Part shown: positions 1 through 64,000 of the stretch, piece by piece
How the letters are laid out: each line of letters starts with the position of its first letter
Numbering within the stretch: the stretch's first letter is position 1
Virus record (IMG/VR): IMGVR_UViG_3300033069_000781
Coordinates: 32,001 to 96,000 of that record
Strand: one strand, 5' to 3'
Origin: a virus
Lineage: Duplodnaviria > Caudoviricetes
Length of the DNA stretch: 64,000 bases
The notes under the pieces: model-generated
Seen by the model: only the letters and a program-made list of their open reading frames with translations
Databases searched by the model: none
Told to the model about the DNA's origin: nothing
Program-made: the position numbers and the translations under genes

Positions 1-2
1 TG

Positions 3-947
3 AATAGGGGGCTAATTCATTGCTTCAATGAGAACTGCGAGAAGTTACCTGACTTCTATGATGATTTAGTCTCACGACTAGATGTACTGCAGAATATGCT
101 TGGCAAGCGTAATGCGGCACCGATCATTACTAATATTAATCAGGTCCCTAAGCCAATTAATTGGCCAGGTGAAATGATTAAGCTTAGCCAGTTATCCGAT
201 CTACATCCCGCTAAGGTCTATCTAAAGAAAGAGAACTTTAATCCCGATCACTTAGAGAGTAACTTCAATGTGCAGTGGTGTCAGGATTCTAATCTAGTTC
301 AGGCCCGTCACCGACTAGTTGTGCCCGTCTATCACAATAAAGAATTAATGGGATGGCAGGCTAGATATGTAGACATGAATGGGGATGGCAACTGTTCGGA
401 TCTCTATCTCTGTCAGAACCGTTTATGCCAGTACCAATGGCGATTTAGTTCCGAAGGTAAACCTAAGGCTTGTCCCAGTTGTGCCTACTCAGAGGTCCCA
501 CCCCAACCAGTAGTGAAATGGTACACATCCCCAGGTGCTCACTTTGCCTCCTTACTCCTGAACTATGATAACGCGAGGGCCTGGCCCTTTGTTGTAGTAA
601 TGGAGGGCCCCAAGGATGTCTGGAGACTTGGAACACCCAAGAGACAAGCCGAACCGGGACCAGGGGTCTGTGTGTTCAAGCATATTCTATCCCAGCCCCA
701 GTTAGTTAGATTACTGCCATGGCAGAAATCTAATGGTCCTATATTTCTATGTTTCGATGATGATGTCTTCGAGAAAACTATCACTCAAGCTAATGCTTTG
801 AGGCCCCATTTCCCGGGCGGTGTAATTCCAGTTAGATTACCAACTGGTAAGGATCCAGGTGATATGAATCACAAAGAGTTATGGAACTCCATCCGAGCAG
901 CGGCCACGGAATATAAATGTGGACTATTTGAGGAGTATAAAATCTAA
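3..947 (+). CDS. DNA primase (DnaG-like TOPRIM), 5'-truncated by the window edge
   Basis: The frame is open from nt 3 (NRGLIHCFNENCEK..., end of a Zn-binding domain) into the ORF called at 96. TOPRIM motifs VVVMEGPKDV, CFDDD and KDPGDM are present; adjacent to polA. Confidence 0.85.
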   Translation, partial: NRGLIHCFNENCEKLPDFYDDLVSRLDVLQNMLGKRNAAPIITNINQVPKPINWPGEMIKLSQLSDLHPAKVYLKKENFNPDHLESNFNVQWCQDSNLVQARHRLVVPVYHNKELMGWQARYVDMNGDGNCSDLYLCQNRLCQYQWRFSSEGKPKACPSCAYSEVPPQPVVKWYTSPGAHFASLLLNYDNARAWPFVVVMEGPKDVWRLGTPKRQAEPGPGVCVFKHILSQPQLVRLLPWQKSNGPIFLCFDDDVFEKTITQANALRPHFPGGVIPVRLPTGKDPGDMNHKELWNSIRAAATEYKCGLFEEYKI

Positions 948-1291
948 TGGATTACTACAGACCGCCCATATATGAAGTTGATTCATCGATCTATTTCTAT
1001 GAGTGTGATGATCCTCGAAGATTGTTGCATACTAATGAGTCATTACCACTGACTATGCGGTATCTAGAGAATAGACCACATATCCTGCAATACTATCCAA
1101 TAAAGAAATCATTACCTTATATGAATCATAAGGGCATTACTATGTGTGATGCATTACCACAAATTAAACAATGGACGAACAACCCATACAACCTGACACC
1201 AGAAACCGATCCATACGACCAACTAACAATGATGGATCCTCCATGGCAGCCACCATGGCACCAAACATTGGGCCACTACAGAGTGAGATGA
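947..1291 (+). CDS. hypothetical protein
   Basis: 114-aa ORF; start overlaps the primase stop (TAATG). Confidence 0.6.
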   Translation: MDYYRPPIYEVDSSIYFYECDDPRRLLHTNESLPLTMRYLENRPHILQYYPIKKSLPYMNHKGITMCDALPQIKQWTNNPYNLTPETDPYDQLTMMDPPWQPPWHQTLGHYRVR

Positions 1292-1383
1292 TTGCTTTTA
1301 TGGAAGAGGCAGTAAAAATAGTTGGGTCTTGGCCTAAATGGAAGAGGGAGGTATTTCGTGGAAAAGCAAAACCCAGTACCTAG
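1288..1383 (+). CDS. small protein with V-x-SWP-x-WK motif (31 aa)
   Basis: ATGA overlap with the upstream stop; MIAFMEEAVKIVGSWPKWKREVFRGKAKPST; paralogous to the next ORF. Confidence 0.55.
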   Translation: MIAFMEEAVKIVGSWPKWKREVFRGKAKPST

Positions 1384-1558
1384 ATCCAAACTAACTGAAA
1401 GCGAACTAGAAGCTAAAGATAAAGCCTTTATGGCCCACTTAGAGTATGCCTCAAAGATAGTTCAGTCATGGCCTGCATGGAAACAGGAGATATTAGGCGG
1501 TAAAGCAACAATAAGACAGAATGAAACAGATAAACATCAATATAAGCTCTGGGAGTAA
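1358..1558 (+). CDS. small protein with V-x-SWP-x-WK motif
   Basis: GTG start 5 nt after GGAGGT; contains AFMAHLEYASKIVQSWPAWKQEILGGKA. Confidence 0.6.
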   Translation: MEKQNPVPRSKLTESELEAKDKAFMAHLEYASKIVQSWPAWKQEILGGKATIRQNETDKHQYKLWE

Positions 1559-4093
1559 TGAAGAAGAATACATAGATCCAGATAATATCGAAATTAGTAT
1601 AAATGGTAGAACAGTTAAGGCCGAATTACCCGATCTAGGTGATTCACTAGATCAAAGTAGCACTGATAGTGATTATATTAGCATTCGTGAGCTTCTCGAT
1701 AATCTTCCAAATGAGTCAATAAAACTACCTGCTGTAGATAATAAAGAAGCCATAGTCCTAGCTCCTCCTATTGGCGGAATAATTTACAGAGGTTCCCAGT
1801 TAATGGATATGCCTCTAGCTAAGTTTGTTGATTTGGTTCTATATAATCAAATCAACTTACCACTAGATGAGAAGTCCACGGAAATAGTTAAGTTTATTCC
1901 GGGGCATACTGTGGCTGGAACAATTGGGCCCTCTAGTCAGTGTGATGTACTAGTTCTAGGTAAGATGCCTAACACCCAGGAATCAAACTATGGGCAATTT
2001 CATCCAGATAAGATAGGGAATGTATGGAAGCCTTATCTCAAGGCTAAAGGGCTCAATATTGATAATTGGTTCCTTTACTGTGTTGTACCATTTAAGGTAC
2101 CGGACCATTTAGCTGGTAAAGGTGCCCTAAAGCAATGCTATCTTAATGAGACCTACTGCTTACTCAGTGAGGTCTACGCCCGAGTCAAGCCTAAGTTTGT
2201 GTTATGCTTCGGTGCTGATGCTCTAACTGCTCTCTATAAACTCTTTGACGCCAAGAAGTATAAGTCAATTAAGTTCACTAACTCTAGGGGATCAGTCATA
2301 ACCTTACCGGATGGTACCAAGGTTATTTGCTGTAACTCACCTGGTATGATCCTCAAGGATCCAAACCAAACCGAGGAGTTCAATAAAGATTTAGACCTAC
2401 TAGTTGAAGTAATCGGGACCGGGGGAACCTCGGAACGTAGGCTTAGTTGTGGTTATCAGCTCATAGATACCTGGGAGAAATTAGAGACCTATGTATATGC
2501 AGAGCAGAAGTTTCAGTCCCAAGGTAAACACAAGAAGTACTCATTGGATATGGAATGGGGCGCTAACGAAACCCTAAGAACAATTCAATTAGCTACCTCT
2601 AATGACTATGCTACTGTTATTCACTTAAGTAGCGTAAACTTAGAACCAACCGAGCTAGGTAAAGACTTATCCAATGTATTGCGTATACTGGGATTAATAC
2701 TTAAACCCAAGGGAATTGGTATTGTTGGGCATAACGTTAGGGGAGATATCAAGATCTTGAGACGTATGGGTCTCGATCTAATGCCTAACTTCATCGATGA
2801 TGGTTTTGACACCATGATCTCGTATCACCTAATACCTGGCAATGAGACCTTAGATAAGCAATTAGAGTTAGTGGCTATCAAGATGCTTAATGTCGGCAGA
2901 TACGATAAGCCATTAAGGGATTGGCTTGCCCAGTCCGGTATGTCAGAGAAGGATAAGGAACTTCTAGGTTATGGCACTATTCCAGATGAGATCTTGATTC
3001 CATATGGTGCCATGGATGCTTGTGTTTCCTATGAGCTCTATGAAGTAATCAGTAAAGAGCTACCTAAGTATCCCAAGCTTGAAGAGCTTTATTACAAATA
3101 TCAACATGTCCTGAATCTACCCATCCTAGAGATGGAAGAGGGTGGCATGCTGATAGATCAGTTAAGACTCAAGGATCTCACCAGACTCTTCCAGACCAAG
3201 GTAGCTGAACTACTCCTAGAGTTGCAACGTAAGGTTAACTGGGAAGCCAGAACTGTTATAGAAGAGAAGACAGTCCGCAATAAGACTAAGACTGTCGCGG
3301 TCTCCTATGATGGGTTTAATCCAGATAGCCCCGATCAACTCAAAGAGATCTTGTTCGGTATGTTTAAGGAGAAGAAGGGTGTTATTACCCGCAAGGCTCC
3401 GCAGGATGCATTAATCCTTAATCTAGTTCCAGTGAAGGCTACCGATGATACGCCATGGATGGATGTAATGGCCAAAGGTAAACAGGCCTCTTATAGCCCA
3501 TCAACGGATTCTGAGTCCCTAGGCATCCTCTCATCAGAACATCCATTAGCTAAAGATATACAGAGATATAAGTTTGTATCGCAGATCACTAAGAACTTCT
3601 TGAGGCCCTTTGAGGAATTGCCCGATGGTACCACTGTTTATGATAGTGGACTAGGTGGTTCAATTGGCCCAGATGGTAGATCTAGGACTAGCTTTAGAAC
3701 CGTACTAGAGACGGGTAGGTACTCTACATCCCCCAACTTCAATAACCTACCTAAGAAGCAAGAGAAAGAACTACAGGCTCTATTTACTAGTAATGGAGTA
3801 GTGAATCCTGGACTCAAATCAATTAAATCAGTATTCATTGCTGATCCCGGTTGGGTCTTTATCGAGAGCGATTATAACCAAGCAGAATTGTGGACACTAG
3901 CGTACGTTTCCAGGGATAAACAGTTCTTAACTGCACTGACTAGCTCAGATTTACACACCTATAATCTACAGAGAATGTTCTCTACTAAGCTATATAATGG
4001 TAAACCTATTAGCGAGTACACTGTAGACGAATTAAATAAAATAAGAAAACAAGTCAGTGAAATAGAAAGCCTTAGAGTAGCCAGCAAGTCGGT
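1521..4093 (+). CDS. polA: Family A DNA polymerase, exon 1 (degenerate UDG-like domain, 3'-5' exonuclease, polymerase N-part)
   Basis: UDG family 4-like segment (VLVLGKMP...KPKFVLCFGADA...RG); ExoI SLDMEW, ExoII GHNVRGD, ExoIII YGAMDA; TGRYSTSPNFNNLP; motif A ESDYNQAEL; DLH. Breaks in motif B at RVASKSV. Confidence 0.92.
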
Positions 4094-4117
4094 AAAATAA
4101 GCCAAATAATTTCAATT

Positions 4118-4126
4118 TGCTATAAT
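4118..4126 (+). promoter_or_regulatory. extended -10 promoter (TGcTATAAT) for the intron endonuclease
   Basis: TGCTATAAT ends 8 nt before ATG 4135; an identical element lies at 32592-32600. Confidence 0.5.
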
Positions 4127-4134
4127 AGAGTTAT

Positions 4135-5118
4135 ATGCAACGGGCATGTGCCATTTGTTCTACTTTATTCGAAGTTTACCACTACACCAATAAGTGCTGT
4201 AGTGATTCCTGTAAGGAGCTATATAGATTAAAGCGTCATAGCTTTAACTGTATAACATGTAATAAAGAGTTTACAGGATCATGTAAGATTCGAAAGTACT
4301 GCAGCCGTGATTGTGCCAATAGTGCCCCAACCCGTATTATTCCTGAGCCTAAGATAGTTCTAGTTTGTATTGATTGTAAATCTGCGATTAAGGCAAAGGT
4401 ATACCGTAAGGTTAAGCGTTGCGCAGCTTGCAGATATAAAATCAAAGGTATTAAAGAGAAGCTTAGGTACAAGAAACTACCAAAGTATGCTAGGAGACCC
4501 AAGTATACTTGTGTGGTATGTAATGAGATCTTTAAATCTGATCGATTGCAGTTCCGTAGGCCTCAATGCAAGGAATGCAGACGTAAACGATCTTATCGAA
4601 ATCAATTAAATCGAGGAAGAATAAAGAATCCAGGAGTTGGTGTAGGCGGTAATCCTCCTACACACGGTCACCTCAGAGGCCCGGCACATCCTAGATACAA
4701 TCCTGACTCTCCTTATCACGGTAAGGATGTTAAGGGATACACTAAGGCATATAGAAAGAAGTGCTTTAAGTGTTACCCAAAGAAATGTGTTGTTTGTAGT
4801 AAAACAAAGCACATTCAGGTACATCACATAAACGCAGTTCGAGATGATTGCAGACCTACTAATCTTGTGCCTTTATGTAGAAAGTGTCATGGCAAAGTAC
4901 ACAGAGGTAAGCCCAGAAAGCCAGAAGATTACATTAATAATCTGAAAGCTATGTGGCCAGCATACGATTCGAAAATAGCAGAAATTGAAATGAGATGCCG
5001 ACTTAAAATTGCGGAAACGAACGAGAAACTCTCACGAATATTAGAGACAACTCGATCTGAAGTATCTCCGTCACAAGAGTTACAGGTGCAGAGCATAGGA
5101 ACTGAAACTCTTACATAA
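4135..5118 (+). CDS. intron-encoded HNH homing endonuclease with multiple Zn-finger repeats
   Basis: CVVC...VHHINAVRDDCRPTNLVPLCRKCHGKVH HNH motif; repeated CxxC...CSxxC units; very basic. Confidence 0.9.
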   Translation: MQRACAICSTLFEVYHYTNKCCSDSCKELYRLKRHSFNCITCNKEFTGSCKIRKYCSRDCANSAPTRIIPEPKIVLVCIDCKSAIKAKVYRKVKRCAACRYKIKGIKEKLRYKKLPKYARRPKYTCVVCNEIFKSDRLQFRRPQCKECRRKRSYRNQLNRGRIKNPGVGVGGNPPTHGHLRGPAHPRYNPDSPYHGKDVKGYTKAYRKKCFKCYPKKCVVCSKTKHIQVHHINAVRDDCRPTNLVPLCRKCHGKVHRGKPRKPEDYINNLKAMWPAYDSKIAEIEMRCRLKIAETNEKLSRILETTRSEVSPSQELQVQSIGTETLT

Positions 5119-5244
5119 GAGAATATAATGTTCCCACGAGGCCGCGACAATTGTTCATTCATATGAATCATTGAAAATTTATGCCCAACTTACTAGGTGA
5201 CTAGTAGAAGCTTTTGATAAAAAACTAAAGCGAAAAGAAACAAG

Positions 5245-5842
5245 GTCCTTTGGCATTCCGTATAGCAGAGGTGCGGCGGCTATTGCCCGCGAGATAAAAA
5301 AAGAAGGAGTAACAGTTGATCCAAACGAAGTTAAAGAATGGATCGAGGCCTTCTATACAAACTACCCAGACGTCGCGATCTATCTACAGAACTGTAAAGA
5401 TGCTGTAACTGATCCTGGCTATCTACAGAATCCCTGGGGCAGATATAGATACTTCCCAGTTAGCCAGGATAACGGAGTAATTGCCGGATTCCAGAGAGAG
5501 GCCCTGAACTTCAATATTCAGTCCACAGTTGCAGATACATTAACTGCTGCTTTAATTAACTTCTATTACTACAGACAGATTAGGCCTGAGATTGAGTTCA
5601 AACTATGTCTCTCTAATCATGACGCAATTATCGTGCAATGCCCAGCTAAACATGTCAAAGTTATGTGTGAGGAAGTGATTCCGTTCTGCATGTGTGAGGC
5701 TTGCGAAGTACCAGGTATTGGGTTAAAATATACACTTGGCGAGTTCGATGTATCAACTCGTTGGGGTGAGCATACCACACCAGAAGAACTACTAGCCCTT
5801 GGGGTTGATAGGAAATATTGTGGATTCAAAGAGAAAAAGTGA
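5245..5842 (+). CDS. polA: Family A DNA polymerase, exon 2 (missed by the ORF track)
   Basis: Reads SFGIPYSRGAAAIA...YPDV...GYLQNPWGRYRYF...REALNFNIQSTVAD...motif C SNHDAII to TGA 5842; spliced protein about 1056 aa. Confidence 0.92.
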
Positions 5843-5990
5843 AGCTAACATACAGCGATCAATATTTGTACCAATCAAAGACTATGAATTATGTGAAATT
5901 GATATAAGTGAATTAGAGAAAAGTGTAATTGAGTACTATAGAAAACTTGGTAAGTTGAAAGATTTTTTAGAATCATTTAAGTCAGATTAA
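5799..5990 (+). CDS. small protein resembling a PolA motif-A fragment
   Basis: ANIQRSIFVPIKDYELCEIDISELEKSV; fills the polA-SSB gap; start uncertain. Confidence 0.45.
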   Translation: MGLIGNIVDSKRKSEANIQRSIFVPIKDYELCEIDISELEKSVIEYYRKLGKLKDFLESFKSD

Positions 5991-5996
5991 AGAATT

Positions 5997-7610
5997 ATGA
6001 ACATTAATGACATGCGAGGTAACGGCGGGTCTGCTCTAGAGGGTGTCGAGTTTGTGCAGGAGTCATCAAAGCTGCATCCCTATCAGCTCTCCTGGAAGAA
6101 GCCTACTATATTTAAGCCATTTGGCTGTCCAACAGATGACGGGCAAGGTATTCAGCCTCAGTTTGATCCAGCTAATCCTGGCCAACTAACTGACTGGATC
6201 ACATCGGCCCCAATCGCTAGATCCGTGGGCCAAATGCGAAAGATCACGTTTAATACGGATCTACCACGGGATGAGCAGTCTCAGTTTAATGAGACGCCTT
6301 ATGAACGCTTCTATCGAGTACTCAAAGAAGCTTCAAAGAAAGATAACCGGATCGAGACACTTCTCTTTAAGGGTGGTAATGGTACAGGGGCCTGCGTACC
6401 CCGAGCAGCTAATTGTGGGATAATGCAGGGTGTGCTCTATATGCACAATGGTAAGGATTTCACCCAGCAGGGAAATAGCGCTAAGGCTAATATCTGTATG
6501 CTCCTGTCTGCATCAGCTACGGGGGCCCTAGCCAATCTAATTGAGTGGAAGAATCCAGATGGGTCCGTGATGATTAAGTCGCTATTTGGTAATCAACCCA
6601 ATATTAGCTTCTATTTCACACAGTCCGATACAGCAACTATGTTACCCCCGGGCTGGCAGGTCTTTGTGGATATGGAGGCTCAACAGGGTCCAAATCCTAG
6701 TGCTAAGCAGAACTCATCGGGCTTCCAGAGCTATACCTGTAAGGCTGTTGTACCACCCCCTCATATCCAGGTACCTACAGTACAGTATAATCTGGCTAAT
6801 TGGAAGCCTTGGAATAAGGTTGTTAAGGTGATGGGGGCTCAAGAGCAGATCAATCTGATCGCTACTGCCTTTGATCCTGCAATTGTAATGATGGCCTTCG
6901 AGGGGTCTGAATTTGAGGCCTATGTACCCGCATTCATCAAGAATGCTAGTAGGGTAATCAACTTCAATATGCAACCCATAAGTTATCAACAGCAGCCACA
7001 GCAGGGTCAACAGGGACAACCTCAGCAGGGTTACTACAATAACCCTAATCCAGCTTATTCACAGCCAATGAACCAACCTCAACAGACCTGGCAGAATCCT
7101 CCGCAGGGGTATCAGCAGCCCATGCAGGGGTATCAGCCACCAGCTGCGCCAATGCAGCCCGGTCAACCGGTATGGCAACAGCCTCAAGTTCAGGGCCAGC
7201 CCACTACATATACTAATGTCCCCCCTACCAACGGGTCAGTTCCGAATGGTATGACTCAGATGCCAAATCAATACCCACCCCCTGGTAATAGCAATCAGTG
7301 GCAACCACCGGTCCAGCAGGTACCACAAGGCATGCCATTCAATATGCCAACCGGTGGCGATGAGGAAATGCAGGGTATGATGCCTCCTATGAATGCGCAG
7401 GTACCCATGTCTATACCCATGAATCAACCTGGAGTATTCAATCCTAATTCAGCTATGACAAACCTGAATACAAGTGGTCCAGTTGGGGTAATCGATCCCA
7501 ATAGATTAAATGATGCTCAATCTAGGCTACAGAGTGTATTAGCTCAGCAAGCTATGAGAAATAATAGTCCAGCTACTACTCAGAATTTTAATCCTGCCGG
7601 TGTTCGATAA
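5997..7610 (+). CDS. putative ssDNA-binding protein with about 200-aa Gln/Pro/Asn/Met-rich disordered tail
   Basis: Lies between polA and the recA-like gene; globular N-terminal ~325 aa followed by a low-complexity tail. The SSB call rests on synteny only. Confidence 0.45.
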   Translation: MNINDMRGNGGSALEGVEFVQESSKLHPYQLSWKKPTIFKPFGCPTDDGQGIQPQFDPANPGQLTDWITSAPIARSVGQMRKITFNTDLPRDEQSQFNETPYERFYRVLKEASKKDNRIETLLFKGGNGTGACVPRAANCGIMQGVLYMHNGKDFTQQGNSAKANICMLLSASATGALANLIEWKNPDGSVMIKSLFGNQPNISFYFTQSDTATMLPPGWQVFVDMEAQQGPNPSAKQNSSGFQSYTCKAVVPPPHIQVPTVQYNLANWKPWNKVVKVMGAQEQINLIATAFDPAIVMMAFEGSEFEAYVPAFIKNASRVINFNMQPISYQQQPQQGQQGQPQQGYYNNPNPAYSQPMNQPQQTWQNPPQGYQQPMQGYQPPAAPMQPGQPVWQQPQVQGQPTTYTNVPPTNGSVPNGMTQMPNQYPPPGNSNQWQPPVQQVPQGMPFNMPTGGDEEMQGMMPPMNAQVPMSIPMNQPGVFNPNSAMTNLNTSGPVGVIDPNRLNDAQSRLQSVLAQQAMRNNSPATTQNFNPAGVR

Positions 7611-7617
7611 GTAATCT

Positions 7618-8937
7618 ATGGCTAAGAAAGCTAAAACAGAGATAGAGACAAATTCAAGTTCTGAAGCTTCCTTTTTCTCCCTCGCCAATAATTCCACAGA
7701 GTCTACTACTGAATCTACTGTTCCACAAAAGCCCACATCTACACCAGCCCCCTTCTTCACTAAGCTCCTAGATGCTAATAGAAAGAAGCATGGATCTAAA
7801 ACATTGATGGTTGGGTCGGAACAGAGAGTAATTGGTTTAGAGCCCTATAGTATTGCATTACAGTACATAATGGACTTGGAGGTTGTACCCCTCCAAGCCA
7901 TTATTAACATTGCTGGCGAAGAGAAGACCTATAAGACATCTATTGGTCTAGAGTTCTGTAAGATGTTCTTAGATCTACAACCCGTGCAAGGTATAGCAGT
8001 AGTGAATAATACTGAAGGTAAATGGTCACCCAGTAAGTCTAGATCAATGCTGGGCCATCACAACGATGTACTACAGGTAATCCAGAACAAGTCAGTAGAG
8101 GAATGGCAGGCTTCCGCTACATCTAACCTTCTACTAATGCAGGAGATAGTTGATAAGAAGAAAGATGCTATAGCTAAGAAGGCTAAAACTTCTGAGTATA
8201 AGGACATGGTTATTCCACCAATGATTATCATGGTGGATTCATTGACTGGTTCTCAATCCGATAAGATCGTTGAGACCGTACAGACCGAGGGCTTCGGATC
8301 CAAGACCTTCCAGGACCGTGCCTTGATTAATCATCAATTCTTCTCAACCTGGGGTTCTAATCTAATCGGAATGCCAGTAACAATTGTTATCACCAATCAT
8401 TTAAAGATTAAACTAGATGGTCAGCCAGGTATTAAGCAATATACCACTAGTGGTGGATCGGGGCCCAGCTTTATGTGTTCCATGGAGATTAGGGTCAAGA
8501 GAATCGGTGAGATCGATAAGACTTACATAGAGGGCGCTAAGCTTCTATGGAAGATGCATCACAATAGTCTAGGTAGGGATAAGAGACAGATCGAAGTCCA
8601 CTATATGGAAGGCTATGATGCAGAGGATAACCAGAAGGCCTACTTTGATTGGGATTCCACTCTAATCATGTGTCTTCTGGAGCGTCTAGAGGAATCAGCT
8701 TATAAGGACAGAATACTAGGAGTCCTAGGGGAATTCAATGAGTATCCCAAGGCTGGCTTTGGTAAGGTCTATAGTTGCGGCAGATTGGGTATAGATAAGG
8801 ATAAGGCTATAGATGAGGGAGTGGGAGCCACTGAGTTGGGCCGCATGTTGCAGACCGATCCAGTCATCCGGGAAGAATTAAAGGCTGCACTAAGAATACA
8901 GAAGGCAACTAAATGGACGCCTGATATCGAGATGTAG
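7618..8937 (+). CDS. RecA/UvsX-like recombinase
   Basis: Walker A IAGEEKTYKTS, NTEG, Walker B IIMVDSL, ITNH, TTSGG...F...RV(K)R RecA signature order. Confidence 0.85.
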   Translation: MAKKAKTEIETNSSSEASFFSLANNSTESTTESTVPQKPTSTPAPFFTKLLDANRKKHGSKTLMVGSEQRVIGLEPYSIALQYIMDLEVVPLQAIINIAGEEKTYKTSIGLEFCKMFLDLQPVQGIAVVNNTEGKWSPSKSRSMLGHHNDVLQVIQNKSVEEWQASATSNLLLMQEIVDKKKDAIAKKAKTSEYKDMVIPPMIIMVDSLTGSQSDKIVETVQTEGFGSKTFQDRALINHQFFSTWGSNLIGMPVTIVITNHLKIKLDGQPGIKQYTTSGGSGPSFMCSMEIRVKRIGEIDKTYIEGAKLLWKMHHNSLGRDKRQIEVHYMEGYDAEDNQKAYFDWDSTLIMCLLERLEESAYKDRILGVLGEFNEYPKAGFGKVYSCGRLGIDKDKAIDEGVGATELGRMLQTDPVIREELKAALRIQKATKWTPDIEM

Positions 8938-8939
8938 AT

Positions 8940-9278
8940 ATGACAAGAGCAGAAGCGATCGCAAATGTGAATAAAGAGGTCACGGTTTGGAATAGCCGTG
9001 ACCTCTTATACGAATTAGCCGTAATAACTGAATATAGGGCTGATGAGAATAGCTGTGAAGTAGAATTAGTCAGGGACGGTAGAGAACTAGTACTAACCCT
9101 TAACAATCTACACCTAGCTTCTCCGGAAGAGTTATCAGTTGATCTAGTCTCTGATGTCTCAGTGGAGACAGTGGAACTTCCCGATAACTTCGATAAAATC
9201 GATAGCGATGATTTTGATAGTACTACATGGGATGGGTTCTCGATGGACACAGAGGAAGACGAGGTAGATGCAGATTAG
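8940..9278 (+). CDS. hypothetical protein, small beta domain plus acidic tail
   Basis: 112 aa, tightly packed in the operon; D/E-rich C-terminus. Confidence 0.7.
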   Translation: MTRAEAIANVNKEVTVWNSRDLLYELAVITEYRADENSCEVELVRDGRELVLTLNNLHLASPEELSVDLVSDVSVETVELPDNFDKIDSDDFDSTTWDGFSMDTEEDEVDAD

Positions 9279-9765
9279 TTCAGAATTCATAAATCACTTC
9301 AAAAAACATAATCTCGAATTTCAAAATAAGGATGAGAGATACTCGGAAACATTAGCCAAGAAGGTCCTAACCTCGCTTGGTTATATGACTTATAACAGGG
9401 ACAAAGATACACTACTCACAATCAATAATGATATCTTGACGGATATCGCATTAGACTCAAAAAAGGTATCGAAACCAATTACTCTAGATCAATTCGTCAA
9501 TGTAAAGTTTGCTAAGACTCAATATGTCAAGGCTTATGATGAGTTAAGACAGAACTGGCCTGATCGTGATAAGTTCGCTTTGATATTTGATTATCATGGT
9601 GATTCCATTGCAGACATGGTAATGCATAACTCAGCTAGTCTAGTACCTGAGGAGTCCAATACTTGGTCCTTCCGGTTAATTATTGGTGAGGACTCCTACT
9701 ATATCCAATCATTGAAGTCCTTCCTAGTAACATTTGGTAATAGGTACAAGAAGCACACAGATTGA
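9268..9765 (+). CDS. hypothetical protein (possible degenerate PD-(D/E)xK fold)
   Basis: 165 aa, overlaps the upstream gene; weak E...D-x-LDSK pattern. Confidence 0.6.
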   Translation: MQISSEFINHFKKHNLEFQNKDERYSETLAKKVLTSLGYMTYNRDKDTLLTINNDILTDIALDSKKVSKPITLDQFVNVKFAKTQYVKAYDELRQNWPDRDKFALIFDYHGDSIADMVMHNSASLVPEESNTWSFRLIIGEDSYYIQSLKSFLVTFGNRYKKHTD

Positions 9766-9780
9766 TTAAGGAGTATACGT

Positions 9781-10095
9781 TTGACCGATAATGAAGATCA
9801 AAAATTTGCGCAAGGTATTGTACTAAGACTACTTAATGAGGCCCATGGGTTGGATGCTATTGCTATAGAGGCCTTAATGGATAATAGGGTACATACCAAC
9901 AAGGAAATGGCTAACCATCCACACATAATAGTCGGTGGTACCGAGCAACGCCCTAGATTAGGCTCTATGGGTGTAATAAACGGCATTCTATCAGCCCTAG
10001 GAATTCCACTAGTTGCTATTGAGTACGATTACGAACATCCAGATGAGATAGTGAAATTTGTCCCATATGTGAAACCAGTACTAACCAATGGCTAA
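9781..10095 (+). CDS. hypothetical phage protein
   Basis: TTG start after AAGGAG; 104 aa. Confidence 0.7.
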   Translation: MTDNEDQKFAQGIVLRLLNEAHGLDAIAIEALMDNRVHTNKEMANHPHIIVGGTEQRPRLGSMGVINGILSALGIPLVAIEYDYEHPDEIVKFVPYVKPVLTNG

Positions 10096-10987
10096 GAAAC
10101 CCAAAGAAATCGCAGTAACCAATAAACCTAAAGATGAGCTAATCCTAGAAGCAGTTAAGACTGCTAGAGGATTGGTCTGGCAACATATATCAAATACAAT
10201 TCAGTTATATTGGTCACTAGGTAAACTAGTGGCTGAACTAGATAGTGGATATGGTAAATCAGCCGTTCAAGAGTTTGCTACCAAGTTATCGGAATCACTT
10301 GGAAGGGAACAGGAGTTCGATGAGTCTACTCTATATAGGGCCAGACAATTCTTTACTAAGTTTGGAGTTGATCTACGAAATAGATTTCAAGGTAGTGGAG
10401 TCAGTTGGACCCAAGTAACTCAGGTCCTACCTGAAGATACCACATTAGTCATAGCCGCTATGAACCAGCTAGAAGAGGGTAAGATCAAAAGCTCTCAATT
10501 AGCTGCTACAGTTAGAGCTATGAGGGCTGGTGACGGTGATCCCGAAGCTAATAAGCAATTACAAGCAAATGATCCAGAATCAACCGATAGAGCAATCCTG
10601 GATTCTACAGACCTCACCTCTGATACAGCTGAAAATAACCCAACCGACTCAGTTGGTTCAGGACAGTCCGCTAAGTCCTCTGAAATGGATGATAGTGGGA
10701 CGCAAGGAGATAACACTCCAGATCGAAGAGAGGATCATAAACCTGAGTCCCCAGAGGATAGATTGGGTGATCCAGCAACATTTGATCGAGAAGTAAGAAA
10801 GGCTGAGGCCTCTATTACAGGTGTGATTGACGTAATGGGCACCCTATTTATATTGCTCGATAAATTCAATAAGTTCGATAAGGATATCCAGAAGAAATAT
10901 AAGAAAGATCTTGTTGCTCTTCGTGAATCCCTGAGTAACTTAAGCCAGTCCGCTGGTCCGATCTACAAGGCACTCCAAGCCCTATAA
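10088..10987 (+). CDS. DUF1016/YhcG N-terminal-like domain protein
   Basis: LYWSLGKLV...YGKSAVQEFATKLS...STLYRARQFF matches the YhcG N-terminal pattern; no nuclease domain follows. Confidence 0.65.
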   Translation: MAKKPKEIAVTNKPKDELILEAVKTARGLVWQHISNTIQLYWSLGKLVAELDSGYGKSAVQEFATKLSESLGREQEFDESTLYRARQFFTKFGVDLRNRFQGSGVSWTQVTQVLPEDTTLVIAAMNQLEEGKIKSSQLAATVRAMRAGDGDPEANKQLQANDPESTDRAILDSTDLTSDTAENNPTDSVGSGQSAKSSEMDDSGTQGDNTPDRREDHKPESPEDRLGDPATFDREVRKAEASITGVIDVMGTLFILLDKFNKFDKDIQKKYKKDLVALRESLSNLSQSAGPIYKALQAL

Positions 10988-10989
10988 AT

Positions 10990-11340
10990 ATGAAGATAGC
11001 TGAAATAGAGAAGCTGCCGCCCCAGGAGAAACTACTCCTGATTAAGACTGCCCTAGATATACTTCAAGGTCTAGACCTACTCTATAAACAGAACTTGAGA
11101 TTAAATAGTGATCTATTGGATCCAAGGACTGTAATGGATATCACTAATCTACAGGGTACCCTTTTGGGGATAAAGAATAGGTATATCTCAATGAGAGATC
11201 AGAACAGAAAGCAGGTCAATCCATCTGTTGTGATGAAGGATATTAAGACCTATAGATTTGGTGATTACACGCTTACTGACGAGGAGACCGATGAGCAGAT
11301 CTATCTATTGCTCACTGATAGTAAGGATAATCTGTTCTAA
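10990..11340 (+). CDS. hypothetical protein
   Basis: 116-aa ORF in the operon. Confidence 0.65.
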   Translation: MKIAEIEKLPPQEKLLLIKTALDILQGLDLLYKQNLRLNSDLLDPRTVMDITNLQGTLLGIKNRYISMRDQNRKQVNPSVVMKDIKTYRFGDYTLTDEETDEQIYLLLTDSKDNLF

Positions 11341-11341
11341 A

Positions 11342-11941
11342 CTAGATCTCTTTAGCTAGTTGAATCTCTAGTTCACCAATAATTCCAATGACTTTATCGT
11401 AGACCAAATTATCGGGGACTGATTCAGTTATACCCCTAAGCTTCTTATTGAGTAGAACTAGTTCAGGTCTACGTCTACGAATGAATAGTCTACGGCGGGC
11501 TTCATGGTAACTAATCACTACTGGATCGAACTGATCTAGTCTAGAGTTCTTGGAGACTAATCCTCTCCAGTTCGAAAGTGCCGCTCTAGTAGACTTAAAT
11601 ACTTTTAAGGTCTCTATCGATCTAGCGGGTTTATCGAGACCCCTGCCTACATAGAAGTAATGATTATTACTATCAATGAATTGTAATAGATAACCCTCTT
11701 CAGGTTTTTTACTTATATCCAGCTTTAGGCATTTATCTATCTTTGTTTCGATACGAGTAGCAATAGAATCACACATAGATAATACAACTACTCGATTAGC
11801 GATATCCATGGAGACGACAACTGCTATATAAGCATCTAATTCAGAGTCATCTTCAACCATATATAGCACAGGATCATTAATCTTTATTACATTACCCATA
11901 GGGTCGAATAGATCTAAATTAATCTGAGTATTAATGTCCAT
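11342..11941 (-). CDS. hypothetical protein (only convincing minus-strand gene)
   Basis: 199 aa; exactly fills a gap with no + strand ORF. Confidence 0.75.
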   Translation of the reverse strand: MDINTQINLDLFDPMGNVIKINDPVLYMVEDDSELDAYIAVVVSMDIANRVVVLSMCDSIATRIETKIDKCLKLDISKKPEEGYLLQFIDSNNHYFYVGRGLDKPARSIETLKVFKSTRAALSNWRGLVSKNSRLDQFDPVVISYHEARRRLFIRRRRPELVLLNKKLRGITESVPDNLVYDKVIGIIGELEIQLAKEI

Positions 11942-11971
11942 ATGTATTAGTCTAATCTCAAAGGAATCAAA

Positions 11972-13432
11972 ATGACAACCACCAAGACGAAAATCAAATC
12001 AAAAAAGAATTCTGTTCCCGTGAATGATATCTCTAATTTTTTCCGAATTCATTGCGAGGGACGAAAGGCTGAGCTACATAAACTTGGAGCAGTAATTGGC
12101 CAATCCGATATTATTCGTTTCGCCAAAATTAAGCGGTATTATGATCTATATGATATGCTTCTTAATACCCACGAGAATAGGGACGGCTATGTAGTAGAAG
12201 ATGCTGACGGTTATGTGTCGGATGAATCAAATCTAACTAGTCTGCCTCGATTCCTGCCTAGCTTTAATTCATTCATGAAGAATGGAGAGATGACGGGCCC
12301 CGCAGTTATCCTGGACTCGACCTATCTTGCGTTTAAGTACTGCAATGACCGCGAGAACATCGTGTTTGTAAATATCCACACTAATACAGTCCATGGTGTT
12401 GTTAATCTATTTACGGATAAGATGAGTCATTCATCGTTATCAGACATAGCTGAGTTTAACGGCGAGTTTTCTAAACAATTCGCCCCCGAGGGCGTGCTGG
12501 TCCAGATGAAGGGTCAGAAGGGTTACTCATTGCTCATTAATGCCGATCAGGATAGTCCTGATATGAATGTGTATGCTGCGAATAATGATTTGCTTGGGCG
12601 TATTTCAGGGGCCACAGTAAGCTTTAATTGTATTGGTCGCTTCTTCGACTCCAAGGAAGGTAACGATGGGTATGAAGGGTTCGTTGAGGCCGCCCTGGAT
12701 GCTCTATCCGATGGTGGTCTAACTCTACTGGATTACACAAATGATTCCGAGAAGGTAGCGCCAAAGGAGGCCGTCACCTACTTTAATTCACACAATGAAG
12801 CAGATGAAAATTTCTCATGGGCTAGCAGAATGAGGCAGCTAGTGCTCAAGTTCCCGGGGGCAGTCAAGGATGGTTACAGTTTTGTTAGTGGTGGCGCAAA
12901 TGGGCATGAAAATGATCCAATTAGACTTCATAGGTGTGGTTATTGCCTCTTCGCACTCTCAAACGGTAATCGGGTAATCTTCGGGCAAGATGAAGGCACC
13001 TACTTCGGTTCAGAATTCCCCGGTGAAGCTACAACTGTTACCCAAGCACTAAAGGAGCTCAAGCCCCTAGAGATTCGAAACACCACTGGACTCATGCGTC
13101 AAGGCGAATGGTTCCTTGAGCCAGTAGCCGCTGATGATGTTCCCCATACACCCCAGACCATTGCTATGGATCTATCCGATGCCAAAGTCGGTGAGGATGA
13201 AGGGGTAATTCTACCCAAGGATAGTCCCGACTCAGCAGATCACAGAATTGAGAGCTCAGATCAGGTGGTTGTTGGTAAGGATGGGTTTGTTTATGCCTTG
13301 AATCCCACTCTTACCCATATGCATGTTGATAGTGGCGATTCCGATCATGCCCCCGTTACCTATAGCGATGGCTGGGTCAGATTCCTTCGTAATACCGCTA
13401 CTCGCTCCTTCTCAGTTAAGGGCGTCGATTAA
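11972..13432 (+). CDS. hypothetical protein with C-terminal RQGEW...H...H...H domain
   Basis: 486 aa, AAGGA upstream; C-terminal MRQGEWF...DHRI...LTHMH...DHAP. Confidence 0.75.
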   Translation: MTTTKTKIKSKKNSVPVNDISNFFRIHCEGRKAELHKLGAVIGQSDIIRFAKIKRYYDLYDMLLNTHENRDGYVVEDADGYVSDESNLTSLPRFLPSFNSFMKNGEMTGPAVILDSTYLAFKYCNDRENIVFVNIHTNTVHGVVNLFTDKMSHSSLSDIAEFNGEFSKQFAPEGVLVQMKGQKGYSLLINADQDSPDMNVYAANNDLLGRISGATVSFNCIGRFFDSKEGNDGYEGFVEAALDALSDGGLTLLDYTNDSEKVAPKEAVTYFNSHNEADENFSWASRMRQLVLKFPGAVKDGYSFVSGGANGHENDPIRLHRCGYCLFALSNGNRVIFGQDEGTYFGSEFPGEATTVTQALKELKPLEIRNTTGLMRQGEWFLEPVAADDVPHTPQTIAMDLSDAKVGEDEGVILPKDSPDSADHRIESSDQVVVGKDGFVYALNPTLTHMHVDSGDSDHAPVTYSDGWVRFLRNTATRSFSVKGVD

Positions 13433-13435
13433 TCT

Positions 13436-14386
13436 ATGCGGAAAAACTATGAATGGTTGAATGGTTATAACCCAGAAGTTACACATACAAAGCCAGAAGC
13501 AGTAATGTATGACGTAATGTATGGGGATGCTAGGCAGGAGATCAAATGCCTAGACCACGGATTTGTAGCTCTAATAGATGTCATGCCTAGGCTTGTGCCA
13601 GTAGGCAGGACCGCTGATTCAGCAGCGGTTCAAGCTGCCAGGGTAAGTTATGGTAATGGTACAAAGCAAGTCTCAGATGATACTGGCCTAAGTCGGTACC
13701 TACTTAGCAATGATCATAACACACCAATTGAAATGATCGAGTTCAAGTTTCACTTGGCTATGCCGCTCTTCATTTGCCAGCAATGGCTACGACACCGAAC
13801 TGCCTCCGTTAACCAGCAGTCTGGGCGTTACTCAGTTATGATTGATAAGTTCTATAGACCTGAAGTTGTCAGGGGCCAAAGTAGTACCAATAAGCAGGGT
13901 AGCTCGGGTATAGTTGGCGAAGAGGAAACTAGATTCTATTTAGATTATCTTAATCGGGCTGAAGATCTTTACTACCGATATGAGCAATCAATAGAGGATG
14001 GGGTAGCCCGAGAACTAGCCCGAATAGGGCTACCGGCCTCAATCTACACCGAGCTGTACTGGAAACTGGATCTACATAACCTGCTACATTTCCTTAGGTT
14101 AAGGATGGATACCCATGCCCAAGAAGAGATTAGAGTCTACGCTGGAGCAATCCTACGATTAATTGAACCAATTGTTCCAGTACTAATTAAAGCATTCTTT
14201 GACTATAGGCTTAATTCAATAAGCTTCTCAGATCCAGAATTAGCTATAATTAAGGAAATCTGTACAATTAGTCTAAGTAATGAGTTAATCTCAGAGCAAT
14301 ATAAAGACTCGATAAGTAAACGAGAAATGATCGGATTTTTAACTAAGTTGGACGATCTATCTACTAGATCAAAATTGGAGAAGTAA
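13436..14386 (+). CDS. thyX: flavin-dependent thymidylate synthase
   Basis: LDHGFV, AARVSY, and the ThyX motif RHRTASVNQQSGRY; RELARIGLP; HAQEEIR. Confidence 0.96.
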   Translation: MRKNYEWLNGYNPEVTHTKPEAVMYDVMYGDARQEIKCLDHGFVALIDVMPRLVPVGRTADSAAVQAARVSYGNGTKQVSDDTGLSRYLLSNDHNTPIEMIEFKFHLAMPLFICQQWLRHRTASVNQQSGRYSVMIDKFYRPEVVRGQSSTNKQGSSGIVGEEETRFYLDYLNRAEDLYYRYEQSIEDGVARELARIGLPASIYTELYWKLDLHNLLHFLRLRMDTHAQEEIRVYAGAILRLIEPIVPVLIKAFFDYRLNSISFSDPELAIIKEICTISLSNELISEQYKDSISKREMIGFLTKLDDLSTRSKLEK

Positions 14387-14389
14387 TAT

Positions 14390-14644
14390 ATGGCACGTAC
14401 AAAAGTTGAAGTCAATAAATCAGAACTACAGGCGCAGATCAATACAGCTGAGGCCAATGGTGCCCTAGCCGGCCTCTCAGAGCTATTCGATAAGATAGCG
14501 GCTACGGAATGGGCGACCTCTAAGAACTATACTGCATCAATTCTTAGAGCTCGTACAGTCGAGTTTAATATCCCAACAAAGACCCTGAAGGGTAAGCCGG
14601 GCCGTAAAGCGAGCACTGCGCCAGCCCAGGCTCCCACTACTTAA
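14390..14644 (+). CDS. hypothetical protein
   Basis: 84 aa with basic GKPGRK tail. Confidence 0.7.
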   Translation: MARTKVEVNKSELQAQINTAEANGALAGLSELFDKIAATEWATSKNYTASILRARTVEFNIPTKTLKGKPGRKASTAPAQAPTT

Positions 14645-14932
14645 TTGATGCCTAAGCTATTGAATCCTACATCTATGGATGTAAACTTTGAACCCAATAT
14701 ACCTGAGTTGGCAATAAATAAACTAAACAATGGTCCCGGAGTAGTCAAATACGATGTGACATTGGTTAGGGGTAAATGGCCATCTAATACTGATTTGATC
14801 GATATATGTGATAAGGGCATGGATCCGTTAACTGGCCAACCATTAATCAGGAATATGCACTACGGAGGGCAGGTTCATAAATATATGGAACATGGCAAAG
14901 ATAAAGCATTTGTTGAAGTCTATATAGAGTAA
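14645..14932 (+). CDS. hypothetical protein
   Basis: 95 aa; start may be ATG 14648. Confidence 0.65.
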   Translation: MMPKLLNPTSMDVNFEPNIPELAINKLNNGPGVVKYDVTLVRGKWPSNTDLIDICDKGMDPLTGQPLIRNMHYGGQVHKYMEHGKDKAFVEVYIE

Positions 14933-14943
14933 TTAATGCATTC

Positions 14944-14973
14944 ACCAATTCTTGCAGGCCTGCAAGAATTGGT
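14944..14973. repeat. perfect 30-bp palindrome, copy 1
   Basis: ACCAATTCTTGCAGG|CCTGCAAGAATTGGT; 25 nt recur at 42051-42075. Confidence 0.95.
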
Positions 14974-15004
14974 CTCTATTTTTGGATCACTAGAGGAGTA
15001 AAAA

Positions 15005-15178
15005 ATGATAGAAACTAATCAGTCCTTAGAAAAGTCCTCGAAATGTCCCACTATTAATCCTAAGCTCAGATATAGATATAGATTTCATAATCAACTTGGT
15101 CTAATGGTTCTCTCTAGACCTAGACCAAGCAATATCTTTGCGAAGTATAAAATAGATCGTAATCGATCATTTATTTGA
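15005..15178 (+). CDS. small basic hypothetical protein (57 aa, not in track)
   Basis: GAGGAG upstream; MIETNQSLEKSSKCPTINPKLRYRYRF... Confidence 0.5.
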   Translation: MIETNQSLEKSSKCPTINPKLRYRYRFHNQLGLMVLSRPRPSNIFAKYKIDRNRSFI

Positions 15179-15200
15179 AGTAATATGAATAGATAGATAT

Positions 15201-15234
15201 AAGTCTGGGTGTTCTAGCGAATACCCAGACTTTT
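15201..15234 (+). terminator. stem-loop, possible intrinsic terminator or leader hairpin
   Basis: AAGTCTGGGTGTTC-tagc-GAATACCCAGACTT followed by TT. Confidence 0.55.
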
Positions 15235-15251
15235 GAGGACCAATACCATAT

Positions 15252-16448
15252 ATGGCACTTGTCAATAGATATATCACAACCACTGGTAATACTGCATCTG
15301 GTAACTCGGAGGCTAATGCCTGGAGCCCGTATACAGATGCTACTCACGGGTTTCAAAGTACTGCGATTAAGGCTACGACTACCTCAGAGATATTAGCTAT
15401 GAGTGCCGGTGATATCTACTGTATAAATGTAAAAGCTGGAGCCTATTCGACATCAGCAGCTTTTGCATTGGTCGCTGCACATGGTACTACCTCATATCTA
15501 AAGCCTATCTGGTTAAGAGGTTATAAAACAACTCCTGGGGATCTCGATTATTTAGTCTATGGCGGGCCCTCTCAGACCTTTCCTAGTGGATCCTCTGAGA
15601 TTCCGACATTTACCAATAATACTAAATTTGGCGTCGATGTATCCTCACCAATAAATAACGTAATTATCACCGGATTCGATGTGACAGGTTCACAAGGCAG
15701 CTCATTAGCCTATGTTCATGGAACCTCACTAATTGCAGGATGCAAGGTCACAAACACAATAAGTAATGCGAGTGGTGGAGCTATTGGTTTCCAAGCCAAT
15801 AGTTATGTAGTTAGCAATAGAGCGATATGTTCTGGTACCACAATAGGATCAGCATATGGGGCTATACAAGGTGCTAACTTTGGGTATGTAATTGGCAATT
15901 ACATCGATGCTGGTTATCTCTGTGGTATAGGTGGAGCTAACGCTGGCCTAGTCATACTCAATAACGTAATTAAAGGTTCAGTTAATAGTGCTAATGGTAT
16001 CAGTCCCGGTGTAACTGCGGCTAACCTCACAATTATAGGTAACACTATCTATGGCTTTACGCATGCAACTTATGGGATAGGCATAAATTTAGGTAGTGCA
16101 TCTGCTTCAGGTGCTGGTATCTCCTTAGTAATGAACAATAAGATCATGGATTGTAGACTAAGGATCAATGCTAATACTACGGGTGGTGGATATGATATTA
16201 TCGAGATAAATAATCTCTATAGATCATCGGGCACAAACGTTCCTGGATTCATGCCATCACAATTTAATAACTCGACTACCAGTAGTGGTTTAGCTTTTGA
16301 TTTTATTAATGCTAGTGGTGGAGATTTTAGACCAGTCATATTGGGCGGTTCTGGGCTCAATGATTCGATGTTCCTTGGAGCAGTTGGGGCCTTACAATTA
16401 CCTCCTAGAGCAGGTATAGGAATCCCACGCTATCTCAGCAGAGGCTAA
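15252..16448 (+). CDS. right-handed parallel beta-helix protein (virion-associated, pectate lyase-like)
   Basis: Repeating I-x-N-N-x-I / I-x-G-N-x-I coils, G/S/T/N-rich; ends FINASGGDFRP...VGA. Confidence 0.75.
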   Translation: MALVNRYITTTGNTASGNSEANAWSPYTDATHGFQSTAIKATTTSEILAMSAGDIYCINVKAGAYSTSAAFALVAAHGTTSYLKPIWLRGYKTTPGDLDYLVYGGPSQTFPSGSSEIPTFTNNTKFGVDVSSPINNVIITGFDVTGSQGSSLAYVHGTSLIAGCKVTNTISNASGGAIGFQANSYVVSNRAICSGTTIGSAYGAIQGANFGYVIGNYIDAGYLCGIGGANAGLVILNNVIKGSVNSANGISPGVTAANLTIIGNTIYGFTHATYGIGINLGSASASGAGISLVMNNKIMDCRLRINANTTGGGYDIIEINNLYRSSGTNVPGFMPSQFNNSTTSSGLAFDFINASGGDFRPVILGGSGLNDSMFLGAVGALQLPPRAGIGIPRYLSRG

Positions 16449-16459
16449 CCTAATCCTAT

Positions 16460-18736
16460 ATGGCAAAAATTACCCCATCTGTTGCAGCTCCGTTATTCTA
16501 CGTAACATCTGTAGATACTACTGATACAAGTGGTACTGATGCTAATGGACTAAACCCACTCGGAAAGCAATTCGATACCTCTGCTGTTGGAGCTAGAAGC
16601 AATGTAGTTCTAGGCTATTGGCCTCTAGAGTACAATCCACCCTATAGTGTACCGAGCTTTTCAAACGGAGATTTCTATCCCGTTCCATGGAATAATGGTA
16701 GTGTAAGTTATTGGGATAATACAACAAGTCCTCATCAGACCGGAATAGGTAGAGTTACTCGCGGATTCACGGGACTCACTGGCCCCGGTGGTATAGTCTA
16801 TACCAATAACACAACTAATAATAACAGAGTTAAAGGTACTCAGTTGCAATGGACCACTCCTAGTACACTTGGGTATCGCTGGGATGATAGATCCAAAATA
16901 GGTACATATAATGGTACTACGTTATTTGGTGCTGCCCACTCCACCTATACAGCTTATACAAATCAATGGGTAGTTAATATACAAAGACTTGCAGGAGCAG
17001 TAGCTAGACAGTGTGCTGATTTCTATTACTTCCACGGATACCTAAAAGGGACCGGTACTCATAGTGGGTCATATTGGAATGGGTCTTCCTACGATCTAAA
17101 TGTAGCTAACTCATACATGGGTTGTCTAACCTTCAGGGTTGGATCACATCGCAATAATATCCAGACCGATATAACTAACCTATTTGTACATCCATTAGAT
17201 GCTGCCACTCCAACTGCAGATACTTATAATTTGGGCGATGTAGGCTCAGATGCTAGTGTGGGTGGAGATACGCGCCCAATTGGAGAACTCTTTCCACCCT
17301 GGACAAGAACTGGTCAATCCAATGCAGGTGCAGATTGGCCCGTAAGTAGAGCGCGTTATACACCTTGGTGTACTAACGGTATCACAGAGACCAAGATATT
17401 CTATGATGCGTTATTTACTGAGATGCTAGCTCAGTTCACCACTTACTTACCCTATCCAGAGATATCGGGTGGATTAACTACTACTTATCAACTCTGCTAT
17501 CCCGCTATGATTCTGCTCGATTTCGAGGAGCTCAATAATAACGAGTTCTTATATGAGATCGATACTACCCATAGCAATAAGCAGAGAGGGGCGATTGCTG
17601 CAGTTATTGCAGATGCGAAGAGTGGGACAGAGACAATATTTAAGGATAGCTCAAACTCTAATAGAACCTGGAATCAAGAGTATACGGCATATCAGGCCTC
17701 TACCCCATACGCTCATAGTGCCGCAGATAATGCTGACTACACCTATAAAAGTAATGGATTAGTTACGCCATTCTTTGGTGCCTACAATAACGGTAATTCA
17801 CCCCTCTATGATTTCCTATATAACGTCTACTCAACTGCCTACGATTACGCTATAAATGAGGCAATCTATAAACCAGCCAGAGTTGCTTTCCCGACAGTTA
17901 GATGTAGTAATTATGGTTTCTATAGATCAGATCCAACCAATGGGAGGGGGACCTATGGTGGATGGCCCTGGAGTAACCCTAGACAGAGTATGTGTCAAGG
18001 GGATATCTATTCTCCAGTTCTCTATCCAACTTCCCCTAGACAGGCTAAACAGGGTTATAGTAGACTACAGAGCGCCGACTCTGGTTCTATGTTCCCTAGG
18101 GTGACTTCAGCTACAAGTAATACACTGACCGTAAATAACTCCATAAAAGTTCAAACAACCCACTCTGCCGCTAATGCGACCGCGAGTGCTAGCTATGCCC
18201 AGACCATTCAAGAACTAGCTTCGGAATGGGTATATCCAACCAAGACCTATAAACTAGATTATTTCCGAGGTTTATATGTCAACATAATCTCTGGTACAGG
18301 ATCTGGTCAATCTAGATTATGTATGAACTTTGACGGCTCCACAACAACCTTTACGGTGACCCCACCATGGACGGTTACTCCAGATAATACAAGCTGTTAT
18401 ACAGTATCAACCGAACCAGTTGAGGCTGGGGTTATCAGAAACCATACTCAACAGGTCGAGGCTATATATAAGGATAAAGCTGTAGTTCCTTGGATGTGGT
18501 CACCGGGGTCTTTCCAGGAATTCGGAACTATACATAGTCATGAATTTATGGGTGATGTAATAGTTAAATTAACCAATAAAGGTATATCTGAGTATATAAT
18601 CTGGGGATACAATGCATCCTTTGACAACTTCACAGCGCCTACATTAGATAACTTTATCGGCGACGTAACAATATCCATAACTAGGCATATAGCAAATAGT
18701 TCAGTTGGCGGTGGATTTGTAGTCGGTGGGTTATAA
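16460..18736 (+). CDS. putative virion glycoside hydrolase (GH56 hyaluronidase-like TIM barrel) with inserted fibre-type beta domain
   Basis: Ordered motifs ILLDFEE, CSNYG, SPVLYP, GISEYIIWG; insert GTGSGQSR...TVTPPWTVTPDNTSCY shared with the next ORF. Confidence 0.55.
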   Translation: MAKITPSVAAPLFYVTSVDTTDTSGTDANGLNPLGKQFDTSAVGARSNVVLGYWPLEYNPPYSVPSFSNGDFYPVPWNNGSVSYWDNTTSPHQTGIGRVTRGFTGLTGPGGIVYTNNTTNNNRVKGTQLQWTTPSTLGYRWDDRSKIGTYNGTTLFGAAHSTYTAYTNQWVVNIQRLAGAVARQCADFYYFHGYLKGTGTHSGSYWNGSSYDLNVANSYMGCLTFRVGSHRNNIQTDITNLFVHPLDAATPTADTYNLGDVGSDASVGGDTRPIGELFPPWTRTGQSNAGADWPVSRARYTPWCTNGITETKIFYDALFTEMLAQFTTYLPYPEISGGLTTTYQLCYPAMILLDFEELNNNEFLYEIDTTHSNKQRGAIAAVIADAKSGTETIFKDSSNSNRTWNQEYTAYQASTPYAHSAADNADYTYKSNGLVTPFFGAYNNGNSPLYDFLYNVYSTAYDYAINEAIYKPARVAFPTVRCSNYGFYRSDPTNGRGTYGGWPWSNPRQSMCQGDIYSPVLYPTSPRQAKQGYSRLQSADSGSMFPRVTSATSNTLTVNNSIKVQTTHSAANATASASYAQTIQELASEWVYPTKTYKLDYFRGLYVNIISGTGSGQSRLCMNFDGSTTTFTVTPPWTVTPDNTSCYTVSTEPVEAGVIRNHTQQVEAIYKDKAVVPWMWSPGSFQEFGTIHSHEFMGDVIVKLTNKGISEYIIWGYNASFDNFTAPTLDNFIGDVTISITRHIANSSVGGGFVVGGL

Positions 18737-18770
18737 TAGTAATAGATATAGATATAAATAGGTAATTAAT

Positions 18771-19655
18771 ATGGCTCTAATAAAAGCAACCGCTAATCAA
18801 CATGTATATTTCTATGCTATTGATTTGACCACTGGCCTACCTAAAACTGGTCTATCTGATATAGCGGTAAAAATAAAGAAGCAGAGTATTGGAGCATTTA
18901 GCGGTACAGGAGTTAATGTAAATGCTGGTGCCAGTAATGCAATCGAGATCGACGGTACAAACCTGAAGGGTTGGTATTATCAGATCCTAGATGCCACTGA
19001 TACCAATTGTGACTATTTGATCTATAGTGGGGTTTCAGCTACCTCAAACGTAGCTGTTACGGGTGGTTCAGTTAATCTATCTGCCGTTACACCTGATGTA
19101 AACGTAGCTCAAGTCAATGGATCCACAACTTCAGCCGCAGGCTTAGCCGCAATGGGGCTCTTTGTTCACGGTACCTGCCAGGGTGGATCCTCCACTACGC
19201 TTCAATTAGAGGGTGGGGCGGCATCGTCTACTAACTCGATTTATGTAGGTCAAAGCATAGTATTGACAGGTGGTACTGGAGCTGGTCAAGTACGAGTAAT
19301 TACAGGTTACTCATTCTCATCCAGTATTGGAACTGTTACTGTCGATCCTGCCTGGACCACAACTCCTGTTGGGGCATCAACTCAATATATACTAGTACCA
19401 GCGGCTCCAACACCAGCTAACTTAGTTGCAGCTATTTGGGATTCCGCTACATTAGCTTCTAAGATGCCCGCAAATGCAAACCTATCAAGCCTAACGATGG
19501 GTCAGGCCATGGCTTTGGTCCATCAGCGCTTCTTTGGTAAAGTAATCAAGAGCCCAACATCTATTGTGGTTAAGGCTCAGGATGCCGTTACCACGATAAC
19601 TACTCAAACGTATAGTTCATCCGGCGGTACCGATACAGTCAACAATAGATCGTAA
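18771..19655 (+). CDS. putative virion/tail fibre-associated protein
   Basis: DLTTGLPKTGLS...GWYY N-terminus; GTGAGQVRVIT...TVDPAWTTTP domain; S/T/G/A-rich. Confidence 0.6.
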   Translation: MALIKATANQHVYFYAIDLTTGLPKTGLSDIAVKIKKQSIGAFSGTGVNVNAGASNAIEIDGTNLKGWYYQILDATDTNCDYLIYSGVSATSNVAVTGGSVNLSAVTPDVNVAQVNGSTTSAAGLAAMGLFVHGTCQGGSSTTLQLEGGAASSTNSIYVGQSIVLTGGTGAGQVRVITGYSFSSSIGTVTVDPAWTTTPVGASTQYILVPAAPTPANLVAAIWDSATLASKMPANANLSSLTMGQAMALVHQRFFGKVIKSPTSIVVKAQDAVTTITTQTYSSSGGTDTVNNRS

Positions 19656-19658
19656 TAT

Positions 19659-19811
19659 ATGGACATATTCTCAATCTTTAATATATGGCTACCCTTCCTA
19701 CCCAGTGGGTCTGAGGGGGGTGGTAGTGGTGGTGGCGGAACTGTATCTGATGGCTTGCTTAGAGGTTTTCGCAATATAAGGATTAGTAGATGGTTTCGTA
19801 GTCGTAGGTAA
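19659..19811 (+). CDS. small protein (50 aa, not in track): hydrophobic head, Gly linker, Arg-rich tail
   Basis: MDIFSIFNIWLPFLPSGSEGGGSGGGGTVSDGLLRGFRNIRISRWFRSRR; fills the gap; TAATATATG start context like its neighbours. Confidence 0.6.
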   Translation: MDIFSIFNIWLPFLPSGSEGGGSGGGGTVSDGLLRGFRNIRISRWFRSRR

Positions 19812-19836
19812 ATAGCTAAATAAAAGAAAGAAATAT

Positions 19837-20448
19837 ATGCCAGAAATATCAGCATCAAGCCAACTCAGACTAGGCGATCCAGTCACTAATGCCAATTTCG
19901 TGATTACATATGCCGATGCTAGAATCTCACAAGAAACCCTAGATGGCTACTTAGATGATGGGGTATTCTTAATTCCATTAGCCTCTGGGTCAAGTGTTAG
20001 AGGTGTAAGTAGACGTGAAAGGGGTGTTATCATCACCTTTTACGGCACAGGAGCTGCTGGCACTACATTTACGTACCAGGCATTTATTGGAAGGTATTGC
20101 TACGGCAAATCTACAGATGATGCTGAAACAACCAAGGAAATTGAAATAAGTACCGCAATGACCGGGGGCGGACTATTAGCCAATATTCCAGGATCTAGCA
20201 CAACCTCTTGTATAAAGAGTACAGAGAAATGTGGTAGTGAAATAACCAAAACCGAAACGACAGACTTTGGAGTCCTAGAAAGTTGCTTCGGTTCACCTGG
20301 GGCCGATGTATGTGCTGAATCGGGCAAAATCGGAAGACTGATTATCCCTGAGTGCTTTGGGTCCTCATTTATACTAATTGATACTAAGGCCTCTGGGTCC
20401 GGTGGTCAAGCCAGCTCCTGTGGTGTAGTCTATGAACTAATTGACTAA
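19837..20448 (+). CDS. hypothetical protein, probably structural
   Basis: 203 aa, beta-rich; last gene before a terminator. Confidence 0.65.
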   Translation: MPEISASSQLRLGDPVTNANFVITYADARISQETLDGYLDDGVFLIPLASGSSVRGVSRRERGVIITFYGTGAAGTTFTYQAFIGRYCYGKSTDDAETTKEIEISTAMTGGGLLANIPGSSTTSCIKSTEKCGSEITKTETTDFGVLESCFGSPGADVCAESGKIGRLIIPECFGSSFILIDTKASGSGGQASSCGVVYELID

Positions 20449-20470
20449 TAGTACTAGATAATTAAACTAG

Positions 20471-20497
20471 AAGCTGCTCATATGAGCAGCTTATTTT
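20471..20497 (+). terminator. intrinsic terminator
   Basis: AAGCTGCTCATATGAGCAGCTT inverted repeat followed by ATTTT. Confidence 0.6.
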
Positions 20498-21025
20498 ATG
20501 GAAATAGATATAGAAATAGATACTAATAGACCACTCTATAGATTATGTACTGATGGTGGCTGTTTAGGGCCGAATAAAATCGGTGCCTGGGCTTTTGTCT
20601 TAACCGATCTGTCAACCAATACCAAACTTGAATTATGCCGTGGCTGTAATCAGACAACTAATAATAGGATGGAATTACTCGCCGTTATAAGAGGCCTTGA
20701 AGCTATAAACTGTGAAGCAGCTAATGTTGAGTTAATTAGTGATAGCCAATATGTAACAAAGGGTATAACGGAGTGGTTACCTACCTGGAAACGTAAGAAT
20801 TGGAGAAGGTCTGGGACAGGCCAGGTCTTGAATGTAGATTTATGGAAGACAATAGACTTCCTAACTAGAAAACATCAAGTCACTACTATATGGGTCAAGG
20901 GTCACAATGGTCACCCCGAGAATGAACTATGCGATAAGCTATGTACCGATAAAATCGAGGAATTCAAGTTAAGGAGTTTGTTTACAAATGGGTTATCTCA
21001 GCAGATTGAAAACAAGGTTAGCTAG
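20498..21025 (+). CDS. rnhA: ribonuclease HI
   Basis: TDGGCLG, TTNNRMELLA, SDSQYV, NVDLW, WVKGHNGHPENELCDKL. Confidence 0.96.
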   Translation: MEIDIEIDTNRPLYRLCTDGGCLGPNKIGAWAFVLTDLSTNTKLELCRGCNQTTNNRMELLAVIRGLEAINCEAANVELISDSQYVTKGITEWLPTWKRKNWRRSGTGQVLNVDLWKTIDFLTRKHQVTTIWVKGHNGHPENELCDKLCTDKIEEFKLRSLFTNGLSQQIENKVS

Positions 21026-21098
21026 CTACGATTCTTCAATTAGTTTTATGTTGTTGTTACTACTAACTGTACTATTCGCATTGACAATTAATCTATGA
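20988..21098 (+). CDS. 36-aa single-TM peptide, holin/pinholin candidate (not in track)
   Basis: AAGGAG at 20971; MGYLSRLKTRLASYDSSISFMLLLLLTVLFALTINL; stop overlaps the lysozyme start (ATGA). Confidence 0.45.
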   Translation: MGYLSRLKTRLASYDSSISFMLLLLLTVLFALTINL

Positions 21099-21598
21099 GT
21101 ATCAGAGATGATGGATATTTCGGTCTATGTATGTTTATGCTTATTATAGTATCGTTGAGCATACTCTTTAAGTCATGCTCACTTCACATATCAAGTAAAT
21201 CCATAAAAGATCAAACAGTTATTAGTCAGCGAGATAGTGACCTAAATAAACTGGAGCCTTTACTGGATGCGATTGAACATGTAGAGGGTTGGGACCGTGT
21301 AACTCAGTTAGGTATAAGGGGTGAAAGGGGGCCATATCAAATTACAAAGGATTATTGGATCGATAGTCGGATACCGGGGGATTTTGAAGATTGTGACATT
21401 AGGTCATACGCAAAAGAGGTTGTATTAGCCTATATGTATCGATACTGCCCAGAAGCTATCAGGAATAACGATTACGAAACAATAGCTAGAATTCATAATG
21501 GAGGACCCCTAGGGGCTACTAAGTTCTCAACTAAACAATATTGGTATAGAGTGTTCTTTTATATGGACAAGAAGGCAGAAGAAGGACTAACTAAATGA
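21095..21598 (+). CDS. invertebrate-type (destabilase-like) lysozyme with N-terminal membrane anchor
   Basis: AIEHVE, GPYQITKDYWIDS, AYMYRYC, ETIARIHNGGPLG, TKQYW; hydrophobic aa 8-25. Confidence 0.8.
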   Translation: MSIRDDGYFGLCMFMLIIVSLSILFKSCSLHISSKSIKDQTVISQRDSDLNKLEPLLDAIEHVEGWDRVTQLGIRGERGPYQITKDYWIDSRIPGDFEDCDIRSYAKEVVLAYMYRYCPEAIRNNDYETIARIHNGGPLGATKFSTKQYWYRVFFYMDKKAEEGLTK

Positions 21599-22170
21599 AT
21601 AATAATCCAACTGGAACTTTAAAAGAATTTATGGAACAGGCCATGATAACCGCAACTACCTCTCAACCAGATCCAATCGATACCGAGCTGCCAATTGTAG
21701 AGTTTCAGTATGATCCCGTTGCGATTCAGTTTGTAGCTGAGCTCGCTAAACGGCATACAAACCCGCCTATGGGAGATGCTGCCAAGCAGGCAATGCTGGT
21801 AGCTCTGGACCAGGTTATCTCGGAGCTAGATACAAGTAGTCCCGATTTCCCTACTCAACTCGCAGGAGTATTATGCTCTAAGCAGAAGATTAGGATCAGT
21901 GATGTCTACGCCAAGAAGTATACGGGTGGCAAGAAGATCGCAAACCCTGTTCTAGGTGAAGCCGATGTGGCGTGGCTTCGTGAAACCTTGGAGCGAGTCT
22001 TGGGACGAGAGGTCGCCCCTTCCTGGGAACTCATTGAGCCAGGTTATAAGGATATCAAAAAAGAAGAATCGGCAGATGAGTGGGATGACGAAGATGAATT
22101 AGGCGAAGCTGAGTGGGATGAAGATGATGATTTGGGTGAGGGGGATGACGATGAGGATTATGTCCCCTAA
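21595..22170 (+). CDS. hypothetical protein with acidic tail
   Basis: 191 aa; C-terminal DEWDDEDELGEAEWDEDDD. Confidence 0.75.
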   Translation: MNNNPTGTLKEFMEQAMITATTSQPDPIDTELPIVEFQYDPVAIQFVAELAKRHTNPPMGDAAKQAMLVALDQVISELDTSSPDFPTQLAGVLCSKQKIRISDVYAKKYTGGKKIANPVLGEADVAWLRETLERVLGREVAPSWELIEPGYKDIKKEESADEWDDEDELGEAEWDEDDDLGEGDDDEDYVP

Positions 22171-22175
22171 GTGAT

Positions 22176-23345
22176 ATGACTATAGATGAGTTGGTTATAG
22201 ATAAACCAATAGTAATAGCTGTAGAGGCTAAACCCAAACCGATATTCACCTTAACTGATGAGCAGGCCAAGGTAGTAGATACCCTAGTTGACTGGGCTTC
22301 AGATAAGAAACAGACCACAACAGAGAAATCAGTTGGCGGCTTCGCTGGTGTCGGTAAGACAATTACAATTAAAGCTATCATAGATAAGTTAGACCTAACT
22401 GATCTATCGATAGCGGTAGCCTCATTTACTGGTAAGGCCGTATCCGTTCTAAAACAGAAGGGTATCTCTAGAGCTCAAACCTTACACAGCCTACTCTATA
22501 ACTTCGATCCAGTCACAAAGGAGTTCAGATTAGTACCAGAACTTACCTGTGATGTTATATTTGTAGATGAGGCCTCGATGGTTAATAGGGCCCTCTATAA
22601 CGATCTATTAAGATTTAAGAAAAAGCTTATATGGGTTGGCGATATGGGTCAGTTGGAACCTATTGGGGATAACCCCAACTTAATGGCTAGGCCGGATCTT
22701 GTATTAACCAAGATCCATAGACAGGCTGCCCTATCCCCCATTATTCAATTCTCAAGGATCCTACGAGAGGGTCAGACCTATGGTTATGGGTGTATACCCC
22801 CTATATGTCCAGAGGGTGAGAAGCCCCAGCTAGAGATAGTTGGATATAACTACTATCCAAACTATATCTATAGTTGTGATCAAATCATATGCGCCTTCAA
22901 TAAAACTAGGCATGGTATTAATCGATTATTAAGAGAGCATAAAGGGTTCACTAACCAGCTCGAAGTTGGTGATAGAGTGATCTGCCTCAAGAACAACAAT
23001 AAGGTTGGAGTCTATAATGGACTGGTCTGTACAGTTGCGCGAATAGTAGATGATTTCGGCAAAACCTATATCTGTGACTTAATAGATGAGGTGGGTACCA
23101 AATATACAGATATCTGTATGTATAAGGCTCAGTTCGGCGAGAATAAGATTGATGATATGGGAGTAAGCTCCAAGAGTTCTATTACTTACTGGGATTACGG
23201 CTACTGTATCACATGTCATAAAGCTCAAGGATCGGAATGGGCAGAGGTAGTAGTGATCGAGGAGCAATCTACCTTATGGGATATGCGTAGATGGTCCTAT
23301 ACTGCGGCAACTAGGGCTAGTAAGAGATTGGTTTATTGTAGATGA
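22176..23345 (+). CDS. SF1B helicase (Dda/RecD-like)
   Basis: GFAGVGKT, VDEASMV, GDMGQLEP, IHRQA, TCHKAQGSEW, YTAATRA. Confidence 0.93.
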   Translation: MTIDELVIDKPIVIAVEAKPKPIFTLTDEQAKVVDTLVDWASDKKQTTTEKSVGGFAGVGKTITIKAIIDKLDLTDLSIAVASFTGKAVSVLKQKGISRAQTLHSLLYNFDPVTKEFRLVPELTCDVIFVDEASMVNRALYNDLLRFKKKLIWVGDMGQLEPIGDNPNLMARPDLVLTKIHRQAALSPIIQFSRILREGQTYGYGCIPPICPEGEKPQLEIVGYNYYPNYIYSCDQIICAFNKTRHGINRLLREHKGFTNQLEVGDRVICLKNNNKVGVYNGLVCTVARIVDDFGKTYICDLIDEVGTKYTDICMYKAQFGENKIDDMGVSSKSSITYWDYGYCITCHKAQGSEWAEVVVIEEQSTLWDMRRWSYTAATRASKRLVYCR

Positions 23346-23352
23346 GTAACGT

Positions 23353-23985
23353 ATGACAATAAGTGATCAGATCGCTAGGATTGATAAGATGGGTTTCCCT
23401 AAATCATGGAGACAAAAGTATTCATTTAACCAAGATCAAGCTCGCTATAAACAACCCTTTACATATAATCACCAGCGCTTCGATTCCGCTAAACTAACCG
23501 CATTTAGATTTGATAGAACGTTTGAGAACATCGAGAATAAGCGAATCGGAACGGAATGGACCAGTTATGTCACTGAGGCCTTCAAACAGCGCTGTCTATT
23601 AGAGGAGCATGCCCTAATAGCCAAGTTGAAACAACTAGAGCTTAGTAGTGAGAAGTCAAATCCTTACTGGGGGTTTGGTGGACTCAAACTATACTACAGT
23701 ATATTTACGCAAGAAACAGAACTAACTAAAAATAGCTACGATTATGAGGCCTCTCGCTGCCCATTAGAGATCGATGCCTACATTAGTGGTAAGCGACTCT
23801 ACATCTTTATGTGTATAAGTGTAACCAGGGAAGTTAATCCTGACTGGGTGCATAGATTCCCATCTTTTATTACGCCATATATAGATGAGGATAAGATACA
23901 GGATACACTCAAACCACTTAGAGACCAGTTCAATGAAATTAGTAAAAAAGAAAACGAAACCCAAGAAGAAGCAGCCCAAGTCTAA
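23353..23985 (+). CDS. hypothetical protein
   Basis: 210-aa ORF in the operon. Confidence 0.7.
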   Translation: MTISDQIARIDKMGFPKSWRQKYSFNQDQARYKQPFTYNHQRFDSAKLTAFRFDRTFENIENKRIGTEWTSYVTEAFKQRCLLEEHALIAKLKQLELSSEKSNPYWGFGGLKLYYSIFTQETELTKNSYDYEASRCPLEIDAYISGKRLYIFMCISVTREVNPDWVHRFPSFITPYIDEDKIQDTLKPLRDQFNEISKKENETQEEAAQV

Positions 23986-24376
23986 TAAACAAGCAGCACT
24001 GGCAGTGCCCTATGATAATGAGATGGCTTTAGCTCAAATAATAAAACAGCTAGGCGCAATCCTTACTGAGTTACAGTTTGTGAGCCAACATATCATAGAG
24101 CAGATGAATAAGTCGCCTGCACCTATACCTGAGCCTAGTAAACCTCAAGTATTACCTAAAGAACCGTTTGATTGGTTTAAGGAAATAGAAAGGAGGCGTA
24201 AAGAAAAGGAACAGGAAGAGGAAGTATGGCCTTATCGCATAGGTGATCCATACCCACCCTATCCTAGATGGCCTACACCAGCTGATCCTTGGGTACCGAC
24301 TACCCCTGATACTTATCCCTACCCAGATAAAAAACAACCAATAATTACTTGCAATACTCCTAATCCATTGTCATAA
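23933..24376 (+). CDS. hypothetical protein, Lys-rich N-terminus and Pro-rich C-terminus
   Basis: Likely start MKLVKKKTKP at 23933. Confidence 0.6.
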   Translation: MKLVKKKTKPKKKQPKSNKQAALAVPYDNEMALAQIIKQLGAILTELQFVSQHIIEQMNKSPAPIPEPSKPQVLPKEPFDWFKEIERRRKEKEQEEEVWPYRIGDPYPPYPRWPTPADPWVPTTPDTYPYPDKKQPIITCNTPNPLS

Positions 24377-24383
24377 TGGAGGA

Positions 24384-25097
24384 ATGGGAAGTAATAAGAG
24401 GCTACGTAAATCTAAATCAAATCTATGGCCACGTACAGAAGTGGAGCTATGTCAGGAATTAATTAAGTGGATGAGTGCTGAGGGTTGGGAGGTCTTCCAA
24501 GAGGTAAAGTCTCCTAGAGGATATGGGGTAGCTGATATAGTGGGTCGCAAGGGTACACTGACCTGGATAATTGAGTGTAAGAAGAGTCTTAATCTCAAAG
24601 TAATTGCCCAAGCATTTAATTGGTTGAGATTAGGCCACTATGTCTCAATCGCGGTTCCTAAATACATGTTCAATAGTAGGAACGGTAATGTGCCTGGAGT
24701 GGCCTGTAAGATCTGCGAGACTCATGGAATTGGCGTACTATCCGTTGAACCAGCACTGACAACCGAACGAGTTCCAGCTAAACTACATCGTAAGAACCAT
24801 AATTCCAGTAAAGCGATATCCACTACCCTTACTGAGCATCACAAAACGTTCACTCAGGCGGGCTCAGCAACCGGTAGCCATTGGTCACCGTTCAAACAGA
24901 CAATAGAGAATCTAATTGAAGTTATCAAGAAACACCCAGGCATATTAATGAAGGATGCTATCAAGCAAATCAAACATCACTACAAATCATCTCCTATAGC
25001 AGTGAACTCGATCTGTAAGCATATTCAGACCGGAGTAATTAAAAGCATTAGGACCCAGTGGACCCCAGCAGGAATCAAATTATATGTCCAAAGCTAA
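24384..25097 (+). CDS. PD-(D/E)xK family nuclease
   Basis: TEVEL...VFQEV...VADIVG...IIECK...QA pattern; GGAGG RBS. Confidence 0.75.
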   Translation: MGSNKRLRKSKSNLWPRTEVELCQELIKWMSAEGWEVFQEVKSPRGYGVADIVGRKGTLTWIIECKKSLNLKVIAQAFNWLRLGHYVSIAVPKYMFNSRNGNVPGVACKICETHGIGVLSVEPALTTERVPAKLHRKNHNSSKAISTTLTEHHKTFTQAGSATGSHWSPFKQTIENLIEVIKKHPGILMKDAIKQIKHHYKSSPIAVNSICKHIQTGVIKSIRTQWTPAGIKLYVQS

Positions 25098-25818
25098 GGT
25101 GGGGATTTCAACCCTAACTGCTCATGATTTAGATAAATACAGAGCTCTTAAACTCTTCAAGATCTCAAAGAGCCTAAATATACCACTTAATGAGTGGTTG
25201 GATCGAGAAGTAGATATTCCACTAGAATTACTCCGAAGAGATATCATAGATGGTGATTATGAAGCCGGCTTCTATTCTGGGGTGATCGCTAGAGCTAGAT
25301 CGAATGATGATATATCTAAGCCAATTGCCCATTCCTGGATTAGGTTGAACTGTGGGACCATCCTAGATCCAGTTAGATGGTACTTAGAGAATACTGTACC
25401 TTATATGTATGTTGGAGACTCTCAAGGCTATATTACAGGATCAGAATACCGAAAGAACTTGGATCCTTGCCCACCCGACAGTGATGGGTCCTATCCAATT
25501 GTTACTGAGTTCTATGACATAGTTGGCGAGCCCACCGCTACTGCTGTTAGAGCTCTATTAGGCGTAGCTGATAAGAATGAGTCAATAGATACAAATCAAT
25601 TATCCTGGTTGCTTAGATTACCCCTAGCTAAATTGGGATCGGCAGAGCTAGCTGAGACTATATATCAAGCCACTATCCATTGTGGCTACAGTAACCTATT
25701 GATTAACGAGAATTATCGAGAAGTATTCAATGAGGACCTAATCGTAGTGATCGATCAAGCTAGAAAGAAAGCCAAGAATGGACCAGGTATCGTCTCCTAC
25801 AGAATCCCCAATAAATAG
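25084..25818 (+). CDS. hypothetical protein (possible transglutaminase/papain-like fold, HSW...DP)
   Basis: AHSWIRLNCGTILDPVRW; no obvious N-terminal catalytic Cys. Confidence 0.55.
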   Translation: MSKAKVGISTLTAHDLDKYRALKLFKISKSLNIPLNEWLDREVDIPLELLRRDIIDGDYEAGFYSGVIARARSNDDISKPIAHSWIRLNCGTILDPVRWYLENTVPYMYVGDSQGYITGSEYRKNLDPCPPDSDGSYPIVTEFYDIVGEPTATAVRALLGVADKNESIDTNQLSWLLRLPLAKLGSAELAETIYQATIHCGYSNLLINENYREVFNEDLIVVIDQARKKAKNGPGIVSYRIPNK

Positions 25819-26281
25819 TCTAAAGATTAGAGATCACTTTAAAACAGTAGCACCGGATACTAGTGTCGATTGTGCAATATGTCCGGATGGTTCTGTACTA
25901 ATCGAGTTAAATCAAATCGATACTGGCCAGACTGATACGCTCCTGAGGACCTCATTCACTTTTGAGAAGGAGCATGCCAGGTATTTCACCTTTAACTTAG
26001 CCAAAGAGTTACATAAATCTACAAAGAGTCTAGATAGGGATTTTGACTCCACTATTCGCTATAATCCTAATACTAGAGCATTACAATCAATAAAAGATAG
26101 AAATGAGGTATGGGTAAAAGTTAAACCTATACTTATGGACTTCTATATTGCACGCAATTATATAAGCCTTTTTGAGGGCAGCTTTGAATTACTATTTAAA
26201 GCTTATATGAGATTTAACCCAAATCTATCAGAGCATACACTTCTATTGAGATCAATTTTAGCGTCTATAGTCTGTAATTAA
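25778..26281 (+). CDS. hypothetical protein
   Basis: 167-aa ORF. Confidence 0.65.
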   Translation: MDQVSSPTESPINSLKIRDHFKTVAPDTSVDCAICPDGSVLIELNQIDTGQTDTLLRTSFTFEKEHARYFTFNLAKELHKSTKSLDRDFDSTIRYNPNTRALQSIKDRNEVWVKVKPILMDFYIARNYISLFEGSFELLFKAYMRFNPNLSEHTLLLRSILASIVCN

Positions 26282-26307
26282 CAAAGCACGCACAAAGGAA
26301 ATCACAA

Positions 26308-27411
26308 ATGACAAAGTCAAAAGCGAATCAAGTTCGACCGATTCACCGTTCCGAGATCACTGTACTCACGGACACCTTCGCTAAGGTGTACCCACAGATC
26401 AAGCGAAATGGACTCTCGAAGAAAGCTGCCCTACCCATCTTCAATAAGCAGCTCAAGGCAGATCTAAATAGTGCCAGAGCTAACAGTACCAGCTATCAAT
26501 GGGAGGTACTCAATAAGCACAAAAAACTTAACTCACCTAATCAACTCGATACCCTATTCCGTGAATATCAGGCACGCCAAGATATTTCCAGCCCTGACTG
26601 GACATGGCCTATTCATGGTAACGGTAATCGATTACATCTTGAGCGCTACTTGGTTGAGAATAAGCAAACTATTTTGCATAACGCTATGACCCGATCGAGA
26701 GTAGCGGATAATATCGATCGAGAGCTTGGTATTCGGTACACCGATGGAATGATCCAGGATTGTGCCCGTGAGGTTGGAATTGTTTGGAGGAACGGTAAGG
26801 CTGTCGATAAGGCTACTACCTATGCTACCATTAAGCCTTACGAAGTTCCCGCTAAGGCCTCACCCAAGGCTGAATATGCCTGGCAGGTATCATTCGATAA
26901 GGATCTCTCTAAGGACCCCGTGATTACCCAGACTATGTCCGCAATGGAGCAGACTAATGCTATTAATGCAATGAAGTCCCAGGTAGCTAGCTATATCACC
27001 ACTATTGAGCAACTGGTCCGTGCAGTTGAGTCTATTCAGCTCCAGGTTACTCGTTTGAATCAAGTCAATTTTGCTGGTACCCAGCTCGTTGATTATCCAC
27101 ATGCACCAGTTACAGATCCCACCAATGTCGTAGTTCCATCCGAACTGCCCGTAGTAACTGCCCCTAACCCAGAGGCCACTAGTCCACTCTCAGCTGCTCT
27201 TAATAGATTCAAGTTCGACATCGAGACCTCGAAGCTAACCCCTATAGCTCCAGTAGGTCTAAAGGTCAATGAGACGCCCAGTACGAATAGAACTGAGGTT
27301 GCTGAACTAGCCCATGTAGGTATGCATACAGATCATGACAATACCCCTAATCCCCGAAGAGACTGGTGGGATTCTAATTATGCTAATGTTGGATCACAGG
27401 GCCCATTCTGA
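26308..27411 (+). CDS. hypothetical protein
   Basis: 367 aa, AAGGA RBS; basic N-half, coiled segment, Pro/Thr-rich tail. Confidence 0.75.
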   Translation: MTKSKANQVRPIHRSEITVLTDTFAKVYPQIKRNGLSKKAALPIFNKQLKADLNSARANSTSYQWEVLNKHKKLNSPNQLDTLFREYQARQDISSPDWTWPIHGNGNRLHLERYLVENKQTILHNAMTRSRVADNIDRELGIRYTDGMIQDCAREVGIVWRNGKAVDKATTYATIKPYEVPAKASPKAEYAWQVSFDKDLSKDPVITQTMSAMEQTNAINAMKSQVASYITTIEQLVRAVESIQLQVTRLNQVNFAGTQLVDYPHAPVTDPTNVVVPSELPVVTAPNPEATSPLSAALNRFKFDIETSKLTPIAPVGLKVNETPSTNRTEVAELAHVGMHTDHDNTPNPRRDWWDSNYANVGSQGPF

Positions 27412-27416
27412 ATTAA

Positions 27417-29453
27417 ATGAAGACAAAAACAAGTGTTAGTCCTAAGTCAGCACAGACTAGACTAAAAGAACTTAAGACCATGATCAAGAGTGCTGATGAG
27501 GCCTACTATCAGCAATCAGATCCGATCCTAACGGATCCGGAATATGATGCCTTGATTAGTGAGCTTAGAGCACTAGAGAAGGAGAATCCGGATCTAATCA
27601 CCCCGGATTCTCCTTCTCATAGAATAGGGGAGAAATTGACCGCTGGGTTCTCTCAGCATAAACATCTCTATCCAATGTTGTCTATTGATAACGTCTATAC
27701 CTATGAAGACCTAGATAAATGGTATAAAGACATAATCGAGCTAGTAGGTGTAGGTAATGATTATGTCATTGTTCAACCCAAGATTGATGGGATAGCGATA
27801 TCACTGACCTATAAGAATGGTAAGCTTATCAGAGGTACCACTAGGGGTGACGGTGAAGTAGGTGATGATGTCACCGCTAACTGTATGGCTGTTCTAGATA
27901 TTCCTCTAACTATCTCCTACAAAGAGGAGATAGAGGTTAGGGGTGAGTGCTATATCTCTATCTCTGACTTTGAGAGGATTAATATACGTGAGGAAGCTAA
28001 CCATAAGAATCCACGTAACCTAGTCAATGGGACCATGAAGAGCCATGATCCTATACAGGTGCGCAATAGAATGGTTCGGTTCATATGTCACAGTGTTGGA
28101 CATCTCGGAGTTAGTATGGAGTATGACACTCTAAGTTCAATACTACGTATGCTGGTTAAGAGTGGCATGATCATAGCGGCGTGGTCTAGGACCTCAGGAT
28201 TTCTAGAGTTCAAATCCCTAGTCGATGGCTATGTATCGGGTAATGAAAATAGAGATATTCCAGTAGATGGAGTAGTGGTTAAGTTAGATAGTATTGATGC
28301 CCAGACCCACCTGGGACATGGCTCTAAATACGTTAAATGGGCAATTGCTTATAAGCCCCGTGAATCCTACGCTGAAACCACCCTGGAATCAATAACCTGG
28401 ACTGTTGGTAAGAACGGTAAACTAACCCCAGTAGCTAACTTAACCCCTGTAGATCTCGACGGCACAACCATTACTCATGCCTCACTACATAATCATATGA
28501 TCATGTATGAGCTGCAAATTGAACCTGGATGTGTAGTTAGACTAGAGAAAGCGGGGGAAATAATTCCCCAGATAGTAGCTAGAGTAAACACTAGGCATAA
28601 AGATACTTCAATAGATTATTATGCGCCAATGGTATGCCCTATATGTAATAGTACATTAGAGCTAGTTGGCCCAAATCTCTTCTGTAGGAACTCGTCATGC
28701 CCAGGTCAGACCTCTTCAAGCCTTAAGCATTTCGTAAGTAAAACTGGATTAGACATCAAAGGTATAGGTGATGTATTAATCGAGAGAATAGGTGGGATAG
28801 TTATCTTACCTGAACATCTCTGGACCCACTACAATCAATATATACAAATGCTAGAGGGCCTAGGCAACTGGGGTCAGAGGAGTACAGATAAATTGTACGC
28901 TGGACTACAGGAGGCTAAGAGTTGTGGTCTAGAGAAGTTCCTGCGAGCCCTAGGTATCCCAAAGCTGGGTAAGACCCTATCCAAGGCTCTGGCTGCTAGG
29001 TATGACGATATCGATGATTTATGCCAAAACATAACAATAGACAAACTAAAGGAAATAGAACATATAGGAGATACCATTGCTGAACTGGTTTACCCAGTCC
29101 TATCGAGTCCTAGTTTTAAAGCTCGTGTTGATGTATTCAAATCTCAAGGATTTAATCTACGAAGCTTATCACGGCAAGCTCCCGAGGTAATAGATATGGC
29201 CAATAAAGCTAAACAATCAAAACTAACAGGAAAATCTATATGCGTGACCGGTTCCGTTGAAGGTTACACCCGTGCAGAGCTAGAGGCTAAACTGACCGAG
29301 CTAGGAGCCAGCTTTAATTCAGGAGTATCTAAGAGTACTGATATACTGGTCATAGGAGATGACCCCGGTAGCGCTAAGATCGAGAAGGCTAATAAGTATA
29401 ATATTCCCACTATAACTTCAGATGAATTACTTAAGCTATTCAGTTCCCCATAA
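27417..29453 (+). CDS. ligA: NAD-dependent DNA ligase
   Basis: YY...D.EYD, PMLSIDN, KIDG adenylation motif, TRGDGEVGDDVT, EVRGE, NPRN, DGVVVK, Zn finger, HhH, BRCT. Confidence 0.97.
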   Translation: MKTKTSVSPKSAQTRLKELKTMIKSADEAYYQQSDPILTDPEYDALISELRALEKENPDLITPDSPSHRIGEKLTAGFSQHKHLYPMLSIDNVYTYEDLDKWYKDIIELVGVGNDYVIVQPKIDGIAISLTYKNGKLIRGTTRGDGEVGDDVTANCMAVLDIPLTISYKEEIEVRGECYISISDFERINIREEANHKNPRNLVNGTMKSHDPIQVRNRMVRFICHSVGHLGVSMEYDTLSSILRMLVKSGMIIAAWSRTSGFLEFKSLVDGYVSGNENRDIPVDGVVVKLDSIDAQTHLGHGSKYVKWAIAYKPRESYAETTLESITWTVGKNGKLTPVANLTPVDLDGTTITHASLHNHMIMYELQIEPGCVVRLEKAGEIIPQIVARVNTRHKDTSIDYYAPMVCPICNSTLELVGPNLFCRNSSCPGQTSSSLKHFVSKTGLDIKGIGDVLIERIGGIVILPEHLWTHYNQYIQMLEGLGNWGQRSTDKLYAGLQEAKSCGLEKFLRALGIPKLGKTLSKALAARYDDIDDLCQNITIDKLKEIEHIGDTIAELVYPVLSSPSFKARVDVFKSQGFNLRSLSRQAPEVIDMANKAKQSKLTGKSICVTGSVEGYTRAELEAKLTELGASFNSGVSKSTDILVIGDDPGSAKIEKANKYNIPTITSDELLKLFSSP

Positions 29454-29456
29454 TAA

Positions 29457-29954
29457 ATGAACAGTTCAGAGCAGCCATTAATTAGTACTAATGATAAAGG
29501 TCTCTACAATCAGAACGTCCAGGCTTTAGTTAATTCACTAAACAAATCGGACGTTGAATATGTTTGTCTGGAGGCTCTGAAGACCATTTTGATGCGGGAG
29601 TTAACCCATAGCCTACTTACTCATAGAAAGGGTCATATAGGAATAAATCTCATTGCTGGTAATATTGTTGCTAGTAAAGAGATGAATGCTAAGTTGTGTG
29701 AGCTATTCGAAAATCCTGAGCTGTATGAATTGGATAATAAGCCAATCTTTTACGTAGTTCATATACCCTTCGATAAGTTAGATTCTGACAATATCCACTG
29801 TATATCTGATCTATGCAAACTGAATGATCTAGAACTAAAGTTTGTTCCGAGTTGGCAGGGCTGTACCTCTAAGTTAGCTATATGTATATATAGGCTAGAA
29901 AGTCTAGATCTATTCAATGAGAAGCTAAAGAAACTAGGAGCACTAGTGCAGTAA
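29457..29954 (+). CDS. hypothetical protein
   Basis: 165-aa ORF. Confidence 0.65.
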   Translation: MNSSEQPLISTNDKGLYNQNVQALVNSLNKSDVEYVCLEALKTILMRELTHSLLTHRKGHIGINLIAGNIVASKEMNAKLCELFENPELYELDNKPIFYVVHIPFDKLDSDNIHCISDLCKLNDLELKFVPSWQGCTSKLAICIYRLESLDLFNEKLKKLGALVQ

Positions 29955-30550
29955 TGAGTCAATCTAAGATCTGGTTCTCATCAGATTTCCACTTTAATCA
30001 TTCCAACATAATTAAGCACTCTAATAGACCCTTCTCTACTAAGGAGGAGATGGACGATGCTATTATTCATAACATAAATAGCAAAGTACACAAGGATCAT
30101 ACTCTATACTTTCTAGGAGATTTTGCTTGGGTGCGAAATTCATCAGATAACAATATAGAGAGGACTTCTAAGTATCGTAATAGGATTAAGTGTCAGAACT
30201 TCATCTGGACCCAGGGTAATCATGATCCTGACTGGATACCTTGCCAATTAGGTATACGGTTTAATAGAGATATCTTCGAGTTAAAGATATCTAAACAGGA
30301 AATGTATGTTCTATCACACTATCCTATACATCAATGGCACCGTAAACGATACGGTATGATACACCTACATGGTCACTCCCACGGTAAGAGCTTTGGGTAT
30401 GATCCCTGGGCTCTCGATGTCGGGGTCGATACAAATAACTTCCAACCCTATAACCTAGATGATGTAAGAGATATAATGAATGCAAGACGACTATTAAGAG
30501 CCAATGAGATAATCGCTAATGACGACCCTGATGACCCCTCAGAACATTAA
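29954..30550 (+). CDS. calcineurin-like metallophosphoesterase
   Basis: SDFHFNH, LGDF, GNHD, SHYP, LHGHSH, DVGVD. Confidence 0.93.
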   Translation: MSQSKIWFSSDFHFNHSNIIKHSNRPFSTKEEMDDAIIHNINSKVHKDHTLYFLGDFAWVRNSSDNNIERTSKYRNRIKCQNFIWTQGNHDPDWIPCQLGIRFNRDIFELKISKQEMYVLSHYPIHQWHRKRYGMIHLHGHSHGKSFGYDPWALDVGVDTNNFQPYNLDDVRDIMNARRLLRANEIIANDDPDDPSEH

Positions 30551-31865
30551 TATTGAACAAGACTTAACAATAAGCTATACAGAAGAGGAACTACTAGATC
30601 TAGATGTCCCATTACAATTCAATATTGATGAGTCCAGTAATAGTACCGATCTCTCTGAATTACTAGTTCCAATTGATATTGATGCCCGTAGTTCCATAAT
30701 TGAGACTAGATTATATCAACAAAGAGTAATTGAGAATACTATGAAGGCTATTAAGGAGGGGCATAAGTCCATCCTTATTACTCTACCTACGGGAGCCGGT
30801 AAGTCTATCATAGGCCACTTATTGGCTAAGAGATTAATTGAGGAATATAACTACTCAGTGGGATGGACCTGCATGCGTAGGATCTTGCTCAAGCAGGCTG
30901 AGCTAGAAAATAGGGCTAAGTTTAATGTGCCTATTACTTACTTCTCTACCTTTACCCACCATCTCCCCAAGATCGATGTTGTCATAGAGGATGAGGCACA
31001 GCACTCCGCTTCTAATACCTCTACATCAATTAATTCCCAGATAGGTCCTAAGGTCCATATCGCTATGACAGCGACCCCTTACAGGACCGATCATATGAAG
31101 CTCTGCTTCAGTAAGGTCATTATTGATGCGGGGCTGCGTCAATTAGTAGATGAGGGCTGGTTATCCCCCTATCACCTCTACATAACCAATATGGATTGGT
31201 CACCTAAAACGGTAGCCTCTATATATCTTCAGGATCCCAATAGATGGGGTAAGTCTATCGCTTTCTTCCAGACCAGAGCCCAATGCTATGAATTTATGTC
31301 AATATTGGATGCGGCAGGTCACGCCTCCGATGTAGTCATAGGGGGATCTGTAAAGAAGCAAGAAGAGAAGATAGCTAGGTTCCGGAGAGGTGAAGTTAAT
31401 ATCCTGAGTAATGTATTCGTATTAACTGAAGGATTTGATGCTCCCGAACTTAGGACCGTATTCGTTAGGGATTCAGCTAAGGGTCCCACTACACAAATGG
31501 CTGGCAGAGCATTCAGAAAGCATGCCTCGAAGCCCTATGCCCAAATAGTTCAATCCGATAAGTCTCCCAATATCTTCTCAAATATAGTATCACCGGAACG
31601 CAAGTTCACTGTGGACGAAAAAGATCATACTAAATGGTTTGAGCGGGAAGGTCACTCTAAGCTAATGGAACTGGTGGAGAGGTCATCACTGGCCGCTCTA
31701 TCTCAGGCTCCCGAGGTCAAGATGCCACCATTCATATTGAAGAATAAGTATAAACAACTTAGACGTAGAAGGGTTGAGGAGCGCTTGCCTGAGCCCGCAA
31801 CTGAGCTACCTAGACCTAATCCTACCACTCCTACCATCCCTCCATTACCCAATGCCCAACCCTGA
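30519..31865 (+). CDS. SF2 DExH helicase (UvsW/Res-like)
   Basis: LPTGAGKS, DEAQH, MTATPYRTD, LTEGFDAP, QMAGRAFR. Confidence 0.92.
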   Translation: MTTLMTPQNINIEQDLTISYTEEELLDLDVPLQFNIDESSNSTDLSELLVPIDIDARSSIIETRLYQQRVIENTMKAIKEGHKSILITLPTGAGKSIIGHLLAKRLIEEYNYSVGWTCMRRILLKQAELENRAKFNVPITYFSTFTHHLPKIDVVIEDEAQHSASNTSTSINSQIGPKVHIAMTATPYRTDHMKLCFSKVIIDAGLRQLVDEGWLSPYHLYITNMDWSPKTVASIYLQDPNRWGKSIAFFQTRAQCYEFMSILDAAGHASDVVIGGSVKKQEEKIARFRRGEVNILSNVFVLTEGFDAPELRTVFVRDSAKGPTTQMAGRAFRKHASKPYAQIVQSDKSPNIFSNIVSPERKFTVDEKDHTKWFEREGHSKLMELVERSSLAALSQAPEVKMPPFILKNKYKQLRRRRVEERLPEPATELPRPNPTTPTIPPLPNAQP

Positions 31866-32034
31866 TATAGATATCAAACCTATAAATCAACATGCGTGGT
31901 TTAATAGGGCCTGTGCTTTAACTCGTTGGGCCCTATTAAATCCAAATACCCATTTACGTGAATTATGTAAGGAAGCAGCTAGGGTCTCGTTACACCTCTC
32001 AAATCAAGGAGCACAGAAAGCATGGCAAAGATAG
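31852..32034 (+). CDS. hypothetical protein
   Basis: Likely ATG start 31852 (MPNPDIDIK...). Confidence 0.5.
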   Translation: MPNPDIDIKPINQHAWFNRACALTRWALLNPNTHLRELCKEAARVSLHLSNQGAQKAWQR

Positions 32035-32549
32035 AAGTTACTCATCCTGATAAAACAACTATAACATTTGAGATGTGCCCATATGAAGATTCCTACCCAC
32101 CAGCTAGATCTCTTGAAGAGTTTAGGATTGGTGACGAAGTAGTAGAGTGCAACTTAGATACTAAACGTGTACACAGTACGTACTATACAATTGTCTCAGA
32201 TATCCATACTAGTAGTAATAGGTTATTCAGTAAGGGTAATAATCGTGTTTATGACTCTATTCAATACTACACTAGCGCTAAAAAGTGGTATCTAGTTTCT
32301 GACTTTGATGCTAATGGTTGTTTGAAATCTATATCGAGACCGCAGAAGCGCATACAAGATCTAGAAGTAGGTGAGTATTTTGAGTACGACGGTGAAATAC
32401 TATATCGAGTACCAGAAGGGGATGGTAAACAATTTAGAGCATTATCCATTAGCCCACGATTAATTACAATCCCATCTAACTACGACTTAGCTACTCCATT
32501 GGGTAAACTATATATCAAGAATAGTGAACAAATCGGGAGTCCTAGATAA
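32022..32549 (+). CDS. hypothetical protein
   Basis: 175 aa, AAGGAG upstream. Confidence 0.7.
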   Translation: MAKIEVTHPDKTTITFEMCPYEDSYPPARSLEEFRIGDEVVECNLDTKRVHSTYYTIVSDIHTSSNRLFSKGNNRVYDSIQYYTSAKKWYLVSDFDANGCLKSISRPQKRIQDLEVGEYFEYDGEILYRVPEGDGKQFRALSISPRLITIPSNYDLATPLGKLYIKNSEQIGSPR

Positions 32550-32591
32550 GTTCTCTATACATATATCTATAATTGCTAGTCATAGCATATC

Positions 32592-32600
32592 TGCTATAAT
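32592..32600 (+). promoter_or_regulatory. extended -10 promoter
   Basis: TGCTATAAT in a 106-bp intergenic gap before the DUF932-like gene. Confidence 0.5.
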
Positions 32601-32655
32601 TGAAATATCCTAGATATCGGTCAGGTAGACTTATATCAGTGATATTGAGAAATAT

Positions 32656-34077
32656 ATGGAAAATGAAATTAATGGCGGCTTTAACAATTCCAATGGTAAT
32701 GATATCGATAATTCAATGATCCCTGGTATGGATCAGACCGGGGATCCAGCTCTAGCTGGTGTTACGGTTACTGATAATCTACCTCCCGATAACTTTGAGC
32801 ATGAACCCATTGCTATGGAGGCTACGGGTAATGAGGGTCATGTATTCAGTGTTACCCGTGCCAATATCATCGGCTTCGGTGCTAATACCCCATCAAAGAA
32901 TATTCGTGATATGTCATGTTTAGAAAAGATCGATATCTCACGTGAGATCGTTCCTATCAAGGATCTTCGGATCAAGTACTTGGCCGATAATGTCAATCAT
33001 CTAAAGACCAATAAGGCAAAGAATGAAAAGACTAGGCTAGTTATGCCAGATGGTCGGGAACTCAGGGTCACCGATAAGTTCTTCCATTCCTTTAATAAGA
33101 CTACTAATCAGTCGAAGTCGATCTTCGATCTATTTGCCCCCGATGAGGTCTTTAAGCGCATGCAGGAGAAGGACCCCTCAATGATGGTCCGGATCACTGT
33201 CGAGAACTATAAGAAGGCTACTGAGGAGTCCGCCTTCCATGGACTAGCTCTCACAATGACCCCGCCCTCTAAGGCTGTCCTTGGGGTGGATTCAGTCCTA
33301 CAGCTTGCGGCTAAACACGGTGGTATGAACGCTACCTACAAGGATGGCACCGCATCCCTCAGCTTCAACTGCCCCTTCCAGACCAATCTGAATATTACTG
33401 GTAGCTCCGATTCCGACTTCACTACTCGGTTCAATATGCAGTTCCCTCTAGATGGGTTCGGGCTACCCGCTTCATACCTGGAACTCCTTCGTAAGGTCTG
33501 TAGTAATGGTGCTGTAGCAATGACCAAGGCGTTCCGAACCGAGTTTTCGCTAGGTAAGGGTGACTCAGACCTACTCTATGTTCTTGATAGAGCAATGAGT
33601 ACCTTCAATAATGAGGAGGGCTTCCATAGCTTTGCGGAACGTATGCGATCCGCTACTAACTCTTGGGCTTCCCTCCATAACTATGTCTCACTGAATAAGG
33701 CTATTACACGGGCCTGTCAGCTGGAGAATAAGGATATCAAGGCTCGCCGCTTGCTTATTGGTGGATTAGATAAGCTCTGCAATAATCCTCTCTATATGTA
33801 CAATATCATTGCCGGTAATGAGCCCTCAACCCGTTACTCCAAGATATTGCCTGTGGAATGTACTGTATATGACTTGATCAATTACGGTACCGAGGTCGCT
33901 ACCCACCACTTCAATACTCTCTACGCCCGTAACTCCATTAATGGCTGGTTGGGTGATCTAATCGTCTCAGAGTTCGATTTAGAGAATTCTAAGACCACTA
34001 AGCCTGACTTTACCGACTATTACTTAGATACCAGCAGAGCTCGTATCAAGGAAACTAAAGCCCAACTAGGTAACTAA
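32656..34077 (+). CDS. DUF932/DUF945-like protein
   Basis: LLRKVCSNGAV motif and TVYDLINYGTEVATH-type C-terminal helix. Confidence 0.65.
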   Translation: MENEINGGFNNSNGNDIDNSMIPGMDQTGDPALAGVTVTDNLPPDNFEHEPIAMEATGNEGHVFSVTRANIIGFGANTPSKNIRDMSCLEKIDISREIVPIKDLRIKYLADNVNHLKTNKAKNEKTRLVMPDGRELRVTDKFFHSFNKTTNQSKSIFDLFAPDEVFKRMQEKDPSMMVRITVENYKKATEESAFHGLALTMTPPSKAVLGVDSVLQLAAKHGGMNATYKDGTASLSFNCPFQTNLNITGSSDSDFTTRFNMQFPLDGFGLPASYLELLRKVCSNGAVAMTKAFRTEFSLGKGDSDLLYVLDRAMSTFNNEEGFHSFAERMRSATNSWASLHNYVSLNKAITRACQLENKDIKARRLLIGGLDKLCNNPLYMYNIIAGNEPSTRYSKILPVECTVYDLINYGTEVATHHFNTLYARNSINGWLGDLIVSEFDLENSKTTKPDFTDYYLDTSRARIKETKAQLGN

Positions 34078-34094
34078 TACGAGAAACATAAACC

Positions 34095-34132
34095 AAACGG
34101 AGACTGTATTCCCATGAATACAGTCTCCGTTT
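34095..34132. terminator. strong hairpin/terminator
   Basis: 17-bp perfect stem AAACGGAGACTGTATTC-ccat-GAATACAGTCTCCGTTT. Confidence 0.75.
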
Positions 34133-34211
34133 ATATCTATATATTTGTTAAAAGTTAATTAGCTAGATATGTTAGTTAGGTATATAAGAAAGGTTTTTAA
34201 GTCTCAGATAA

Positions 34212-34550
34212 ATGGTAAAAGGAAACGAAGTCAGAGTTGGAGTCAAAGCTACAAACACAGCACCAATACTAAATAATATAGGTATAGGTATTCGAGAAAT
34301 ACCCGACGATACCGTCACAATAACCTACGCTAAACTAATAGATCCACTTAACGGTCAAGCATTAGCAGAGGACTATAATGTCGAATTAACTTGTTTTAGA
34401 CTATGGGCCGATGTTGACTCCTGCAGATTTCCTAGGGCTAATAGTAAATTACTTCCAAGTGAAAAACTAATCATAGACGATAATTCAGAGAATATCTGGG
34501 CCATTAAAATCAAAGAGCTAATAAGACTTGGCATCAAGATGGTTAGCTAA
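34212..34550 (+). CDS. hypothetical protein
   Basis: 112-aa ORF. Confidence 0.65.
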   Translation: MVKGNEVRVGVKATNTAPILNNIGIGIREIPDDTVTITYAKLIDPLNGQALAEDYNVELTCFRLWADVDSCRFPRANSKLLPSEKLIIDDNSENIWAIKIKELIRLGIKMVS

Positions 34551-34571
34551 ACTACTTGAAAGGTAGCGAAG

Positions 34572-35066
34572 ATGACTCAAACCGAAACTCAAACACTGAC
34601 ACCTGAGCAGAGAACTCATTTACTCCAATGGGCGGAAGCCTTAGAGAGTGGTAAATATAAACAGGGCAAGAACCAGCTAATCAATAACTATATGGTCGAT
34701 GACCCCGCTGACTATACCTATTGCTGCTTAGGTGTGGCCTGCGAAATATTGCCCAAAGAGGAATTCGGAGCAGTAGTAGCCCAGGCGTTCAGGAATGCAC
34801 GAACAGAAAGCTTACCAAAGGAAGTCGATGAGTACTATGGACTGCATAGTGATTTACACTGCACTGGTAGGACAATTTCTGCATTATGTGACGATATCGA
34901 AGCTAATCATTTTTACCCCGATATATCACTAAAGGCTTATTTATCTACTTTACCCTTTAGCCGCCTCAATGATTCCAGAGGGGCCAGTTTTGCAAATATA
35001 GCGGCTCATATCCGAAGAGTTGTTAAGCGTAGTGAAGAACTAGAGAGTAGTCATAATGGAAATTGA
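34572..35066 (+). CDS. CCLGV-motif phage protein, paralog 1
   Basis: WAEALESGKYKQ...YCCLGVACE...LND...FANIA. Confidence 0.8.
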   Translation: MTQTETQTLTPEQRTHLLQWAEALESGKYKQGKNQLINNYMVDDPADYTYCCLGVACEILPKEEFGAVVAQAFRNARTESLPKEVDEYYGLHSDLHCTGRTISALCDDIEANHFYPDISLKAYLSTLPFSRLNDSRGASFANIAAHIRRVVKRSEELESSHNGN

Positions 35067-35538
35067 AAACGAAACACCCCATCAAGTCGATCCAGTTAAA
35101 TTGGATAGATTACTCATATGGGCCGATGCTTTAGATAGTGGTGCCTATAAGCAGACTACGGGCGTATTGATGGAAATAGATCCTACTGATTCACCAACCC
35201 CCACCTATTGCTGCTTAGGGGTTATGTGTGAGATATTGCCCAAGGCGGGCTGTACCAACAACGAGGTACTAGGTAGGGCACAACACAACATTAGTAGCGG
35301 ACGATCACAGCCTGATGATGATATAAATGAGTTCTTTGGATTAGGTTCAACAAATGATGAGCCTGGTTTAAGTGTCATGAGTGCAGTCCTGGATGATGCT
35401 CTAGATGATTATAAGCCATATCGATATCTAGATAGACAGCTCTTCATCTCTTTAAATGATGATTATTCCTGGGACTTCAATAGAATAGCTAACTTTATCA
35501 GAACTGTTGTTCAGAAAATCAAGGAGTATCAAAAGTAA
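35056..35538 (+). CDS. CCLGV-motif phage protein, paralog 2
   Basis: WADALDSGAYKQ...YCCLGVMCE...LND...FNRIA. Confidence 0.8.
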   Translation: MEIENETPHQVDPVKLDRLLIWADALDSGAYKQTTGVLMEIDPTDSPTPTYCCLGVMCEILPKAGCTNNEVLGRAQHNISSGRSQPDDDINEFFGLGSTNDEPGLSVMSAVLDDALDDYKPYRYLDRQLFISLNDDYSWDFNRIANFIRTVVQKIKEYQK

Positions 35539-36141
35539 ATGGCAACTTCAACTAAAACTAAAAGCAAAGTAATTGGGCCCTCAAAGGAAGTTAAGACTCT
35601 AATCGATGCGACCGAGAAGGGTCGTAGACTATTCAAACTCACTAAGGCTAGGGTTGATAATCTCCGCTACTGGGCCACCGAACTCAATAGTGGTAAGTGG
35701 GATCAGACAATTGAGGAACTAGTTAGCATCAAAGTAACAGACTATGTAACAGACAAGCTACTCCCTGCTGTAGATGTAAATGCCAAGAGTAATCAATTCT
35801 GTTGCTTAGGTGTAGCCTGTGTACTTAGGGATATTAAATGCATTAAGAATCCTAATATCAGATTCTCACTCCGAAGCAGTGTTTACGATCTAGGCGGCGG
35901 TATACATGTTACTAATGCTGTCAAATCCTTCTTTGGATTGACAGCCGCAAATGGATTTGAATATGAAGATCTTCGCGACTATTTAAAGGAAGATAACACA
36001 GCCAAGATCAAAGAGAATTCAGCTGAATTCTTGAGCAACAGCACATTTGCTCAGATGAATGATACAGGAGGCTGGACCTTTGGTGATATCGCATATTACA
36101 TCAGAGAGTTTATTCTTAAGAATTCCTATATTTCGGGCTAA
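35539..36141 (+). CDS. CCLGV-motif phage protein, paralog 3
   Basis: WATELNSGKWDQ...FCCLGVACV...MND...FGDIA. Confidence 0.8.
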   Translation: MATSTKTKSKVIGPSKEVKTLIDATEKGRRLFKLTKARVDNLRYWATELNSGKWDQTIEELVSIKVTDYVTDKLLPAVDVNAKSNQFCCLGVACVLRDIKCIKNPNIRFSLRSSVYDLGGGIHVTNAVKSFFGLTAANGFEYEDLRDYLKEDNTAKIKENSAEFLSNSTFAQMNDTGGWTFGDIAYYIREFILKNSYISG

Positions 36142-36171
36142 TTGACTTTAGTTAAATCTATACATTAACTT

Positions 36172-36747
36172 ATGTCTGAATCTATAAAAACAATATTGGC
36201 CTTAGACCTCTCACTTAGCACTGGCTGGTGTATAACAAATACTTCAGATACACCAACTTATAGAAGTGGTAAGTGGAAGCTAAGGAATACTGATCCTATT
36301 AGTCGAATAATATCACTCCAAGAAGAACTATACGAAGTACTTACATTTGATCACATAGACTTAATAGTCTTCGAGAGGGTTGACTTCTCAAAGTTCCTAC
36401 TAGCCTATGCATCCTATAATCAGCTACTAGCAATGGTTTACTTGTTCGCCGATGGTAGTAATACCCCCCTCTATGGAGTTCCAACTGGAACTCTCAAGAA
36501 GTACAGTACTGGTAATGGTGGGGCCGATAAGGAAGCAATGGTTGCTGCAGCAAACCTTATATGGCCGGATAAGAACTTTGAGGTTAAAGCAGATAACGAT
36601 GAAGTCGATGCTAGATTACTTGCCCGATTAGCCGTAGAGCACTTAACCAATCCATTACTAGCAGTAACCTTTAAAACTAATTTCGATACACGTAATCCTT
36701 TAGTAAAGGAAAAGAAACCTAAAAAGAAAAGAAATGTCAAGAAATAA
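36172..36747 (+). CDS. RuvC-like Holliday junction resolvase
   Basis: ILALDLSLSTGW, VFE, LKKYSTGNGGADKEAM, DNDEVDA. Confidence 0.85.
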   Translation: MSESIKTILALDLSLSTGWCITNTSDTPTYRSGKWKLRNTDPISRIISLQEELYEVLTFDHIDLIVFERVDFSKFLLAYASYNQLLAMVYLFADGSNTPLYGVPTGTLKKYSTGNGGADKEAMVAAANLIWPDKNFEVKADNDEVDARLLARLAVEHLTNPLLAVTFKTNFDTRNPLVKEKKPKKKRNVKK

Positions 36748-37210
36748 ATCTGTATATCTTGCTGGCCCTATAACTGGATTAACTTATAGCGAAACTATAA
36801 ATTGGAGAGAAATAGCCACAAAAGAATTTAAGCTCTGTGGGATCGATGCTTACTCTCCAATGCGTAATAAAGCCTATTTAGATAATGGAAAACCAATTGA
36901 TCCTGTACAAACAAGAGATTTATCAAAAATCTTAAGTACCAATAAAGCCATAGTGAGCCGCGACTATAATGACGTATCGAACTCTGATTGTCTATTAGTC
37001 AACCTATTAGGGGCCACTAAAGTAACAATTGGAACAGTGGCTGAAATGGCTTGGGCCCATCAATTACGTAAGCCTATAGTATGTGCAATAGAGCAAGATG
37101 GAACCAATATACATGAACACGCCTTTATACAAGAATTCATAAATTTCAGAGTCAATAATTTAGACGATGCCATAAGAACCTGCTGCCATATACTTCTCTC
37201 ATATAACTAA
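36734..37210 (+). CDS. nucleoside 2-deoxyribosyltransferase / dNMP N-glycosidase family
   Basis: VYLAGPI, YSPMR, RDYNDV..SD, GTVAEMAWA, KPIV. Confidence 0.88.
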   Translation: MSRNKSVYLAGPITGLTYSETINWREIATKEFKLCGIDAYSPMRNKAYLDNGKPIDPVQTRDLSKILSTNKAIVSRDYNDVSNSDCLLVNLLGATKVTIGTVAEMAWAHQLRKPIVCAIEQDGTNIHEHAFIQEFINFRVNNLDDAIRTCCHILLSYN

Positions 37211-37213
37211 GAA

Positions 37214-37843
37214 ATGAATACTGATAGATTAATAAACAATCACGCTCAAACTATATTCTTACTCGGTGAGATGTGTGCTGGTAAAGATTATCTGGGTAAG
37301 ATTCTATGTGAAGAACTAGGATATACCAGGATCGCATTAGCCGATGCTTTAAAGCACGAGGTGGCTGCTATACATGGTTTAACTATAGACGATATAAACC
37401 GTAATAAAGCGGTATGGAGACCGGAACTGCAGACCCACGGCGAGATGCGTAGGAAGCAGAATATTGATTACTGGGTTGATCAATTCTGGATAGCCCGAAA
37501 TCTAATCAATGGTCCTGTAGTCTGCACCGATGCCCGCTATATCAATGAGGCTACATCAGCTGTTATATGGCATGATAAGACCTGTGTAGTTCGTATATTG
37601 GTTCCTAAGGCTATTAGGCACGCTAGGGCAGTTGCGGCCTACGGAGAGGTACCAGAATCAATCTATAACCATCCCTCGGAGTATCAGCAAGTCTTATGCC
37701 CATTTAATGTAGTCCTAAATGGTACATTACCTAGAGAGCAATTACATGGAGCTTTTCTTTCTTCAATAGAAGACTGGGTATCAATGGGCAAACCTATCTT
37801 TAGGCAGGACTTAGTCCTGGAATCAATTCAACAGGATAAATAA
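37214..37843 (+). CDS. deoxynucleoside monophosphate kinase (P-loop, PMVK-like)
   Basis: GEMCAGKD, ALADALK, RPELQ..G...R, YWV, TDARYINE, HPSE. Confidence 0.82.
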   Translation: MNTDRLINNHAQTIFLLGEMCAGKDYLGKILCEELGYTRIALADALKHEVAAIHGLTIDDINRNKAVWRPELQTHGEMRRKQNIDYWVDQFWIARNLINGPVVCTDARYINEATSAVIWHDKTCVVRILVPKAIRHARAVAAYGEVPESIYNHPSEYQQVLCPFNVVLNGTLPREQLHGAFLSSIEDWVSMGKPIFRQDLVLESIQQDK

Positions 37844-38437
37844 ATGAGACTGACCGGTCCCGAAATAAAGAAACAGATTGAGTTGGGTCTTATCGATATC
37901 ACACCTTTTGATGAGTCCCAACTGGGGCCAAATAGCTATGATGTTAGATTGGCCCCAACCCTATACGAGGTTGAACAGCCCTATACAGGTAGATCTGTTA
38001 TGTCACTAGGTGGCTTTCAGATGTCTAAAACGGAGCTAGCAGCTCTAGATATAAAGCTACCTTGCTCCTATGTACATATTGAAATACCCGAAACTGGTTA
38101 TGAACTCAAACCTGGCAAATTCTACTTAGGTGTAACTAAGGAGTTCACCGCTACTAATGATTTCTTACCTATACTTGATGGTAGATCTAGTTGCGCCAGA
38201 TATGGTATGACAGTTCACCAAACTGCAGGTTTCGGTGATGTCGGTTTCGCGGGCCACTGGACCCTAGAGATAACCGTAGCTCTCCCGCTAATAATATATC
38301 CAAACATTCGGATCGCCCAAGTAAGCTTTGAGCAAGTAATGGGCACTATAAAGAATTACAAAGACAAAGGCAACTATATAAATGAATACACAGAGAACCC
38401 TAAACCCCGTATCGGAAAACCCGGTAACTTCTTCTAG
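37844..38437 (+). CDS. dcd: dCTP deaminase
   Basis: PNSYDVRL, GRSSCARYG, AGFGDVGFAGHWTLEI, RIAQV. Confidence 0.93.
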   Translation: MRLTGPEIKKQIELGLIDITPFDESQLGPNSYDVRLAPTLYEVEQPYTGRSVMSLGGFQMSKTELAALDIKLPCSYVHIEIPETGYELKPGKFYLGVTKEFTATNDFLPILDGRSSCARYGMTVHQTAGFGDVGFAGHWTLEITVALPLIIYPNIRIAQVSFEQVMGTIKNYKDKGNYINEYTENPKPRIGKPGNFF

Positions 38438-41400
38438 ACCAATCTATAGTTATGAACAAGCTAAAGCTGCTTCTACCGAGTACTTCAACGGAGATGAATT
38501 AGCGGCAGCTGTCTTTGTTGATAAGTATGCCCTCAGAAATGAGAAGAATGAGTTGGTGGAATTAACACCAACTGATATGCATTGGCGTATAGCTAATGAA
38601 TTCGCCAGGATCGAGCAGAGGAAATTCAAAGATCCAATGAGTGCTCAGACTATCTTCAATCTATTAGATAGATTCGCTAAGGTAGTCATGCAGGGATCAC
38701 CCTCATATGGCATAGGTAACTACTATCAATATATATCAATTGGTAATTGCTTCGTAATACCCTCCCCCTTAGATTCGTATCTTGGAATCATGCATACCGA
38801 TACCCAGATAACTCAAATCAGTTGTCGTAGAGGTGGTGTGGGCTGGAGTAACTCCAAACTTAGGCCCGCCGGTATGCTGGTTAAGAATGCTGCCAAGACA
38901 ACTAGCGGTATGATTGGGTTCGCTAAACGATTCTCTAATACAGTTAGAGAAGTTGGCCAGCATGGACGCAGAGGTGCCTCACTACAGGAGCTATCGTGCT
39001 GGCATCCCGAGATCATGGAATTCATCAAGGTTAAGCAGAACCTAACAGAGCTGACTGGTTCTAATATATCTGTAGATTTCTACGATGACTTCATGCAGAA
39101 GGTATTCGATCGGGCCGATATAAAGCTTCGTTGGCCTGTCTGTAAAGCCGATGCAGATGAGATGAAGAGACCATTCCCAGAATGCGAGGTAGCAGCTAAT
39201 GCTGGGCAGATCTGGGATGAGTTTATTAAGTCAGCTCATCTAATGGCTGAACCTGGTTGTAAGTTTATGGATACAGTCCATAGAATGAGCCCAGGTGTTC
39301 CATATGGTCATATTGAAACTGCGAGTAATCCTTGTGTAACTGCAGATACTTGGGTAATGACTTCCGAGGGTCCACGAAGAGTATCAGATCTTATAGGTAA
39401 GAAGTTTAATGCGTTAGTAGGTAATCAGTCCTACGAATCCACTGTTGATGGTTTCTGGTGCAGCGGAGTTAAGCAAACTATAAAACTTAAAACTCTGGGA
39501 GGCTTCACAATTGAATGTACTCCTGATCATAAGTTACTATCGGCCCGGATTGAAAATGGCGTAAAAGTCACGGAATGGAAGGAAGCCCAGAACTTTACAA
39601 CTAGCGATATGGTTGATGTAAATAACCATACTGGAGTTGAATGGGATGGTCAAGGCACAGACGATGAAGGATATCTAATAGGAACTATATTAGGTGACGG
39701 TCATATAACAGATAACAAAACAGCTCGCGTATCCTGGTGGGGCGAGAATAAAGGAGAGATGAAAGATTACACTCGTGATCTAGTTCATCGTACTTTGGAT
39801 TGTAAGAGTAACCTTGGCTCTGGGTCCGTGGTTTGTAAATCTGCTGTAGACAGAGATTCAACTGGCTTTAGCTCTGTTAGATTACTAGAACTTACACAAA
39901 CGTTCGATCTACATCACGATAAGAAGATTACAGATACTATAGAGAAAGCCAGTAGTGATTTCTATAGAGGCTTTTTACGCGGTTGGTTTGACTCAGATGG
40001 TACAGTTCAAATTAATCAGTCTAACGGGTCATACTCGGTAAGGTTAAGTTGCTCAACCCTACCAAATCTAGAGGTTGCCCATAGAATGCTTGCGCGTCTA
40101 GGTATAGTATCAAAGTTGTACGTCAACAGACGTGAGAGTGGGTATCGATCAATGCCTGATGGTAGGGGTGGAAGCAAAGAGTACCCTTGCCAAGCTAACC
40201 ATGAAATAGTAATTACCAAAAGTAACATAAGAGCATTCAGAGACAGTATAGGTTTTATTGATTCGTCGAAAGCGGAGAAGTTGAATAGAGTATGTGACCA
40301 ATTTGCCTTATCAGCTGAAACCTACACAAGTAGAGTAATCAGCATAGAGAATGGCTCAACTCAACCTGTGTATGATTGTACTGTTGATAAGGTGCATAGA
40401 TTTGATGCAAACGGAATTACAATAAAAAATTGTGGTGAGCAAAATATGCCACCCTATGCTTCTTGCAGATTACTCCTACTCAACCTAATCAGTTATGTTC
40501 GCAATAAATTTAAGCCCGACGCTTACTTTGATTTCGAGGCTTTTGCTGCAGATGTCAAGATATTACAACGACTAGGCGACGATCTAGTTGATATCGAGAT
40601 CGAGTGTATCGATCGAATACTAGATAAACTTAGCCGCGATCCTGAACCGGATTACATAAAGAAACCAGCGGTTGATCTCTGGGAGAATGTACGCAGAGTA
40701 GCCCTATTGGATCGTAGGACTGGTTGTGGGTTCACCGCTCTAGGTGATACCATTGCGGCCCTAAATATGAAGTATGGTTCAAAACTCAGCATAGAATTCG
40801 CGGAGAAGATGCAGAGAATATATGCTCTATCTGCTTATAGATCATCTGTAGAGATGGCAAAGGAGCTAGGTCACTTCCCTGAGTTCGATGCTAAGTTAGA
40901 CATACAATCTGGATTTATTCAGTTAATACAAAAAGAGGATCCAGAACTTTTCAGCGATATGCAGAAGTGGGGCCGTAGAAATATGGTCCTATTAACTGTA
41001 GCCCCGGTGGGATCCCTGAGCTGCGAGACTCAAACAACCTCTGGAATGGAGCCTGTATTCCTACTCTACTACACTAGGCGTAAGAAGGGTAATCCTGGAG
41101 ATTCAGGATTTAGAACTGATTCTATAGATGCCAATGGCGATCACTGGATGCATTTCGATGTCTATCATAAAGGTCTACAGGACTGGATGGATATTACGGG
41201 CAATAAGAACATCAAAGATAGCCCTTACTACGGGGCATCAGCCAATGATATTGATTGGTTATCCAGAGTGACTATGCAGGCTACCTTACAGAAGTGGATT
41301 GACAACTCTATTTCTAGTACAGTTAACTTGCCTCAAGATGTGCCCGTAGAGACCGTAGACAAGATCTATAAGACGGCGTGGAAGATGGGCTGTAAAGGTA

Positions 41401-42017
41401 TAACCATCTATAGAGATAAGTGCAGGGATGGTGTATTGGTATCCAAGGAGCCCGAGAAGAAGCTTTCTGGTAAAGAGCAGGCACTTGCCGATAGACTATG
41501 GCATGAGTATCTAGAGACTAAGCCGGTTAAGAGACCTAAAGAATTAGCTTGTGATATCCATCACACTAAATCTAAAGGTGAAGACTTCTTTGTATTAGTT
41601 GGGTTAATGGATAATCACCCCTATGAAGTCTTTGCTGGTAAGAATGGCACAGTGACCTCTGCTAAAACTGGGACTATTACTAAAAATAAAAGGGGTCATT
41701 ATGAGCTCAAAGCAAGTGATGACTCCGTAATAGAGAATGTCTGTGATTTACTCACAGATGAACAAGCCGTAATTACTAGAATGGTAAGTCTATCCTTAAG
41801 GCATGGTTCCAACGTATCCTTTATAGTGGATCAATTAGAGAAGGCTCCAGGGGATATGACAAACTTTGGTAAAGCTCTAGCTCGAACTCTAAAGAAATAC
41901 ATAAAGAATGGCTCCAAGGTAACTGGTGCTACTTGTACTAATTGTGGATCATCCGACATAGTTAGACAAGAGGGTTGTCAGACATGCTCTGGCTGTGGTA
42001 GTAGTAAATGTTCATAA
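38382..42017 (+). CDS. nrdJ: class II (B12-dependent) ribonucleotide reductase, intein-containing
   Basis: GNCFV, RRGGVG, RRGA, EPG, SNP|CGEQ catalytic loop split by an intein, CRL, TVAPVGS, SSTVNLP, KGITIYRD; C-terminal TSCPD-like domain and Zn ribbon. No beta subunit nearby. Confidence 0.92.
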   Translation: MNTQRTLNPVSENPVTSSRPIYSYEQAKAASTEYFNGDELAAAVFVDKYALRNEKNELVELTPTDMHWRIANEFARIEQRKFKDPMSAQTIFNLLDRFAKVVMQGSPSYGIGNYYQYISIGNCFVIPSPLDSYLGIMHTDTQITQISCRRGGVGWSNSKLRPAGMLVKNAAKTTSGMIGFAKRFSNTVREVGQHGRRGASLQELSCWHPEIMEFIKVKQNLTELTGSNISVDFYDDFMQKVFDRADIKLRWPVCKADADEMKRPFPECEVAANAGQIWDEFIKSAHLMAEPGCKFMDTVHRMSPGVPYGHIETASNPCVTADTWVMTSEGPRRVSDLIGKKFNALVGNQSYESTVDGFWCSGVKQTIKLKTLGGFTIECTPDHKLLSARIENGVKVTEWKEAQNFTTSDMVDVNNHTGVEWDGQGTDDEGYLIGTILGDGHITDNKTARVSWWGENKGEMKDYTRDLVHRTLDCKSNLGSGSVVCKSAVDRDSTGFSSVRLLELTQTFDLHHDKKITDTIEKASSDFYRGFLRGWFDSDGTVQINQSNGSYSVRLSCSTLPNLEVAHRMLARLGIVSKLYVNRRESGYRSMPDGRGGSKEYPCQANHEIVITKSNIRAFRDSIGFIDSSKAEKLNRVCDQFALSAETYTSRVISIENGSTQPVYDCTVDKVHRFDANGITIKNCGEQNMPPYASCRLLLLNLISYVRNKFKPDAYFDFEAFAADVKILQRLGDDLVDIEIECIDRILDKLSRDPEPDYIKKPAVDLWENVRRVALLDRRTGCGFTALGDTIAALNMKYGSKLSIEFAEKMQRIYALSAYRSSVEMAKELGHFPEFDAKLDIQSGFIQLIQKEDPELFSDMQKWGRRNMVLLTVAPVGSLSCETQTTSGMEPVFLLYYTRRKKGNPGDSGFRTDSIDANGDHWMHFDVYHKGLQDWMDITGNKNIKDSPYYGASANDIDWLSRVTMQATLQKWIDNSISSTVNLPQDVPVETVDKIYKTAWKMGCKGITIYRDKCRDGVLVSKEPEKKLSGKEQALADRLWHEYLETKPVKRPKELACDIHHTKSKGEDFFVLVGLMDNHPYEVFAGKNGTVTSAKTGTITKNKRGHYELKASDDSVIENVCDLLTDEQAVITRMVSLSLRHGSNVSFIVDQLEKAPGDMTNFGKALARTLKKYIKNGSKVTGATCTNCGSSDIVRQEGCQTCSGCGSSKCS
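39333..40430 (+). mobile_element. intein (366 aa) with LAGLIDADG homing endonuclease
   Basis: Starts CVTADT; block B CTPDH; LIGTILGDG and FLRGWFDSDG; ends VYDCTV...ANGITIKN followed by +1 Cys. Confidence 0.95.
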
Positions 42018-42050
42018 TTTGATTAATTAGCCCTATTGGGCTAGGCCTCC

Positions 42051-42075
42051 CCAATTCTTGCAGGCCTGCAAGAAT
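42051..42075. repeat. palindrome, copy 2
   Basis: CCAATTCTTGCAGGCCTGCAAGAAT, identical to 14945-14969; preceded by a small hairpin TAGCCC-tatt-GGGCTA (42028-42043). Confidence 0.95.
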
Positions 42076-42082
42076 CTAACAT

Positions 42083-42376
42083 ATGTTTACAGCAAAGACA
42101 GCTCAGGAATTTCAGTTCTATACCAATATACTTCAGCAAATCCTTAACCATCCCGAAAGTCTATCTACCTTTCAGGGAGAAACAACCACATCAGACGAGG
42201 TGGGTAAGGCTATGATCACTATGGCAGATAGTATCTCAACAGAATGGGTAAAGCGTATGGACGCCTTTGAGAGAAATGTGAGTGCTCCAAAGGTAGCTGT
42301 GGCGGGTCCGATGGACACAGCTCGTATAGCAAATGGTAATAGTAATGGTAACGGTTTACGTTTAACCGATCATTAA
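42083..42376 (+). CDS. hypothetical protein
   Basis: 97-aa ORF. Confidence 0.7.
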   Translation: MFTAKTAQEFQFYTNILQQILNHPESLSTFQGETTTSDEVGKAMITMADSISTEWVKRMDAFERNVSAPKVAVAGPMDTARIANGNSNGNGLRLTDH

Positions 42377-42384
42377 GGATATAA

Positions 42385-42870
42385 ATGATTAATCTAGGTA
42401 TTGGCGTGGATTCAGACATAGGTATTTCTAATAGCTCAATTAATTCACCTGATCAATATACCTATAATTATGTTTTCATAACTAATAGCCCGGCATATGC
42501 AGCAAAGAATAAGAAGTCCTGTGCTATAATTAACAAAGTTGAATTATTTGATTCAGAGTATCTATTAGAGATACGATTCGAAGATGGATCAATTGCTCAA
42601 GCTCTTCCCGAGGAGTTATATGAAATGACCAATAAACATCAATCCATATATAGCAGCTCTGATTATCTATCCGAATTTAAAGGTAATGCTAAAGAAGAGG
42701 AAGATGACGATTTCTTGGGCGATGATGAAGAGGACCCATTTGGGGATGATGACGACGATGATTTAGAGTATTTCGACGATGATGAATTCGACGATGAGTC
42801 TGGTCTAGACGATGACGAAGATACATTCGACACCGGAAGCGGTTACGAAGACGATGATGAAGATCTATAA
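42385..42870 (+). CDS. hypothetical protein with about 58-aa D/E tail
   Basis: Small beta domain (IRFEDG...ALPEEL) plus an extreme acidic C-terminus. Confidence 0.75.
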   Translation: MINLGIGVDSDIGISNSSINSPDQYTYNYVFITNSPAYAAKNKKSCAIINKVELFDSEYLLEIRFEDGSIAQALPEELYEMTNKHQSIYSSSDYLSEFKGNAKEEEDDDFLGDDEEDPFGDDDDDDLEYFDDDEFDDESGLDDDEDTFDTGSGYEDDDEDL

Positions 42871-42879
42871 GAGTAATAT

Positions 42880-43605
42880 ATGGCACATAAAATAGGTTCA
42901 GGATATGCAAAGTCCCAGCAACTCGTCACTTCTAGAGGAACTAACTTTAGACTAGGGCAGTCTGTTTTACCGGGTATAAGCATAACCAATACTGGCCCCT
43001 CTGAAGTCTATGTAGTTATTAATGCTAGAGTAATAGGAGGTCAAGGCAGCGATCCAGCTGCTAGATCTATATTATCCATGGCTGATAATGCTGACATCTT
43101 TAGCGGTAGCTACGAGATGGTGGACTCAAACAGTACGGGCATGATCGGCTTTGCAACTGATATTAATGGATCCACTCTGTCCAGCTTTAGTGAATTAGCC
43201 CCTAATACAATAATCAATGGCGACACACTAAGACTAATTAAATGTACAGGAGCTTCTAGCGGATTCCCCACAGATCTAGATGCAGATGACTATTTCGAGT
43301 TCCCGATCGATAAGGTAATATCTGATACTAAACTACAATTAGACATAGCAATTGATGCACTAGCCTATGCTGATGTCAATCACAGACTATTCGAGATCTG
43401 GAGGGGTAAGGATTCCACTAAAATAGATAGTACCTATTATTGGTATACTCCTGACGAGGTCATAGCTAATGGTATTCTCCTAACCACAGATCAAACTATT
43501 AATATCAGTTGTCACCCCGGTAATCCTAAGATATACGGATTTGCTGCTGTAGCACCTGATCCAGCTAATAGTGCGACTATGGCTTGTCATCAATCCATCT
43601 TCTAG
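42880..43605 (+). CDS. hypothetical protein, possibly virion decoration
   Basis: ISITNTGPSEVYV...GILL..DQTI beta-sandwich-like pattern. Confidence 0.6.
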   Translation: MAHKIGSGYAKSQQLVTSRGTNFRLGQSVLPGISITNTGPSEVYVVINARVIGGQGSDPAARSILSMADNADIFSGSYEMVDSNSTGMIGFATDINGSTLSSFSELAPNTIINGDTLRLIKCTGASSGFPTDLDADDYFEFPIDKVISDTKLQLDIAIDALAYADVNHRLFEIWRGKDSTKIDSTYYWYTPDEVIANGILLTTDQTINISCHPGNPKIYGFAAVAPDPANSATMACHQSIF

Positions 43606-43623
43606 GGTCAATTAAGTAATACT

Positions 43624-44439
43624 ATGGGAATAACACAAATTACCCCCGTTAAGGGGCGTAAAGAGTTTCTATTCAAAAATATTGAGTATTGGTTAAAGCA
43701 ATCCATAGATCAATTGGTCATAGTAGATTTAGCTTGTCCGGAGCAATCCGGACCAGACCTAATCAAATCTAAGTATGCTAAAGATCCAAGATTAATTGTA
43801 GTACTAGTCGATAAGGAAACAGCGGGTCCATTCTATAGCCACGGCTTTGCCAGAAATATAGGGGTCCACGCTGCTAGGCATGATTTACTTTTCTTTCTAG
43901 ATGTGGACTGTAGAGCTTCCGATTTCTATATCAAGGAGGCTGCACATAGAATGGATAGAGAGGGTGGAGCTGATGTCTACTGTAATCTACCCCCAGACTT
44001 CTTACTCTCGCAATACCTAGATCAATTACCCCTAGATCTTAGTAGAGATAGACAGTTCTTTATTAGGAATGCTATCTTCTATGACATCAACGGGTTTAAT
44101 CAGGAATATACGGGGTATGCCGCTGAAACTTACGATTTATTAATCAGAGCTAAGATGAGGACTGATAATTTTTCGTATAGTTCAATGACGAACCTATTGC
44201 GAATTATGCCTCACGACGATACCCTAAGGGATCAGTACTTACCATTCTCAATTAGCAATGGTTCCGACTATAAACAGTTAATGTTTAAGAAGTCCATGGA
44301 TTACTATAAAAGGGTATCGAAGTTATCTCCTAGAACTCAACCTGGAATTCAGTTTGGGATTACTAGCTCAAATCCCAAAGCTCTAAGGGTATATAAATCG
44401 GGGGTAGAGATGGCCTTTAGGCCCGGTGATGATACATAA
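43624..44439 (+). CDS. GT-A fold glycosyltransferase (GT2/GT7-like)
   Basis: ITPVKGR, IVD, ARNIGV, FFLDVD (DxD), INGFNQEYTGYAAE. Confidence 0.85.
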   Translation: MGITQITPVKGRKEFLFKNIEYWLKQSIDQLVIVDLACPEQSGPDLIKSKYAKDPRLIVVLVDKETAGPFYSHGFARNIGVHAARHDLLFFLDVDCRASDFYIKEAAHRMDREGGADVYCNLPPDFLLSQYLDQLPLDLSRDRQFFIRNAIFYDINGFNQEYTGYAAETYDLLIRAKMRTDNFSYSSMTNLLRIMPHDDTLRDQYLPFSISNGSDYKQLMFKKSMDYYKRVSKLSPRTQPGIQFGITSSNPKALRVYKSGVEMAFRPGDDT

Positions 44440-44445
44440 CTATAT

Positions 44446-45216
44446 ATGAATGATATAACCAATATCAATATGGATCCCTCGATATTAGAAAACCAGAATA
44501 AGGTTAAGGGAGTGAAGTCTGAGGAGGCCTGGCCAACTTTCAGAGAATTTGTAGAACAATTCACAGCACCAATCATTATTAATCCACAGGAACCCGAGAA
44601 TCCACTCAGTCCCAAGGATATGCAAACCATAATCGATCAGGACAAAGCGTCGGAATATGAGAAAGAGACTACTGGACGGGATATCAACGATCCAGAGTAC
44701 ATTAAGTCCATAACCTCTAAGACAGTAAACGTTAATCCTAACAACCTAGAGATAGTATTGGATAATTCTCCAATCACCCTCTCTACAGAGGAACTAGACC
44801 GTAGACAGGAAGAGGCTAATGCCCAATATGCCTCTGTTCAGACCTATCATGGCGATGTAGTCCAGGTCGGTTCAATGCCCGATACAGACTACATCGTTAT
44901 GACCTTTAGCGATGGAACCTTCTCTCAACCTATTCATCGTAGGACTGCTATAGAGCGTGCAGGGGCTATTCTAGAAATGATTGAGCAGGAGACTGGATCC
45001 GCCACTGGCTCCATTGTCGATAAGGATGTCTGGTTATGCCTAGAGACCTTGAGGGCTGCTATAAAGAATGGTAGATCCCGGGGACTAGAATATAACACTC
45101 AGGCTATTAAGAACTTTGAAAAGCGAATACTTAAGGCTGAGAAGTCCTGGCGTGATAGATCCGACTATAAGCCTGGCCCAGATGCGCCCCGTAAAGTCTA
45201 TATGGGTAATAACTAA
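44446..45216 (+). CDS. hypothetical protein
   Basis: 256-aa ORF. Confidence 0.75.
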   Translation: MNDITNINMDPSILENQNKVKGVKSEEAWPTFREFVEQFTAPIIINPQEPENPLSPKDMQTIIDQDKASEYEKETTGRDINDPEYIKSITSKTVNVNPNNLEIVLDNSPITLSTEELDRRQEEANAQYASVQTYHGDVVQVGSMPDTDYIVMTFSDGTFSQPIHRRTAIERAGAILEMIEQETGSATGSIVDKDVWLCLETLRAAIKNGRSRGLEYNTQAIKNFEKRILKAEKSWRDRSDYKPGPDAPRKVYMGNN

Positions 45217-45241
45217 GTTAGTAAATCGATACTATAAATAA

Positions 45242-45400
45242 ATGGCAAAGCAACCTAAAGCAATAAAACTTCAAAGGGTCTGTTTGTGCTGTCCTGCACT
45301 CTTCATGAGTTCTGGACCCGGTAATAGAATCTGTCCCAAATGCTCTCGTAAGATAGATAAGGATAGATCACCACCGGCCTATAAGATAACCAAAGAGTAG
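45242..45400 (+). CDS. small Zn-ribbon protein (52 aa, not in track)
   Basis: RVCLCCPALFMSSGPGNRICPKC; fills the gap. Confidence 0.7.
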   Translation: MAKQPKAIKLQRVCLCCPALFMSSGPGNRICPKCSRKIDKDRSPPAYKITKE

Positions 45401-45407
45401 TCAATTA

Positions 45408-46139
45408 ATGATAGACATCAATAAACTCCGAGATATAAAGCAATCGAAGCCTAGGGTTAATCCTTTAGCAGAGATCAGCTTTGGCAAAATTAAACAGATA
45501 GAAGCTAAACTAATGGCTGCTATCAATAGTAGTCATATCCAGTTTATTAGTGAGGTACTAAGTGGAGAGCTTTTAAGCTCTCTCAATTCTTTATTAGCTA
45601 GATCCATCTCTACCCGAGAATTAGTGGTTAACCCAAACACTATTCTGACTTATACATCTCTACACCTCAATAAGGTAATTGATTATCCATTACTCAAGAA
45701 TATAGTCCACTTCTTGGCCACCAACCACGAAGAGGTTCGCCAGAATAGAGCACTCTCGGTTCCACATATAGATGAGAATTCATCGGAGCCGGGTTGGTTG
45801 TACGCAAAGTTTACCAGCTACTCAATCAATAAACTACCCACTGGACCTCAGATAGAATATGAGCTAGAAATAATGAATTCGACCCTAGTGGGTCATAAGT
45901 TACATAAGTCAATCCCATACTTTAGCCCCATTTTCTCTGTTTTAGTGTATAAGGCGGGGATAACTAACCGTAAGATCAAGAGTGCTATGCCTAACTCATT
46001 GATTGGGTTATATATATGTGTTAACGTAAAGAAGCAATTCAATAGTGATAAGCTGACCTACTTTGAATATAAGTTCGATAGTTGTGTCGACAATCAGAAC
46101 CGAGAATTAATCAAACGAAAGCGATTGGAGAAGAAGTAA
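45408..46139 (+). CDS. hypothetical protein
   Basis: 243-aa ORF. Confidence 0.7.
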   Translation: MIDINKLRDIKQSKPRVNPLAEISFGKIKQIEAKLMAAINSSHIQFISEVLSGELLSSLNSLLARSISTRELVVNPNTILTYTSLHLNKVIDYPLLKNIVHFLATNHEEVRQNRALSVPHIDENSSEPGWLYAKFTSYSINKLPTGPQIEYELEIMNSTLVGHKLHKSIPYFSPIFSVLVYKAGITNRKIKSAMPNSLIGLYICVNVKKQFNSDKLTYFEYKFDSCVDNQNRELIKRKRLEKK

Positions 46140-46969
46140 TGACATGTGGTTACAGTTGCTGCAGTGCAGAGATAGATAGACTAAAAGTAGAAATCAGAAG
46201 AGCTAATGAAAACATAGAGGGCTGGAAGTTAGCCTATAACAAAGTAATGGCTGATAATATCAAACTAACCAGAGAGAATACAGAGCTAAAGAAAGACCTA
46301 GAGCTCTATAAAAACATAAAAGCTGATACAAAGATAGCTAAGCTTACGTTAAAGGTAGCGGAGCTTCAGCGACGTAATGATGCCCAGGCCAAAACTATTG
46401 CCATTGCCCAAGAGGAGCGAAAGAAGCTCCAAGAGATGACCGAATGTGAGGTCTATGGTCAGCCCTGCTCTAAACGAATATTAGATCACTTCAATTCGGT
46501 ATGGAATAAATGGCGTGCAGATAGAGATAGGGCAATTGATGCGGAATTAAACTTTACAGAGCTGACTGCTTCACGTAATAAGTACTTATCCGACTTCAAG
46601 GATTCCGAGTTTGTAATTAGGCATCAAAATAATACCATTAAGAACCTTATTGGTATAAATAATGAGAATGTGGACAAGCTTGAAGATTACGCAGAAGCGA
46701 TACGTATATATCAGGGCACTACTCGCGGTAACCTAGCTTGGATCACAGCTCTAACCGAGGAGAATGAGAAGCTTCGTGCCGGACCTAGCTCTCAAACCAT
46801 TGCTGACTATAGTAAAAAGATCTTTGATCTAGAGGCCACAATTGGTAATTTGCGCGATGAGATATATAACGTACAAAAACAATCAGAGCGTAAGGATGAG
46901 CAGATAGAGTTCTGGCATAAGAAGCATCAAGGATTAGTCTCCGATGTAAAGGACGTATTGGCTAAATAA
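46139..46969 (+). CDS. long coiled-coil protein
   Basis: TAATG coupling at 46139; heptad-rich. Confidence 0.7.
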   Translation: MTCGYSCCSAEIDRLKVEIRRANENIEGWKLAYNKVMADNIKLTRENTELKKDLELYKNIKADTKIAKLTLKVAELQRRNDAQAKTIAIAQEERKKLQEMTECEVYGQPCSKRILDHFNSVWNKWRADRDRAIDAELNFTELTASRNKYLSDFKDSEFVIRHQNNTIKNLIGINNENVDKLEDYAEAIRIYQGTTRGNLAWITALTEENEKLRAGPSSQTIADYSKKIFDLEATIGNLRDEIYNVQKQSERKDEQIEFWHKKHQGLVSDVKDVLAK

Positions 46970-46973
46970 ACAT

Positions 46974-47444
46974 ATGGGAAGCGTATATCAATTTAAAACA
47001 AAACTAGAGGGTAGAGTAGTTGCGGGTCCCGATGGTGAGTACTGGATGAGCCCTCAAAGGGATATCGCAACGAACTTTCCGGTCCAGGTAAAGCGAGCCC
47101 TGATCTATGCGGATCAGATCAGGACTGATCCACTCATTAAACGCTACTATGACTCAGTAGTTGGAGCTGAAGGTAAGCTTGAAGAGGTAGCTTTATGTAT
47201 GGCTAGGTTTGTACATATCGCTACCGATAAGACCTATTCAGGTAAGGTCGATGAAGCTGTAGAAAAGAGCGGTTTAAATACCTGCTCACAAGAAGCGAGA
47301 TATATCTTCTTCTATGCCTTAGGCTGTGTTGTAGTCTCATCCTACTATGCGGGGGTAGCGGAGGCTATGGGAGGTAAAGGTTTCAATCCATTCATGATGA
47401 TGGAACCTAGTGAGATATTTAATGACAACAGACCAATCAGTTAA
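46974..47444 (+). CDS. hypothetical protein
   Basis: 156-aa ORF. Confidence 0.7.
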   Translation: MGSVYQFKTKLEGRVVAGPDGEYWMSPQRDIATNFPVQVKRALIYADQIRTDPLIKRYYDSVVGAEGKLEEVALCMARFVHIATDKTYSGKVDEAVEKSGLNTCSQEARYIFFYALGCVVVSSYYAGVAEAMGGKGFNPFMMMEPSEIFNDNRPIS

Positions 47445-47961
47445 GGCTACTCAGCGTATAACTAATGTAGAACATATCGAGAGAGCTATAGATGTAAATA
47501 GCCCACGAATACCCCTAGATCGTAATACACTACCAAAGATTGGCTCAGTAGCCCTATGTACTCTAGGAGAACATTACTCGGGCGGGGCCTGGTTCTATAC
47601 CTTAGAACCCTTATACGAAGCCCTAGGCCTCGATATAGATCTGGACACTGAATACCTCAAAGAGGTTAAAGGTGCGAGACCCGCTGTGCCAATGCTCCTG
47701 ACAGATGATGTAATCTTTAGGGGTAAGGATGGGCATAACCATGCTATTGTTATGTCTCGGGATCACCAAGATGCCGCTAGGTTCGAGAACTGGCTCTATT
47801 GTCTAGAATTTGTGATTAATAATAAGACCTATACTGTACGTAATGCATCATTTATGTACGGCTGTAAGGGTTTGAATTACTTCAAACTATGGGATGAGTC
47901 TGGAGCTACCACTTATATGTTAAATGAGGCAAGGGAGCAATTCTTATATGAAAGACGCTGA
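47410..47961 (+). CDS. hypothetical protein
   Basis: About 180 aa; start may be ATG 47422. Confidence 0.7.
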   Translation: MRYLMTTDQSVKATQRITNVEHIERAIDVNSPRIPLDRNTLPKIGSVALCTLGEHYSGGAWFYTLEPLYEALGLDIDLDTEYLKEVKGARPAVPMLLTDDVIFRGKDGHNHAIVMSRDHQDAARFENWLYCLEFVINNKTYTVRNASFMYGCKGLNYFKLWDESGATTYMLNEAREQFLYERR

Positions 47962-48598
47962 GTATATGGATATACCTGAAATAAAAACCATAACTAGATT
48001 ACCAGGCGATTTTCTAGCTCATATGGATGGGCTAAAGCTGGATAGATCTGAAACAGATAATAATTCCAGAAAATTGGAATGCTTCACACTTGAGTCTGAA
48101 AGGATCTGTAAGCCCTGGGTCTATTCCCTTGAACCCGTTAAGCCCCCTCCTGAGAGTATTAAGTTACCAGCCGGAACTCAGCTAATCTCTATAACTGATA
48201 TAGCCAACAATACTGATCATCCAGTAATCTATGCTATTCCTACTATAAGAGTGGCCAACACCAATAGTTATGAACATCTAATCGCTATTCTATGCGACAC
48301 CGCTTACGATGTAATAGATACCCTGACCTTTCAGCCATACCATCTGATTATCTCGGTGCCTGATAACGATCAAGATAAGCATATTCAGTACTATGAGTGT
48401 AGAGATCGGAAAGCTCTAATATCTCAGTTAACTACTGTACTCAAGAATATAGAAGACGAATTTGAGGTATTTATTGTTAAAGGCCAACGCTGTCACTTAG
48501 GTGTTCAGAATCCATCCATAGCATTCGATGATCAGGTCCTAGATCTCACTACAAGCAGGACAATTAAGCTTTTGGACCTAGGCCTAAAGGGTGCTTAA
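47924..48598 (+). CDS. hypothetical protein
   Basis: About 215 aa; start uncertain. Confidence 0.7.
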   Translation: MRQGSNSYMKDAEYMDIPEIKTITRLPGDFLAHMDGLKLDRSETDNNSRKLECFTLESERICKPWVYSLEPVKPPPESIKLPAGTQLISITDIANNTDHPVIYAIPTIRVANTNSYEHLIAILCDTAYDVIDTLTFQPYHLIISVPDNDQDKHIQYYECRDRKALISQLTTVLKNIEDEFEVFIVKGQRCHLGVQNPSIAFDDQVLDLTTSRTIKLLDLGLKGA

Positions 48599-48634
48599 CA
48601 AATGAGATAAATGCGTCATATTAAATTGCTGATG
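48594..48634 (+). promoter_or_regulatory. conserved bipartite promoter-like motif, copy 1
   Basis: CTTAACAA-13nt-GTCATATTAAATTGCTGATG. Confidence 0.75.
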
Positions 48635-48776
48635 TTAGATCTCATTTAATCAATTCATATATACCTAATCCATAGTTCTATTTTAAATAATACAACTATG
48701 GATTCTTGGTTTAACTAGGAGTGAGAAAGTCCTTACTTTTAGTTATTGCACATTAACCCTTAACAAGGATATAGAG

Positions 48777-50150
48777 ATGGCTATTGATGAGATGGTAGTA
48801 CTAGACTACGAGAATGAGGTGGATAGGAGCGATATCGAAGATGGCAATATGGTAATAGGTCTGGGCAAACCAGAACATTGTCAAATAGCTCGATCTATTT
48901 GCTATGAGCAGGACGCGGTAGTCATAAACTCCTTGACGCCTGAGGCCCAAGAATCAGTAAGCCTTCTTTCCTTAGGCCAGCCCGAGTACAAGATAGAGCT
49001 TAGACATATAGCTAGCAAGATTCACGATAACTTTTTCATTGGGCCAGATGATCCAGAACTTAAACCCGATTTAGGTTATGTAGGTGGTGCCGTATGGGCT
49101 AAGCAGATCATTACTATTGATGAGGGTTTAAAAGATCTGAGTTCTACTCCGTTTGAGGCCCTATATAAAACTTGTATCAAACCTGCTACTGTTCCCTATA
49201 ATCGTAAATCAATAGATGAGTATAGGCTTAGTCTGGGTCATACCGAGTATCCAAACTACTCAGACTTCCTGTACTACTTAAGTCTCATTTATCCCAGTCG
49301 GACTAATTGTACTAGGGTAATTGAACTCGAAGGCCCCATTAGACCCAGTATGTATAGTCTGGAGCATAGAGTAATCCATGACTATTTATCCCGTGCAGTT
49401 AACATGTACGCTAGTCATGCTTCAGTTATCGTACTTCGTCAAGAGATTTGGGATGGTCCACTAGATACTACTCTGCTTGAATCCTGTAAAGTAAACAGAG
49501 TAGTTAGGATCTTTGATTGTCACAAAGATAAACATAAACTGATAGCAATCGATACGCTCATTAAGGGTAAACCTGAGTTCTACTTAAAAAAGCGTGCTAA
49601 GTGTTGTATATACGAATTAATCTATGATCCACATAAATGCCCAGGTCTCCATAAACTGAGTGGAGCGAGAAGACAGAAAACACTCCGTGCTATACCTAAT
49701 AAGCTATCAAATTCATTTCTCATGCGATTAGCTAGAGAAACTTTCTACAAAAAAATTAAAGGTCCTGATAAACTGAGCAAGTTAAGCTTAGTGAAACTGG
49801 GAGGCGATGGAGAACACTACGCTAAGTACGGTTCATGTAATAACCCGTCAGTCGTAGGTTATATGCAATATATTCATGAAGTATTAACCATACTAAAATC
49901 TGATACAATCTACGCTCCAATACTTCGCAGAATTAGGAGCACCGAATCCTATAAAGCAGATATAGCTTTAATTATCCATAATTGGAGAATAATAAAAGAC
50001 ACTAAGTACGGGAGAAAAGCGGAGGATGAGTCACAAATAAAAACTAACTTTTTGATTGCTATAGCCCGAGAAGCCCGCGATATTCATATATCTAAACAAG
50101 ACTATATTGACTGGAAATTGGCCCAGGAACTCAAAAAGAACAAGGATTAA
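48777..50150 (+). CDS. hypothetical protein
   Basis: 457 aa, AAGGA RBS. Confidence 0.75.
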   Translation: MAIDEMVVLDYENEVDRSDIEDGNMVIGLGKPEHCQIARSICYEQDAVVINSLTPEAQESVSLLSLGQPEYKIELRHIASKIHDNFFIGPDDPELKPDLGYVGGAVWAKQIITIDEGLKDLSSTPFEALYKTCIKPATVPYNRKSIDEYRLSLGHTEYPNYSDFLYYLSLIYPSRTNCTRVIELEGPIRPSMYSLEHRVIHDYLSRAVNMYASHASVIVLRQEIWDGPLDTTLLESCKVNRVVRIFDCHKDKHKLIAIDTLIKGKPEFYLKKRAKCCIYELIYDPHKCPGLHKLSGARRQKTLRAIPNKLSNSFLMRLARETFYKKIKGPDKLSKLSLVKLGGDGEHYAKYGSCNNPSVVGYMQYIHEVLTILKSDTIYAPILRRIRSTESYKADIALIIHNWRIIKDTKYGRKAEDESQIKTNFLIAIAREARDIHISKQDYIDWKLAQELKKNKD

Positions 50151-50155
50151 AAAGC

Positions 50156-50857
50156 ATGGTTGATATGGATGTTACCAATGTGGCCCAGTCTGGCCAATCG
50201 AATCTCGCAACTCATAACGTGGTTGATAATGATCTTACGACCTTTAAGGCACCATTAGATAAGGGAGACTTCTCGGCTCTGGCTGCCTATGAATTTGAGT
50301 CCGCAGTTAAGAATCAAATCATAGACCAAGAGGCTCAGAGGAATCGGATCGTTACGGAGATGGATGAGGCCCGCAAGCTCCTAGAGAACGAGATTAAGGT
50401 ATTCGCTAAAGAGTCTAGACCTCATTTCTATGAGAACCTTCCTGCCTCCTTTGCAGCCTTCGGTTTAGTCAAAGATAAGATGACGGTTAAGCCTACTCTT
50501 ACCCGTGAGCAGGATACCAACGACCTCAAGCTAGTGGTTATCTATACCTTGGCCATTAAATGCAGTACTGACACAAAGTTGACAGCGCATAATGGGTATG
50601 CCTCAGATTTGGGATCTATTACGCATACCGTTACCTTGACTCCCTCTGATAAGCTTATAGCGCTTGCGACTGATCATGACAACTTGGTCAAGCAGGTCCA
50701 GACTATGGCTGATGAGTTAGCCAGGACCCGCCTGAAGTTGGGAGAGGTTGGATCCGTTGAGCGTGCCGCTAGAGCTCATCTCACCAGGGCCGAGCTGAGC
50801 AAGACCCAGGGTGGTAAAGCACTGCTTGATGGTATTCACTCCTATACTCAAGTCTAA
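50156..50857 (+). CDS. hypothetical coiled-coil protein
   Basis: 233 aa. Confidence 0.75.
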   Translation: MVDMDVTNVAQSGQSNLATHNVVDNDLTTFKAPLDKGDFSALAAYEFESAVKNQIIDQEAQRNRIVTEMDEARKLLENEIKVFAKESRPHFYENLPASFAAFGLVKDKMTVKPTLTREQDTNDLKLVVIYTLAIKCSTDTKLTAHNGYASDLGSITHTVTLTPSDKLIALATDHDNLVKQVQTMADELARTRLKLGEVGSVERAARAHLTRAELSKTQGGKALLDGIHSYTQV

Positions 50858-50873
50858 TTAATCAATAGTCCTA

Positions 50874-50945
50874 TGACCCATAGTATAACTGGTAGCACAA
50901 CTCCCTTTGACGGAGTTAGTCTGGGTTCAAATCCCGGTGGGTCAT
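50874..50945 (+). tRNA. tRNA-Gln (anticodon UUG)
   Basis: Acceptor TGACCCA/TGGGTCA, D arm with TGGTA, anticodon arm ACTCC-CTTTGAC-GGAGT, T arm CTGGG-TTCAAAT-CCCGG; CCA not encoded. Confidence 0.92.
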
Positions 50946-51075
50946 GTAATGTGTATAGGTATCCATTAGTTCCTAGGAGATATCGATTGATTAAGTGATA
51001 AGGAGCATAAACAACCATATTGAATCATCTAGCGCTATCAGTACTGCTTTTGCAGGTCTCTAATTTGTTAGAAAC

Positions 51076-51612
51076 ATGTCACACACAAACGCAGAGCATC
51101 CCGTAACAACGCTAAATCTATCAAAGACCACGTCTACACCTACAGCAAATACTCAGGCCCCTCTTAATAAGTCTCGCCCACAATTTAAATATCAATCCAA
51201 ACCAGTTAGTGAAAGTCAGGACTATATGGAGTTCGATACGCTTAAAGATCTACACGATCTTATCGGTATCGAGGATGGATTTGGTGATCTATATCTAGAG
51301 ACCCAAAAAGCTGAGGTATATACCATTAATGACTATAGACCTAACGAAGATAAATATTTCTACGTAAAGAGGGGTGAAGACGTCAAATGGATTTTGACCC
51401 CAGTAGGTTACAAAATTGAAACAGCTAAGATAGCTGCTTCTACATTTATCTATTTATGGTTGCGTGGGATACCCGCAGCTATAGCTGCTAATCTTGCTGT
51501 AACTAACGCTTTGATTGGTCGGGTTAATAATCATGATTTGAATCAGATCGCTAAGAAGCATCTTGAATATACAAGGAGGTCCAGGGTTGATAACACGAAC
51601 ATGCTTGGTTAA
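51076..51612 (+). CDS. hypothetical protein
   Basis: 178-aa ORF. Confidence 0.7.
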   Translation: MSHTNAEHPVTTLNLSKTTSTPTANTQAPLNKSRPQFKYQSKPVSESQDYMEFDTLKDLHDLIGIEDGFGDLYLETQKAEVYTINDYRPNEDKYFYVKRGEDVKWILTPVGYKIETAKIAASTFIYLWLRGIPAAIAANLAVTNALIGRVNNHDLNQIAKKHLEYTRRSRVDNTNMLG

Positions 51613-52390
51613 AGAGATTCTTGATCTAGTCGCAAAGAAGACAAATAAGAGAGAGATTACGGGCGAGTTAGCTGATGCTGCGCAAGTCTTGTCTAGCATA
51701 GCTATTCCACGTAAGCCCAAGAAGGAGAGGGTGCTTAAGCCTATCGATCCATCAGCTCCATTCTACTTTAGAAAGTGGGAGCGAAACGAGAATAGGCAGA
51801 AGATTGGGCTGCTTGTCGCTGAGTTGAAGATTAATTACGATGTACCCGAATGCACATTAACCATAGGCTGGTCACAGGTCCATGGTCCCAAGGGTGATCT
51901 CATAGAAGATCTGATGCATTCGGATATATTCATTAAAGAGCGAGCCAACGCAATCGCCATGGGCAGATTCGCTACATCTAAGTATCAGATTCATATCACT
52001 TCTGATAATCTGAATGGGCATGACCCCGAGGAGCCCTTGGAATTAGCTGAAACTGTTTGCTATAGCTTGCCTAATCAACCCAATGCGATAATGAAAGAGG
52101 AATTTGAGGCTCAACACTTCGTCGTTCCTAAGGATCGTATGGGTAACTATGTTATCCCTTTGGATTGGTTAATACCAAATAAGATGAGGCCAATGGTCCA
52201 AGAGTTGGTAGAGAGGTCGATAGAAGTAGCTAACAAGAAGATAGCCCGTTATAGGGATCAGATTAATCCAGCTATACCTGCGTTATCCGAAATTACGAAT
52301 AATCCATCGGTGCCCGCAATGAAGCAAATCGGCGCAACACAGACCGGCAAGCGATTGGTGCCAGCTTTTGTGGGTATTCCGGGTAGGTAA
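51563..52390 (+). CDS. hypothetical protein
   Basis: About 265 aa; AAGGAGG at 51573 suggests a start slightly downstream of the called one. Confidence 0.7.
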   Translation: MNIQGGPGLITRTCLVKEILDLVAKKTNKREITGELADAAQVLSSIAIPRKPKKERVLKPIDPSAPFYFRKWERNENRQKIGLLVAELKINYDVPECTLTIGWSQVHGPKGDLIEDLMHSDIFIKERANAIAMGRFATSKYQIHITSDNLNGHDPEEPLELAETVCYSLPNQPNAIMKEEFEAQHFVVPKDRMGNYVIPLDWLIPNKMRPMVQELVERSIEVANKKIARYRDQINPAIPALSEITNNPSVPAMKQIGATQTGKRLVPAFVGIPGR

Positions 52391-52405
52391 TTAACTACCC
52401 TAACT

Positions 52406-52798
52406 ATGTGTACCCAAATTCTTACATTCATGTGTGGAGATGCTAAGCATGCTCAACTTCATGAATATGCTGATAGATTTAACCATAAGTCTAAACCCTT
52501 TGTATTAGATGACTACAACACCTACAACTCGGATAAATGCTGTCCCACGCTAGAGGCCGTAATACAGTGGACATCTAAGCAAAAGGATAAAACAGCAGTA
52601 TATGTCATAACTAAGTTAAAGCCTTGCTTTGAGCATCTACCTCTGAGTAGTGACTTAGTGTCAGATTACATATATATCATCACTAAGATCAATCCCTACA
52701 TAACACTAGATTCTGAGTTAGCTAATTGGGATAGTAATATAGACATGGATGATGATAACGATAACCCAGGGATGGGTGTTAGCTCGAATGCTTCTTAA
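52406..52798 (+). CDS. hypothetical protein
   Basis: 130-aa ORF. Confidence 0.6.
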   Translation: MCTQILTFMCGDAKHAQLHEYADRFNHKSKPFVLDDYNTYNSDKCCPTLEAVIQWTSKQKDKTAVYVITKLKPCFEHLPLSSDLVSDYIYIITKINPYITLDSELANWDSNIDMDDDNDNPGMGVSSNAS

Positions 52799-52868
52799 TT
52801 TGTGTTTACTATAGCCAGCTCTCTTTCTCTCCCACTCTTCTTTGCAGCTGTATAAGAAAGGCCTTAAT

Positions 52869-54308
52869 ATGAAGGTCGGAATAGCTTTCAACGTTTCTGG
52901 CGTCAATGCGTTTGAACCAATAAGCAAGGTTAACTGTTTGACTGTGGCTCTGGATGAACGCCATAGATTGATGATAAATAAGCGTCGATTGGTAGGAACT
53001 GCGGAAGGAATTAATATCGGGGCGGTTAGATTCCCGGAATACTCTAACGAATCCAATGAGATAGATTATAGACCATTTATAGATCCTGATAAAAGGGTGA
53101 CGAACAAGACTATCGATATCGAGATCGATACGGCTAAGCGAGCTTTAGCGATGTATGAGGTTTGCCCGCACAAGAGTGCTTGGCATACCTTCAAATGTGT
53201 CAATGTCGCTGGAGTGGTTAGTCAGGTTTTATTCGATAAAGATAAGAAGGCATATAGAGCAGCAAGCGGTGCCTACTTTAGGCCTGAAGATGTGACTACG
53301 CTATTCTATGATTCTGAGGCGTTGACACATCAAATAGCGCTCAAGAACGCAGGTAAGGCGCTTACGATTCCCGAAGCTTATTTCGATTGGATGGTGTCCA
53401 ACCAGACTAATAAGCTGATTATTGATGTCTCATTAGAGATCGGTAAGCAGATGAGGTACGTGATAAATGAAGTCTATAATGGCTCATTAACACCTACCTC
53501 ATCTCTACTTCTTCCATCATTCTTTTTCCATAATCCAAATGATCCCAACTATTCCTACAAGAAGGGGGTAGTTGAAGCTTTCATAGTTAAAATGGCTAGA
53601 TCCCAGGATGGTATTCTTTCTGATGAATATGTCCCACACAAAGGAGTTGTGAGGGAGATAGAGTTCTCGGACGATAAAACTGCAGTGGGTATAACAATAC
53701 AGAGGGTGGAGGTGATCACCTCCTCTGAAACCGGGCCAATTAAAACTTCTAACACAAAATATAGAGTTCTCGATAAATATACGAATATTGAGCTACCCAA
53801 TATACCCGGAAAGACCGAGATATTGGTTGAGAAGGTGAACTGTGAAGTAGGTGATATCTTAGACATAGGGAGTATTGTTACCAGAACAAGTCGGATGATT
53901 CGACTGCTTCCGTATCAGCCCGCTCTGACTGATTATCCAGCTTTAGCGGAGACCATTGAAACCTATATGGTCGAGTATTTGCAGACCGCCATAATGAAGC
54001 AGCATACTCCTAACATAAATGGATCACCTGCAATTGCGCTAGATTTCTTGGACAAGCTCCCGGAAGTCTTCAATCCTAGCATAGCATTCTATGTTAGAAA
54101 TCAGCCTTTGAATTATGTATTTGATGGACCCAAGAGTGCGTTAGTGGGCAGTAGGCCCTGTCATGTCAAGTTCGATATGCTTAGACACCCCTGGTTCAAG
54201 ACAACTGATCAAGCCAGAGCTTCCAATCAGTTCGATGGGCGTAGAGATAAGCCACTTCGTATGGGTGACATGATTATTGCCGGTTCCGGTTCCAACATGG
54301 TTCAGTAA
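52869..54308 (+). CDS. hypothetical protein (possible barrel-sandwich hybrid segment)
   Basis: ATG 52869 after AAAGG; VPHKGVVREI...NCEVGDILDIGSIV. Confidence 0.7.
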   Translation: MKVGIAFNVSGVNAFEPISKVNCLTVALDERHRLMINKRRLVGTAEGINIGAVRFPEYSNESNEIDYRPFIDPDKRVTNKTIDIEIDTAKRALAMYEVCPHKSAWHTFKCVNVAGVVSQVLFDKDKKAYRAASGAYFRPEDVTTLFYDSEALTHQIALKNAGKALTIPEAYFDWMVSNQTNKLIIDVSLEIGKQMRYVINEVYNGSLTPTSSLLLPSFFFHNPNDPNYSYKKGVVEAFIVKMARSQDGILSDEYVPHKGVVREIEFSDDKTAVGITIQRVEVITSSETGPIKTSNTKYRVLDKYTNIELPNIPGKTEILVEKVNCEVGDILDIGSIVTRTSRMIRLLPYQPALTDYPALAETIETYMVEYLQTAIMKQHTPNINGSPAIALDFLDKLPEVFNPSIAFYVRNQPLNYVFDGPKSALVGSRPCHVKFDMLRHPWFKTTDQARASNQFDGRRDKPLRMGDMIIAGSGSNMVQ

Positions 54309-54336
54309 GGTTCAGTAAGTATCTAGTAAAGAAAAC

Positions 54337-54359
54337 GGAGGGATTAAACCCTCCTTTTT
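54337..54359 (+). terminator. intrinsic terminator
   Basis: GGAGGG-attaaa-CCCTCC-TTTTT. Confidence 0.75.
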
Positions 54360-54377
54360 CTTAGCTATTACTAAGGG

Positions 54378-54423
54378 CTTAATAATAGCCAAATATGCGT
54401 CATATTATAGTGCTGATGATTAG
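54378..54423 (+). promoter_or_regulatory. conserved bipartite promoter-like motif, copy 2
   Basis: CTTAATAA-13nt-GTCATATTATAGTGCTGATGATTAG, directly after a terminator. Confidence 0.8.
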
Positions 54424-54450
54424 TAATCATTTAACAATAAAGGAGAATGA

Positions 54451-54942
54451 ATGGAACTGGAAGCTGAAACAACGGCAACTATTACCCCCCTTGAACCTAG
54501 TATTATTTTAGGGTTCGATACTAAACTTGGACTGCGTTCCTGTCATATAACAAAGAGGCCATGGGGTCTATTTGTAGAGCTCTTTGTTCCAGGGTCCACG
54601 ACTCCATTTCGTGTTCATGCCTTCAACCAGTTATATGATGTATATATCTGCTTAGTCCAGGACTGGGAAGCTAGTTGTGTTCATGTTATTGAACCCGAAA
54701 TTGAACCGATAGCTATACCAATTCATGACTGGCTCAGAACAAATGAGGCTCGTAGATTGGTGGATCAACCAGACATTACTATTGTAGATGCCTCCGTGGA
54801 TATCGAGGAAACAGTAACCCCTACCGATCCTCCGTATATCAGTGCCTCACTTCGGGACTTCGTACTAACAGCATTGGTGGTATTTTTGGGCGGTGCGCTA
54901 GCTGGGGTTGCGTCGGTATGGTTCAGGATGTTGTCTAATTAA
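54451..54942 (+). CDS. C-terminally anchored membrane protein
   Basis: AAGGAG RBS; TM FVLTALVVFLGGALAGVASVWF. Confidence 0.75.
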   Translation: MELEAETTATITPLEPSIILGFDTKLGLRSCHITKRPWGLFVELFVPGSTTPFRVHAFNQLYDVYICLVQDWEASCVHVIEPEIEPIAIPIHDWLRTNEARRLVDQPDITIVDASVDIEETVTPTDPPYISASLRDFVLTALVVFLGGALAGVASVWFRMLSN

Positions 54943-54952
54943 AGGAGTATAA

Positions 54953-55195
54953 ATGAGCCCGATAGAGATTGATGATTCGATGCGTTTTGTACTAGAGGCA
55001 TGTCTTAAGCCACCAAAGGAAAGAAAGGAGATGTTGGATAGGGCTAAGGATCAGTACGGCGAGATCATCTTCGCTAGAGCCCAGATGAGACTGACGCGTA
55101 AGAAGCTTATCGAAAATGGTTATTCACTGACCCCACTTGGTATGGAGACGATCACAACGATCAAAACAAATGAAGGAATCCCGGTATCAACCTGA
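54953..55195 (+). CDS. small winged-helix-like protein
   Basis: AAGGAG RBS; RLTRKKLIENGYSLTPLG wHTH-like ending. Confidence 0.6.
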   Translation: MSPIEIDDSMRFVLEACLKPPKERKEMLDRAKDQYGEIIFARAQMRLTRKKLIENGYSLTPLGMETITTIKTNEGIPVST

Positions 55196-55598
55196 TCCAA
55201 CCCGTGCCAAGCTAATGATTTACTGGAAGTGGTCATTGGCTAATTTGAAGTTCATAGGTATAGGGTTAATCATTGCGGACTGTTTCGCTTACCCCTACGT
55301 TGGTTTTGCACCAATGATTGTTGGGGCAATCCTAATCCTCTATGAGTTCCTTGTGGCACTTCCAAAACTACTGATTGAGAAGTTCTCAGTCAAAAAGGAG
55401 AAAGAGAGATCACAGAAAGTTCATCAAAAGCTCGAACTGTCTGAAGTAGTGATCTATGATGATGGTAGATTCGAAGGTAGAGTCTATATCCCTAAATCAA
55501 TGGAGATCCCGGATAAAATTGCAATCCAAGACGAAATGATTCAAGATGCCAGTGCCGTTAAGGTAGCTAAGTCATTCGATCCCGATGCTGAGTCCTAA
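55170..55598 (+). CDS. two-TM membrane protein
   Basis: FIGIGLIIADCFAYPYVGFAPMIVGAILILYEFLVAL. Confidence 0.7.
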   Translation: MKESRYQPDPTRAKLMIYWKWSLANLKFIGIGLIIADCFAYPYVGFAPMIVGAILILYEFLVALPKLLIEKFSVKKEKERSQKVHQKLELSEVVIYDDGRFEGRVYIPKSMEIPDKIAIQDEMIQDASAVKVAKSFDPDAES

Positions 55599-55614
55599 TA
55601 AAAGGAGTTTAGTA

Positions 55615-55713
55615 ATGTCTAGTGGAAAGCATGGAACGCTTTTCCGTATCGCCAGGATGGCCATTATTCTGTCAACTGTTGCTGTGATTCTGCATATCAT
55701 TGCGAAACCGTAA
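55615..55713 (+). CDS. 32-aa single-TM peptide (not in track)
   Basis: AAGGAG RBS; MSSGKHGTLFRIARMAIILSTVAVILHIIAKP. Confidence 0.6.
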   Translation: MSSGKHGTLFRIARMAIILSTVAVILHIIAKP

Positions 55714-55758
55714 TGAGCATAGTCCAATAAACCAATTAAATCAAGTAAAGGAAGTGGC

Positions 55759-56274
55759 ATGGATAGCGCAACTGGTTCTGGAATCAGTACTGATCAGACT
55801 CCTGCAATTAACCCTATTCCCAGAAGTGAAACTATCGCTGGGGCAATTGGGGAGAAGGCGGGAATCATGAAGTCTTTTTCGATGTTTGGTTTTATTCTGG
55901 TTCTTATCTTGTTCTGTCTCTACGGACTCTGCAAGCTCAGCTATGACCACGGAGTTCAAGCTGGTCAAGGGGCAGTCGATGCTTACCTCAAGACTGTCCA
56001 GTCCGTTGGAGTCAATAACGCTGGAGATAAGGGGCAGATCATCAAGTGCCTCTCACCCGTTGTTAGGTTATTTTCATCCCCAGCTGAACCCGCCGTGATC
56101 TACCAGGAAGAGCTTGTTCAGGGCCCTAACCCACGGAACTTCTTTATCGATGGTGCAAACCTCGATAACCAAGTCATCACAATCACCTATCGAAAAGGTC
56201 AAATCGTTCCCGAAGTGGAATACAAAGCAGCAGAAGTTGAAAAGGTTCGCCACTGGTATAAGCTCTGGCTGTAA
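55759..56274 (+). CDS. N-anchored membrane protein with Trp-rich C-terminus
   Basis: TM FSMFGFILVLILFCLYGLC; ends KVRHWYKLWL. Confidence 0.75.
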   Translation: MDSATGSGISTDQTPAINPIPRSETIAGAIGEKAGIMKSFSMFGFILVLILFCLYGLCKLSYDHGVQAGQGAVDAYLKTVQSVGVNNAGDKGQIIKCLSPVVRLFSSPAEPAVIYQEELVQGPNPRNFFIDGANLDNQVITITYRKGQIVPEVEYKAAEVEKVRHWYKLWL

Positions 56275-56354
56275 GAGTTTCGAGTAAAAATCAAAATAGT
56301 TCCAATAAGATCTGAGAATGTACTCAGATCATTTCAAGGTTTAAAGGAGTCTAT

Positions 56355-56807
56355 ATGAATCGTTTCTCGACCATGATCGTTGCCTCGCTTGTCGCCTCCA
56401 TGCTTATCGTCGCCTACGTTCTCTCTGCTGGTGGTATGGGTACCCCCACCTATCAGCCCTCGTCGGATACTGGGATCATGGCTGTCGATCCCGATACCAT
56501 GAAGATGGATACCTGGAAGAAGATGCTGAGTGATCCCGTGATTGCCTTCAAGCCGTCAGCTGGTACCACGCTGGTTGTTGGCAGGGTCTACAAGATCGAG
56601 AGTGATCTCAGCGGTCACTGGGGTTATCATGAAGCCCAAACCGGGATTGTCCAGACCTCCTCCGATGATTCCTGGGTTTTGATCAAGTCCTCGGCACTGA
56701 CTGATCGTGAGTTTGTGATCAAGAATCTTGAACTCGCTTCGGTCAAGGACATCGACAAGAGGGGTTGGTGGAGCCGTAACTTGGGTTGGGTAGCTTTCTG
56801 GAACTGA
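56355..56807 (+). CDS. exported/membrane protein with Trp-rich C-terminus
   Basis: AAGGAG; signal/TM MIVASLVASMLIVAYVLSA; ends KRGWWSRNLGWVAFWN. Confidence 0.75.
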   Translation: MNRFSTMIVASLVASMLIVAYVLSAGGMGTPTYQPSSDTGIMAVDPDTMKMDTWKKMLSDPVIAFKPSAGTTLVVGRVYKIESDLSGHWGYHEAQTGIVQTSSDDSWVLIKSSALTDREFVIKNLELASVKDIDKRGWWSRNLGWVAFWN

Positions 56808-56839
56808 TGGAATAACTAGGCTTATATAGGCCTAGTCCT

Positions 56840-56874
56840 AAATCACTACCCCCTCAAAGGGGTAGTGATTTTTT
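56840..56874 (+). terminator. intrinsic terminator
   Basis: AAATCACTACCCC-ctcaaa-GGGGTAGTGATTT-TTT. Confidence 0.85.
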
Positions 56875-56908
56875 AGTATTTGAATAGTTCTAGAGATCTG
56901 ATAATCTA

Positions 56909-57607
56909 GTGATAATGACACCAAATGAAATAGGACAATATAGAGAATCAATTAAATCAGTAGGTGGAACTAATGAAATAGTCAGGAATTACATAGAAAC
57001 TACTGGTGGTACAATAATACCATCTACGCGAAACGTAGGAGCCACTGATAAAGACTTTAGTGGACTTCAGATTAATGGGTTTAATCCCCATGTTAAGTAT
57101 CCAGAAGTAATAGACCCAGATATGAATGCAGATCTACCCTCGCTAGAAGACGTGATTAAAGCTGTTGCACCTAAACCTGCGCCTAAGGTGGCTAGCGCAC
57201 ATAATAAACCAAAGGATAAAAACGCTAAAGCAGGAGCGAAAAAGGAGGTTAATTTTGTTGACCCATCTGATCAGGTCCCAGCCCCAGTCCCAGTTGCCCA
57301 AAAGAGATCCATACCTAATCCAACTGTTGTTGTCTATCTACACGGTCTGGGTGTAAGGTTACCCTATAGATTCCATGAAGTATATGTAAAGCTGGATGAT
57401 CAGGTATTAGCCTTAACCCTAGATACTAGGGCTGAGGTGGAAACCCCAGTATTCGATAAAACAGAGGATGGTCAATACCTAGTCTTTAGTTTTGGAGATC
57501 CACTCATGAGATATTTTTGTACCTACCATGGACAGTCCGTGCCCATCGCAGGATCCTTGATGGTCCACCTATTTGTCATAGCTAAGAGTGAACCTTACCC
57601 ATCGTAA
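56909..57607 (+). CDS. hypothetical protein
   Basis: About 230 aa; Pro/Lys linker plus C-terminal beta domain. Confidence 0.7.
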   Translation: MIMTPNEIGQYRESIKSVGGTNEIVRNYIETTGGTIIPSTRNVGATDKDFSGLQINGFNPHVKYPEVIDPDMNADLPSLEDVIKAVAPKPAPKVASAHNKPKDKNAKAGAKKEVNFVDPSDQVPAPVPVAQKRSIPNPTVVVYLHGLGVRLPYRFHEVYVKLDDQVLALTLDTRAEVETPVFDKTEDGQYLVFSFGDPLMRYFCTYHGQSVPIAGSLMVHLFVIAKSEPYPS

Positions 57608-57641
57608 CTTAATAAATGAGCTATATGTGTCATAGTATAAT
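57608..57641 (+). promoter_or_regulatory. conserved bipartite promoter-like motif, copy 3
   Basis: CTTAATAA-13nt-GTCATAGTATAAT. Confidence 0.75.
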
Positions 57642-57701
57642 GAAATTGCGATATCGCTTATTAGTTATGGAATAAAGGAGCAAGGAATCAAAAACGACGA
57701 T

Positions 57702-57902
57702 GTGGTAATCGGTAAATACTACTATGTATCTGAAGGTACTCAAGTAACCCATGCTAAGGCACTAGATAGGGATGGGGACGGTTTCTTAATGTACGATTTA
57801 TCCGGAGAGTATATAGGCTGGTTTAAAGCTGAGGAGTTATTTACATTAGAGGTTGATGCCAAGCTTCATTTAAGTTTCACCAATAACGTAAAGGATGAAT
57901 AG
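57702..57902 (+). CDS. hypothetical protein
   Basis: GTG start; AAGGAG/AAGGA upstream. Confidence 0.55.
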   Translation: MVIGKYYYVSEGTQVTHAKALDRDGDGFLMYDLSGEYIGWFKAEELFTLEVDAKLHLSFTNNVKDE

Positions 57903-57904
57903 TA

Positions 57905-58126
57905 ATGGAAGCTAAAATTAAATCAGTTAATCAGGCTGAAGAGAAGTTTGTGGATAAATGTGCAATTGAAGCAATGAGCGCATTGATTAAAACAATTCCA
58001 CAGTATACACCCACCCGATATAATGGTAGAGCTCCAACCATAGACTCCATCCCTTACACAGCTTACTACTTAGCTACATTAATGCTTGAGCAGAAACGTC
58101 GGTATAATCCTCAGTGTATCGAATAA
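57905..58126 (+). CDS. hypothetical phage protein
   Basis: DKCAIEAMSALI...AYYLATLML, a common small phage protein pattern. Confidence 0.65.
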   Translation: MEAKIKSVNQAEEKFVDKCAIEAMSALIKTIPQYTPTRYNGRAPTIDSIPYTAYYLATLMLEQKRRYNPQCIE

Positions 58127-58133
58127 ATCGATT

Positions 58134-58156
58134 AAAGGGCCCATAGCCCTTTTTTT
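58134..58156 (+). terminator. intrinsic terminator
   Basis: AAAGGGC-ccata-GCCCTTTTTTT. Confidence 0.75.
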
Positions 58157-58202
58157 AGCTATTGATGGCTATTAGATCAGAATTGAAGTAATATATAGTA
58201 AC

Positions 58203-60104
58203 ATGAGCTCTATTTACGCCTATGACCTCGCGGGACCCTCAAGCCAGAACTCGGGTTTCCGGTCCTACCCTGATCCATTCCTTATTCATTCCAATATGCT
58301 TATGCCTCGCACGATAAGCGAGGTGATGCGTTGGAATGAATCGATCTGGATACATAATGGTACTTACTCTAGAGCCCTTAAACGGGTAGTAGCCTATTTC
58401 CTAACTAAAGTAGAGGTAACCAACTCTTCAGCTGATGAGCGCAAGAAGTATGAAGAATTCCTAAATGATACCCTTAACATAATCAATACAATGTCCCTTA
58501 TTGGGTCAGATTTCATGTGCTATGGTAACTCCTTTAGTTCATGTATTGTTCCCTTTAAGCGTTTACTTCAATGTACTAATCATAGATGTGGATTTGAGAA
58601 GCCCATTGATGACGTAAAATATGAATTCAGTCCAGGCTCTAATACATTTAAATGGAACTGCGAGTGTTGTAAGAAGGAGTGTTCAACTACCCGTCCAACC
58701 GATCGTAGGGTCTCCGATGAATCTAAACTAAAGATTAAGAGATGGAGCCCACATGAGATCAAGATTATTCATCATCCCATTACAGATACTAATATCTATC
58801 TCTGGGACCCACCTAAAGATATAGTTCAAAGAATTATGTCAGGCGATAAGTTCATACTCAAAGAGACCCCTTGGGAGATGGTGGAAGCGATAACTAAGGG
58901 TAAGATGTTTGAGTTCGCTGAAGGTATAATCTTCCATATGTCTGAGGAATCGTTGAGCGGCCTCAGAACCAATGGCTGGGGCATGTCCCAGACCTTAATC
59001 AACTTCTCACAAGCCTACTATGTACAGATGGCTAAGATGTACAACGAGGTCTTGATGCAGGAGTATATTATTCCATGTAGGGTGGTTTCACCAGCTGCCG
59101 GTAAGACTCCTCAGGATCCCCTACTCAGTACAAATATAGGAGGCTTTAACTCCAAGGTTATACAGATGTTTAATAACCATCGTAGAAACCCTGGTGGCTG
59201 GCATGCTCTACCATTCCCTATTGAATACCAATCATTAGGCGGTGAGGGTATGCAAATGAATACCTATGAGCATATTGGCTTAGCCATGGATGAGTTATTA
59301 AATGCTGCTGGTGTACCTGCTGAGCTTTACAAAGGTAATTTGGAGTATCAAGCCCTACCGGGTGCTCTAAGGCTCTTCCAGGCTACATGGCCTCAATTAG
59401 TTGCTCAATTCAATAGTTGGCTTAACTGGCTAATGGGAACTCTATCAACCGTATATAACTGGGATAGAGCAAAAGCTAAGCTACAGCAAGTAACTTTAGC
59501 TGATGATCTAGAGAAGAGACAATTCTTCATGCAGTTAATGGCTGGTAATAAGTTGAGCGCTGAGACCGCCCTAGCCACTATGGGTGTAGACGCTAAGGAT
59601 GAATTAGGCAAGATAATGGATGAGCGTAAGGAACTCGCTGAGGCTGAAGCTAAGTTCAATGAGGAGATGTCCCAGAAGCAGGAGCTTCAAGATATCTTTA
59701 TGGCGGGTGGTCAACCCATGCCGGGTCAGGCACCCCCCGGAGGTGCAATGGGTGGGATGGCTGGTTCACCTGCCGCTGGACCAAGTAGTAGTGGTGGTGG
59801 TGGGGCAGCCGCTGCTGGAGATCCTTCACAGATGCCTGGTGGTGCCGGACAGGACCCCGCGCTCAACTTCTCATCTCAAGGTATGACTCCTGAGGATATG
59901 ATGGGGCAGGCCGAGCAGATCTCGACCCAATTGCTCCGTATGCCTTACGAACAACGTAGGACTCAGATGAAGCAATTGAAGGATAGCAATAAGACCCTGC
60001 ACTCATTGGTCAAAGCTAAGATGGAAGATATCAGGGGTCAAGCTAGTTCAGAGGGTGGTTACCAAGCTCTACAGACCATGGTTGGTGGAGCCCCAACTAG
60101 CTAA
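58203..60104 (+). CDS. putative portal protein with Zn-ribbon insertion
   Basis: DFMCYGNSF, RWSPHEI, IFHM...GWGMS, PIEYQSLG, AAGVPAEL in portal-like order; coiled coil and Gly/Pro-rich tail. Confidence 0.7.
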   Translation: MSSIYAYDLAGPSSQNSGFRSYPDPFLIHSNMLMPRTISEVMRWNESIWIHNGTYSRALKRVVAYFLTKVEVTNSSADERKKYEEFLNDTLNIINTMSLIGSDFMCYGNSFSSCIVPFKRLLQCTNHRCGFEKPIDDVKYEFSPGSNTFKWNCECCKKECSTTRPTDRRVSDESKLKIKRWSPHEIKIIHHPITDTNIYLWDPPKDIVQRIMSGDKFILKETPWEMVEAITKGKMFEFAEGIIFHMSEESLSGLRTNGWGMSQTLINFSQAYYVQMAKMYNEVLMQEYIIPCRVVSPAAGKTPQDPLLSTNIGGFNSKVIQMFNNHRRNPGGWHALPFPIEYQSLGGEGMQMNTYEHIGLAMDELLNAAGVPAELYKGNLEYQALPGALRLFQATWPQLVAQFNSWLNWLMGTLSTVYNWDRAKAKLQQVTLADDLEKRQFFMQLMAGNKLSAETALATMGVDAKDELGKIMDERKELAEAEAKFNEEMSQKQELQDIFMAGGQPMPGQAPPGGAMGGMAGSPAAGPSSSGGGGAAAAGDPSQMPGGAGQDPALNFSSQGMTPEDMMGQAEQISTQLLRMPYEQRRTQMKQLKDSNKTLHSLVKAKMEDIRGQASSEGGYQALQTMVGGAPTS

Positions 60105-60112
60105 AGCTATAC

Positions 60113-60158
60113 CTTAATAAATACACTAAATGTGTCATATTATAGTGCTGATGATTAG
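60113..60158 (+). promoter_or_regulatory. conserved bipartite promoter-like motif, copy 4
   Basis: CTTAATAA-13nt-GTCATATTATAGTGCTGATGATTAG; the last 25 nt are identical to copy 2. Confidence 0.8.
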
Positions 60159-60207
60159 CTCTTGTTGAGCTAATCATTTTCATATAGCAATAAAGGAGTA
60201 ATAGGGA

Positions 60208-60426
60208 ATGAATATTGGTACTGAGTATACGCAGGATATGATCGCACAATGTATTGAGGATCTCTACACTGGGAGCCTTCTGAGCTTTACAACACCTCCG
60301 ATCTTGGAGGCTACTCCTATCGAGATCATGGCTGGGATGCTGGGTGTCGATAGGCCCATTACTATTCGTGTAATGGATGAGCGCATGCCATCGGAGTATT
60401 GGGTGTGGACTAGGCGTTACGTTTGA
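60208..60426 (+). CDS. small protein, SExWVWT paralog 1
   Basis: AAGGAG RBS; ends PSEYWVWTRRYV. Confidence 0.7.
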   Translation: MNIGTEYTQDMIAQCIEDLYTGSLLSFTTPPILEATPIEIMAGMLGVDRPITIRVMDERMPSEYWVWTRRYV

Positions 60427-60458
60427 ATTGAAATAAACCAAAGTAAAGGATTAAAGAA

Positions 60459-60743
60459 ATGCATATCATGAAAATCCTGTGCAAGAGCCTACTAGAGGCT
60501 GCTGAGCTAGAGACCAATATCCAGAACTGCGTTATAGCCCTAGAGGATGGGGTTATCCTGGAATTTAAGACCACTGTTATATCAACAGACGATCTATTCG
60601 CAATTATGTCTGACGATGGAGAACTTGGACCAGATCCAAACCCCAGTAAAATCACAATCATAACCCGGGGTAAAGTTATGATTCAGTGTGTGAACAAAGG
60701 TGAGTCCTCGGAGCATTGGGTCTGGACTAAAGCAAAGAAATAG
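60459..60743 (+). CDS. small protein, SExWVWT paralog 2
   Basis: AAGGA RBS; ends SSEHWVWTKAKK. Confidence 0.7.
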   Translation: MHIMKILCKSLLEAAELETNIQNCVIALEDGVILEFKTTVISTDDLFAIMSDDGELGPDPNPSKITIITRGKVMIQCVNKGESSEHWVWTKAKK

Positions 60744-60753
60744 GAGTATAGAA

Positions 60754-61029
60754 ATGGCTGTAACAACAAAATCAAAACTTCCAAGCCTCAATGAGAATTG
60801 GGATTGGGACCTCAAAGACGAGAATAGGGTTATAGCTAGACGTAAGGACTTAACCATTACTGTTACCATGCCAAAGGTGTGGGTAATGGATGGTTATACC
60901 TGGGCTACACCTAACATTACCTGGAGTAGTGGTGGGTTCGAGACCATCACAAGTACGGAGGAATTTGCTACCCAGCTACTCTCGGCCATGATATTGGCCA
61001 GAGAACTCGAAAGAGAGTTCTGCAGCTAG
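60754..61029 (+). CDS. hypothetical protein
   Basis: AGGAG then ATG 60754 (MAVTTKSK...). Confidence 0.7.
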   Translation: MAVTTKSKLPSLNENWDWDLKDENRVIARRKDLTITVTMPKVWVMDGYTWATPNITWSSGGFETITSTEEFATQLLSAMILARELEREFCS

Positions 61030-61037
61030 GAGATTTT

Positions 61038-61265
61038 ATGATCTATGATGAAGAGGAAATCAAAAAACTACCTAAAGATGATCTAAGCCATACCGATTCA
61101 TATTGGGTGGAGTTCAATGCATTTGACATAAGGGATAATCTCTGGAAACGTCAAGGTAAACGGTACTATGCTCCCGATAAAGACTCACATGGTGCTGTAA
61201 GGGCGCGTTTCCGGAAAGATATGGGAGGCAGGGCTTACTGTCTAATTGAAGTAGGTTATGAGTAA
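61038..61265 (+). CDS. hypothetical protein
   Basis: AGGAG RBS; 75 aa. Confidence 0.7.
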   Translation: MIYDEEEIKKLPKDDLSHTDSYWVEFNAFDIRDNLWKRQGKRYYAPDKDSHGAVRARFRKDMGGRAYCLIEVGYE

Positions 61266-61298
61266 TTAATTAACCCATAAAACTCAAAAGGAGTAATA

Positions 61299-61991
61299 GT
61301 GATGGATGCAATTATTGATAGAATTAGGGATGTGTCTGTAGGTGAGGCATTGGTTAATCCACCGATGGATCCCAATGGGCCCTTTAAGTTGGCTCTTGTG
61401 GATTGCACCTCAATCTTTGCGCTAATGCGCAGGATGGCCAACGATACTCATAACGTAAGCTACGGGGAATTGAAGAAGATAATTGATCAGCTTGAACGGG
61501 AATGTGTGAATGATCACCCCTTCTCGGAATTTGTGGCAGTTGTTACTATTGACAGAGAGAACCCTGGTCAGGTTCACTATGTTAATACCTTTATCGAGAA
61601 CGCTGGGTTCTTGATCAAAGCGGTGGACTTTAGGTATTGTTACAACGATTTGAGTAGGGGTCCAAAAGACGACAAGCTGCCCAACAAGGAAAGGGACATC
61701 ACTTCGGCATCTACCACGATTGCTTATGAGCTGGGTCAACTGCACTCCTATGAAGATGTGGAGCTGACCATCCTGACCGATAGTGCCGAATTGATCCCAA
61801 TGATCATGGATCTTGTCAGAAGTGACGATAGTCCTATTAGGTCTATCCATTTGATCTGGCCTTCGATCTCAATGGATGCGAGGTGGTCTGAGTACTGGAA
61901 GGCTTGCAGTGAGGCCGGATCGAAACTTAGGTACTCCGACCTCTCGAACTATCTGACTCAGATCCTGATCCCGAAGCGTAATGTCCGTTAA
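61299..61991 (+). CDS. NYN/LabA-like PIN-fold protein (divergent)
   Basis: ALVDCTSIF...ELTILTDSAELIPMI resembles FVDxxN...LxSGDSDFxP. Confidence 0.5.
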   Translation: MMDAIIDRIRDVSVGEALVNPPMDPNGPFKLALVDCTSIFALMRRMANDTHNVSYGELKKIIDQLERECVNDHPFSEFVAVVTIDRENPGQVHYVNTFIENAGFLIKAVDFRYCYNDLSRGPKDDKLPNKERDITSASTTIAYELGQLHSYEDVELTILTDSAELIPMIMDLVRSDDSPIRSIHLIWPSISMDARWSEYWKACSEAGSKLRYSDLSNYLTQILIPKRNVR

Positions 61992-62034
61992 TTTGACCTA
62001 AACAAAGGCCGAATAGAAAGGTAATCAAATAGAA

Positions 62035-63522
62035 ATGAAATGGCTTAACTATATCGTATCTGTATTGATCTGTGCAATCATGCCTATGGTTCATGCCCAG
62101 TCCGGCTTCTCGAACTTCACTGAGGTTCCCACGATCTATGCAAATGATTTGTGTAAGTTTGCGAATCTCTTTAGAGCTGCGAAGTTCAGGCCGATTCAGG
62201 CTGTAATGTTTGGGGATTCTCAAGAGACCTGTCCTGAGGGGTTGGGTGATATTTACATCCCCAGGTTCAACTATGAGTTAGCCTCTCATTATGGGAGTAA
62301 TTCTCCAACTACTCCCTTTGTGAGGCTGAACAATAGCACAGGGACCTCTCCGTACTGTGAGTGGCTTACCAGGGCTGCCAAGGCGGGCCCTGGGGTCGAT
62401 ATCACCCGCTTGCCGGTTACATCGGAACTTCCTGGTTTCAGGGGCATGAAGACCTCTACTACCAATGGTTCCAATGTCAACAACAATCAGTTCTATGGGC
62501 AGTTGATTGCGCTACAACCCTCAGCCTCTGGAGTTAATCCGGGCGCTGCAATCCCAAGCCACAAGTACTTCGATGATTCAGCTGGGGTATATATCGATGT
62601 TATCGGAATTGGCAATCAAACCAGCTCCGGTGAGATCAAGATGAAGATGACAAACAATCTGACCCCAACACCGAACTACTACTCCCCAATTCAATTGGGT
62701 ACTGTAACTACTTCTATGGGGCTTGAAGGAATCACTGGCTTTGTTACCCAGAGGTTTGGTCCCATTACCTACGATACCTCGAAGTTCCTGCAGATCGAGC
62801 TGTCAGGTACCGATGCCTCAAAGTTGACCGACGTCCTCTCGGTTCAGTTCTCCTCGGTTGCTAATCCCTCTGGTTGGACAGTTACGGATATCGCTGAGGG
62901 AGGTTACTATACAGGGTCAATTGCTGCTAACCATCCCGATAGCGGACCCATGCTGGCTGCATTGAACCCTGATGTGGCTTTTGTGACCTATGGGGCCAAC
63001 GATGCCTATGGTTATAACTACACCCCCGCTCAGTATAAGCAGGGTCTGCTTAATATCATTTCCTTCATTAAGACCAATAGTGGTCCTAATGTTTTGATTA
63101 TCCTCATGGCAGATGTCTATAGGGGTCCCAGTGGTGGGAACCCCTCGACCTGGATGGCGGACTACCCCGGGGTTTGCTATGAAATCGCTCAAGCCGATAG
63201 CTCCGTTATGGCTATCAATAGCCGTTTGTTGACTGAGGCGGCTGGTTGGGATCAGGCTCATGCTACGACCTATCTCATCGATCAGGTCCACTATACATCC
63301 ACTGGAGCTATTACTAAGGCCCGTGTTGAGGTTGATGCGCTATGGACCATGTTTGGTTGTTTTGCCGACTTCGATATGGATGGGACCGCTGACTTCTTTG
63401 ACTACGACGCCTATGTCATAGCTTTTGAGAACGGTGATATCTGTTCCGATATCACTGGCGATGGAGCTATCGACTTCTTTGATTATGATGCATTTGTGAT
63501 CATGTTCGAAGAGGGCTGCTAA
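62035..63522 (+). CDS. secreted SGNH/GDSL hydrolase with C-terminal GC-type dockerin-like anchor
   Basis: Signal peptide ..MVHA|Q; blocks FGDSQ, EGG, YGAND, DQVH; C-terminal CFADFDMDGTADFFDYDAYVIAFENG...SDITGDGAIDFFDYDAFVIMFEEGC. Confidence 0.88.
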   Translation: MKWLNYIVSVLICAIMPMVHAQSGFSNFTEVPTIYANDLCKFANLFRAAKFRPIQAVMFGDSQETCPEGLGDIYIPRFNYELASHYGSNSPTTPFVRLNNSTGTSPYCEWLTRAAKAGPGVDITRLPVTSELPGFRGMKTSTTNGSNVNNNQFYGQLIALQPSASGVNPGAAIPSHKYFDDSAGVYIDVIGIGNQTSSGEIKMKMTNNLTPTPNYYSPIQLGTVTTSMGLEGITGFVTQRFGPITYDTSKFLQIELSGTDASKLTDVLSVQFSSVANPSGWTVTDIAEGGYYTGSIAANHPDSGPMLAALNPDVAFVTYGANDAYGYNYTPAQYKQGLLNIISFIKTNSGPNVLIILMADVYRGPSGGNPSTWMADYPGVCYEIAQADSSVMAINSRLLTEAAGWDQAHATTYLIDQVHYTSTGAITKARVEVDALWTMFGCFADFDMDGTADFFDYDAYVIAFENGDICSDITGDGAIDFFDYDAFVIMFEEGC

Positions 63523-63547
63523 GCAAGTAGGTTAGAGGGGGAGATGC

Positions 63548-63583
63548 GCAGGGCGTAGACCTAACGGTTTATGCCCTGTTTTT
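63548..63583 (+). terminator. intrinsic terminator
   Basis: GCAGGGCGTAGACC-taac-GGTTTATGCCCTGT-TTTT. Confidence 0.8.
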
Positions 63584-63973
63584 ATGTGTATACATACAAT
63601 AACTGGTGTAATCGACTGGAATAATAAAGATCAAAAGGAGGGTTGGTGGAGAATCAAATTAGACCCCGGTATATCCTACTATTATAAATGGTTATATGGT
63701 AGGGCTTATAAGTCATGGGATTTACCCATGAATGGGGTTCATTGTACTTTTATTCGCGGCGAGTGGGAGCCACGGATAATTACCCCTAGTGATTTAAGGG
63801 GATACTTGGATGTTGTATTTGAGCTTGAGTATGAGCTACCCATACTGACACATGGAAGATCTTTCTGGATGAACTGTAAATCTCGGGATTTAGATTATGT
63901 AAGAAAGGACTTAGGACTGGATATCTATAAGTGTTCTTATCACATTACACTCGGAACAAACAAAAGGAATTAA
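63584..63973 (+). CDS. 2H phosphoesterase-like protein
   Basis: Two HxT motifs (GVHCTF, SYHITL) about 65 aa apart in 129 aa. Confidence 0.65.
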   Translation: MCIHTITGVIDWNNKDQKEGWWRIKLDPGISYYYKWLYGRAYKSWDLPMNGVHCTFIRGEWEPRIITPSDLRGYLDVVFELEYELPILTHGRSFWMNCKSRDLDYVRKDLGLDIYKCSYHITLGTNKRN

Positions 63974-64000
63974 AGATGCAAGCTACATTGTGGCTTATTA

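Follow-up and report, generated by a model that had tools for sequence, protein, structure and literature searches.

On the plus strand of the window (the whole 64-kb stretch of DNA analyzed), two ORFs encoding the parts of a DNA polymerase flank an ORF for an HNH homing endonuclease (Table 1). The host gene is that of a UDG-fused family A DNA polymerase of a large uncultured phage: exon 1 matches the Pfam profiles UDG, DNA_pol_A_exo1 and DNA_pol_A (profile positions 13-198), and exon 2 matches positions 215-358 of the last of these, with motif C (H-D) at about 5609-5620. The true start codon of the polymerase may lie downstream of 1521. The record that contains the window is 119 kb long and was estimated to be 47% complete.

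Table 1. Genes, predicted splice elements and ribozyme helices at the polymerase locus (window coordinates)
Feature	Position	Strand	Content or basis
Polymerase exon 1	1521-4093	+	UDG-like domain, 3'-5' exonuclease, polymerase domain up to K758-S-V(760) of the O-helix
P1 5' strand, AAGUCGGU	4086-4093	+	8 bp with 4997-5004; 5' splice site after U4093
Group I intron, 1151 nt (predicted)	4094-5244	+	homolog alignments, R1 and R2 matches
HNH homing endonuclease ORF, 327 aa	4135-5118	+	PHROG matches, HMMER relatives
Possible P10, 3 bp	4994-4996 / 5245-5247	+	weak pairing
Internal guide sequence (P1 3' strand), GCCGACUU	4997-5004	+	U4093·G4997 wobble
Ribozyme core	5005-5209	+	R1 full-length match
P3	5009-14 / 5142-47	+	R1 model
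P4	5022-25 / 5051-54	+	R1 model
P5	5029-32 / 5043-46	+	R1 model
P6	5056-59 / 5083-86	+	R1 model
P6a	5063-68 / 5077-82	+	R1 model
P7, GCAUA/UAUGC	5093-97 / 5180-84	+	G-binding site; pseudoknot crossing P3
P7.1	5098-5102 / 5130-34	+	inner hairpin 5108-12 / 5117-21 contains the ORF stop codon
P8	5148-51 / 5170-73	+	R1 model
P9, GUGA loop (5197-5200)	5189-96 / 5201-07	+	R1 model
P9.1 hairpin, AUAAAAAA loop, and 3' tail to G5244	5210-5244 (stem 5210-16 / 5225-31)	+	R2 match
Polymerase exon 2	5245-5842	+	remainder of motif B (S-F-G-I-P-Y), N-F-N-I-Q-S motif, motif C
Predicted spliced junction	AAGUCGGU joined to GUCCUUUGG	+	exon 1 end joined to exon 2 start

The polymerase frame is closed on both sides of the break. 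The frame of exon 1 ends at a stop codon at 4098-4100, 5 nt inside the predicted intron, and that of exon 2 is closed on its 5' side at 5198-5200; because these stop codons interrupt the polymerase frame, an intein was rejected. The exon 2 frame contains no ATG, GTG or TTG before 5633, a point downstream of motif C, so that joining of the two polymerase parts has to take place in the RNA. The first-pass annotation had proposed to join 4093 to 5245, and this join withstood scrutiny: the resulting ORF (2573 + 595 nt, 1056 codons) rebuilds R-VAS-K-SV/S-F-GIP-Y with the motif B spacing R-x3-K-x3-F-x3-Y and brings motifs A, B and C of family A polymerases into one polypeptide, in which motif B becomes whole only after the exons are joined. 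By the numbering of E. coli Pol I, the interrupted codon of motif B is 760, in the middle of the O-helix, a catalytic helix.

Comparison with intron-less homologs, which had been suggested as a check, gave the exact junction. An uninterrupted metagenomic homolog of 973 aa (P0001) aligns through aa 6-777 to 1767-4094 and through aa 778-973 to 5246-5833, and two more uninterrupted homologs (P0010 and P0012) align in the same manner, without gaps across 4094/5246. Judged from these protein alignments, the predicted junction is exactly at 4093/5245, and precise excision of 4094-5244 is therefore required. The two exons are conserved, at 55-64% identity to P0001, and remain open; once the intron is excised, the reading frame continues exactly. 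In annotation, this phage's polymerase would accordingly stand as one gene rather than as a truncated gene plus fragments, and the polymerases of several metagenomic relatives are likely to be single genes as well. The closest named relatives of the enzyme are the SPO1-type polymerases, at 22-26% identity. No match came up when the 4.3-kb region was compared by blastn with 50,697 phage records, and exon 2 alone, used as the query, found no related loci among viral contigs. With the polymerase alignment as the query, only distant polymerases were retrieved from viral contigs, and one close locus (L018) from metagenomes.

Two covariance models were used for the ribozyme, R1 for the core and R2 for the 3' end, of which R1 was derived from a set of 21 related phage introns that did not include the window. 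R1 matches the window over the full model length with 117.8 bits (E 6.5e-31), its sole match in 64 kb. The training introns were gathered with a 17-nt pattern taken from the window, whose positions match by design; this does not hold for the helices or for the other ~175 positions. The score is within the range of the training set, above that of only one training member (L100), and 32 of the 38 model pairs form in the window whereas six do not. Across the intron family, 92.4% of the cells are paired, compared with about 38% when the partners are slid, and compensatory changes occur at 35 of the 38 pairs. R2 has a full-length match at 5174-5244 (54.2 bits, E 1.9e-10) that ends on G5244, in agreement with the terminal G recognized in the first-pass annotation. 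RNAfold alone recovers P3, P4, P5, P6a, P7.1, P8, P9 and P9.1; the z-score of the minimum free energy of the core is only -1.47, which we counted against the presence of an intron.

Lack of covariance-model support had been named beforehand as an outcome that would refute the intron, and here the models are divided: the general group I model of Rfam, RF00028, does not match, whereas the family-specific R1 and R2 do. Over 3900-5500, Rfam gave no group I match, whether at its gathering threshold or with the limit relaxed to E<=10, and RF00028 found none anywhere in the 119-kb record, again with relaxed limits (E<=1-10). Other members of this intron family mostly score below the cut-off of the same model as well, as do those in the 15 loci scanned; family members at locus L032 reach 59.5 and 68.1 bits, and intron 2 of L018 reaches 32.8 bits. 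R1 also recognizes intron 1 of L018, an independent RF00028-positive intron. Given that the general model misses this family, viral metagenomes probably contain more split 'pseudogenes' of this type than have been called.

The P3 and the GNRA-capped P9 seen at first pass are both present, and P7 is located where it had been placed, but its description as a variant does not stand because GCAUA/UAUGC is the normal P7 of a phage intron family found in more than 94 viral contigs. Introns of subgroup IA2 lack P2, and a G-U-A sequence links their P7.1 and P7.2, which are separate hairpins (PMC3428280). The window intron has no P2 and a single extended hairpin, P7.1 with its inner stem, between P7 and the P3 3' strand. 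It appears IA-like (no P2, P7.1 extension between P7 and P3').

The U·G pair expected of P1 involves U4093, whose partner, judging from complementarity, is most likely G4997, about 900 nt downstream, rather than a G near the 5' end of the intron. A local P1, pairing GGU with GCC at 4101-4103, amounts to only 3 bp and was dropped in favor of the 8-bp long-range helix, which would close over a 903-nt loop. The guide ends exactly 1 nt ahead of the R1 match and sits directly 5' of an AAAA-P3 element, as in intron 2 of L018; its 8-mer has a chance expectation of about 0.94 occurrences per whole window on both strands. With the guide at this position, the HNH gene fills the P1 loop. The three nucleotides 4994-4996 may pair with 5245-5247 as P10.

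A second locus, L006, has the same intron layout in a polymerase only 24% identical to that of the window, and R1 gives its core 112.4 bits. The L006 guide, GCCGAAAU, is at the position equivalent to that of the window guide and pairs with the exon end of its own locus, AUUUCGGU, so that P1 there differs from that of the window by two compensatory pairs; the L006 P7, GCGUA/UACGC, differs by one compensatory pair. The HNH homolog of L006 is 51% identical to P0063, another homolog of the HNH protein. These loci attest to a lineage whose HNH gene, situated in the P1 loop, has travelled together with its ribozyme.

Taken at face value, these features indicate that 4094-5244 is very probably a mobile group I intron with an HNH gene in its P1 loop, inserted in the O-helix of a UDG-fused family A polymerase. 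From its sequence, we infer that this intron is spliced. The guide would recognize the 5' splice site across the P1 loop occupied by the HNH gene, and the primary transcript would be spliced between U4093 and A4094 and between G5244 and G5245, yielding a polymerase of up to 1056 aa. It is hardly credible that, instead, the gene is fractured, with two separate polymerase polypeptides that assemble, a free-standing HNH gene and no splicing. The ORF track does list three separate ORFs, Rfam detects no intron, and phage split genes with intervening endonucleases exist (PMC2677866), but the downstream frame has no start codon until past motif C, the break splits a codon of the O-helix, exon 2 directly follows a complete group I core and its terminal G, and the end of exon 1 pairs with an 8-bp guide. 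We also regard it as very unlikely that a group I intron is present but no longer self-splices, either needing a protein cofactor or maturase or decaying as a pseudogene in a defective genome. Such a loss would fit the six missing model pairs and the R1 score that exceeds only that of L100, the weak P10 and long-range P1, and the estimated completeness of the record of only 47%. However, all helices of the catalytic core, the G-binding P7, the terminal G and the 8-bp P1 are intact, as are the HNH catalytic residues, and both exons remain open and conserved.

The HNH protein contains N-terminal CxxC...C(S)xxC zinc-ribbon repeats and an HNH motif at about aa 218-256. PHROG families 1271, 8048 and 119, annotated as HNH endonuclease, match with E-values from 3e-13 to 1e-7 (3.4e-13 for PHROG 1271); beyond PHROG 1271, 13 further families with this annotation match. 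The Pfam profiles HNH (20.3 against a cut-off of 21.4) and HNH_3 (21.4 against 24.8) both score just below threshold. A word-based search for homologs returned the protein itself only, and a PDB sequence search found nothing; a HMMER search yielded 1003 relatives. In the alignment of HNH proteins, H230, H231, N243, H252 and H256 are invariant, together with the Cys columns. During co-infection, the enzyme would nick or cut intron-less polymerase alleles, enabling the spread of the intron.

All PHROG matches finish at or before aa 273, leaving the C-terminal tail uncovered, and this tail is the translation of ribozyme sequence. The first-pass annotation had the HNH ORF running into the catalytic core up to its stop at 5118, with about 110 nt shared, and this is what we find: the overlap covers 5005-5118 (114 nt), or 122 nt when the guide is counted. 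The ORF reads through the guide, P3, P4, P5, P6, P6a and the 5' strand of P7, and ends within the P7.1 hairpin. The unusual trait of this intron is that the last 122 nt of the nuclease gene double as the front half of the ribozyme. Many HNH homologs also end in peptides translated from ribozyme core sequence, and the tail pattern KIAE..TRTEG..QGQSI is kept in many of them. The depth of the stop varies within one frame, from P6a in L006, through P7.1 in the window, to beyond the P3 3' strand in P0060 and P0063, which provides a natural series for the study of 'core creep' and of the conflict between translation and splicing.

Overlap of ORFs with intron cores has been documented as 'core creep' (PMC3073962; PMC3984707, Fig. 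2b), and in the T4 td intron, ribosomes on the I-TevI ORF impair splicing, as demonstrated by experiment (Gibb & Edgell 2010, cited in PMC3073962). By analogy with T4, competition between HNH translation and splicing is plausible. A ribosome on the last 40 HNH codons would have to open P1 together with the 5' half of the core, so that splicing and HNH translation would exclude each other on one RNA. That the long, frame-conserved overlap is a working switch, with each pre-mRNA either spliced (polymerase) or translated (HNH), setting the polymerase:nuclease ratio in infection, appears rather unlikely; a further possibility of this kind is that the ribozyme-encoded tail has a function of its own, such as binding its own RNA. 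At somewhat less than even chances, the same intron operates without gating: the nuclease would be made from a later, intron-internal transcript, as with I-TevI of T4, and the overlap would be passive core creep. An extended -10-like element, TGcTATAAT, at 4118-4126, 8 nt before the HNH AUG, a weak Shine-Dalgarno sequence of the HNH ORF, the tail left uncovered by the HNH family profiles, and the varying stop depth in one frame, as core creep predicts (PMC3073962), all favor this scenario. Against it, a consensus sigma-70 scan upstream of the HNH gene called no promoter, missing the element at 4118-4126 because there is no -35; that consensus may not be the promoter type of this phage. A fold sequestering the HNH start region was not significant (z -0.78).

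The window intron belongs to a well-known kind, phage group I introns with a homing nuclease. In gene 31 of SPO1 (as in SP82 and Bastille), a group I intron with the HNH enzyme I-HmuI likewise resides in a UDG-fused family A polymerase. However, the SPO1 intron is inserted in the RLSS..P motif, at site 674 (PMC3428280), rather than at codon 760 of motif B, and its ORF, located in P8, has an overlap of 9 nt (PMC3073962, Table 1). An R1 search of the SPO1 locus found nothing, so the ribozyme lineage differs from that of the window; given this result and the different insertion site, the SPO1 intron was rejected as a case of the same lineage and site. The IA2 introns of the T7-like phages PhiI and W31 (I-TslI) and of cyanophage Pf-WMP3 (I-PfoP3I) are, like the window intron, HNH group I introns in family A polymerase genes, without P2 and with P7.1-type extensions. 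Their ORFs are inserted in P6a rather than in the P1 loop, and these introns occupy sites 881 and 674 rather than 760. The Pf-WMP3 ORF contributes to P6a, P6, P7, P7.1 and P7.2 (PMC3428280), and, unlike in these three phages, the overlap in the window spans the guide and P3 to P7.1 (122 nt).

The T4 td intron with I-TevI resembles the window intron in that the 3' end of the ORF overlaps core helices and a stop codon in frame follows closely on the 5' splice site, but it encodes a GIY-YIG endonuclease in P6, with only a 20-nt overlap, and interrupts a thymidylate synthase gene. An endonuclease ORF in P1, as in the window, is found in the Synechocystis tRNA-fMet intron (I-Ssp6803I) and the Physarum LSU intron (I-PpoI). 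These two differ in nuclease family and host gene, and in that the overlap does not run through P3-P7; the I-Ssp6803I ORF overlaps P1/P2 by 61 nt (PMC3073962, Table 1).

The ribozyme family of the window is the AGAGCAUAGG...CCCACGAG...UAUGCC intron family of Firmicute phages, exemplified by the tape-measure gene of Streptococcus phage phiJH1301-1 and by the terminase genes of Staphylococcus and Lactobacillus JCL1032 phages. These introns occupy other host genes, and many of their ORFs end just upstream of the P4'/P6 strand or sit in P8, not in the P1 loop. Their sequence identity to the window is below blastn detection; on R1 and R2, the window intron is within the range of the family. Three relatives have insertions in the O-helix, at codons 760, 763 and 766, which makes this helix the fourth region of known intron sites in phage family A polymerases.

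In the window (positions 32001-96000 of an IMG/VR virus record that is 119 kb long and, by estimate, 47% complete), the ORF track shows the polymerase gene as three head-to-tail reading frames on the plus strand, two ORFs followed by a frame without an early start. The first ORF matches the Pfam profiles of UDG, 3'-5' exonuclease and, over profile positions 13-198, DNA_pol_A; positions 215-358 of DNA_pol_A are matched at 5246-5839. The first-pass annotation had proposed that joining 4093 to 5245 rebuilds motif B and a 1056-aa enzyme with motif C, and this holds: the joined product (3168 nt, 1056 codons) reads ...R-V-A-S-K-S-V|S-F-G-I-P-Y-S-R-G..., with the R-x3-K-x3-F-x3-Y spacing of the family A polymerase O-helix. 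The O-helix residues of E. coli Pol I are R754, K758, F762 and Y766, and by this spacing the break therefore falls between the second and third bases of codon 760. In the exon-2 frame, no start codon is available until past motif C (H-D, about 5609-5620), so that exon 2 alone would yield no useful protein, and separate translation of the two polymerase halves is ruled out for practical purposes.

The 49 polymerase relatives retrieved from a metagenomic protein collection were aligned to the window by tblastn, and the comparison with intron-less homologues places the join precisely at the claimed site. P0001 (973 aa, 55-64% identical) corresponds to 1767-4094 through aa 6-777 and to 5246-5833 through aa 778-973, with no residues lost; P0012 joins in the same manner at aa 765/766, as does P0010 at aa 764/765, reading ...LRIAAKSVNFGIPYGRGAG... 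across the intron site. Aligned with these uninterrupted homologues, the predicted splice junction is exact.

The group I identity of the insertion was assessed with covariance models, with a divided outcome. RF00028, the Rfam group I model, matched nothing, be it at its gathering score, with the threshold relaxed to E<=10 on 3900-5500, or over the record as a whole, and support was therefore drawn from relatives. The pattern AGAGCATAGG-N24-54-CCACGAG matched more than 94 viral contigs, most of which share a downstream UAUGCC, a short P9 hairpin (often with a GNRA loop), a hairpin with an GAUAAAAAG loop and a GAUAACA...G tail. Named members of this family include introns in a Streptococcus phage tape-measure gene and in Staphylococcus and Lactobacillus phage terminase genes, the latter beside homing-endonuclease genes. 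The family's link to RF00028 runs through the related locus L032 (59.5 and 68.1 bits) and the second intron of another such locus, L018; in a scan of 15 family loci at gathering score, no family member reached the Rfam cut-off, and the RF00028 matches at those loci are other, nearby introns.

Custom models of the ribozyme core (R1, 193 positions) and the intron 3' end (R2) were based on training alignments (A3 and A4) of 21 compact family members, with the window left out. RNAalifold predicts 44 pairs on the 21-member alignment, 39 of them with compensatory changes. The sole R1 match in the 64-kb window is full length, at 5005-5209 (117.8 bits, E 6.5e-31), within the range spanned by the training set (116.6-157.9 bits). 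The 17 bases of the pattern are bound to match by design, which does not apply to the remainder of the model. R2 matches 5174-5244 (54.2 bits, E 1.9e-10). On the model-based family alignment, 92.4% of cells are paired, compared to 36-41% with partners slid, and double changes occur in 35 of the 38 model pairs, 32 of which are formed by the window. RNAfold of 4997-5244 alone recovers P3, P4, P5, P6a, P7.1, P8, P9 and P9.1, with a modest energy z-score (-1.47). By these models, the window intron has an intact predicted group I core.

Predicted features of the polymerase gene and its intron, and interruptions in related polymerases
Feature	Location	Strand	Remark
ORF 1	1521-4100	+	859 aa
ORF 2 (HNH)	4135-5118	+	327 aa
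Exon-2 frame	open 5201-5842	+	first ATG, GTG or TTG at 5633
P3	5009-5014 / 5142-5147
P4	5022-5025 / 5051-5054
P5	5029-5032 / 5043-5046
P6	5056-5059 / 5083-5086
P6a	5063-5068 / 5077-5082
P7	5093-5097 (GCAUA) / 5180-5184 (UAUGC)		possible extra pair G5091-C5185, A5092 bulged
P7.1	5098-5102 / 5130-5134
Inner stem (within P7.1)	5108-5112 / 5117-5121
P8	5148-5151 / 5170-5173
P9	5189-5196 / 5201-5207		GUGA loop
P9.1	5210-5216 / 5225-5231
Interruption	codon 760		window
Interruption	after codon 763		L006; probably P0005 and P0011
Interruption	in codon 766		L018; probably P0007
Interruption	N-F-x|I-Q		L018 intron 2, P0009, P0014
Interruption	further downstream		P0010

The window intron, which is probably of type IA2 or another IA type, is without P2. 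The GNRA-capped P9 and terminal G of the first-pass annotation are both borne out, the R2 match terminating on G5244, the final nucleotide of the intron; the GCATA/TATGC pairing that it had taken for a variant P7 is present, but is the normal P7 of the family. The HNH stop codon UAA (5116-5118) lies within the inner stem-loop of P7.1.

In L018 intron 2, with splice sites set by protein alignment, the guide sequence is directly 5' of AAAA-P3. At the equivalent position the window has GCCGACUU (4997-5004), a perfect partner for AAGUCGGU, the 3'-terminal 8 nt of exon 1; a U·G pair (U4093·G4997) falls at the splice site. Counting both strands, about 0.94 occurrences of this 8-mer are expected in the entire window, and its final nucleotide is one base ahead of the R1 match. 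The locus L006 serves as an independent test of the assignment. Its polymerase, 24% identical, is interrupted after F-G (codon 763), in the region 8311-9150, by the same composite of HNH gene and ribozyme, with an HNH homologue at 8358-9002, a core at 8943-9120 (112.4 bits on R1) and an intron 3' end scoring 37.5 bits on R2. The L006 guide GCCGAAAU (8935-8942) pairs with AUUUCGGU, the exon end at that locus, and likewise ends one base before the R1 match; relative to the window, P1 positions -6 and -7 are altered on both strands, and the third P7 pair is changed from A-U to G-C. By this comparison, the predicted P1 is long-range. With the guide at 4997-5004, the HNH gene would therefore fill a 903-nt P1 loop and overlap the ribozyme over 4997-5118 (122 nt), in line with the initial estimate of about 110 nt. 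The exon ends of the window and L006 both read UCGGU before the splice site, though the sites are 10 nt apart, a hint that the guide sequence might help to choose the insertion site, for example, via reverse splicing or ectopic homing.

The HNH ORF has weak Pfam HNH matches, and its matches to PHROG HNH families do not extend beyond aa 273 of the protein, in which the HNH motif is intact. A full HMMER scan recovered 1003 relatives, and in the alignment of the best of these the post-HNH tail shows the conserved pattern (C)RxKIAE(L)SG...TRTEG...SQGQSI...(I)TPPRGR. By the L006 DNA, these peptides are the in-frame translation of the ribozyme: KIAELSG corresponds to AAAAUUGCGGAAUUAAGCGGG (AAAA-P3 running into P4), TRTEG to ACCCGAACCGAAGG (P4'/P6), PPRG to CCCCACGAGG and, by the same register, QGQSI to CAGGGGCAGAGCAUA (J6/7-P7). 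Among the 150 cluster representatives listed, at least two tail motifs are present in 25 and at least one in 45. The ORF stops at varied depths of the core, in P6a in L006, in P7.1 in the window, and beyond P3' in the homologues P0060 and P0063; the overlap is shared and old, and variable in depth. Edgell, Chalamcharla and Belfort's 'core creep' hypothesis predicts such varied stop depths (PMC3073962; also Fig. 2b of PMC3984707). The overlaps tabulated in PMC3073962, which include ORFs placed in P1, range from 0 to 81 nt, and in the Pf-WMP3 intron the ORF contributes to P6a-P7.2 (PMC3428280).

An in-frame stop lies 5 nt into the intron in the exon-1 frame, a common device that bars exon ribosomes from the intron (PMC3984707, PMC3073962). 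Splicing of the intron RNA would give rise to the polymerase, and the HNH enzyme would target intron-less alleles. To translate the last 40 HNH codons, ribosomes would have to melt P1 and P3-P7, so that a given molecule could not be spliced and serve nuclease translation at the same time; this might gate polymerase production. In the T4 account within PMC3073962, untimely I-TevI translation impairs td splicing (citing Gibb & Edgell 2010), and the conflict is avoided through an internal promoter that acts late and sequestration of the ribosome-binding site. In the window, the HNH Shine-Dalgarno sequence is weak, and a start-occluding hairpin over the HNH start is not significant. An extended -10-like TGcTATAAT at 4118-4126, inside the intron, stops 8 nt short of the HNH start codon; this element, which was not called in a consensus promoter scan, could produce a near-leaderless nuclease transcript.

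HNH-bearing group I introns are well known in phage family A polymerases, including those of SPO1, SP82, Bastille, PhiI, W31, phiL7, Pf-WMP3 and many Bastillevirinae (PMC3428280, PMC11878797), with reported insertion sites 674, 676 and 881 (PMC3428280). The window intron differs from these in its insertion in the O-helix, the location of the ORF in the P1 loop, the longer overlap and its invisibility to Rfam. In SPO1 the polymerase gene is interrupted within the RLSS..P motif, and R1 did not detect the intron at the SPO1 locus.

The polymerase clade of the window is, from the interruptions identified, heavily invaded. In L018, whose polymerase (P0004) is 49% identical, there are two group I introns without ORFs. 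Intron 1 (8261-8520; 99.1 bits on RF00028) interrupts codon Y766, at a distance of 17 nt downstream from the window insertion, and intron 2 (8781-9046; 32.8 bits) interrupts N-F-P|I-Q-S, which corresponds to 5515|5516 in the window. The latter and the window intron are of one ribozyme family, and the 3' part of the window intron is visibly homologous to it, with a common GGUGCAGAGCAUAGG followed by 34 nt and CCCACGAG. At the viral-contig loci L062, L083, L100, L120 and L032, further group I introns, some of them RF00028-positive, often lie within a few hundred bases of the family member, two to three per locus, in heavily invaded genes. Large in-frame insertions of some 110-290 aa, which the window lacks, occur in the polymerases P0002, P0016 and P0018 (relative to window ~3242-3312 and ~3737-3878); they may be inteins or other in-frame elements.

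Upstream of the polymerase, a 314-aa ORF (3-947), open at the 5' edge of the window, contains Cys-rich stretches and has no Pfam match at E<=0.01. Two overlapping small ORFs just upstream of the polymerase (1171-1383 and 1322-1558) share a K-I-V-x-S-W-P-x-W-K-x-E motif and look like paralogous small proteins.

Follow-up and report, generated by a model that had tools for sequence, protein, structure and literature searches.

Invertebrate-type (i-type) lysozymes (PF05497, GH22 i-type) are treated as animal enzymes, and the reference structures are those of leech destabilase (8BBU/8BBW), Meretrix lusoria lysozyme (3AB6/4PJ2) and Tapes japonica lysozyme (TjL; 2DQA). Work with destabilase has assigned catalytic roles to Glu34 and Asp46 and has discussed His112. 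The enzyme also acts as an isopeptidase, an activity in which the conserved His takes part, and Ser49/Ser51 have been proposed to act with His112 (PMC10126035). Yet the family is a large muralytic class, with 6151 clusters and at least 459 IMG/VR contigs, that is mostly phage and PVC-bacterial. Clusters of destabilase-like proteins in the ESM Atlas are 91% viral, and the genes occur sporadically in Planctomycetota, including metagenome-assembled genomes. In resources on phage lysins, "destabilase" appears only among miscellaneous domains (PMC13237592), and we found no experimental test of the phage class in the literature searched.

Among described phage lysis proteins, SAR endolysins are recognized by an N-terminal transmembrane segment made up mostly of the weakly hydrophobic residues Gly, Ala, Ser and Thr, and gp25 of phage Mu is a 99-residue protein with N-out/C-in topology and an anionic cytoplasmic domain (PMC9239132). 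We analyzed a 64,000-nucleotide stretch of DNA from a large, uncultured Caudoviricetes phage (positions 32,001 to 96,000 of IMG/VR record IMGVR_UViG_3300033069_000781), referred to here as the window. A sequence-only reading had described a membrane-anchored i-type lysozyme in this stretch, coupled to a 36-residue membrane peptide, and had proposed that the two form a SAR-like endolysin and micro-holin. Both ORFs are on the plus strand and lie where that reading had placed them.

An i-type lysozyme and the micro-ORF upstream of it

The lysozyme ORF (21095-21598, plus strand) encodes 167 residues and starts within an ATGA overlap, without a Shine-Dalgarno sequence of its own. Its product matches PF05497 with 28.8 bits against a cut-off of 26.2 in a Pfam search, and a six-frame search of the record returned the same family with 29.3 bits. 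Leech destabilase is the phmmer match in the PDB (7e-12), and a profile built from relatives aligned with destabilase 8bbu over the whole domain, including the columns of the catalytic Glu and Asp (E 2.2e-25). The ORF carries the motifs GPYQITKDYWID (residues 79-90) and ARIHNGGP (residues 131-138), together with an HVE motif that includes Glu64. Two Cys residues, C100 and C118, lie within the domain and a third, C28, follows the N-terminal helix.

An AlphaFold2 (AF2) model of the protein (pLDDT 82) shows a catalytic domain with a lysozyme-like fold at residues 53-162 (21251-21580, plus strand), with pLDDT 92-97 across most of its length. The best six Foldseek matches to this model are all i-type lysozymes. 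VIA-align superimposed model residues 49-160 on destabilase with Z 16.5 (rmsd 2.3 Å, 110 aligned residues), compared with Z 14.4-14.5 for the clam i-type lysozymes and Z 10 to at most 11.4 for GH23 enzymes. The GH23/SLT fold, which the sequence-only reading had named as the match that would speak against it, is therefore the poorer fit. SLT (PF01464) matched neither the protein at E<=0.1 nor, at E<=1, any of the six frames of the record. Values of pN/pS between 0.10 and 0.26 show that the catalytic domain is under purifying selection. The i-type/destabilase assignment holds by sequence and by fold, and the product is almost certainly an enzyme of this family.

A tree built with FastTree places the window protein and its closest relatives in a cluster made up largely of Planctomycetota and Verrucomicrobiota sequences. 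This clade is small. Two metagenome scans found no further members, a viral scan with the clade alignment returned distant members only, and tblastn with the window lysozyme found no match among 50,697 GenBank phages. One of the 50,697 records was matched, by a typical family member and not by the window protein, and the family is thus nearly missing from GenBank phages. The distribution of bacterial homologues suggests a planctomycete host. For planctomycete wall biology, on which the enzyme had been expected to bear, it has little to say, as peptidoglycan is already accepted there and the host is itself a suggestion.

The micro-protein gene (20988-21098, plus strand) encodes 36 residues, and its stop codon overlaps the lysozyme start codon (ATGA). 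A Shine-Dalgarno-like AAGGAG (20971-20976, plus strand) lies 11 nt 5' of the ATG, and all three relatives share it unchanged. Basic residues (R6, K8, R10) mark the N-terminus; residues 1-14 are cationic and amphipathic, with a hydrophobic moment of 0.39-0.46, and from about residue 17 onward the protein is hydrophobic up to its C-terminal end. All of the features first read from the window are thus present in this ORF. The RNase H gene just upstream (20498-21025, plus strand; PF00075 2.7e-37, phrog_531 1.4e-47) extends over the beginning of the micro-ORF by its last 38 nt, in a different frame, and the C-terminal tail encoded there falls outside the Pfam domain. This 38-nt overlap had gone unmentioned in the earlier reading, and the AAGGAG also sits within RNase H coding sequence. 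A frameshift fusion of RNase H and the peptide was considered and ruled out: with a TAA 18 nt before the peptide's ATG, the micro-ORF frame is closed and cannot extend RNase H by frameshifting, and the sequence shows no evident slippery site.

We found the micro-ORF in the relatives L001 and L002/L004, whose lysozymes are 90% and 65-66% identical to that of the window; each retains 36 codons and an identical ATGA overlap. In the micro-ORF frame pN/pS is 0.10-0.18, whereas the two other frames have pN>pS in most comparisons, and in the RNase H frame within the overlap pN is about equal to pS. The synonymous share of changes in the micro-ORF frame is 12/16, 16/25 and 14/22, compared to an expectation of about 24% (binomial P 2e-5 to 9e-5), and the excess is restricted to this frame. 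Conservation in related phages had been proposed as a check on the ORF, and it bears the proposal out: the 36-aa ORF is under purifying selection and is a real coding gene. Judged from these substitution patterns, it very probably yields a real micro-protein. Frame-specific pN/pS over a few relatives may thus offer a way to validate hidden micro-ORFs.

The label "micro-holin" is not supported. A highly charged hydrophilic C-terminal domain is a criterion for holins. The micro-protein ends inside its hydrophobic helix, with T-I-N-L as the last residues; its charged part is N-terminal and it has no charged C-terminal tail. No Pfam or PHROG family was matched at E<=0.1, a search of low power with a 36-aa query, and an Atlas feature search returned no relatives. 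An exact look-up found the L002 copy alone, in a one-member cluster, and no such protein was seen upstream of the lysozyme outside the three-member clade.

Genomic setting and proposed role of the pair

The pair lies among DNA-metabolism genes, namely those for ThyX, RNase H, a Dda helicase and an NAD ligase, and adjoins no structural or other lysis genes. A terminator-like hairpin with a 9-bp stem and a T-rich tail (20471-20492, plus strand), found by consensus scan only, stands immediately before the RNase H gene and is likely to form the 5' boundary of the transcription unit to which the pair belongs. Downstream, the ATG of the next gene (21595-22170, plus strand) overlaps the lysozyme stop codon, again as ATGA. 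It encodes a 191-residue protein with a very acidic C-terminal tail and no Pfam, PHROG or PDB relative, and is followed by a gene for a Dda-like helicase (22176-23345). In other phages, no small membrane gene consistently adjoins the destabilase gene. A general rule that the destabilase gene stands beside a small membrane ORF was examined and rejected, as the neighbours are heterogeneous in the 44 loci that could be located of 80 viral loci. Small membrane neighbours occur in a few cases only (L090, L094/95, L104, L144/146).

We propose that the strongly hydrophobic N-terminal helix would insert the lysozyme into the cytoplasmic membrane and most likely retain it there, with the catalytic domain carried into the periplasm on a linker of about 25 residues. 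The lysozyme would serve as the phage's muralytic enzyme, an endolysin-type peptidoglycan glycosidase that keeps the general acid Glu64 and probably uses Glu77 in place of Asp. The micro-protein is predicted to cross the membrane once, with its cationic amphipathic N-terminus in the cytoplasm and its C-terminal helix in the membrane. Because the lysozyme gene lacks a ribosome-binding site and starts within ATGA, the enzyme would be made by translational coupling to the peptide, and the two would therefore arrive at the membrane together. There the peptide may modulate the anchoring, activity or timing of the lysozyme. Taken whole, this account of an anchored i-type muralytic enzyme with a coupled micro-protein is, in our judgement, an even call. 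Its parts differ: a role for the lysozyme in lysis is somewhat favoured and a lysis cassette of peptide and lysozyme is plausible, while a part for the peptide in lysis control is less likely than not.

The gene neighbourhood also fits a different role. The lysozyme could be an exported, tethered wall-remodelling enzyme rather than an endolysin, made in early or mid infection with the replication genes and used for local loosening of the sacculus or for exclusion of other phages. The micro-protein would then be an unrelated small membrane protein packed into the operon, and the phage would keep its true lysis cassette in the half of the genome that is not sequenced. The pair does belong to a DNA-metabolism operon, preceded by a terminator-like hairpin, and many other phages carry the homologue amid early or DNA-metabolism genes without membrane neighbours. 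Bacteria also hold chromosomal, non-prophage copies. Moreover, the record spans 119 kb with an estimated completeness of 47%, so a canonical lysis cassette may sit in the missing half, and the record holds further clusters of small single- and multi-pass membrane ORFs, including holin-like two-TM ORFs that could supply a holin. However, the six-frame search of the 119 kb found no other wall-hydrolase family at E<=1 (Phage_lysozyme, SLT, Amidase_2, Amidase_3, GH25, Peptidase_M15_4, M23 or NlpC/P60), and the tight ATGA coupling is retained in all three relatives. Endolysin genes among DNA-metabolism genes also have precedents in T7 gp3.5 and T4 e. We regard the wall-remodelling role as possible but doubtful.

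Membrane topology and catalytic residues

The sequence-only reading was right that the lysozyme has an N-terminal membrane segment: a hydrophobic helix spans residues 7-29 (21113-21181, plus strand; AF2 helix 6-29), with a hydrophobic core of 18-22 residues. It had called the enzyme SAR-like, and here we disagree. Gly, Ala, Ser and Thr make up just 24% of the helix in all three clade members and the remainder is Leu, Ile, Phe, Met or Val, so the segment is strongly hydrophobic and not SAR-like. Instead, it resembles a stable signal-anchor or a signal peptide. Judged by its sequence, it could serve as a signal-anchor, as a signal peptide or as a lipoprotein signal of non-canonical type.

The last two of these possibilities lead to another explanation, in which the signal is cleaved by signal peptidase I after Ser-Cys-Ser, or processed as a lipoprotein at Cys28. 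The product would then be a soluble or lipid-anchored periplasmic lysozyme that the membrane potential keeps in check, a state known from signal-peptide endolysins, and the micro-protein would depolarise the membrane as a minimal pinholin or lysis peptide. Sec-type signal peptides are present in most viral homologues and lipobox-like L-x-[AS]-C motifs in some; an uncharged N-terminal stretch of at least 10 residues is found in 151 of the 161 family members. All clade members share Cys28-Ser29 at the helix end, a Cys also comes after the hydrophobic segment in the sister sequences P0003 and P0031, and small residues occupy positions -3 and -1 in the window protein and L001. Processing is harder to reconcile with the hydrophobic core, which is long for a signal peptide, with an N-region that lacks a net positive charge in two of the three sequences, and with the residues before Cys28 (F-K-S, F-Q-T and L-R-D), which are unlike a canonical lipobox. 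We consider a cleaved lysozyme unlikely.

The charges that flank the helix bear on orientation. For SAR endolysins, one to three basic residues are expected in a short cytoplasmic N-tail. In the clade each N-terminal tail has one basic residue, but its net charge is +1 only in L002 and -1 in both the window and L001, and Lys residues K26, K35 and K38 come after the helix. With a net charge of -1 ahead of the helix and several Lys past it, the positive-inside rule gives no clear prediction of a periplasmic domain, and these Lys residues would suggest the reverse topology (N-out, C-in). That topology would tether the enzyme to the inner face of the membrane, and a separate large-hole holin, for which the two-TM ORFs of the record are candidates, would open the way to the wall. 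Family members are overwhelmingly exported through N-terminal signals, however; the tail is net positive in L002, and a tethered enzyme would cross holin lesions poorly. A cytoplasm-facing domain is, in our view, very improbable.

The catalytic Glu seen in the HVE motif stands: Glu64 (21284-21286, plus strand) is equivalent to destabilase Glu34 in the profile-PDB alignment (Glu18 in TjL) and is invariant in 161 of 161 sequences. His134 of ARIHNGGP (21494-21496, plus strand), equivalent to destabilase His112, is likewise invariant (161/161), and Gln82, Tyr87, Asp90, Tyr113 and His134-Pro138 are invariant or nearly so in the family alignment. The sequence-only reading overlooked that the second catalytic Asp is absent. 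Destabilase Asp46 (Asp30 in TjL) corresponds to Ile74 (21314-21316, plus strand); Asp is kept in 151 of 161 family members, and Ile occupies this column only in the window clade. The activity of the lysozyme may consequently be altered or weak. The neighbouring loop is one residue shorter and reads G-E-x-G, with Glu77 (21323-21325, plus strand) as a candidate for the relocated second acid. A short Glu-bearing loop is present in 9 of 13 Asp-less sequences compared with 1 of 267 that retain Asp (Fisher p 3e-13), and this state changes seven times, in several lineages, on a tree built with the loop columns left out. Recurrent loss of Asp together with a Glu in the loop suggests compensation and not decay, and the role of the second acid has probably moved to Glu77. 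The window lysozyme, Asp-less but with a co-varying Glu, is a natural experiment on catalysis.

It is scarcely probable that glycosidase activity was lost with the Asp to leave a wall-binding or isopeptidase-type protein; Ile74 and the part played by the conserved His in the isopeptidase activity of destabilase (PMC10126035) could be read this way, but Glu64 and every other invariant residue of the cleft are retained under purifying selection, the losses of Asp recur paired with a loop Glu, GH23 enzymes of the same fold operate with one Glu, and the positions of destabilase Ser49/Ser51 are here Glu77, Arg78 and a deletion, unconserved because the loop is shorter, although His134 is retained.

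The pair may hold a further, improbable meaning. The peptide and a permanently anchored i-type lysozyme could constitute a new two-part lysis device of phages with Planctomycetota-like hosts. Among known regulators of lysis in dsDNA phages none would be smaller than the peptide, whose helix would contact that of the enzyme's anchor and in this way form holes, inhibit the enzyme or release it. The enzyme, in turn, would stand for a "moved-acid" variety of i-type lysozyme that has arisen repeatedly. If so, the change of Asp to Glu might turn a hydrolase into a transglycosylase. An anchored enzyme with a conserved, coupled 36-aa membrane peptide is a clean test pair and tractable in E. coli.

Comparison with known systems

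The phage lysozyme has in common with the reference i-type enzymes its fold (Z 16.5 and 14.5), 30-36% identity over 110 residues, the catalytic Glu and the G-x-YQI, Y-W-x-D and ARIHNGGP motifs. Unlike them, it has Ile for the second Asp and Glu77 in a loop shorter by one residue, and it is phage-encoded with an N-terminal membrane helix. It also lacks a disulfide network, with 2 domain Cys compared to 14 in destabilase (PMC10126035). The dense disulfide network is a feature of the animal branch and not of the bacterial and phage branch. With destabilase-like proteins of phages and bacteria, such as UniProt A0A6J5P067 ("Destabilase [uncultured Caudovirales phage]"), the window protein shares family, size, an N-terminal export signal and a low Cys content, but the window clade departs from typical members, in which the Asp is retained (G-D-x-G) and the signal peptide is short and cleavable. 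GH23/goose-type enzymes (Slt70, MltC/E/F, Cj0843) share the lysozyme-like fold at a weaker match and 11-17% identity. A single catalytic Glu suffices in these enzymes, and the Asp-less phage lysozyme might work likewise.

The SAR endolysin-pinholin systems (R21/S21-68 of phage 21, Lyz of P1) and the Mu gp22-releasin gp25 system likewise pair a muralytic enzyme that is exported and bears an N-terminal membrane helix with an adjoining small single-pass membrane protein, which here too could govern the enzyme. However, the SAR enzymes belong to a different catalytic family, have no sequence relation to the pair, and differ from it in that the helix described here is strongly hydrophobic. In comparison to Mu gp25, the 36-residue micro-protein is predicted to be N-in/C-out with a cationic cytoplasmic end, opposite in both topology and charge, and Pfam gave no match to DUF2730, the Mu-type releasin family. 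With holins it shares small size, a hydrophobic helix and a gene next to that of the muralytic enzyme, here with an ATGA overlap. The single-gene lysis peptides of ssRNA phages, with about 35 residues and one hydrophobic helix, are also similar to the micro-protein. Those peptides act alone and are encoded in tiny genomes, whereas the micro-protein belongs to a large dsDNA phage and its gene is coupled to that of a muralytic enzyme.

The coupled gene pair

Both ORFs are as the sequence-only reading had described them, and both genes are real. The lysozyme gene (21095-21598, + strand) encodes 167 residues, with a hydrophobic N-terminal segment at residues 7-29 and the motifs HVE (containing Glu64), GPYQITKDYWID (residues 79-90) and ARIHNGGP (131-138). 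The 36-codon micro-ORF (20988-21098, + strand) has AAGGAG 11 nt upstream and encodes a peptide with a basic N-terminus and a single hydrophobic helix reaching the last residue; its stop and the lysozyme start are joined in an ATGA overlap. RNase H (20498-21025) shares its final 38 nt with the micro-ORF, and the lysozyme stop likewise runs into the ATG of the gene that follows (21595-22170), so that four or five genes are chained by successive overlaps. This next gene encodes 191 residues with a tail of approximately 30 that are almost all Asp or Glu. The product has no relative in Pfam, PHROG or PDB, and an SSB-like or helicase-partner role is a guess from its location before the Dda helicase. 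The pair's neighbours are ThyX, RNase H, a Dda-like helicase and an NAD-dependent ligase, and a consensus scan found a terminator-like hairpin upstream of RNase H.

The 36-codon ORF, its start context and the ATGA overlap are all kept in the diverged relatives L001 and L002/L004, whose lysozymes are 90% and 65-66% identical to that of the window and which together with it form a clade. Nei-Gojobori counts gave pS of 0.47-0.62 and pN of 0.05-0.11 in the micro-ORF frame (binomial P for the synonymous excess 2e-5 to 9e-5), whereas pN exceeded pS in the two other frames in all comparisons but one. The constraint also holds in the 23 codons free of any overlap. Within the RNase H overlap the micro-ORF is the constrained frame, and the RNase H C-terminal tail (20987-21025, beyond the Pfam domain) is approximately neutral, with pN close to pS. 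There is thus good evidence, at the level of codon substitutions, that the micro-ORF encodes a translated peptide. A frameshift extension of RNase H is ruled out, because a stop closes the micro-ORF frame 18 nt upstream of its ATG. The peptide matched no Pfam or PHROG family, and exact look-up and an Atlas feature search found no relative outside the clade. The micro-ORF is absent beside the closest non-clade lysozyme relatives (P0003 in locus L168, and locus L088).

In the comparison with L001, nucleotide identity drops to 59-77% over positions 21000-21250, an island spanning the 3' portion of the micro-ORF plus the lysozyme membrane helix; RNase H on one side is 85-90% identical and the catalytic domain on the other 97-99%. 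In the helix region pS is approximately 1.0, versus 0.13 in the catalytic domain. This pattern suggests that the two membrane segments may have been exchanged, or have diverged, as a block. Further low-identity islands lie at 24050-24370, 25820-26300 and 27000-27480.

Family, fold and distribution

Pfam assigned the lysozyme to PF05497 (Destabilase; 28.8 bits, cut-off 26.2). In phmmer searches of PDB sequences its matches were leech destabilase 8bbu (7e-12) and the three i-type lysozymes from clams (5e-9 to 5e-7). A profile of the lysozyme and 13 metagenomic relatives matched 8bbu along the entire domain (2.2e-25), and the columns of the catalytic Glu and Asp were correctly aligned. The AF2 model (mean pLDDT 82, 92-97 across most of the domain) has a helix at 6-29, badly modelled residues 30-36 and a catalytic domain from approximately residue 50. 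The best six Foldseek matches in PDB were all i-type lysozymes, GH23 transglycosylases appearing only from E 0.5. VIA-align gave Z 16.5 against destabilase (rmsd 2.3 Å, 110 residues, 36% identity) and 14.4-14.5 against the clam enzymes, versus 8-11.4 for GH23 enzymes, and the SLT model matched neither the lysozyme nor the record in six frames. The i-type identity therefore stands, and the GH23/SLT best match named as its refutation was not found.

The family profile retrieved 6151 cluster representatives at E ≤ 1e-3 (3635 at E ≤ 1e-10), and relatives are present on at least 459 IMG/VR contigs. The family's Atlas clusters are approximately 90% viral, and BFVD holds an entry named 'Destabilase [uncultured Caudovirales phage]'. 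Species-representative genomes contain 138 relatives, the best 80 of which are mostly from Planctomycetota MAGs; PF05497 matched in just 7 of 301 sampled Planctomycetota genomes and in none of 14 controls. By tblastn against 50,697 GenBank phage records, the window lysozyme had no match and a typical family member had one, a hypothetical protein of Microcystis phage Mel-JY01 (H1; PP395634.1, 150923-151270). Literature searches found no characterised phage endolysin of destabilase type, and PhaLP 2.0 mentions the domain merely as miscellaneous. The window clade forms a long branch within a FastTree cluster of 28 rows (support 91), of which 15 are from Planctomycetota, 4 from Verrucomicrobiota and 4 from viruses, which fits a PVC host for this putative planctomycete phage but is not proof of one.

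Family members occur in a T7-like phage, in a prophage-like neighbourhood with an integrase and at an ordinary chromosomal site, among other settings. On the T7-like contig (L166), the destabilase-like gene (8001-8402) follows terminase in a group of small acidic genes of early type. No membrane protein is encoded close to it, and its placement recalls T7 gp3.5. In an unrelated IMG/VR phage (L144 3799-3900, L146 4351-4452), a 33-aa single-helix ORF begins 6 nt past the stop of the destabilase-like gene, and is a second, non-homologous micro membrane ORF adjoining this enzyme family.

Export and candidate lysis function

In our best reading, the phage's muralytic enzyme would be this lysozyme, an i-type glycosidase that is exported and held at the membrane. 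Its translation would be coupled to that of a tail-anchored micro-protein, and the two would act there together. Across the 119-kb IMG/VR record, six-frame searches found no Phage_lysozyme, SLT, Amidase_2, Amidase_3, GH25, M15_4, M23 or NlpC/P60 domain, leaving this lysozyme as the sole recognisable wall hydrolase in that record. CheckV rates the record 47% complete, and the strongest rival is a non-lytic wall-remodelling enzyme, in which case the real lysis cassette would lie in the part of the genome that the record lacks. Five predicted membrane proteins in a run (54451-56807; 163, 153, 42, 171 and 150 aa) and, outside the window, several small ORFs with one or two helices (G000 positions 96494-96694, 101260-101567 and 115927-116181) are alternative holin or spanin candidates, so the peptide is not the only holin candidate. 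The labels 'lysis cassette' and 'micro-holin' stay hypothetical.

The N-terminal segment of the lysozyme could instead be a signal that is cleaved or lipidated, in which case the peptide would act as a depolarising agent. Short signal peptides of the Sec type are found in most of the family, and Cys28-Ser29, directly past the helix, is invariant within the clade, with Cys recurring there in sister sequences; the residues ahead of Cys28 depart from the canonical lipobox. The proposed 'SAR-like' anchor is not supported, since Gly/Ala/Ser/Thr make up just 24% of the hydrophobic segment (18-22 uncharged residues) in each of the three clade members, whereas SAR domains are weakly hydrophobic (PMC9239132). 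The charges flanking the helix point to no clear topology. Judged from the rest of the family, the likeliest arrangement is an exported lysozyme whose domain lies outside; a tethered lysozyme facing the cytoplasm is a less likely rival.

A variant active site

Glu64, Gly79, Gln82, His134 and Gly137 are invariant in 161 family sequences. The i-type second acid, Asp46 of destabilase and the partner of its Glu34 (PMC10126035), is Asp in 151 of the 161 and Ile in the window and two close relatives. Across representatives and loci, 280 distinct active-site loops were compared. A one-residue-shorter loop starting with Glu (G-E-x-G) occurs in 9 of 13 sequences without Asp versus 1 of 267 with it (Fisher p 3e-13). 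Seven changes to or from this state were counted on a FastTree tree made without the loop columns, a rough figure because the tree is poorly resolved. The combination is seen in several lineages (P0013, P0032, P0046, P0125, P0148, P0150, L149 and the window clade), and may mark a 'moved second acid' sub-type of destabilase-like proteins. Glu77 aligns with destabilase Ser49, which is located in the cleft (PMC10126035), and we infer that the second acid shifted from position 74 (Asp) to Glu77. A rival reading is that glycosidase activity has been lost; purifying selection on the catalytic domain (pN/pS 0.10-0.26) makes decay unlikely.

Within the known i-type lysozyme family, two features are new here, an active site of variant form and a peptide coupled to the enzyme. 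GH23 enzymes, which catalyse with one Glu, offer an alternative to the moved acid, in which the window lysozyme might act as a single-Glu enzyme in their manner. It differs from destabilase in having Ile in place of the paired Asp; Glu64 is kept.
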